Below, piece by piece: positions 1 to 29,489 of a stretch of DNA of 29,489 nt; position 1 is the first letter of the stretch, and every line of letters starts with the position of its first letter. Origin of the DNA: a virus (taxonomy: Duplodnaviria > Caudoviricetes); the IMG/VR virus record IMGVR_UViG_3300017913_000420, positions 1-29,489 of that record; one strand, 5' to 3'. The notes under the pieces are model-generated. The model had not been told where the DNA came from, did no database searches, and worked only from the letters and a program-made list of their open reading frames with translations. The position numbers and the translations under genes were made by a program.

Positions 1-219
1 ATCAAAGCCTTCAGGAGCAGTGCTAGACTGAGATAACGTCCATGTCCCTGCTGTGCTAATCTTTGTCTCGTGTCTGTCAATGCCGTATGAAGAGCTTGTC
101 TTACCAGTAAAGCTTGTCCCACGTTGCGCAACAAGCATTGACCCATTGATGTTGAGCCGTCTCCGACCATGAACAGCCGTGTCAGCAACAGAAGCGTTTG
201 TTATTTTTGAAAGTGCCAT
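1..219 (-). CDS. Partial CDS (N-terminus; runs off the left edge), probable tail fibre / carbohydrate-binding virion protein
   Basis: Not in ORF track. ATG at 219 preceded by AGGAG. Translates MALSKITNASVADTAVHGRRRLNINGSMLVAQRGTSFTG...YGIDRH; the 'xxINGxMxVAQRGTS...DR' pattern is typical of aquatic phage tail proteins. Confidence 0.7.
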   Translation of the reverse strand, partial: MALSKITNASVADTAVHGRRRLNINGSMLVAQRGTSFTGKTSSSYGIDRHETKISTAGTWTLSQSSTAPEGFD

Positions 220-228
220 TGCTTACTC

Positions 229-993
229 CTATCCGTTAGTCGTATAAGTTAGAGTTACAGAAATATCCGCAGTGTCATCACCAAAGTCGCCTACTGTCTG
301 AGTGTAGTCGCTTGTATTATCCCTTACGTTTTCAAACCTGATGTAACTGTTCCCACTAAAAACCCTAGAAACACAGTATATAGTAGTGGAATGAGTATTC
401 ATTGACTGTGACCACAAAGTTCCAATAGCTTCAGCGTTTGGCTGATAAGGCAAGCCCCTGACATAAGCATTGTTATTACTCGTTAAACCTGTTCTATCAA
501 TATTATCCATTCTAAAATTAACATGAACTAAGCTTCCAACTTTTGTGTATTTCGCAGTTACAGCAGTCGTTGGGGACGCATTGCCGCCACTGGTCGCATC
601 AGCAAATACTGGTGTCCAAGTTCCTGCTTCATAGAAATCAGTCTTAGCTGTGGTTACAGCATCATCAGCAATCTTAGCAGAGGTTACAGCATTGTCTTTA
701 ATCTTGGCTGTGTCTACTGTCAGGTCAGGCGGCACTACAGTCTGGATAGCTTTGCCTTGAAACACCACATAGAAGTCGTCAGAGCTTTCCACATTGCCTG
801 TCATTGTCAAAGCTGTGCCTGACACTGTATAGGCTACTGAAGGCTCTTGTCGGACGTTATTTACAAAGACCTCAATCTCTTGCTCATTAGCAACAGCGTG
901 GTCTAGCGTGTAGCTTGCACCGCCATTGCCAGTGATTGTCTGCTTGTCTAAGCTAGTGTAGCTGTTAGATGTTTGATTACCAATGTAGCCCAT
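229..993 (-). CDS. Tail fibre / receptor-binding protein (254 aa)
   Basis: Modular: N-terminal MGYIGNQ...VFVNNVRQEP domain, AVTxAKIAD-type short repeats, C-terminal YEAGTWTP...YTKVGSLVHV beta domain. Lies in the tail cluster. Confidence 0.75.
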   Translation of the reverse strand: MGYIGNQTSNSYTSLDKQTITGNGGASYTLDHAVANEQEIEVFVNNVRQEPSVAYTVSGTALTMTGNVESSDDFYVVFQGKAIQTVVPPDLTVDTAKIKDNAVTSAKIADDAVTTAKTDFYEAGTWTPVFADATSGGNASPTTAVTAKYTKVGSLVHVNFRMDNIDRTGLTSNNNAYVRGLPYQPNAEAIGTLWSQSMNTHSTTIYCVSRVFSGNSYIRFENVRDNTSDYTQTVGDFGDDTADISVTLTYTTNG

Positions 994-1000
994 GTCTCAC

Positions 1001-1336
1001 CTATGTAGAGATTGCGTCAACAGCAGACACCCATACGTCAAGCGATGATGCTGTGTCTGACTTTGCATATAATCTGTCACCTGACTGCACAACAATCTTT
1101 GCACCGCCATCCATAACCTGTAACGCACCACCTGCCGCAATAGGCGCACCCTTTACTAAGTAGTGGTCGTTAGTGCCATCGTTAATATAAATGTCCACGT
1201 TAATCGCATTGTCTGTGATGTTGGTGCAGTGAATACCTACGAGTGTGTCGTAGCTGTCAAAGTTAGCACCATCAGGAATGTCTGCCGCTGTTGTGCCTAC
1301 TGCGTTTAATGTATAACGTCTAAAATTCTGTGCCAT
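1001..1336 (-). CDS. Small virion/tail structural protein (111 aa)
   Basis: RBS AGGAG, beta-rich, flanked by tail-fibre genes. Confidence 0.6.
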   Translation of the reverse strand: MAQNFRRYTLNAVGTTAADIPDGANFDSYDTLVGIHCTNITDNAINVDIYINDGTNDHYLVKGAPIAAGGALQVMDGGAKIVVQSGDRLYAKSDTASSLDVWVSAVDAIST

Positions 1337-1345
1337 CCTCTACTC

Positions 1346-2989
1346 CTATAATGCGATAGCCATAGCAATGGCGAAGCCGTTAGTAGCAAAGCCAGTTGTG
1401 TCTACGAAAGCGTCATTCCAAGCTGAACCATCGTAAACCTTCATTTTGTTATTAACAGTGTCAAAGTATAAGTCACCTGCTGTCAATGCGTCACCGTCAT
1501 TGTCAACTGTTGGGTCTGAAGACTTTGCGCCAAGGTATGTGTCGTCAAAATTATCAACATAAGATGCCGCTAGTTCTGCGTAATATTTAGCAGAGTATTC
1601 AGAACCATCTACAGTTGTATTTGTAGCATAAGATGCACCGCCACCCAAAGCCCATTGTTTAGCAGAGCCGCTGGTCTGACCTACTTGTGAGCCGATGGCG
1701 TATTCTTTTGCAGAGTATTCTGTGCCATCTACTGTAGAAGCAGTCTCAATAGCCCATTCTTTAGCCGCACCAGAACCTGCTGTGTCAGTAACGCCTGTAC
1801 CGCCAGTTGCCCACGCCTTAGATGAGTAGCCTTCCCCTGTGACTGCTTCCCCGTCAATCTTCTGCGCCCATGCTTCGGCTTCGTCTTCACTACTTTGTGC
1901 GTCAGTTGCTGATGAAGCAGCCGCTGTAGCCTGTGTTGTCGCTGTCGTAGCAGATGCAGCCGCATTTGTTGCGCTTGCCGCCGCTTCTGTAGCTTTCGTT
2001 GAGGCAGTTGTCGCTGATGTGGCGGCATTAGTTTCTGATGTGCCAGCGTTTGTCTCGGCAGTCTCGGCATTTGTTTCAGCGGTTTCAGCTGCTGTTTGCG
2101 CTGTTTCTGCCGCAGTCTGTGCAGATTCAGCAGATGCCTGTGCTGACTCTGCCGCTGTCTGGGCTGTCTCGGCAGCTACTTTTGCAGTCTCGGCACTTGT
2201 CGCGCTAGTAGATGCTTCAGATGCTTTTGTTGTAGCTGTTGATGCGCTAGTAGCCGCGTTAGTGGCAGACGTAGCCGCCTCTGCCGCTTTAGTCGTGGCG
2301 GTTGTAGATGCTGTTGCCGCTGAGTACGCATCTACCAGCAATGCCCAATAGGTTGTATTTGTTAGAAGTGTGCCTACTGGTGAGTCCTGCAATGCAATGT
2401 AAACATTGTCTAACTGTGCAGCTGTCGTTGACTTTACAATGTCACGCTCTTTATATGCAGCTGTAGTTGTCGTGCCATCTGTGCCACGGAACGAGCCAAT
2501 CTCTTGCGTAACGGCAAAGTCACCATCGCTGTCAAAGGCAAAGATTTTATTAGCGCGGTCTGATGCGCCAATCGTAAACTCTGTAGATGTAATGGTGTTT
2601 GTCTTAGAAACCTTAATAGAACGACCAAGCTCTTCTTCTAGCTCCTGCACCATAAAGGTCAGCTTGTCTAGCGCATCCTCGTGAGATTCAGCAGGGAACG
2701 GGTCATTAGGTGTGTAGTCAGTGTCCTGTGTGCGAGATGTCTCTCTAATTAGCACAACAGTTTGCGATGAAGTAGGCGCAGTTGTAAACGTAACATTGCC
2801 ACCGCCAGCATTACCAACGCCTGACACTGTGTAGTTCGTGCTTATAGTCTGAGTGGTTTCAGTGCCATCAGTTGCTCGTAGGATAACTGTTACGTCAGCC
2901 TCATCAAAGATTTTGAACGTATAGGCGAAGACAGTGGTTGAACCATCACCGCTATAACTATTTTTTGTTGTGGTGCTGCTAACAGTCAT
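1346..2989 (-). CDS. Tail fibre protein with T7-like N-terminal anchor and Ala/Thr/Ser/Glu coiled-coil shaft (547 aa)
   Basis: N-terminal YSGDGSTTVFAYTFKIF...HEDALDKLTFMVQE resembles podovirus tail-fibre attachment domains. Long heptad AETAQTA repeats. RBS AAGGAG. Confidence 0.85.
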   Translation of the reverse strand: MTVSSTTTKNSYSGDGSTTVFAYTFKIFDEADVTVILRATDGTETTQTISTNYTVSGVGNAGGGNVTFTTAPTSSQTVVLIRETSRTQDTDYTPNDPFPAESHEDALDKLTFMVQELEEELGRSIKVSKTNTITSTEFTIGASDRANKIFAFDSDGDFAVTQEIGSFRGTDGTTTTAAYKERDIVKSTTAAQLDNVYIALQDSPVGTLLTNTTYWALLVDAYSAATASTTATTKAAEAATSATNAATSASTATTKASEASTSATSAETAKVAAETAQTAAESAQASAESAQTAAETAQTAAETAETNAETAETNAGTSETNAATSATTASTKATEAAASATNAAASATTATTQATAAASSATDAQSSEDEAEAWAQKIDGEAVTGEGYSSKAWATGGTGVTDTAGSGAAKEWAIETASTVDGTEYSAKEYAIGSQVGQTSGSAKQWALGGGASYATNTTVDGSEYSAKYYAELAASYVDNFDDTYLGAKSSDPTVDNDGDALTAGDLYFDTVNNKMKVYDGSAWNDAFVDTTGFATNGFAIAMAIAL

Positions 2990-3036
2990 CTGTTACTCCT
3001 TGCTACTTCCTTTATACCCTTTTTTTGACTTCGTTT

Positions 3037-5547
3037 CTAGTCAAACGGCTTGAATGAATCTTGAGCTGGTGAGAGCCAATAATCTTGGTCATACTCCTTC
3101 ATGCGCTTTCTTTCCATGCGTCTAAGATAGCCTGGGTCGTGAGCTTCCATAAGCCCGTAATAAAACAGGTAGTTAATGGCTGACTCTGTGTAAAACAGGT
3201 TTTGTCCTGGTGTTATATTCTTAATGAATCTAAAGTAATCACCAGCATCTGCTTCCAATGTCGCTGACTTATGAGCTAACGCGGCAAAGTCTGAGAACGT
3301 ACCGATGCCAGGGCCAAGTAATGTTTGCTCAAACGAACGACCATATTTGCTGTATTCTTGGAACATGAAATCACCGAACAGGCCAAGCCCACCGCCACGC
3401 ACCATTGCGTCTGCAAATGTTCTTGGGTCTCTAGGGTCTCGTGGCTCTCTGCCTTTTGCTAAATCTTTAGCTGCGCCTGACACATAGCCAAGAGCTGTCA
3501 TCATTAGCATCATAGGCACTAACGAAGCTGCGCCACGCAACCCACCACCAGCTGAATAGTATTGCGGCAGGATTTGCTTTGTCATAACTGTCACAGGAAA
3601 CGCCTTAAACTGACCAGCCATGCGGATAAACTCGCCAAGCACTGTGCCTTTCTGTGTGCCAAACGTCATCAGAACGCGCTCTCTCTGGCCTGGTGTAACA
3701 ACGCCTTCATCCATAATGTCAACAGCCATCGTCTGTAACTTAGTTGCAAGACTGTCTCTAAACCTAGCTCTGTCTGTGTTGGTTATAGCCAGCTCGCCAG
3801 TCATCTTAGAAATAACAGGGTCAATCACGCTGTCTGGCAGTGTTTCAGCAGCCTCAGAGGTCATGTGCTTCACGCCTGTTGCTGGGTTCTCTAACTGACC
3901 AAACCGCAGAATATTCCATTCATCAGCTGTGATGTTGTAAAGCTCTAGGTTTCTCTTTGTGTTTGGCGGCAAGGTATCAAAGTCAATGTCTGAGTAGCGG
4001 CCTAAATCCATAGTGAAGGCGGCAAGCAGCCCCTTCTTGTGGCTTACAGTCCAGTGCTGAAGAGCGTTTACTTTAAAGTAAAGCTCTTGCATTTTAGCCA
4101 TAACCCCAGGCATACCATCCGTGTCACCCATGCGAGCAAAGATATTCCCATTAACAACTTCAGCGTATGTCCCAACCATTTTGCTTGCAAACTCACGCTC
4201 CGCTTTTGGCACAGAACCAAGGAAGTCAGTAAACGCTTTTACATAAGAGCCGAAGAAGCCCATGTCTGTTCTTCTGTTAAGAGTTGCAGCTTTAGCTACG
4301 ATGTCAGGGCCAGCTGACAAGACAGCACCACCTAGCTTAGACATAGATTCAAGGGCGCGAGCTGCAAAACCAATCTCTGCAAGCCTGATGTTTTGAGGAA
4401 TGTCGTGTAGGCCGTTTAGGTAGTCAAAGTTGTCTCTGATGCTTTTCAGCTTTGCAGAGCTTATTACCTCATTGTTCTTCAGTGCCTTTTGCTCCAGCCT
4501 TTCTATGACAGTATCTAAGACAGCTTTCGGGTTTGGGCCTAGCTCTTCCAGCAATGTTATTGTTCTTGCATCCCTCATCATGTTGACAACCATCTTGTCG
4601 TATAGGCTGCCTTCTGTATATTTGCTCGCGTATTCAAACGCGCTTTTGCCATCCTTGAAGTGAATGCTACGAGATTGGCTGATTTTCTTTGTTATGTTTG
4701 ATGTAGTTGGGCGTGTGCTAACTTCTTCGCCTGGCTTGTTTTTGTCCACAAGGTAATGCTTGCCAGTTGAGAAGCGAGAGAAAAGCTCTGCCACATACTC
4801 TGTTCTTTCTGCCTCATTCATGCCCTTGAATGTTTGCTCTTGGTCTATGAGTCTGAGGAAGTCTTCTGTCCATTTCGCCTGTTTTGCTCTAGCAATAAGC
4901 TTCATGTCGTGCGATTGAGTAATGATGTGGTCATCTCTTTTGCCAATGAACGCACCTGCCCTGTTGAGCCTTTCACGAACAGAGTCGTTTAGGTCGAAAA
5001 TAACCTTGTGCAGCTGCTTGGCTTGGTCTGACGCATCTATCTCAGCCAAGCTTTTGCCCTGCCCTAACTCATAGGCAATGAAGTAAATCTCCGCATCAAG
5101 CTCACCGCTTTGGAATATTTTGCGCAAGCTCTTGTCTTCAAGCTCGTCAATCTTCATGTCGAGATGCTTCATTAGCTGGTAGTTTGTGCCTCTCTGTTTT
5201 TCAGACAGGTTGTCCCTAGAGCCTAACTCCATCTTTGATTCGCCACGAAGAAATGCAAGCACAGCGTCTGCATCGTCACCATCATACGCCTCAACACGAG
5301 CCAATATGCGATTGACAGCTGTAACGCGAAGCATTGCTTCCAGCTTCATTTGACGCAAAGCTACTCGTTTTTTCTTTACGTTAAGCTGCGCCTCCAAAAC
5401 CATGTCTTTAAGCTCTGACTGAGTGTAAGTCCTCTTAATGTCATAAAGCTTCTCAAACTCCTTGATGGTTTCAGAGAGGTGTTGTTCTGGTAGATTTATG
5501 TTATTTTTTGCCGCTAAATCTATAAGCAAGCTTTCGCATTTAGACAT
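3037..5547 (-). CDS. Large internal virion (DNA ejection) protein, 836 aa
   Basis: Size, helical character, Gly/hydrophobic C-terminal segments (RGGGLGLFGDF) and position just upstream of tail fibres match podovirus ejection proteins. Confidence 0.65.
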   Translation of the reverse strand: MSKCESLLIDLAAKNNINLPEQHLSETIKEFEKLYDIKRTYTQSELKDMVLEAQLNVKKKRVALRQMKLEAMLRVTAVNRILARVEAYDGDDADAVLAFLRGESKMELGSRDNLSEKQRGTNYQLMKHLDMKIDELEDKSLRKIFQSGELDAEIYFIAYELGQGKSLAEIDASDQAKQLHKVIFDLNDSVRERLNRAGAFIGKRDDHIITQSHDMKLIARAKQAKWTEDFLRLIDQEQTFKGMNEAERTEYVAELFSRFSTGKHYLVDKNKPGEEVSTRPTTSNITKKISQSRSIHFKDGKSAFEYASKYTEGSLYDKMVVNMMRDARTITLLEELGPNPKAVLDTVIERLEQKALKNNEVISSAKLKSIRDNFDYLNGLHDIPQNIRLAEIGFAARALESMSKLGGAVLSAGPDIVAKAATLNRRTDMGFFGSYVKAFTDFLGSVPKAEREFASKMVGTYAEVVNGNIFARMGDTDGMPGVMAKMQELYFKVNALQHWTVSHKKGLLAAFTMDLGRYSDIDFDTLPPNTKRNLELYNITADEWNILRFGQLENPATGVKHMTSEAAETLPDSVIDPVISKMTGELAITNTDRARFRDSLATKLQTMAVDIMDEGVVTPGQRERVLMTFGTQKGTVLGEFIRMAGQFKAFPVTVMTKQILPQYYSAGGGLRGAASLVPMMLMMTALGYVSGAAKDLAKGREPRDPRDPRTFADAMVRGGGLGLFGDFMFQEYSKYGRSFEQTLLGPGIGTFSDFAALAHKSATLEADAGDYFRFIKNITPGQNLFYTESAINYLFYYGLMEAHDPGYLRRMERKRMKEYDQDYWLSPAQDSFKPFD

Positions 5548-5550
5548 TCT

Positions 5551-7305
5551 TTACCCCACAACGCACACCATGCCAGCTACGGCAGTGTCTTCAAACTTTT
5601 CGTATTCATCAATAACTTGGTCGATAGCTGTAACTTCTACAAGGTCTTCCTGGTTAATAGCATTGTTTGCAACAAGAGCCTGTATTTGCTTGTCCATCTT
5701 TTCGATGTCAGAGTCCAGCGCAACTATTTCGCTGTCATCATCCACAAGGCGTTGCTTATCAGCTCTTGCTAGTTTGCCAGAGCGTAAGTCCTCAAACATC
5801 TGCAAGCTAGACGCATCATCATAGATGTCCATATATGTAGTAGGGTCATCTGGGTCAGGGTCTAGTCTTTGAGATTGGATGTGCGCTTCAGCTTCTTCTT
5901 TTGTCATGCCAAAGGCGTCTGTCTGTTCCATCATGGCAAGCTCTTCTTCTGACAGAACATCTTGCCTTAAAGCAATCTCATCCAAAAGCTCTTCGTTAGT
6001 CATGCCCAGAGGGTCAATACCCAAACGCTCAGCCTCTGTTTCGATGTCAATGGCGGCATAGAACTCCTCTACGTCAGGGTCTGTAGAGCTGTGAATATTC
6101 CCAGCACCAATGTCATCTTCAAGCAGCTGTATGAGTTTGTAAGGGTTTACTTTGCCAAACTCAAAGCGTGAATTTTCCGCACCGAAGAACCCAGCTTCTT
6201 GCGCCTTTTCAGCCATTTCCTCAAGAGAGATGCCTGTTTTATTGTTCTTAACTGTAAAGCCAATGTTGTCTAGCCTTTGGTTGAGGTCTCCAATTTCACC
6301 TGTGCCACGAATGTTAGCGTTGATTTTGCCGTTCTCTTTAACAAACTGCGTAATTGTTTTTGGCTTTTTCTTTCTTTTAGCTGGCTGGATGATTGGCGGA
6401 TAGTCAGAAACCTTTGCCTTCTTAATTCTAGGCACAGCCATCATACGCTCGTAAGCAGCCATGTCTTTTATGTTAGCCTCTGCCTGTTCAGCTGGCCCAA
6501 TAACAGGGTCATGCTTTATAATAGGTTCATCTACATTAACAGTCTTACCTTCTAAAACTTGCGCTATTGCAACGCGCTCTGCTTGTATTTGTGTCTCTAG
6601 CCTGGCGTTTTTAATCTTGTCAGAGAACTTGCCACCAACACCAGTCAATACACCGCCAAAGATTGAACCAGCGGCAATGTTTACAAACGTGTCAAACAGA
6701 CCGTATTCAGGGTCTTGCAATACATCAGCAGAATACAATGCAAAAGGCTCTACAGCTACAGCACCAATAGCACCTTCACCAGCACCTGCTGTTACACGAC
6801 CTGCTGTAACGCCATACTTCTTTGTTACGCCCGACACAGCCTTTGCAGAGATAGCTCTTGCTGTTGCATTCGCGCCAATAGCTACAGGAGCGAGGACACC
6901 CATGCCGATATTTAGTGGGTCAAAGATGCTACCAGCCAAGCTTGAGCTGAAACGTAACGCGCCTGTTGTCAAATCTTGTGAAGCTCTGTCTAGCGTTTGA
7001 TTTCGTAGAAAGCGTCTGTCATAGGCTTCTGCTTGCGCTGCCGCAATGCTTACCTTAACACCAGAATCAGGCACAGTAATGCCTTCTCGAAAGTGTATGC
7101 TTTCTCTATACTCATCAGGCGTAAGTGTTTGTGTCTCAAATACAGACTCAATCTTTGTGCCGATTGTGTTTAGGGCATCAACACCAAACCTAGCTGCGCC
7201 AAAAAACTCTTCAGCGAGAACGTCACCAAGATTAGCAGGAACATTGTCTAAGTAGTTTCTTGAAGCGGCTGGTGATGTGTTTAGCTTTGGGTATTGGATA
7301 TCCAT
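5551..7305 (-). CDS. Internal virion (ejection) protein, 584 aa
   Basis: Gly/Ala-rich hydrophobic segments (GSIFDPLNIG; AGAGEGAIGAVAVEP) and acidic C-terminus. Located in the ejection-protein cluster. Confidence 0.6.
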   Translation of the reverse strand: MDIQYPKLNTSPAASRNYLDNVPANLGDVLAEEFFGAARFGVDALNTIGTKIESVFETQTLTPDEYRESIHFREGITVPDSGVKVSIAAAQAEAYDRRFLRNQTLDRASQDLTTGALRFSSSLAGSIFDPLNIGMGVLAPVAIGANATARAISAKAVSGVTKKYGVTAGRVTAGAGEGAIGAVAVEPFALYSADVLQDPEYGLFDTFVNIAAGSIFGGVLTGVGGKFSDKIKNARLETQIQAERVAIAQVLEGKTVNVDEPIIKHDPVIGPAEQAEANIKDMAAYERMMAVPRIKKAKVSDYPPIIQPAKRKKKPKTITQFVKENGKINANIRGTGEIGDLNQRLDNIGFTVKNNKTGISLEEMAEKAQEAGFFGAENSRFEFGKVNPYKLIQLLEDDIGAGNIHSSTDPDVEEFYAAIDIETEAERLGIDPLGMTNEELLDEIALRQDVLSEEELAMMEQTDAFGMTKEEAEAHIQSQRLDPDPDDPTTYMDIYDDASSLQMFEDLRSGKLARADKQRLVDDDSEIVALDSDIEKMDKQIQALVANNAINQEDLVEVTAIDQVIDEYEKFEDTAVAGMVCVVG

Positions 7306-7306
7306 G

Positions 7307-9733
7307 CTACATACCTATTCTTACCAAGAAATCTTGTCTTTGCTTATACTGTGATTCCAAACGTGTTAGCTTTGACTCTAGCACTTTAAGCTTTGCCTTG
7401 CCTTCTGCGCTACGTCTTTCTTTACCAAAGATGCTGCTAATTTGTCTGTTCAAAGATTGAATCTCTGAGTTAAGAGCCTTGAGAGATGCTCTACCTCTAC
7501 GCTGAACAATGGAAGAAGCGTCCATAAAACCAACGGATAGAGGCTCATACATTTCCATAGCATGAGGCGAGCTACTTCTAACAAGAACAGCACCGCCAGC
7601 TTTGTCAGTGATTAAAGCTGAGTTGTCACCATTCTGTGTTATAGCTCTGAAGTTTTCCTTCACCTCGCTAATGTAGGTTGCTTTCTGCGCGTCATACTCT
7701 GGTGTTCCGATTGCATAGTCTTTGCTTTCGAAAAAGATTTGGTCATCATCAAGAGACAATATAGAGAACTGCAAACCCTGCTTGACTGACTCTGACTGAG
7801 CTTCCATGCTCACAGGCATTCTTAAAGAACCGCCATTGATGTCCTTATAAGAGTAACGCTCTGTAAGAACAGACACGGCCTTTTTAATAAATGGCTCTAA
7901 TTCTGATGGCTCGATTGGGCCACTTAGAGGAATTTTACCTTGAGTAACAGCAAGATGCTGGGCTAGATTTGCAACCATCATAACGTGCTGTGTTGCAGTG
8001 TCTTCCATAGCTGGAGAATAAACACCTGCCGCCATGACCTCAAACTTAGTCATGCCAGCTACAACCTCACCGCCCATAGACCTGATGTGGCTAGACATTG
8101 TTGGGTCAGCTCTTACAGCACTAAGAACTTTAGCTCTGCCAGAGCTAGTAGGCTTCTCAGCACCAACCACCGCGCTAGATTGCGCTGAAGCTAAAAGCAA
8201 TGACGCCATAGGACTATTCGGTCTATTCGCAATAAATTGTAGAGTGGCATTGAAACCAGAGTTTACTAACTGCCTACCTACAGCTGTTCTTATGTCTGAG
8301 TTAGGAGACTGCAACATTGCAGCTGACAAACTAGCAATCTCTTGCGGTGTCTGCGCTTCAGCAATTTCTGACATGAAGTTTTCGACCTGTGCGTTTGTAA
8401 GCACTGTGATTTTGTTGTCAGCTACACCCATGCCTAACAACTTGTTGTAAATCTCTGACTGTGACGGGACTTTGCCTGTTAGCTGCCTAGTTTGTTCAAC
8501 AACATAATTTGCTGGGTCTGTAGCAATTGCTTCAGCTCTTTTCGCTATATACTCATTGGTTAGCTTTTGAGTAGCCAAGGCTAGGCCAATTTCAGGAGTG
8601 TTTATGGCTGAATTAACCATGTTCTGATTTGCGGCTTGCATGGCAGCTACTTGCTCGTCAGAAGCAAATATTAGCTTGTTTCTTTGAGCAACAAAGTTTG
8701 AGTTAGCATCAGCTGTTATTTGCAATTCAGAGGTGTCGAGACCTAAATCGTCCATGCCATCAATGGCTTGCTGTAAGCTTACGCTTGCTTCACCAGCTTC
8801 TTCAGCAGAGTCTGCAACACTTAAAGACAATGCCGCAGATTGGGCTTCCTGTTGCAATGCTGCGCCTTCTGTCTCTGTGCGAGCTTTAATAGCTCTGCTG
8901 ACCATGCCAGACAGTTGGTTTTGCTGTGCCTCTTCAAAGCCAGCATACACACCTTTAGAGTCTAAGATTTCTGCACGAACCAACTCAAGCTCGGCAACAG
9001 TGCGAGACTCATCTTCTACAATGTCTCCAACAGAACCCCTAACAATCTCAAACTCAAACTGCTCTGGCGTTAGGCTAATGCTTAAACCATTGCGAATCCC
9101 CTCTTCGTAGTCTTTACTGTATTTTCTAACGGCAGCTTCTGGGTTAATAGTGTTTGCTCTAACATCTTGCAGTAAAATCTGCGCTGAAGCATCAAAGTTT
9201 GTTGAACGCTCCTGAAGCTCTAGTGTCAGACCCTGCCTAAAAGATGACGCCCTGTATTGAGTTAGCGTTGAGTAAACATAGTCTTTTGCGCTTTTCTTTT
9301 GGTCAGAGTTGAAATCCTCAATAGCATCAATCTCTGCATACTTGTCTTGCTCTAGTTTCTCAAACGCTGTTCTGCGAGATTCTAGTGTGTTAAACCCAGA
9401 CTCAGGCGCATTAATAGTCATAACAGCATCAGACAAAGCTCTGTTCTGTAACAGCTTAAAGTCTTCTACTTTTGCGTTTCTCTGCGCCTCGGTAAACTCT
9501 GCTTCTATTTTTCTTTTTGCAGCAAGAGCTTGTTCTTCTGCTTTTTTGCGAGCTTTCTCGGCAGTCTTTTCTCTGATGAAGTCATCGGCTGCCATCTTAG
9601 CAACACTGCTCACTGTTGAGCCTAATCTTGCATAAGCGTCACCTAGTTGCGTAAAAGCACCTGTTGAAGCGTCCCGTGATAGGCGACCTACAGATGTGCC
9701 GACTTGTCTTTGATACATAGGAATCTTTGGCAT
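7307..9733 (-). CDS. Internal virion (ejection) protein, 808 aa
   Basis: MPKIPMY start, Ala/Gln-rich helical sequence, TAATG coupling to the upstream gene, cluster position. Confidence 0.6.
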   Translation of the reverse strand: MPKIPMYQRQVGTSVGRLSRDASTGAFTQLGDAYARLGSTVSSVAKMAADDFIREKTAEKARKKAEEQALAAKRKIEAEFTEAQRNAKVEDFKLLQNRALSDAVMTINAPESGFNTLESRRTAFEKLEQDKYAEIDAIEDFNSDQKKSAKDYVYSTLTQYRASSFRQGLTLELQERSTNFDASAQILLQDVRANTINPEAAVRKYSKDYEEGIRNGLSISLTPEQFEFEIVRGSVGDIVEDESRTVAELELVRAEILDSKGVYAGFEEAQQNQLSGMVSRAIKARTETEGAALQQEAQSAALSLSVADSAEEAGEASVSLQQAIDGMDDLGLDTSELQITADANSNFVAQRNKLIFASDEQVAAMQAANQNMVNSAINTPEIGLALATQKLTNEYIAKRAEAIATDPANYVVEQTRQLTGKVPSQSEIYNKLLGMGVADNKITVLTNAQVENFMSEIAEAQTPQEIASLSAAMLQSPNSDIRTAVGRQLVNSGFNATLQFIANRPNSPMASLLLASAQSSAVVGAEKPTSSGRAKVLSAVRADPTMSSHIRSMGGEVVAGMTKFEVMAAGVYSPAMEDTATQHVMMVANLAQHLAVTQGKIPLSGPIEPSELEPFIKKAVSVLTERYSYKDINGGSLRMPVSMEAQSESVKQGLQFSILSLDDDQIFFESKDYAIGTPEYDAQKATYISEVKENFRAITQNGDNSALITDKAGGAVLVRSSSPHAMEMYEPLSVGFMDASSIVQRRGRASLKALNSEIQSLNRQISSIFGKERRSAEGKAKLKVLESKLTRLESQYKQRQDFLVRIGM

Positions 9734-10197
9734 TATGTAATCGCCTTCATCTGTTTGTCTTGATAATACGCTTGAGAAACGCCACCAAGAACAGTGGCGT
9801 ATGCTTGCACTTGAGATGCTCTGTTGGTAATGCGACCCTCCAATTCTGTTAGCCCTGCTGTTGCCTCTGCTTCAGCTTGCTCGATTGTTGAAGCGTAACG
9901 AATGTTTGCGATGTCGCGCTCTGTATTTAGATAGGCATCAGCCATAGCCATGAATGGGCTACCAGACATTTGAACGCCAGACGCGGCTGTAGCAACTCTT
10001 TGAGAGCCAATGAGCTGACGTGACTGCATACGAGTCTGCTCTTCCAAGTCTCGCTTTTGACGAGCAAGTAGTATTGCTTCGTTTCTCTTAACTTCAGCAT
10101 TGTATTGAGCAACTTGTTCTGCTGCCTTACCAGCGGCACGTTGCCCCTTAAAGGACATTATTGAGCCTGCAACAGCTGCACCTGTAATCGGGTCCAT
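9733..10197 (-). CDS. Small internal virion protein (positionally T7 gp14-like), 154 aa
   Basis: MDPITGAAVAG start; Ala/Gln-rich; 'QRVATAASGV..SGS' pattern typical of the first ejection protein. Confidence 0.65.
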   Translation of the reverse strand: MDPITGAAVAGSIMSFKGQRAAGKAAEQVAQYNAEVKRNEAILLARQKRDLEEQTRMQSRQLIGSQRVATAASGVQMSGSPFMAMADAYLNTERDIANIRYASTIEQAEAEATAGLTELEGRITNRASQVQAYATVLGGVSQAYYQDKQMKAIT

Positions 10198-10619
10198 TAT
10201 GCTATCCTCGCCATTCTAAAATAATCATCGCCTTCTAAGCCATACTTTCTCATGATGCCTTCATGCTCAAACCCTAGCCATTCAGCAAAAATCATCGCTC
10301 TTGTGTCGTGAGTATGAACGCTCGCTTGCACTCTTCTGACCTGTGTTTTCTCTACTATACCATGTAAAAGCTTCTTTGAATATCTAGCAAGAGCTACAGG
10401 TTTGTCCAGTGCCTTTGGGCTAACAAGAAGCCATGCCTCGCCAACACCAAACCACATCATGTGCAGCCCACCAACAGCTAAGATTGTGTCACCATCTGAT
10501 AGTGTGTAGCCAACTATATTGTCATGTGAGACAAGCCCCATACGGGACTCGCCTGACAATTCATAATCTAGCTCGATGTTCATTACATCTGGTGTTTCAA
10601 AAGCTCGAAAGTTAAGCAT
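10197..10619 (-). CDS. GNAT-fold acetyltransferase-like virion assembly protein (about 140 aa; start revised to MLNFRAF)
   Basis: RRVQASV...A..FAEWLGFEHEG.MRKY is a RimJ/GNAT-like C-terminal motif. ATG at 10619 overlaps the upstream stop (ATGCTTAA). Confidence 0.7.
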   Translation of the reverse strand: MLNFRAFETPDVMNIELDYELSGESRMGLVSHDNIVGYTLSDGDTILAVGGLHMMWFGVGEAWLLVSPKALDKPVALARYSKKLLHGIVEKTQVRRVQASVHTHDTRAMIFAEWLGFEHEGIMRKYGLEGDDYFRMARIA

Positions 10620-13017
10620 CGAAAGTATTAGACCTCCGCATAACAGCAAGCACTGTCATAGGTAATGGCTGTGTCTGTTGCACCACAACGCGTGAGTCAC
10701 TGTCGTAACCAGACGGGAATGCAATCTCTTTGTCGCCTGTGAATAGTGGCACAGCTTCATCCATCGCCATTGATGAGTCACGGAATTGAATAGTGTCAAG
10801 GTTGTTTGTGTCTGGGCCAACGTCTGCACCTACAGTCTCTAAGAATCTAACAGTCACGCCATGAATGCGTTTAATCTTACCTTGAGATATGCCATCGTCA
10901 GCACCAGCTTCGATTCTAAGTGTCTCAACAGTAGAGTCATAATGATAGCCAATATGAACCTTCTCTGAGCTTCTGTCCAATGTTACAGAGCCGCCACTTA
11001 CTGTCTTGTCTGGATGCGATGAGCCATCTGCTAGAATTTGCACAGTCTCACCCTCTAGGTGATTTAGGCCAGTGATTGTTGTTGTCGCGCTACCATCGTA
11101 TGTTAGGCCGCTGTCCACAAAGAACGCATCTTCAATGGTGTCAAAGTCTATTGTCTTCATGTAACAGATGTGACGCACTGTGCTACCATCAATAGTGCGC
11201 TTGACCGACAAGTAAACCTGGTCTTCTGCGCCTGATGGAATGGCTGTGATGCTCTCTACAGTAGCTGTGCCACCTAGTGTGTGCTTATGCCAACCTACTG
11301 TGTTGTTAGCTGGGTCATACGACAAGCCAATCAAACGCCCGTCTGCGTGAACAAACCACAGAATAAGCTCTGGCTCTTGTTGCCAAATCATGTCTGTCAA
11401 ACCACCGCGACCTAGATGCTCTGCAAGCACAGTCAAGTCACGGCCTGTTAGCCCGTCAACATCTAAGTTAAATGTAATCTCTTTTACTTTTTCTTGACCT
11501 TTCTGGATAAGAATGGTGCTAGAGCCAGCGCGGATAGGTCTAACGTCTGATGAACCGAATGTTGTCTCACGCAACACGTTTACGTTTGTTGGTGTTACTG
11601 GCTGTGTACCTGTGCCGCCTGACATTGTAAATTCAGCAGATGTAGTCAGTAGCTGTAGGAAACGACCCTGAATCATGTGCTTGATTACGTTCACTTGGTC
11701 AGAAGCAATCGTGACGTTAATCGCGTCATCATCGTTTGTGCCAGGCGTCATGTTCTCAAAGTCAGCAGTCTTAGAACCAAATATTGTTTGTGGCTTGCCT
11801 TCTGTGCCAGCAAAGTATAGACGCTCTTCATAGAAAGCTACAGCCCGTGGGAAACCTTGGTCGCCATTGAATGCGCCTAGTGACCAGCGTGTATTAGCAT
11901 TAGCAGAGCCAACCGAGCTGTCTGGTAGAGTTGAGTTTCCGTACTGGTCTTCATGCACATCAGCAGTAACAGATGTGCCGCTAGTATAAGCAGTAATCTT
12001 TACATGACCATGAGTGTCATGCACATATTCCCAATCAATGTCACCATAAGTTTCTGTGCCAGTTAGATGCACAGGTGGAGTAAGTCCTGATGAGTCTGTT
12101 CCGCCGTTTGACTTTTTGTAAACGTGACCATCATAACGAACAGTGTCGTTAAGTGAGTAGGAAGTTGATGCAGCCCACTCGTCATGGTTAATCTCTAGGA
12201 TTTCACGGAAGCGAATCATACGGCCTACGTCACTGCTCGTGAAGATTGATGAAGAGGCTGTGATTGTAACGCTACCCGTTGCAGCAGAGGCATACATAGT
12301 TGTGTCTGTGGTGTTCTCGTCTAGCCACGGGCCATCAATGAAGTCAATGTCTGCCAACGTAAAGCTAGTCGCTGTTGTGCGTGTTAGCTTCGCTGGCTCA
12401 TGGTCTTTGTGCGCTAGGTAAACTGTGTCAGCAGACTGAACGTGGTTTAGCTCGAAGATGTCTGTAGCCGAGTAGGTCGTTGTAACCTCTACAATGTTGC
12501 CGACCTTCCCACCGCTAGTGTAGGTTGTATGACTGCTAGAGTCTTCGCCTGATAGTTCAAATGTGTTAGTTGTCTTGTTAGCAACAGTAAACTCTCTGTT
12601 GTTTAGCTCTGTCATGCCGACAACGCCAGAGATGTAAACCCTGTCGCCATCTGAAAGACCATGTGCGTTTGCTGTTACTACAGCTGGGTCTGCCTTTGTG
12701 ATTGCAGTGATGTCTGTTGTAGCTTCGGTTAGTATGCCACCGTCTTTGAAGAAGCGAATATAGTTTGCGCCAAACTCCATAACGTAAGCTTGCTCATCAC
12801 TAAACTCAAAGTTAATAAGTCTTACCTTGCCGCCATCCTTAGATGTGCCAGCATAGTAAGTGCCTGGTCTGCGTGTAGCACCGCCCTGCGGATACACAAC
12901 CATGTTCTCTAATGTCTGTGCGCCACTTTGGTATTTCTGTAAGTCAATGCGACCTTCCAGCCTTGGCGATAACTCACCTGACTGGAAGTTAGTAACAATA
13001 GTCGATACGCGAGCCAT
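10612..13017 (-). CDS. Tail nozzle / tail tubular protein B-like (801 aa)
   Basis: N-terminal 'TNFQSGELSPRLEGRID', 'PQGGATRRPG' and 'GFPRAVAFYEERL' are characteristic of podovirus nozzle/stabilisation proteins. Confidence 0.85.
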   Translation of the reverse strand: MARVSTIVTNFQSGELSPRLEGRIDLQKYQSGAQTLENMVVYPQGGATRRPGTYYAGTSKDGGKVRLINFEFSDEQAYVMEFGANYIRFFKDGGILTEATTDITAITKADPAVVTANAHGLSDGDRVYISGVVGMTELNNREFTVANKTTNTFELSGEDSSSHTTYTSGGKVGNIVEVTTTYSATDIFELNHVQSADTVYLAHKDHEPAKLTRTTATSFTLADIDFIDGPWLDENTTDTTMYASAATGSVTITASSSIFTSSDVGRMIRFREILEINHDEWAASTSYSLNDTVRYDGHVYKKSNGGTDSSGLTPPVHLTGTETYGDIDWEYVHDTHGHVKITAYTSGTSVTADVHEDQYGNSTLPDSSVGSANANTRWSLGAFNGDQGFPRAVAFYEERLYFAGTEGKPQTIFGSKTADFENMTPGTNDDDAINVTIASDQVNVIKHMIQGRFLQLLTTSAEFTMSGGTGTQPVTPTNVNVLRETTFGSSDVRPIRAGSSTILIQKGQEKVKEITFNLDVDGLTGRDLTVLAEHLGRGGLTDMIWQQEPELILWFVHADGRLIGLSYDPANNTVGWHKHTLGGTATVESITAIPSGAEDQVYLSVKRTIDGSTVRHICYMKTIDFDTIEDAFFVDSGLTYDGSATTTITGLNHLEGETVQILADGSSHPDKTVSGGSVTLDRSSEKVHIGYHYDSTVETLRIEAGADDGISQGKIKRIHGVTVRFLETVGADVGPDTNNLDTIQFRDSSMAMDEAVPLFTGDKEIAFPSGYDSDSRVVVQQTQPLPMTVLAVMRRSNTFDA

Positions 13018-13018
13018 C

Positions 13019-13615
13019 TTATAACCTTATGTTGATAAAGTCGTTTGCAATCAGTTTGTCTGGTGTTCCTTCCATTGCATCAATGGAACGGGCTTCGCGC
13101 AGTCTTTCGTCATACATCTGCTGCATTACGCCTACCACACTGTTACTGCCTGTTACTGCATAAGCAATCTCACTGGCTAGTCTGTGCGCTACTGTGCTTG
13201 ATAGCAATGAATCATATTGTTCTGTGTCTGTTACACGGCCTATGTAAGTAATGCGGCAAGTGCCAGCATCTGTAAGTATCTTGCGGCCTTCTACCTTGAA
13301 CGCTACCTGTGAGTCATAAGCAGCCACTTCGCTGTCTACGTTTGCTGTAAACAATGATAACACTCTTAGGCAGTATGGGTCTGTGGGTAGAGTAAATTGG
13401 TTTGTAAAGCCAAAAGCAGGTGAGGTAGAATCTTTAGCTAACTGCTTGCGTGTCACGGCTATGTTCCACGGATGCGCACGAAGCACTGCATCACGCACTG
13501 TGTCAAAGCGTCTGTTACACAAACGAGCTTCCTTAGAGTTTTCAGATAGCGATGTAATAGTTGCCGCACCCAGCAAATCCAACGCTTCGTTACAGATGTC
13601 AACAACTGAAGGCAT
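13019..13615 (-). CDS. Tail adaptor / tail tubular protein A-like (198 aa)
   Basis: 'SVVDICNEALDLLGA..I.SL.E' and 'LRAHPWN.A' are typical of T7 gp11-like adaptors. Confidence 0.85.
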   Translation of the reverse strand: MPSVVDICNEALDLLGAATITSLSENSKEARLCNRRFDTVRDAVLRAHPWNIAVTRKQLAKDSTSPAFGFTNQFTLPTDPYCLRVLSLFTANVDSEVAAYDSQVAFKVEGRKILTDAGTCRITYIGRVTDTEQYDSLLSSTVAHRLASEIAYAVTGSNSVVGVMQQMYDERLREARSIDAMEGTPDKLIANDFINIRL

Positions 13616-13965
13616 TACGTCACCAACCTTTCGATTCTAATCAAAGCACCTTTACTGGTGTTATTGTCACCACCGCGCTTTACTTCGCCTTTTTCTATAG
13701 CTTCCTCGACTATCTCTTTTAGTCGCCTTGTAGGTAATATTACCACACTTTCTTCAGAAGTCATAAAAGCCCAGTAGTCTGCCTCTGTTGTGTGTATCCC
13801 AGAGGGTTTCCCCCTAGAAAAAAACTCCACAAACACCCTACCTGTTCGTGAAGCCTTGAAATCTCTTTTTACTTCGATTTTTTGGGACTGAAGCATCTCC
13901 GCTAACTTCTTTTCTGCGACCTGCCCTACTTTTAAATCATAACGAAAGTCGCTGTTAAATTCCAT
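13615..13965 (-). CDS. Small PD-(D/E)xK-like nuclease (116 aa)
   Basis: 'G..AE......KIEVKRD....TG.VFVE...GKPSGI.TT.ADYW' has the ExK motif of the restriction-endonuclease fold. No clear PD dipeptide. Confidence 0.55.
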   Translation of the reverse strand: MEFNSDFRYDLKVGQVAEKKLAEMLQSQKIEVKRDFKASRTGRVFVEFFSRGKPSGIHTTEADYWAFMTSEESVVILPTRRLKEIVEEAIEKGEVKRGGDNNTSKGALIRIERLVT

Positions 13966-13980
13966 TCCCCATGTCCCAGC

Positions 13981-14010
13981 GAGAGGAAAGGGGCAACCGA
14001 AGCTGCCCCC
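13981..14010 (-). terminator. Intrinsic terminator after the capsid/cement genes
   Basis: Minus strand GGGGCAGC-TTCG-GTTGCCCC-TTTCCTCTC: 8-bp stem, C(UUCG)G tetraloop, short U/pyrimidine tail (probably leaky). Position analogous to T7 Tphi. Confidence 0.8.
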
Positions 14011-14016
14011 ACTCTA

Positions 14017-14496
14017 TTAGTTTACGACATATTCAATGATGAATGACATGTCACCAGCTGTGCCGCCTGTTACATTGAATGTAGCTGCAATGTAATAGTG
14101 GCCTTCTTCAGCATTTGAATCACCAGCAAGTTCATACAACTTCTGACCAGCAGTGTTGATGTTTGCGGCTCCAAAGCGGACGTCTGCGAAAGCTGAGCCA
14201 TCTGCTACAGATGTAGCAAATGCGTCTTCGTCTTTCACAGTACCAGCTGTTGTGTAGATGCCAACATTGAATGTGCATGAACCACCCAAGTTATCCGAAC
14301 CAATGCGTAGTGCAGTGATGTTCGCATTCGCTGGGATTGGTGCAAGCATTACAATGTCGTTGTCTGTTGAGTCGCCAGCTGCCAAAGCAACTGTGCCTGA
14401 AGCCACACGGATTACACCATGTAGATTGCCAGCATCGTTAGCGACTTGAGGAGTAGCTTCAAAGTTAGCTACGAGAGTAGTATTTTTAGTAGTCAT
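14017..14496 (-). CDS. Capsid cement/decoration-like protein (159 aa)
   Basis: Beta-rich, directly downstream of the MCP with strong RBS GAGGAG and upstream of the terminator, implying high copy number. Confidence 0.6.
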   Translation of the reverse strand: MTTKNTTLVANFEATPQVANDAGNLHGVIRVASGTVALAAGDSTDNDIVMLAPIPANANITALRIGSDNLGGSCTFNVGIYTTAGTVKDEDAFATSVADGSAFADVRFGAANINTAGQKLYELAGDSNAEEGHYYIAATFNVTGGTAGDMSFIIEYVVN

Positions 14497-14509
14497 AACC
14501 TATCTCCTC

Positions 14510-15370
14510 TTAGCTTTCGTCACACAAAATTTGTACGACTTTTTCTTCTTCCATGCGTGTAGAAGCGATAGACATACAGTAGTACACCTGAGTCGCGTAA
14601 CCTTTGTCGGCACGTTCATCAATGCGAGCTGTAGAGTCTTTGCCAACACCTAGTAGAAGACCGTCTTCTGCCCATGCGAAGCAGGTACGGTTGTCGCCAG
14701 ATTTTGCTAGACGGTTAGTTACAATGAATTTGAAACCTAAGAATGTGTCAATTTCACCTTGGACAAGTGCCTTAACAGTGTTGAAGTCAGATGAAGTAAC
14801 TGTTGTGCTACCTAGTAGTGACTCAATCTGGTTAGGGCCAACCGCGATGTAACGGTTGATTGATGGGTCAACGTCAGCCAAGTCAAGAATCTTCTTAGCT
14901 TCAATCAGCTTGTCTAGTGTCAAGTCTGATGAGTCAGCACCAATCTGCTGTGCAGCAGGTAGTGATGTTGATGTTGAACCTGTTTCGCCTGTGAAGGCTG
15001 TGCCAACGGCAGCTGCAATGATTTCATCGTCCATTGCACGACCCATAGCAGCGGCAGCAGCTTGTGCATATGCTGATGTTGGGTCAATTAGCATACGAAC
15101 CTTGTCCTGGTCATCAATCAGGTCAGCGTATTCGTAGTCTACTAGAGATACACGTCTACGAGCGTGTGGTGTATCCATTTGTGGTGTGTCAGCGTGGCGT
15201 GTTGTACGCTTTTGCGCTGTGGCTAGACCAACTTGGTCAAAGAATGCGTTTTTACCAGTAATATTCTCAACGCGAACCGCATCACGCAGACGTGAACCCA
15301 TCTGCTGTGATAGCATCTGCACGTTTGCAGAATACTGCTGGACAAACGCTGTATTTACTTGAGAAGACAT
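14510..15370 (-). CDS. Major capsid protein (286 aa)
   Basis: 'AFVQQYSANV.MLSQQMGSRLR', 'TPHARRRV', 'DKVRMLIDPTS.Y', 'GEIDTFLGFKFI' are typical of HK97-fold podovirus MCPs. Follows the scaffold. Confidence 0.92.
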   Translation of the reverse strand: MSSQVNTAFVQQYSANVQMLSQQMGSRLRDAVRVENITGKNAFFDQVGLATAQKRTTRHADTPQMDTPHARRRVSLVDYEYADLIDDQDKVRMLIDPTSAYAQAAAAAMGRAMDDEIIAAAVGTAFTGETGSTSTSLPAAQQIGADSSDLTLDKLIEAKKILDLADVDPSINRYIAVGPNQIESLLGSTTVTSSDFNTVKALVQGEIDTFLGFKFIVTNRLAKSGDNRTCFAWAEDGLLLGVGKDSTARIDERADKGYATQVYYCMSIASTRMEEEKVVQILCDES

Positions 15371-15389
15371 TTATAAATCCTTTCGTTTC

Positions 15390-15626
15390 TCAAACAGCTT
15401 TAGTCTTTTGCGGTGCGCTACCCTTTCGGACGCTCCTAACATTTTGAGCCTGTTTCGGGCTGCCTTCTGTCAGGCTGTCTTCAGGACGAGTCCCCTCGCT
15501 ACCCCGAGAAACCCACTGCCAGTATCTCTCTGCCAGCTGGTCTGGATTTGTAAAATCGCGCTGAGTTCCATTCTCCACCGCGATTCTTAAACATTCTAGT
15601 CGAGCATTCAGTTCAATCTCATCCAT
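15390..15626 (-). CDS. Small hypothetical protein between scaffold and MCP (78 aa; start revised to MDEIEL)
   Basis: ATG overlaps the scaffold stop (ATGGATGA). Helical N-half; the low-complexity C-half coincides with RNA hairpins. Confidence 0.6.
   Translation of the reverse strand: MDEIELNARLECLRIAVENGTQRDFTNPDQLAERYWQWVSRGSEGTRPEDSLTEGSPKQAQNVRSVRKGSAPQKTKAV
15415..15507 (-). promoter_or_regulatory. Structured RNA element upstream of the MCP (two GNRA hairpins with the same internal loop)
   Basis: UCGGGGUAGCGAG-GGGA-CUCGUCCUGA (15481-15507) and GCGUCC-GAAA-GGGUAGCGC (15415-15433). Confidence 0.55.
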
Positions 15627-16458
15627 GAACAATACTCATCAATTCTTGCACTCTCTCAACTGCTCGCTGACGATTTGGGTTCTTTCTGTCCCAATATGCG
15701 TGTGAACGGTCGTTCATAATCGCATCAATCTCAGCTTGTGCGCTTTGTGTCGTTAAGACTGTAGAGCGCGGAGCATCCGAAATAGTGTCTTCGCTAGTTA
15801 CACTATGCCTAAAGTCAGCCATTTTTGCAAATGCTTTGATAAACTCAGGGTGATTACCTATGCGTGTGCCATCGGCAAGCTGCATATCTAGGATTTCTGC
15901 GCTTGCAAACTCGTCAACTACATTCTTTGCAGCGATGAGTTTCGACTCATAGTTGTTGCCCCACTCTGCTTTTAGCTCGCTCTCAACCTTCTCACGGGAC
16001 TCTGTTTCCTGCTGTTGAGTTTGAGCAACACTTGTTTGTGCAATCTCCTTGTAATACTCAAGGACACCGCTGGCTTGGTCTGGCGTTAGGCGCAACTTGT
16101 GCGCTATGTCTGCGTAACCTTTGGCTGTTTCTTCTGTTATGATGTTGCCATCAGTCTCAAAGCTGTAGCCTTCAGCTGTTTCTGGACGACCAAGACGACC
16201 GTAGATGTTGTCTAAGTCTTCCGCTGTTGGGTTTACTGGCATCGGCAACTTATCTGAGCCGATTAGTCTTTGTGCATTTACATAAGACCGAGCTAAGTTT
16301 TCAACGTCTTTAATTGGAGACAAGCTTGGGTCTGTGCGCAAATCTTCTGGAATCATATTCAAGAAGTCGTTACCAGAACCGCCTTGTGCTACTTCCGCTG
16401 GTGTTTCCATTGGAGCAGCTGACTGGTCTACCTGTTCAACTACCTGTTCTTCTGACAT
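15619..16458 (-). CDS. Capsid scaffolding/assembly protein (279 aa)
   Basis: Acidic and helical; 'LGRPE....Y', 'LKAEWG..Y' and 'GNHPEFIK' motifs; lies between portal and MCP. Confidence 0.85.
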   Translation of the reverse strand: MSEEQVVEQVDQSAAPMETPAEVAQGGSGNDFLNMIPEDLRTDPSLSPIKDVENLARSYVNAQRLIGSDKLPMPVNPTAEDLDNIYGRLGRPETAEGYSFETDGNIITEETAKGYADIAHKLRLTPDQASGVLEYYKEIAQTSVAQTQQQETESREKVESELKAEWGNNYESKLIAAKNVVDEFASAEILDMQLADGTRIGNHPEFIKAFAKMADFRHSVTSEDTISDAPRSTVLTTQSAQAEIDAIMNDRSHAYWDRKNPNRQRAVERVQELMSIVHG

Positions 16459-16460
16459 AG

Positions 16461-16658
16461 TTACTCCTGTGTCATGTTATGGACATGAAGGATAACAGCA
16501 CGTTTTCCTTCCTCGAATGCTGTGGCATTGGCATCGCCAGCCACATAGCTCGAAGCTCGCCAGTTACAGCGAGCCTCAAGGTCTGCTAAGACTTTCTTAC
16601 CTGCATCGGTAGCGAAGGTCTGTTTATACAAGTCTTTTAGTTTTTCTACTTCTTTCAC
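16461..16658 (-). CDS. Small conserved phage protein (Bbp19-like), 65 aa
   Basis: 'Y...F..D.GK.VL.DL...C....S....D...TAF.EG.R.V' pattern and position right after the portal. Confidence 0.65.
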   Translation of the reverse strand: MKEVEKLKDLYKQTFATDAGKKVLADLEARCNWRASSYVAGDANATAFEEGKRAVILHVHNMTQE

Positions 16659-18241
16659 TGTTGAATCATCCTTACGGCCTGACCAGCCTGTGCAGCAGTG
16701 TAAACGTCTTCTTGCTCACGCTGTCGTTGCATTGCTTCAGCTTCAGCTTGCGCTCTCTGTTGACGTGTTTCATCTACTTCACGCTGGCTCTTCAGTGTTG
16801 TCTTTGGAACGCCTAGAGCGTCAGTAATATGTTGCACAAGACCATCAGGGTCTAAGTGGTCACCAACAGGTAGAGATTGAGCAAGTGGCAATAGAATCTC
16901 TAGTGCCTTCATTGTGTTGTTCAAGCTGCTTGCCTTTTGCGCTCTGGCTAGTGGAGAGACATACTCGATGTCAATATCACGACCCTGCAATATTTCTGGA
17001 GCTGGCGCAAGCATATCGTTACGCAACATCACAGCAAAGATGCGGTCAATCAACGGACGTAACATCTCATTCATCAAGCGACCAAGCACAGGGCCAATGA
17101 CACGCATACGCTCTTCTTGACGCTGGATAACTTCTGTGGCTGTCATGTTCGGGCCACCGCCAGCTAGAATCTGGTCAACATAGAAAGCCTGACGGATAGC
17201 AGAGCGTCTTTGCTCTTCCATGTTTAGACCAATAGGAATGTTTGCACCTGTGTTCAATGGTGTGATTGTGTCACGAGAACCTGCACGATAGAAGTTCAGG
17301 CCGCCTGGTTGTGTGCGAATAGGCAACAAGAAGCCATCATCAGGGACAAGTAGAGGTGGGTCAATCTGCTTTTGTGCAGCCTGAATGATTGTCTTAGACA
17401 TCAGGTTAAGCATCTTAACGTCTGGTAGAGCTGTCATCGCTGGTGAGCGACCCATTACTTCACCTGTTGACTTCAAGAAGCGCGGCACAACGTATGGCAT
17501 TTCTTGGAAACCACCTTGTGACATAATCATGCCTGACTGACAGCAGACATACACTGAAGCAAATGGCATATTCTTGTTGTCCATCTTGAATACATCTCTG
17601 TCTGTATTCGGTAGCACAACGTGTAGAATATCTACTTCTTCATCAGGGCTTTTCTTAAATACCTTGTTGATGTAGTCGCCTACATTTTCTTCACCGAAGC
17701 GGTCTACAGCCTGACCAGCTGTTAGCTTATACTTGCGGTAAACTGTGTTGACCATACCAAAGTGGTCTTCTTGCACATAGTATTCTGAGATGTGACGTGT
17801 GCTAAAACGCAAACCTTCATCTGTCATTTCTGTGAACATACATGATGTGCCAAACACAGTAAGGTCAACGTATGCTTCATGCACTTCAGTCTCAAAGTTT
17901 GACTGATTTATTGCTCGCATCATACGCATAGATGTGTCTTGCAACCACTCGCGCACTTCATCGTCACGATTTAACTCAGTGTCTTTGATGTCTAAATGAA
18001 ACCAAGGAGAAGCACCGCTGGTAAGCATTCCGTGTAGGAACGCTGCCATAAGGTCAATAGATTGAAGAGCTGTGCCATCATAGATTAACTCCATTCTCTT
18101 GTCGCCACGAGAACGCTTACGCACAATATCCGCTTTGCGAGGAAGCATATAATCCGCTAACTCTTGGTAGTGGCTATCCCAATTATCTCTACGATTCTTA
18201 ACAAACTCGAATCGCTTAATTAGCTGATTACCTTCTTTCAT
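16655..18241 (-). CDS. Portal (head-tail connector) protein, 528 aa
   Basis: 'GRSPAM.ALPD.K.LN', 'MTATEV..R.EE....GPV.GRL..E.L.PLI' and 'IEYVSPLARAQ' are T7-like/BPP-1-like portal motifs. Confidence 0.93.
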   Translation of the reverse strand: MKEGNQLIKRFEFVKNRRDNWDSHYQELADYMLPRKADIVRKRSRGDKRMELIYDGTALQSIDLMAAFLHGMLTSGASPWFHLDIKDTELNRDDEVREWLQDTSMRMMRAINQSNFETEVHEAYVDLTVFGTSCMFTEMTDEGLRFSTRHISEYYVQEDHFGMVNTVYRKYKLTAGQAVDRFGEENVGDYINKVFKKSPDEEVDILHVVLPNTDRDVFKMDNKNMPFASVYVCCQSGMIMSQGGFQEMPYVVPRFLKSTGEVMGRSPAMTALPDVKMLNLMSKTIIQAAQKQIDPPLLVPDDGFLLPIRTQPGGLNFYRAGSRDTITPLNTGANIPIGLNMEEQRRSAIRQAFYVDQILAGGGPNMTATEVIQRQEERMRVIGPVLGRLMNEMLRPLIDRIFAVMLRNDMLAPAPEILQGRDIDIEYVSPLARAQKASSLNNTMKALEILLPLAQSLPVGDHLDPDGLVQHITDALGVPKTTLKSQREVDETRQQRAQAEAEAMQRQREQEDVYTAAQAGQAVRMIQQ

Positions 18242-18244
18242 GAT

Positions 18245-18451
18245 TTACCCCATCAATGTTGGTGTTTGGCCTGTAGCTTCTTTAGTGTCACCTAGCGCAC
18301 CAGCTACAATAGTTGAGCCACGGCCTTTACGGTTCTTGCCAGCAGCTCTCTGTGCCTCTTCAGCCATTACAGCTGCACGACCCAAATCAGGTTCTGCTGG
18401 TGGTTCAGGGGCAGGTGGCGGTGAAGGAATGTTTGGTGTTAAAAAGCTCAT
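18245..18451 (-). CDS. Small Pro-rich virion-associated protein (68 aa)
   Basis: Poly-Pro N-terminus and 'RKGRGSTI' C-terminus, immediately upstream of the portal; ATGA coupling. Confidence 0.65.
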   Translation of the reverse strand: MSFLTPNIPSPPPAPEPPAEPDLGRAAVMAEEAQRAAGKNRKGRGSTIVAGALGDTKEATGQTPTLMG

Positions 18452-19320
18452 TTCTCAAATCCTTTTCTTGATTCCTTAACTATATCATCCATAGGCATTG
18501 TCGGCATTGGGTTTGCATTCTCAAGCTCTGGTGCTTGTGAAGCCTCTTCTTGTCTTCTGCCCATAAGACTAGCCTCGTATCCGTATTCGCCATAAGGGTC
18601 TTCTTCTGTTGTGCCAGGTTCAACAACAGACATTGCCATTTCTATGATGGTTGAATTGTCTGAATAGTTGAGACCTGCTGTTGCATAAGCTCTTCTAGCC
18701 TGTTTTGTCATTGGGTCAAAGTTATCGTGCTTCCATTGAGTAGCTTCTACTCTGTCCATCTGCTCAATAAGAACATTGTCTTTGAAATAATCTTGACCTA
18801 AAAACATATTCCGAGAAGCGTTTGTTCTTTTCATTACGCCCCTTGAGAACTCGCCATCAATAGTTGTAACGTCCATCTGCGCAATAACGCCCATACGAGC
18901 AGCGTTAATCATTTGCTCAGACGCATTGTTCTTAATCAACTTGCCGTAAGTGCTTATAGCCTCCATCATCTTAGGCATTTGCGTCCTTCCAGTGTTGTAT
19001 AGCGTTAGCAATACCGCGCCTCGCTCATGGTCTGGTAACTCAGACAAGCCAGGGTAGCTGCTTTCATGCGTTAAATACGCATCAGCAATTTTTCTTTCTA
19101 ACGCTTCTTGTTCTGGTGATTGGCTATATTTGCCGTTTGATTCAGTGACAATAGCAGCTTCGTAAGCATCTTGGTCTTTGTAAATCTCTTTATATTCAGG
19201 AGATAACTGTGAATATTTTATGTGGTAAGAGCCTACAGTGTCCTTAGAGTCTCTACCAATATCTGTACCGCCTGAAGACTCAACCTTCTTCAAGATGTCC
19301 AAGATTGCATCATTAGTCAT
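18448..19320 (-). CDS. Lysozyme-like protein (290 aa; start revised to MTNDAIL)
   Basis: ATG at 19320 overlaps the upstream stop (ATGACTAA). 'LKKVESSGG...D...TVGSYH', 'AVLLTLYNTG...MPKM' and 'G.FSRGVMKRT....MF' recall the lysozyme superfamily. Confidence 0.5.
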   Translation of the reverse strand: MTNDAILDILKKVESSGGTDIGRDSKDTVGSYHIKYSQLSPEYKEIYKDQDAYEAAIVTESNGKYSQSPEQEALERKIADAYLTHESSYPGLSELPDHERGAVLLTLYNTGRTQMPKMMEAISTYGKLIKNNASEQMINAARMGVIAQMDVTTIDGEFSRGVMKRTNASRNMFLGQDYFKDNVLIEQMDRVEATQWKHDNFDPMTKQARRAYATAGLNYSDNSTIIEMAMSVVEPGTTEEDPYGEYGYEASLMGRRQEEASQAPELENANPMPTMPMDDIVKESRKGFEK

Positions 19321-20077
19321 ATAAAGCTCCTGTGCCTTCGAGGATTGTTCCTCCAGCTCCAAACCGCTTACCACGAGTGCCGCGCCCACGCCCAGCACCA
19401 CCGAGAGCCGTTGTAGCCTGTGCAGCCACTTCCTCTTCTTCTGCGGCAACTTGGGCTGGTTGTCTGTCTTCTTTCGATGCAAGTCTTGCTTCTTCCAAAA
19501 CATTTGTCCTACTCAACTCAATAGAGCCACTTTTCTTTGCTTTCAGTGCAGCTTCTTGAAACGCTGTGTCACCAGAAAACTGACCAGCTTTGTTCACAAC
19601 ACCTACAGTCTTCCCCGTGTCGGTGTCAAAAACAGGTGTGCCAAAATCACGTAACTGTTTGATTTGATTCTCTAAATTAGTCCTGCTCATTGCCCCTGCC
19701 AATGCGCCAGCAGTGCCAGGTATGTTCGCTAGTCTATCACTAGCTAATCTCTCTGTTAATTCACCAATCGCCATAACTCGCGGAGCGTCAGCTCTACCTA
19801 GTTGCGTAGCCTGTCTGCGCTCCATGCTAGACATACCAGCTATCCTGTCTTCAACAGTAACTGGTGTAGCCGCTTTTACTGTAGGGCTAGGCGCACGTTC
19901 TGGTGTTCTTGATGCTTCCATAACGCCAGCAAGTGTTGATGTGTCTACACGGCCTGTTGTTCGCTGGGGAGTAGAAAGAGTAACGGAAGGTTTGTCACTG
20001 GCCCTTGGTGCGGATGCAATTCTAAAAGGCTGACGACCTGCACCGCCTGATGATGCGCCACTTGTTGATGAACTCAT
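19313..20077 (-). CDS. Hypothetical low-complexity Ser/Ala/Arg-rich protein (254 aa)
   Basis: RBS AGGAG after the TerL stop; C-terminal GRGRGTRGKRFGAGGTIL. Confidence 0.7.
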   Translation of the reverse strand: MSSSTSGASSGGAGRQPFRIASAPRASDKPSVTLSTPQRTTGRVDTSTLAGVMEASRTPERAPSPTVKAATPVTVEDRIAGMSSMERRQATQLGRADAPRVMAIGELTERLASDRLANIPGTAGALAGAMSRTNLENQIKQLRDFGTPVFDTDTGKTVGVVNKAGQFSGDTAFQEAALKAKKSGSIELSRTNVLEEARLASKEDRQPAQVAAEEEEVAAQATTALGGAGRGRGTRGKRFGAGGTILEGTGALYD

Positions 20078-20089
20078 TTGTCGTTCTCC

Positions 20090-21376
20090 TTAAACAGCAA
20101 AAGGGTTGTAGTCACTGACCGCTGTTTGCTGGGGCGGTCTGCTATAATTCTTACGATTCTCCAAACCCACAGCGAGGTAACGGAACGCATCCGCTGAATG
20201 CGATGTGAAATCGTGTCTAGGGTGGTCTCTAAACCTTTGCTTCTTTTCATCCCATTCCTGCCTATACTGTCGGAGCATATCTAGCCCCTCTTCACATTTA
20301 TCTCTATCAAAATAACATTTAGGTATTAGTAATCTTGCCGCGTTAATGCCATCCGCTACTTTCATTTTTGGGATGACTCTGAATCTGATTCCAAGGTTGT
20401 AGGCTGTTTCGAGTCGGCTTTTGCCCGACCCCAATTCCCTAACTTCAATGTCGTGAGGAGCGAGGTGGTCGCCATAATTATAGTCTTTCTTTGAGAGTAT
20501 ATCTGCATAATGGTCGAGACCAACCCCAGAACTCTCGTAATAATCAATAACATTGACCGAACCGCCTCTAAAAACCTGCGCGAACCAAATCGCTGTAGAA
20601 TCATTAACACCTAAATCCCATGCCGTATGCACAGGGTAGGCAGGGTCATAAGGAACTCTTGTAATGCGACCATCCTCATCAGCCGCCCCCAATAGCTTGC
20701 CATAATACGCACCGATGATTGCCGCAGTGAAGGAACACTCATATTCCTGCTCATACTGCTCTGGTGTCATCTGCGCTCTTGCAGCGTCTAATTCCTCTGG
20801 CTTTACCACGCCAGTCTCACTAGCCTTACAAATCTTAAAATACCAGTCTTTGTTCCCTTCTTCAACCTGTGATTTAGCTGTCTCCAACAAGTCAAAGAAG
20901 TGGTTGTGACCAGCAGGTGTGCCAAGGAAGCAAGCAGAACCCTGTCGGTCAGACAAAGCAGGACGCACTACCTCGCTCCATACTCTAGGACTTTGCATCC
21001 CAAATTCATCAAAAATACACTGGTCAAGGTAAATACCACGAAGCGCATCTGGGTTTTCAGCAGAGAGCAACATTAAACGCCCCCCGTTAGGGAAGTCAGC
21101 TCTCAATTCTGTTTCATTGAAGGTAACGCCAGGGATGTTGCCAGCAAAGAACTTAACATAATCCCACGCAATCCTCTTAGCCTGGGCAAAGGTAGGAGCA
21201 ACAAACGCTGTACGCGGTCTAGGAAGCTCACAGGTGAGCGTATGCTTAATCAGCTGATTAACAGCCCAGACAGTCTTGCCAAAGCGTCTGTGCATCACCA
21301 TGACGTTCCAGCGAGCTAACTGCGTGTGCATATCCTTTTGCAAAGGACGTGGCTTATATGGAATCTTTACCTGCAT
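20090..21376 (-). CDS. terL: Terminase large subunit (428 aa)
   Basis: Walker A HRRFGKT, Walker B LRGIYLDQCIFDEF, motif III GTP, RNase H-like nuclease WDLG..DST and HD..SH.ADAFRY. Confidence 0.95.
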   Translation of the reverse strand: MQVKIPYKPRPLQKDMHTQLARWNVMVMHRRFGKTVWAVNQLIKHTLTCELPRPRTAFVAPTFAQAKRIAWDYVKFFAGNIPGVTFNETELRADFPNGGRLMLLSAENPDALRGIYLDQCIFDEFGMQSPRVWSEVVRPALSDRQGSACFLGTPAGHNHFFDLLETAKSQVEEGNKDWYFKICKASETGVVKPEELDAARAQMTPEQYEQEYECSFTAAIIGAYYGKLLGAADEDGRITRVPYDPAYPVHTAWDLGVNDSTAIWFAQVFRGGSVNVIDYYESSGVGLDHYADILSKKDYNYGDHLAPHDIEVRELGSGKSRLETAYNLGIRFRVIPKMKVADGINAARLLIPKCYFDRDKCEEGLDMLRQYRQEWDEKKQRFRDHPRHDFTSHSADAFRYLAVGLENRKNYSRPPQQTAVSDYNPFAV

Positions 21377-21479
21377 TGCTGTTCTTTCTGGAATAACTGC
21401 CCTTGCCCTTTTTGGGCTTTACAACTCTTTTAGCAAAAAGACGAGACCGTAAAAGCTTTGCCATTGGATTACGCTTCAT
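21354..21479 (-). CDS. arfA: ArfA-like (alternative ribosome-rescue factor A) peptide, 41 aa, missing from the ORF track
   Basis: MKRNPMAKLLRSRLFAKRVVKPKKGKGSYSRKNSNAGKDSI. TGATG coupling with the TerS stop. Carries the LF..RV.K.KKGKGSY.RK signature. Confidence 0.75.
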   Translation of the reverse strand: MKRNPMAKLLRSRLFAKRVVKPKKGKGSYSRKNSNAGKDSI

Positions 21480-21859
21480 CAGTCTGTCTCCCAAACAATC
21501 CGAACTGTGCCATCACTGACCTCTACGCCAGCTCTGTTCTTCTGCTCACCATAACGCTCTGGCATAAACACCTTGTTCTTCCATCTTACATGATGCCCGT
21601 AATCCTTTAGCAAGTGTGGGTCATAATCCTTACGCCCCTCCAGTGCATCTAAATACATAGTGTCTAACGCTTCTAATTCACGTTCAGAGGCTTGAGCCTT
21701 GGCAGCATACACAGCCCCCTCTAGCTCCTTGTCATTGCCCATACGCTTGTATAACCCAGCGCGAGAAATGCCAGTTTGCTTGCAAGCATACACTAAGCTG
21801 CATCCCTCGCTGAGTAGCGAAATGATTTCGTCAGTCTTTGTCTTAGTAATTTTAGTCAT
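21479..21859 (-). CDS. terS: Terminase small subunit (126 aa)
   Basis: N-terminal HTH (LSEGCSLVYACKQTGISRAGLYK), helical middle, 'RW.......PERYG' motif; upstream of TerL. Confidence 0.75.
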   Translation of the reverse strand: MTKITKTKTDEIISLLSEGCSLVYACKQTGISRAGLYKRMGNDKELEGAVYAAKAQASERELEALDTMYLDALEGRKDYDPHLLKDYGHHVRWKNKVFMPERYGEQKNRAGVEVSDGTVRIVWETD

Positions 21860-21896
21860 GATGTGTGTGTCCAGAACAGGTATTTAACATACATAA

Positions 21897-21998
21897 ACGT
21901 GCGCCCGTGTGCGTGGGGGTGCGCGCGTGTGCGCATGCCCCCCTGCGTGTGTGCGCGTGCGTGTGCGTGCATGTAGGCGCGAGCATGTGCATGTGTGC
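21897..21998. repeat. Alternating purine-pyrimidine (GC/GT) tract with a G5...C5 inverted repeat
   Basis: Uninterrupted 32-nt RY run at 21944-21975 plus several runs of roughly 8-20 nt. Confidence 0.8.
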
Positions 21999-22155
21999 TA
22001 GTGATTGCTGTCATGTTTTCCCTATATAGTATTACTATGCGCGCTAGGCTGTCCACTGGTCAGAGTGTGTGCAAACACTAACAAACCAACCAACAACCCT
22101 TACAGCTGATTATAGCCCTATTCCCAACACTGTAAACTTTTTTTGCATAACCCTA

Positions 22156-22186
22156 TTGACAACGTGCAACCATTGCGTCATATAGA
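22156..22186 (+). promoter_or_regulatory. Sigma70-type early promoter
   Basis: TTGACA at 22156-22161, 17-nt spacer to CATATA (overlapping TATAGA), upstream T-tract; precedes the first plus-strand gene. Confidence 0.65.
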
Positions 22187-22211
22187 ATCACATGAGGCGC
22201 AAACACTGCGC
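22164..22211. promoter_or_regulatory. Two operator-like palindromes, GYGCA-N5-TGCGY
   Basis: GTGCA-ACCAT-TGCGT (22164-22178, inside the promoter spacer) and GCGCA-AACAC-TGCGC (22197-22211). Confidence 0.55.
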
Positions 22212-22237
22212 TAAACAATACAACGGGAGAAAAAACA

Positions 22238-22399
22238 ATGCTTACAATACCTTTTCACAACATCCGCAAAGGCATCACATTTTTTTACAATGGCAACGAA
22301 TATCGCAAGCAATCAACACGCACAGCAAGAATGATTCACAATAGCCGCGTATTTTACTTTGGCATGAATGATTCGTGCAAGATTCACATTGAATTTTAG
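22238..22399 (+). CDS. Hypothetical early protein, 53 aa (not in ORF track)
   Basis: RBS GGGAG; MLTIPFHNIRKGITFFYNGNEYRKQSTRTARMIHNSRVFYFGMNDSCKIHIEF. Confidence 0.7.
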   Translation: MLTIPFHNIRKGITFFYNGNEYRKQSTRTARMIHNSRVFYFGMNDSCKIHIEF

Positions 22400-22454
22400 A
22401 GACCGAGAACAACGGCTAGCGCATAACGCGCTAGTCACCAACGGAGGCAAGACC

Positions 22455-23036
22455 ATGCACAAGCACTTCACAAACCCAAGCGACCAGAAGCAAGGCCCGA
22501 ATTGTGGCGTGACAGCAACCGCAATCTGCGCGGGCGTTAGCTTCAACCGCGCTTGGAACGTCTACAAGACACTAGGCAAAGCATATTATGCAAAGCGAAA
22601 TTGGAAAGGCGGCACATTTACACGCGACCAAGCAACGGCATTGAGAAAGCTAGGCATAGAATGGCACGATGTAGATTTTAACAGATGCAATCTCAAGACA
22701 CTTGTGGCGACACTAGAGCGAGGCAAGGTGTATATGATAACAACTACTAGCCATGTCCAAACAGTCACAGTAGACGAGCGCGGCAACGGCTTTGTAGTCG
22801 ACCAACAAGGCGTAAAATCTATTGACGACTATTGGGGCAAAAAGAAATTTGTCACCAAAATTAGAGAAATCCACAACCCATTTAAAAACGCAGTAGAGCG
22901 CGAGCAAGTCATAGACGCACAAAAACGCGCACCTGCCCCAATTCCGACACAATCACACGACACACTATTTCCTAGCTTGTTTGAAGACAAGCGCAAAACA
23001 GCGCACTCAAGCGCGCAACAACTAACGCTATTTTAG
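22455..23036 (+). CDS. Early protein with possible C39/papain-like Cys-His fold (193 aa; start revised to MHKHF)
   Basis: RBS GGAGG before ATG 22455; 'QGPNCGVTATAI' and 'TTTSHVQTV'. Confidence 0.55.
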   Translation: MHKHFTNPSDQKQGPNCGVTATAICAGVSFNRAWNVYKTLGKAYYAKRNWKGGTFTRDQATALRKLGIEWHDVDFNRCNLKTLVATLERGKVYMITTTSHVQTVTVDERGNGFVVDQQGVKSIDDYWGKKKFVTKIREIHNPFKNAVEREQVIDAQKRAPAPIPTQSHDTLFPSLFEDKRKTAHSSAQQLTLF

Positions 23037-23048
23037 GGAGAATTAAAA

Positions 23049-23372
23049 ATGGCTATTACTCAAGAAATCACACGTTCACGTTTTATGGATGATTTACGCT
23101 CAGACGAATATGCAAACTGGACATATTCAGGCGCAAGCGCGCTTTATGATTACTTGCAAGAATTGTCTGATGACATGGGGCAGGATATAGAATTTGACCG
23201 CGTAGCTTTGCGCTGTGAATTTAACGAAACAACCATTGACGAATTAGCGGAGCAATACAGCAACCTAAAAGAAGAGGACGAAACACCGCTAGAATTTGCG
23301 GAGCGCATGGAACAAGAGCGCACAACCATCATCTGGATTGACCAGACCAACATCATCTATGGGGCGTTTTAA
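23049..23372 (+). CDS. Acidic early protein (107 aa)
   Basis: RBS GGGAG; about 26 D/E versus 8 K/R by manual count. Confidence 0.75.
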   Translation: MAITQEITRSRFMDDLRSDEYANWTYSGASALYDYLQELSDDMGQDIEFDRVALRCEFNETTIDELAEQYSNLKEEDETPLEFAERMEQERTTIIWIDQTNIIYGAF

Positions 23373-23374
23373 TC

Positions 23375-23587
23375 ATGGCTAGATTTGAAATAAAAGACGG
23401 GCAACCCGTAATAATCGACAAATGGACAGCGTTCGACATCATCGACCGCGCAACCCATCTAGGTGTGCCAAACATAGGCATAAACGAGGCCGCGCAAATC
23501 ATGCAACAAATAGTAAAAAGCCATGATTGCGAGATTGGCATAAATTGGGACGTGATAGACTATCACATAGAAACAATGGAGGCGTAG
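23375..23587 (+). CDS. Hypothetical protein (70 aa)
   Basis: Tight operon spacing; 'HDCEIGINWDVI' C-terminal motif. Confidence 0.7.
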   Translation: MARFEIKDGQPVIIDKWTAFDIIDRATHLGVPNIGINEAAQIMQQIVKSHDCEIGINWDVIDYHIETMEA

Positions 23588-23589
23588 AC

Positions 23590-23826
23590 ATGGACAACAC
23601 ACGCAAAGCAAAGAGGCGCACACCGCAAGGCCAAGACTGGGCTAGCGTTAAACTAAGATTAGAGCGCACACTTGACTGTCTAAAATGGGCTGAACAAGAG
23701 CTGAACCATACAAGCGAGCGCAAAAGCAAGCTGTTAGATTGGGCTAACGGAGACATAGACGCGGCAATGAGACGGGTCAGGCTCGCCTTGCGCAACATCG
23801 AGGACGGGACAGCGTGGCACGAATAA
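23590..23826 (+). CDS. Hypothetical protein (78 aa; start revised to MDNTRK)
   Basis: RBS GGAGG upstream of ATG 23590. Confidence 0.65.
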   Translation: MDNTRKAKRRTPQGQDWASVKLRLERTLDCLKWAEQELNHTSERKSKLLDWANGDIDAAMRRVRLALRNIEDGTAWHE

Positions 23827-23929
23827 GAGCCACACAGCAACGCAACGGGTCAGCGTGGTAGATTCCAACCTTGCTGACCTTTACCTGCCCTACACGGGCT
23901 TTAAATCGCGATTAAAGGAGTATTTAGCG

Positions 23930-24130
23930 ATGAATGACAAGTCAATAACGCATCTGCAAGAGGCAGAGCATCATTTGAGCCTAGCACGAATAGCAATGCG
24001 TGACGCTGTTTCGCTATTCGGCAAAACTGACCTTGCAAACCTAACCGCCCAAGAATCAGAGGTGGTAAACATCACAAGCGCAATAGAAAGCTATGCTACA
24101 GATTTATTTTTACTATTGGAAAGGAACTAG
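23930..24130 (+). CDS. Hypothetical protein (66 aa; start revised to MNDKS)
   Basis: RBS AAGGAG upstream of ATG 23930. Confidence 0.65.
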   Translation: MNDKSITHLQEAEHHLSLARIAMRDAVSLFGKTDLANLTAQESEVVNITSAIESYATDLFLLLERN

Positions 24131-24133
24131 CAG

Positions 24134-24313
24134 ATGAAATTAACCAAGCAACAGCGCAATGCGCTAATCATATGCGAGAACGCAGCGACCGAGTGGCTTT
24201 ACCTTGTCGAATCAAAACGCAAGGAATCAGACGAGCCATACGACCCAAGAGAAGCAAACTGGCTGCGCGAGCAAATAAACATTGTCGGCGAATTAGCCAG
24301 GGAAGAGGAGTAA
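24134..24313 (+). CDS. Hypothetical protein, 59 aa (not in ORF track)
   Basis: RBS AAGGA; MKLTKQQRNALIICENAATEWLYLVESKRKESDEPYDPREANWLREQINIVGELAREEE; fills the gap between neighbours. Confidence 0.65.
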   Translation: MKLTKQQRNALIICENAATEWLYLVESKRKESDEPYDPREANWLREQINIVGELAREEE

Positions 24314-24316
24314 AAA

Positions 24317-24547
24317 ATGTATATGGTAGTTCACACAATTAAGCACCCACTAAGCAACGCCAGGCAGTATGAGACCTTCGAGGACAACTATCAGCTGTGC
24401 GACACGAGGCAAGAGGCGCAAGAAATAGCTTCACGCCTAATCAGAACCAGACCAAACGGCCTTTATAGCTATGCAATCTGTGAAGTATTAGAAGCAAGCG
24501 AACCGCATTGGGTAGAGAAGAAAGAAAATTGGGGGACTGACGTATGA
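24317..24547 (+). CDS. Hypothetical protein (76 aa)
   Basis: RBS GAGGAG; ATGA coupling to the next gene. Confidence 0.7.
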   Translation: MYMVVHTIKHPLSNARQYETFEDNYQLCDTRQEAQEIASRLIRTRPNGLYSYAICEVLEASEPHWVEKKENWGTDV

Positions 24548-24738
24548 CCATAATCAACGAGAGCTTAATTGAATTATGGGCTTGTCTTGACTGTGGTTGG
24601 CAAGGTGACGAGTCACAACTGCGAGCAATCCACAACGACAAGGCAGCGCAAACCGAGCTAGTTTGCCCAGAGTGCGACTGCTCACCATACCCACACACAG
24701 AACACGCAAAGCTATTGCGCGAGAGAGGCGAAGCATGA
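24544..24738 (+). CDS. Zinc-ribbon protein (64 aa)
   Basis: CLDCGW...CPEC, two CxxC motifs. Confidence 0.7.
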   Translation: MTIINESLIELWACLDCGWQGDESQLRAIHNDKAAQTELVCPECDCSPYPHTEHAKLLRERGEA

Positions 24739-24905
24739 CAAGCGAGCAATTCAAAACGAAGCGAGAAATTTTAAGCTTCACACAGCAACAACTAGCCGAC
24801 AGGCTCGGACTGTCTAAGCGAATCATACAATACTATGAAGCAGGACAGGACATACCACGCACTGTAGAGCTTGCTCTTACAGCCTTAGAACTAGACCACA
24901 AATAG
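24735..24905 (+). CDS. XRE/Cro-family HTH regulator (56 aa; start revised to MTSEQF)
   Basis: 'R.....TQQQLADRLGLSKRIIQYYEAG..IP' is a canonical XRE HTH. ATGA overlap; RBS GAGG. Confidence 0.85.
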   Translation: MTSEQFKTKREILSFTQQQLADRLGLSKRIIQYYEAGQDIPRTVELALTALELDHK

Positions 24906-24915
24906 GAGAATAAAG

Positions 24916-25107
24916 ATGATTCTAGTAGCAGTATTTACAACAGCATTATGGTTCAGCAGCAATGATGAGTTTGTTGAACGCACTAATCAAAACGCAGCGG
25001 ACGGAATGACTTGGCATTATGTCGGCAAGCAAGAGCCAGATGGAAACCCTGCACTAACTGTGCAAGCACAGAATGGCGAAGAATTTATATTGTGGAAAAT
25101 GCAGTAA
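24916..25107 (+). CDS. Hypothetical protein with hydrophobic N-terminus (63 aa)
   Basis: RBS AGGAG; MILVAVFTTALWF may be a membrane anchor. Confidence 0.65.
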   Translation: MILVAVFTTALWFSSNDEFVERTNQNAADGMTWHYVGKQEPDGNPALTVQAQNGEEFILWKMQ

Positions 25108-25137
25108 TACTAAGCTGCACTACTATGTAATACAGCT

Positions 25138-25169
25138 AGGCACTACTCACTAAGTAGTGCCTTTTTTTT
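25138..25169 (+). terminator. Intrinsic terminator of the early operon
   Basis: AGGCACTACT-CACTA-AGTAGTGCCT, a perfect 10-bp stem followed by a T-run. Confidence 0.88.
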
Positions 25170-25272
25170 ATTAAAAATAAAAAGAAGTTTAGCTAGTGCT
25201 AGGGGAACTACCTAGTAATATAGCTAAGTAATACGCTTTCAATAGCATGAATTTCAGCTTGGCGCAATACCC

Positions 25273-25281
25273 TGTGGATAA
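25273..25281 (-). promoter_or_regulatory. Perfect DnaA box (TTATCCACA)
   Basis: Plus-strand TGTGGATAA in an intergenic region near an AT-rich stretch and short direct repeats. Confidence 0.55.
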
Positions 25282-25283
25282 CT

Positions 25284-25679
25284 TTATTCAAGACCTTCAC
25301 GAACAAGCATGCACCAACTGGCAAATGAAATCGTAGCGGTGTTGTCCTTGTCGGCAAAGTCAGCATTGATTGAGCTGAGAAACACAACGCATTTAATCGG
25401 CTGATGATTGTATTTGTAAATCAAAACGGGTTGACACCCTGCGGCATGAGCTGCCTTGCAAGCTTGCGCCCACCAGTCAGGCTTGTAGTTTCCACCTGCA
25501 CCCCTGTCAGCTGCATAAGCTTTACACTCGATAACCCAGCCATCAACGCCCAGTATGTCGCCTCTGTCTGCCTGTCTGTATTGTTCAATGTCTCTTTTGC
25601 ACTCAAGACCTAGCTCGTCTTGAATCATGTTGGCGACTTTGCGCTCAAACGCTGCGCCTTTTGCTCTTGAATTTGTCAT
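25284..25679 (-). CDS. Hjc-like Holliday junction resolvase / PD-(D/E)xK nuclease (131 aa; start revised to MTNSRAKG)
   Basis: 'SRAKG..FER.VA', 'GDI......IECK', 'WW.QA...A.....PVLIYK' motifs. Confidence 0.8.
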   Translation of the reverse strand: MTNSRAKGAAFERKVANMIQDELGLECKRDIEQYRQADRGDILGVDGWVIECKAYAADRGAGGNYKPDWWAQACKAAHAAGCQPVLIYKYNHQPIKCVVFLSSINADFADKDNTATISFASWCMLVREGLE

Positions 25680-25746
25680 GGTATTTTCCCAGATTACACG
25701 CCCTTGCGAGCCATGCCACGCACCGAGCGGATGGGAAACCCACCCG

Positions 25747-25962
25747 TCAGGTAACGTCTGGCTCTGGTGGCTGTAACGAAAAGTCTGAATCGAATTGTAT
25801 TTCTTGGTCAACGTATCCGTAACCTTCACAGTGTCCGCAAGTAAATGTGCGTCTTCTTACCACCCTTACTTCAACACAATCGAATAGGTCAAGACGAATC
25901 TCACCCTGCCCATTACAATACGGGCAAGGAATCGGGTCATCATAATTAAAAATAATAAACAT
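25747..25962 (-). CDS. DnaJ-type zinc-finger protein (about 71 aa)
   Basis: CPYCNGQG and CGHCEGYG, two CxxCxGxG motifs. Start uncertain. Confidence 0.65.
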   Translation of the reverse strand: MFIIFNYDDPIPCPYCNGQGEIRLDLFDCVEVRVVRRRTFTCGHCEGYGYVDQEIQFDSDFSLQPPEPDVT

Positions 25963-25976
25963 ATTACACTTTTTTG

Positions 25977-26004
25977 TTGACACCTGTGGGGACAACGTTA
26001 TTGT
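25977..26004 (+). promoter_or_regulatory. Sigma70-type promoter for the recombination module
   Basis: TTGACA (25977-25982), 16-nt spacer, TATTGT (25999-26004), upstream T-tract, RBS AGGAGG downstream. Confidence 0.55.
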
Positions 26005-26021
26005 GGGGATAGGAGGTAATC

Positions 26022-26915
26022 ATGAAAGAAATACCAGACTACAGAAAAGACTTTGGGTCTTACCACAACAGCGCGTCAGGTGCTACGCAACCTACCTACG
26101 AGCATATCCTAAAGCTATACTTGCGTAAAGAATACAAGATGAATTTCCCGTTTGCTGCCAGACCGAGAGCTGGTCAAATCGTGCAGGAAATCGTTGACTT
26201 ACATCTTGGTCTTGATGGCTACAGTCCCATTCAGGGCAAAAAGCAAGGTATGTCTTTAACGGAAGCTACAAAGAAAGGCATTGACTCTTACAACACTTAC
26301 CAGCCTCGTGATTGGGATGATGGTAAAGACCGCGAAGAGTTTGACCATTTTAAGGAAGTTGTTGGAGAGATGGCGGTGTTTGCTGTGCAAGGTCTAAAAG
26401 AACATTTCGGTGGTCTGGATTTCGAAGGTGAATACCAACGATGGCATGAAGATGAACGCATTGACGTGCCGACTATGTTGTTTCAAGACTACTGCGGCAA
26501 TGGCTTGCAGATAGATTTGAAGTGTAGCTTTCCTATGCGCAACCCGTTGAAGAAGGATGGCACTAGGTCTTGGAGAAATCCTAAACCAAAGACTGAACCC
26601 ACTGCACAACAACAGATGCAACAGGCTGTGTATTGGAAGGCAACAGGTGATAAGCCAGCGTTGCTTTTTGTAACGCCAGCAGGATACCACATCGCCAGTA
26701 GTGATAACTGTGACGCATTGAAACTCGATGTATTAGAGGATGTTTACGAGGATGTTGTCGCTCGCTGGCTCACTATACAAAACTTAATGAGGGCTGCCAA
26801 TGGTAATTGGAAAAATCTATTCGGGCTTGTTACGCCTGATTACGGGGAAATCGCAGGACGACACGGAAGCGAGATTCTCAAAATCGCCAGAGATGCCTGG
26901 CGCATTCAAACTTGA
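26022..26915 (+). CDS. PD-(D/E)xK exonuclease (RecB/Cas4-like recombination nuclease), 297 aa
   Basis: 'FQD......IDLK' and 'Q.A.Y' motifs; upstream of SSAP and SSB genes. Confidence 0.75.
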   Translation: MKEIPDYRKDFGSYHNSASGATQPTYEHILKLYLRKEYKMNFPFAARPRAGQIVQEIVDLHLGLDGYSPIQGKKQGMSLTEATKKGIDSYNTYQPRDWDDGKDREEFDHFKEVVGEMAVFAVQGLKEHFGGLDFEGEYQRWHEDERIDVPTMLFQDYCGNGLQIDLKCSFPMRNPLKKDGTRSWRNPKPKTEPTAQQQMQQAVYWKATGDKPALLFVTPAGYHIASSDNCDALKLDVLEDVYEDVVARWLTIQNLMRAANGNWKNLFGLVTPDYGEIAGRHGSEILKIARDAWRIQT

Positions 26916-26937
26916 ACCATACTTGGAGGTAAATAGC

Positions 26938-27189
26938 ATGGCTAAATATGACTACGAACAAATCGAAATCGAAAGTGGCGTTGAGTTGCCAAAGAAAAAC
27001 AATGGCAGACCAAGAAAAAGACCTGCTGTCATTACTCTTCTTCACAAACTAAAGGTTGGCGACAGCTTTGTTGTTGAGACAATGAATCAGTATTCATACA
27101 TCGCTTCTATGGCAAAGAAAGAAGGCATTAAGCTTACAATGCGCAACCTAGAAGATGGCAAAATCAGAATTTGGAAGGTAAAGAAATGA
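26938..27189 (+). CDS. Small putative DNA-binding protein (83 aa; start revised to MAKYDY), paralog of 28923-29138
   Basis: RBS GGAGG; 'IE.GV..P...L.VGDSF...R....RIW'. Confidence 0.7.
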   Translation: MAKYDYEQIEIESGVELPKKNNGRPRKRPAVITLLHKLKVGDSFVVETMNQYSYIASMAKKEGIKLTMRNLEDGKIRIWKVKK

Positions 27190-27350
27190 GTCCCATCGAA
27201 CAGGAACACGCGCAAAGCATAGACACCTTGACAGAACGAATTGAGGAGCTAGAACAGGTAGTTGGGGGTCTAGCTGAAACGCTTATGTTCTTCATCAACC
27301 AACAAAATAGAATCATGGAAGGCGACAAAGAAAATGTCCAAGTTAATTGA
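27186..27350 (+). CDS. Hypothetical coiled-coil protein, 54 aa (not in ORF track)
   Basis: ATGA coupling; MSPIEQEHAQSIDTLTERIEELEQVVGGLAETLMFFINQQNRIMEGDKENVQVN. Confidence 0.6.
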   Translation: MSPIEQEHAQSIDTLTERIEELEQVVGGLAETLMFFINQQNRIMEGDKENVQVN

Positions 27351-28029
27351 TGCAATGGGTCTTGTGAGCGAGCTTCACAAAAAAGAAGGCATTACACAGC
27401 GTGGCGGCAAAAAATATACACAAGTAGTTCACAGAATGGAAGCATTACGCATGACTTTCGGCCTAGAGCTAGGTGTTAATTCACAAATTGTCACAGATGA
27501 TGGACAGCGTGTAGTTGTTAAAGCAATCATCACAGACGCTGAAGGCCGCACTGTTGGCTCTGGCTTTGCTGAAGAAATCAGAGGCCAAGGTAACGTAAAT
27601 AAAACATCAGCACTTGAAAACTGTGAAACATCTGCTATTGGTAGAGCATTAGCTTCTATTGGCCTAGCAGGTGGGGAATACGCAAGTGCCAACGAATTGG
27701 ATGCAGTGCCACGCAAGGCCGCTGCAATCGAACAGAATCAGGCGGCTGCTCCGTCCTCTGCACCTCCCAAAGAGGACGTATCCACGGTTGCAATTCCTCC
27801 TGCACCAGAGCAGTCGCCTGAACCAGAGGACGAATACCGAAAGATTGATGCCGCGTTTTACCGAGACATTGGCATTCAGCTGCAGGAATTTCGCTATGTA
27901 GGTAAGGTGCATGACCTATTCCAGAAAACAAAACCTGCACTGCAAGAGCTAAAGAAGCGCAACCCTGACAGGGCAGAGCATCTTATGAATCTCTTTAAGA
28001 AGCACGAAGCCAGACTACAGGAGAATTAA
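27334..28029 (+). CDS. Single-strand annealing protein (Rad52/Sak-like), 231 aa
   Basis: 'GKKY..V..R' and 'G.AEE.R....VN.TSALENCETSAIGRALA..G...EYASA.E'; lies between exonuclease and SSB genes. Confidence 0.7.
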   Translation: MSKLIDAMGLVSELHKKEGITQRGGKKYTQVVHRMEALRMTFGLELGVNSQIVTDDGQRVVVKAIITDAEGRTVGSGFAEEIRGQGNVNKTSALENCETSAIGRALASIGLAGGEYASANELDAVPRKAAAIEQNQAAAPSSAPPKEDVSTVAIPPAPEQSPEPEDEYRKIDAAFYRDIGIQLQEFRYVGKVHDLFQKTKPALQELKKRNPDRAEHLMNLFKKHEARLQEN

Positions 28030-28030
28030 A

Positions 28031-28336
28031 ATGGCTAAACAGTTTAGAACAATCACGAACATTAAGTTGTTCAGCAATGACAACGGCTCTGCTACTCATG
28101 GTAACAGCAAGTGGACGCCATACAAAGATGGCTCTGCTAATGACCTTACATTCTACGGCAGCCGCCAGTATTCAGTGAAGTTGTTTGACAATGGCGATGG
28201 AACACTTGGTCTTAACATCTCTGAAGTAACAGAGGATGGCACACCAGGCTCAACAGGTGGACTTAAGCAGGTCTCTGAAGTAGCTAAAGCACCTGCATCT
28301 AGCGGTATGTCTTTAGATGATGACATCCCATTTTAA
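28031..28336 (+). CDS. SSB-like protein (101 aa)
   Basis: Beta-rich core, flexible linker and acidic C-terminal tip DDDIPF. Confidence 0.7.
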   Translation: MAKQFRTITNIKLFSNDNGSATHGNSKWTPYKDGSANDLTFYGSRQYSVKLFDNGDGTLGLNISEVTEDGTPGSTGGLKQVSEVAKAPASSGMSLDDDIPF

Positions 28337-28508
28337 GGTGTTAGTGATTCCCCGTGGGGATGGGTTGCTGGTGGTTGTAGATGGTGAATCTTACGCAAAA
28401 CCTATGACCAGCCACCAGTATATCCAACTAGCAATGAGATGCTTGCAAGCAGCAACAGAGATTAAACAGGAGGACGAACAATGCCAGAGATTAACAACGC
28501 ATGGGTAG
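28317..28508 (+). CDS. Hypothetical protein (about 63 aa)
   Basis: Fills the gap between neighbours with short overlaps. Confidence 0.55.
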   Translation: MMTSHFKVLVIPRGDGLLVVVDGESYAKPMTSHQYIQLAMRCLQAATEIKQEDEQCQRLTTHG

Positions 28509-28768
28509 TAAAACAACAAACAGCTGAAGGCGGCTGGGTTACTACGCACTGGTTTCCAATGGAAATCATCACAACAATTAACGGGGACAGTGTTCCAGAG
28601 CGTAACCAGTTTGACATTGGTGAAGCTAGAGCTGCCCTACAGGTGCAACAATACAAGCAGGATGCGCCAGAGCTTGACGCTATTTACCAGAAGGTTCATG
28701 ACTCTAACGCACCCAACATAGACACGCAGATGGTTTACATCGCTAAAACATACGGCTCATGGCAGTAA
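28481..28768 (+). CDS. Hypothetical protein (95 aa)
   Basis: RBS AGGAGG. Confidence 0.65.
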   Translation: MPEINNAWVVKQQTAEGGWVTTHWFPMEIITTINGDSVPERNQFDIGEARAALQVQQYKQDAPELDAIYQKVHDSNAPNIDTQMVYIAKTYGSWQ

Positions 28769-28926
28769 GAAAAAGACAGACAAAGAAACAGCTTGATATG
28801 CGCAAGACAGCTTGCGACCACTGCCAGAGACAGCACTACATCAAAGATGGTGGATGGGTAATACTTTTGTCAGGCCACACATTGTGCATAGGCTGTGTTA
28901 AGTCTTTTAGATTGGAGAACAAATGA
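28759..28926 (+). CDS. Small zinc-finger protein, 55 aa (not in ORF track)
   Basis: MAVRKRQTKKQLDMRKTACDHCQRQHYIKDGGWVILLSGHTLCIGCVKSFRLENK; two CxxC; ATGA coupling to the next gene. Confidence 0.65.
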   Translation: MAVRKRQTKKQLDMRKTACDHCQRQHYIKDGGWVILLSGHTLCIGCVKSFRLENK

Positions 28927-29138
28927 TTGAAAAAGGTGTTCCAATACCAAATCCACGCAAATCTAAGTGGTCATTCATCAATGACATGGAGGTTGGTGAC
29001 AGCATTCATGTAGACAATGAACCTGATTACCAGAGAGCTAGAGATGCCATGAGGCACTATTGCCGTATAAACAAATGGAATTATATTACACGAAAAGAGC
29101 CTGATGGCTCTGGTTATAGAGTTTGGCGAACAGCCTAA
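28923..29138 (+). CDS. Small putative DNA-binding protein (71 aa), paralog of 26938-27189
   Basis: RBS GGAG; 'IEKGVPIP...MEVGDSI...R.....GYRVWR'. Confidence 0.75.
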   Translation: MIEKGVPIPNPRKSKWSFINDMEVGDSIHVDNEPDYQRARDAMRHYCRINKWNYITRKEPDGSGYRVWRTA

Positions 29139-29144
29139 ACGAAT

Positions 29145-29205
29145 GGGGCAGAGAGCGTTGATTGAATATGTGCAAATGCACTCCTCTCTGTCCCTACTTC
29201 TTTTT
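29145..29205 (+). terminator. Probable terminator at the convergence of early and late transcription
   Basis: GGGGCAGAGAG (29145-29155) pairs with CTCTCTGTCCC (29184-29194), followed by TACTTCTTTTT. The loop is unusually long. Confidence 0.5.
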
Positions 29206-29349
29206 CTTTTTAGCTTTCATAATACGTTGCTGAAGAGCCTTTGGTAGAGTCTTCTGCTTTGCTGTTAGTCCATTGCCAGACATTTTCTTAGCGGCTTTCT
29301 TCGTAGGTCTGCCACGCTTCGAGCCGTATGTTCCTTTACCCATTGGCAT
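29194..29349 (-). CDS. Very basic 51-aa protein (not in ORF track)
   Basis: MPMGKGTYGSKRGRPTKKAAKKMSGNGLTAKQKTLPKALQQRIMKAKKKKK; RBS AAGGA; TAATG coupling. Confidence 0.7.
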   Translation of the reverse strand: MPMGKGTYGSKRGRPTKKAAKKMSGNGLTAKQKTLPKALQQRIMKAKKKKK

Positions 29350-29489
29350 TATGATTTTCCTTTCTTCTTCTTTGCTTTGTTGCGTTTAGAAATAGCAGCT
29401 GCTTTACGCTTTGCGTCTGCTTTACTGCTAGCACCCCACGCTCTTAGGGAAAGCAATAGGCGTGTCGGCTTTCCGTTTTTCTTTTCTGG
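29349..29489 (-). CDS. Partial CDS (C-terminus) of a basic phage protein
   Basis: ...PEKKNGKPTRLLLSLRAWGASSKADAKRKAAAISKRNKAKKKKGKS*; open to the right edge. Confidence 0.65.
   Translation of the reverse strand, partial: PEKKNGKPTRLLLSLRAWGASSKADAKRKAAAISKRNKAKKKKGKS

Follow-up and report, generated by a model that had tools for sequence, protein, structure and literature searches.

A short ArfA-family gene between the terminase genes of a phage, a candidate ribosome-rescue factor with counterparts in SAR11 bacteria

A short reading frame resembling the ribosome-rescue factor ArfA, lying between the two terminase genes of a phage, raises the question of whether it is a real gene and, if so, what its product does to host ribosomes. 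The window (the whole stretch of DNA analysed, 29,489 nt) is a linear virus record that is 89% complete. The frame comprises 41 codons and a TAA and runs from the ATG at 21479 to the stop at 21354 on the minus strand only, as the plus strand across 21354..21479 is interrupted by a stop. Its ATG lies in a TGATG and shares 1 nt with the stop of a 126-aa ORF, the TerS candidate, while its last 23 nt overlap the start of the 428-aa TerL ORF (ATG 21376) in a different frame. An earlier note had described this 41-codon ORF and both overlaps, and we reproduced its coordinates and sequence. The features of the region are as follows.

20090..21376, minus strand: terminase large subunit, 428 aa (Pfam Terminase_6N above cut-off; PHROG TerL families)
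21354..21479, minus strand: ArfA-family peptide, 41 aa (pI 11.9, 14 Lys plus Arg, own TAA stop)
21479..21859, minus strand: probable terminase small subunit, 126 aa (weak PHROG TerS match, E 1e-4; Pfam below cut-off; position)
22109..22136, minus strand: sigma70-like site, candidate promoter of a terS-arfA-terL transcript (11/12 consensus matches only)

The flanking genes had been named TerS and TerL in the earlier note. The TerL assignment stands, with a Pfam match above cut-off and matches to PHROG TerL families; TerS was only weakly matched and is supported by its position. Both terminase genes have the same nearest relative (contig L086), which bears indirectly on mis-assembly. No obvious Shine-Dalgarno sequence precedes terS. 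Five sigma70-like sites were found in the region against 3.6 expected by chance, and 22109..22136 is the sole site with more than 9/12 matches. The peptide gene lies in a run of packaging genes behind this site, in agreement with the proposed expression together with the late genes. Between the site and terS we also observed a CA/CG-rich low-complexity repeat (21900-21998; period 24, 2.5 copies by TRF), near the switch between divergent early and late gene runs. No tRNA or tmRNA genes were found in the window. The portal, capsid and tail module resembles that of HTVC010P-type pelagiphages, the nearest cultured relatives (TerL about 50%, capsid 63-75%). However, the GC content of the window is 45-48%, compared with 31-33% in cultured HTVC010P-type phages (PMC8477408), and the host is therefore probably not SAR11; we infer that it is a marine alphaproteobacterium.

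To place the frame among its relatives, single-protein searches were insensitive (2 matches) and alignment-based searches were needed. Among viral contigs, 514 stretches fitted the pattern and 330 were confirmed as encoding a relative, of which the best 80 were retained. An ungapped 30-codon core was taken from 77 sequences (from the best 80 plus the window), 48 of them distinct. Among pairs differing at 3-27 bases, pN was lower than pS in 90 of 90 (pooled pN 0.105, pS 0.457, ratio about 0.23), although the pairs are non-independent and the homologues were ranked by protein likeness to the query, which lowers pN. Shifted frames of the same core gave pN/pS of 1.85 and 1.47. The peptide ORF is a real, conserved gene under purifying selection. 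Of 2,871 candidates in a profile search, 2,671 protein clusters reached E 0.001 or lower, cellular proteins included, and several of these clusters are already named ArfA by JGI or NCBI.

The peptide is a member of the ArfA family. The Pfam profile search suggested earlier placed it well above the gathering cut-off (PF03889; E 6.5e-12, 45.2 bits against 25.5), with 43.7 bits in the genome search. A PDB search with E up to 10 matched six sequences, all of them ArfA (E 2.3e-5 to 4.6e-5), and its alignment bears out the earlier estimate of about 18/31 identity, with 18 identities over 31 ungapped columns against E. coli ArfA residues 12-42. With a numbering offset of 10, the window peptide spans the equivalents of residues 11-51, and its Lys8 occupies the Ala18 column, the one that differs between the wild type and the A18T chain (5mdw); the lysine reported at this position was thus correctly placed. 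No NCBIfam family matched at E up to 1, and three PHROG families of unknown function did. Against each of five gammaproteobacterial ArfA-like proteins, from loci chosen by their KGKGS stretch, the real score exceeded all 2000 composition-preserving shuffles; with residues 1-18 by themselves, a clear margin over the shuffles was obtained for only 1-2 of the five.

Comparison with E. coli ArfA (YhdL; PF03889; PDB 5MDV, 5MDW, 5MGP, 5U4I, 5H5U, 7OJ0) shows which parts have been kept. Shared with the window peptide are Leu19, Leu20, Leu24, Phe25, Arg28, Val29 and the KKGKGSY-RK stretch. The patch that binds Trp319 of RF2 consists of Leu19, Leu24 and Phe25 (Demo et al., PMC5378476), and all three residues are identical. 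ArfA activity needs a C-terminal reach to Asn47 (PMC5378476); the window peptide has an identical KGKGS motif in its basic C-terminal region and ends at position 51, where at least 47 is required. Past Lys42, however, its channel segment holds one basic residue and no KH motif. The N-terminal minidomain (residues 2-16), the ordering of which is coupled to RF2 opening (PMC5378476), is mostly missing: Met1 corresponds to residue 11, and Lys stands at position 18, where the Ala18 of E. coli packs between Ile11 and C1914 (PMC5378476). An in-frame TTG five codons upstream, inside terS, would still not supply the minidomain. The phage-borne gene also has its own stop at position 51, without the hydrophobic tail or in-frame hairpin of the E. 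coli gene. The earlier observations of a stop codon (TAA at 21354) and of a missing tail both held, the final ten residues having a GRAVY of -1.4, so that the hydrophobic destabilising tail of E. coli-type ArfA is absent. There is no terminator-like site within the ORF, which continues into terL, and no stable fold in its frame (folding z -0.42 and -1.41); the idea that the window copy carries an in-frame terminator or a stable hairpin was rejected. E. coli-type ArfA is expressed from a tmRNA-gated non-stop mRNA that arises through an in-frame terminator or an RNase III hairpin, and the window copy shows no sign of such a gate. The gene thus belongs to the Pfam ArfA family yet lacks three defining features of E. 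coli-type ArfA.

We favour, with moderate confidence, the reading that the window peptide acts as an ungated, RF2-recruiting rescue factor for stalled host ribosomes. The rescue role proposed in the earlier note is kept here as the best reading of an ArfA-family gene with its own stop, its function being predicted. Ribosomes finishing TerS would reinitiate on the peptide ORF through putative translational coupling, and the peptide would be made together with the terminases. Its basic KKGKGSYxRK stretch would enter the mRNA channel left empty when a ribosome stalls on a broken message, and Leu19, Leu24 and Phe25, with a beta-strand at 27-30, would be presented to host RF2. RF2 would then be activated and release would follow, without E. 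coli residues 1-10 and without tmRNA control; the benefit to the phage may be a supply of ribosomes late in infection. ArfA-RF2 pairs are species-adapted, and Bacillus BrfA activates RF2 with a different N-terminus (PMC8012679). Like the window peptide, BrfA and Francisella ArfT are small RF-recruiting rescue factors, and ArfT shows that such a factor can be ungated (PMC8874680); neither gave a sequence match to the window peptide in PDB or family searches.

A different reading, which we consider possible but unlikely, is that the short subtype is an mRNA-channel plug. Such a peptide would bind the ribosome, perhaps with closed RF2, without opening RF2, and would shield or park idle ribosomes; on the phage side it may block tagging by tmRNA-SmpB or ArfB, or the loading of host messages. 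The absent residues 1-10 and Lys18 resemble the E. coli A18T state, which recruits RF2 without activation, and basic channel-binding inhibitors exist in eukaryotes (Stm1/SERBP1; PMC8874680). Nevertheless, the window copy retains Leu19, Leu24 and Phe25. Binding to RF2 is expected under the plug reading and under rescue alike.

The relatives of the gene bear on both possibilities. The window peptide fits a short SAR11/phage subtype with an N-x-x-A-K/R start, a P-K-K-G-K-G-S core and a stop within about 15 residues of the core, a fit that is partly circular as the subtype was defined from the same data (40 distinct phage cores and 70 distinct SAR11 copies). Lys or Arg occupies position 18 in 35/40 distinct phage cores and in 62/70 distinct SAR11 copies, fractions that are upper estimates since ranking homologues by likeness to the query favours Lys18; Ala18 occurs in none of the SAR11 copies. 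Most of the phage cores (33/40) end no more than 15 residues after position 42. The best 80 of at least 494 confirmed genome matches comprise 74 titled Pelagibacterales and six from gammaproteobacteria, and all six of the latter combine a long N-terminus with Ala18. The N-terminus and Ala18 were plausibly lost in concert, because Ala18 packs on Ile11 in E. coli.

The SAR11 chromosomal copies are about 33-44 aa long, have their own stop and lie in a common housekeeping context. One of them (P0118) is named 'alternative ribosome rescue factor ArfA' at NCBI. This minimal ArfA shares its build with the window peptide, with up to 77% identity, and differs in being cellular, in its conserved housekeeping context and in carrying mostly Asp19 and Lys24 where the window peptide has Leu. 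The RF2 interface of the short subtype, as read from these residues, differs from that of E. coli ArfA. The earlier description of the phage peptide as pre-truncated and unregulated therefore survives in part: it has its own stop and no non-stop gate was seen, but this is no phage adaptation, as the SAR11 copies have the same anatomy, and a phage-specific pre-truncation was rejected. The suggestion that Lys18 makes the peptide a dominant inhibitor fared worse. Lys or Arg at this position is the norm of the subtype, and we rejected Lys18 as a special inhibitory mutation. For a channel plug, it is relevant that the channel-binding stretch is the best conserved part whereas Leu19 and Leu24 are gone in most SAR11 copies, and that none of the 70 distinct SAR11 copies has an in-frame terminator, so that expression looks ungated, unlike that of a backup rescue factor. 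On the other hand, the aromatic residue at 25 and the hydrophobic strand at 29-30, both of which contact RF2, stay conserved.

ArfA and BrfA are made from non-stop mRNAs and gated by trans-translation (PMC8012679, section 7), and gates of this kind appear among relatives of the window gene. Ten non-SAR11 alphaproteobacterial loci include three with a clear in-frame hairpin and U-run and one with a weak one. On three alphaproteobacterial chromosomes (L257, L259 and L266) the ArfA-like gene is of the short-N form, has a KH motif and contains an in-frame hairpin resembling an intrinsic terminator; the two clearest of these terminators (L257 and L259) go with Ala18. In-frame hairpins are also carried by a phage with Arg18 (L067) and by phage RXM. 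In long phage ORFs the ArfA core is flanked on either side by a further basic domain, and there are long-tailed forms with Lys18. A hairpin over the core end with z of -2 or lower was found in 6/8 long-tailed phage forms against 8/41 short-tailed ones. In the long forms three base pairs have changed on both sides, and the covariation score was reached by 2/500 shuffles, a result that derives from only seven distinct, related sequences with a structure drawn from the same sequences. Six fusions of about 135-150 aa (L030:3070-3110, L033, L034, L069, L074 and L015) join a phrog_2423-like domain, the ArfA core and a phrog_17747-like domain; the covarying hairpin over the core end is followed there by a U-rich run, like a non-stop gate, and L052 and L055 are without it. 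Since gating of this kind suits a rescue factor, these hairpins lend indirect support to the idea that Lys18 forms rescue ribosomes, and the presence of in-frame hairpins in some Lys/Arg18 relatives argues against a plug.

The distribution of the gene in cells points the same way, at least within SAR11. A profile match to a minimal, single-copy ArfA-like gene was found in 96/121 SAR11-family genomes, and ArfB scored above cut-off in none of the same 121. A plain inhibitor of rescue is hard to reconcile with single-copy retention in so many streamlined genomes that have no ArfB. A class-wide sample of Alphaproteobacteria gave ArfA-like genes in 13/301 genomes (three SAR11-like, several of the matches weak) and ArfB in 99/301. 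With the unpublished genomes left out (G334 and G387; G036 and G211), the fractions are 95/119 for ArfA and 0/119 for ArfB in SAR11, and 97/299 for ArfB class-wide. ArfB was present in 1/13 carriers of ArfA-like genes against 98/288 others (Fisher p 0.04 one-sided, 0.07 two-sided), and for the ten non-SAR11 carriers alone the exclusion has p 0.10, the genomes being non-independent. The switch-loop Trp was kept in both SAR11 RF2 sequences that were read. According to a published survey, arfA occurs in 0 of 2,376 Alphaproteobacteria (PMC11633108), and a review places ArfA in beta- and gammaproteobacteria only (PMC8874680). As neither places arfA in Alphaproteobacteria, the short subtype has been overlooked in both.

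Taken together, a rescue role is likely to judge from the family match, the kept Leu19, Leu24 and Phe25, pN below pS, the SAR11 counterpart in genomes without ArfB, and the gated relatives with Lys or Arg at position 18. The absence of residues 1-10, which the earlier note overlooked, is the real reason to doubt RF2 activation. We also count against rescue the Lys in place of Ala18, the less basic distal channel segment, the loss of Leu19 and Leu24 in most SAR11 copies, the weak ArfA/ArfB exclusion outside SAR11 and the species adaptation of ArfA-RF2 pairs.

Phage-encoded ArfA is not a new find, contrary to the hidden novelty claimed earlier for this gene, since it has already been annotated in two cultured phages (PMC12753301 and PMC8953757). 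In Pelagibacter phage HTVC027P, gp30 (MN698241) is named ArfA, lies next to TerS (PMC12753301) and shows high transcription at both early and late stages of infection (PMC12753301, section 12). Like the window gene, it has an ArfA domain, overlaps a terminase gene and has its own stop, Lys18 and a short tail; it differs in its length of 58 aa, its longer annotated N-terminus and its location upstream of TerS, and is 47% identical over 30 residues. Its function was asserted from Pfam only. Citromicrobium phage vB_CbaS-RXM carries g10, named ArfA (PMC8953757; OL963731), an ArfA-family product 47% identical to the window peptide over 36 residues. This gene encodes 60 aa and lies among small non-structural genes; its core is followed by a strong in-frame hairpin (z -3.6), and its tail is partly hydrophobic. 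Further matches, often unannotated, come from cultured Caulobacter, Sinorhizobium and Roseobacter phages, among others; the search gave 15 records with E up to 1, several of which are weak or bacterial. Examples of unannotated ArfA-like ORFs are one in Roseobacter phage CRP-212 (L002:2995-3120), contained entirely within a long annotated gene but read in another frame, and one in Caulobacter phage Cr30 (L004:2950-3102). In another locus (L072:3001-3090) the ArfA-like frame stops directly after KGKGS and is a pseudogene or a sequencing error. Across many viral loci (L008-L013, L018-L032 and L052-L084) the ArfA-like genes cluster with small, very basic ORFs (DUF6321, phrog_14910, phrog_7595) near lysis or structural genes, and these neighbours might be further ribosome or RNA binders. 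The literature searched, which covered few subscription journals, yielded no report in which the function of a phage or SAR11 ArfA had been tested. Searching passages of PMC8477408, PMC9599517 and PMC7824862, we found no mention of ArfA, and there was nothing further on phage ArfA copies in PMC6514570 and PMC10107115.

The location between the terminase genes had been taken as meaningful in the earlier note, and the relatives do not bear this out. In 80 loci chosen by TerL likeness (the best 80 of 127 confirmed), both terminase genes are adjacent in 77, and arfA lies between them in 1/77 (L145), which rules out a conserved TerS-arfA-TerL synteny. Others have unrelated cargo, and in four of the contigs nearest by TerL the arfA gene instead lies about 9 kb upstream, at a site where related loci show lysozyme and other small basic proteins. 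When the TerL-selected set was combined with three ArfA-selected rows, one of which is the L145 contig, 58 of the 80 junctions counted were insert-free and four rows held arfA (three contigs besides the window). The 18 others held a zinc-ribbon-like ORF (6), a basic 51-aa ORF (4), a Cys-rich ORF (3), a cupin-like ORF (2), a PD-(D/E)XK nuclease (1) or no clear ORF (2). The junctions in L089-L165 look like an insertion hotspot, with the same TGATG overlap serving as the start of at least five unrelated cargo ORFs, several of which run 11 nt into TerL. The slot is most plausibly a place where inserts are conveniently accommodated and well expressed, and not a sign of a packaging function.

The gene has also moved between phages, as part of the following segment.

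21374..21479, minus strand: mobile cassette, 106 nt, from the peptide ATG to the TerL ATG (104/106 identical in two contigs, L006 and L007)

The 106-nt stretches flanking the cassette in those two contigs are 75/106 and 77/106 identical, and the TerS and TerL genes of the window are 61% and 71% identical to theirs (pS 0.69 and 0.86, near saturation). The TerL tree groups the window with phages that are otherwise without arfA at this site (support 99/95). A 98%-identical cassette in phages with 61-71% identical terminases, together with the placement in the TerL tree, indicates that the cassette moved recently. An exact 35-nt search found the same two viral contigs and no metagenome record. The window gene is one copy among thousands and adds mainly evidence of cassette movement between phages.

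This mobility raises the doubtful alternative that a host-type rescue factor, working or nearly so, is carried as interchangeable cargo of little benefit to the phage, with the overlaps serving mainly to keep TerS-to-TerL coupling. Recent transfer of the cassette and the make-up of the junctions, most of them empty and 18 filled with other cargo of at least five kinds or with no clear ORF, would fit such a view. However, the phage copies are under purifying selection, as many as 330 viral stretches encode a relative, four of the nearest terminase relatives retain arfA elsewhere in the genome, and arfA is strongly transcribed in HTVC027P. A bolder version of the plug reading, put forward only tentatively, is that the short ArfA of SAR11 and marine phages is an always-on ribosome-parking plug that phages trade as a mobile cassette, gated and ungated, to control host rescue.

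It is very improbable that the peptide has been repurposed as a small basic nucleic-acid binder of the late genes, acting off the ribosome in, for example, DNA packaging or condensation: its pI of 11.9, the many phage copies that have small basic proteins (DUF6321, unnamed PHROGs) as neighbours close to lysozyme or structural genes, or that form part of longer basic ORFs, and the basic 51-aa ORF occupying the same junction in four loci would suit this role, but the conserved residues follow the ArfA pattern, glycines and aromatics included, and not bulk charge, chromosomal copies in a housekeeping context share that pattern, and adjacency to the terminase genes is not conserved.

In conclusion, we continue to prefer ribosome rescue through host RF2 as the role of this phage gene. 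If this is true, about 35-41 residues suffice to activate RF2, with no need for the N-terminal fold considered necessary in E. coli, and reviews confining ArfA to beta- and gammaproteobacteria are incomplete. SAR11, which lacks ArfB, would then share a backup rescue route with many marine phages. If the short subtype instead proves to be a plug of the mRNA channel, it would represent a new bacterial and viral means of ribosome control.
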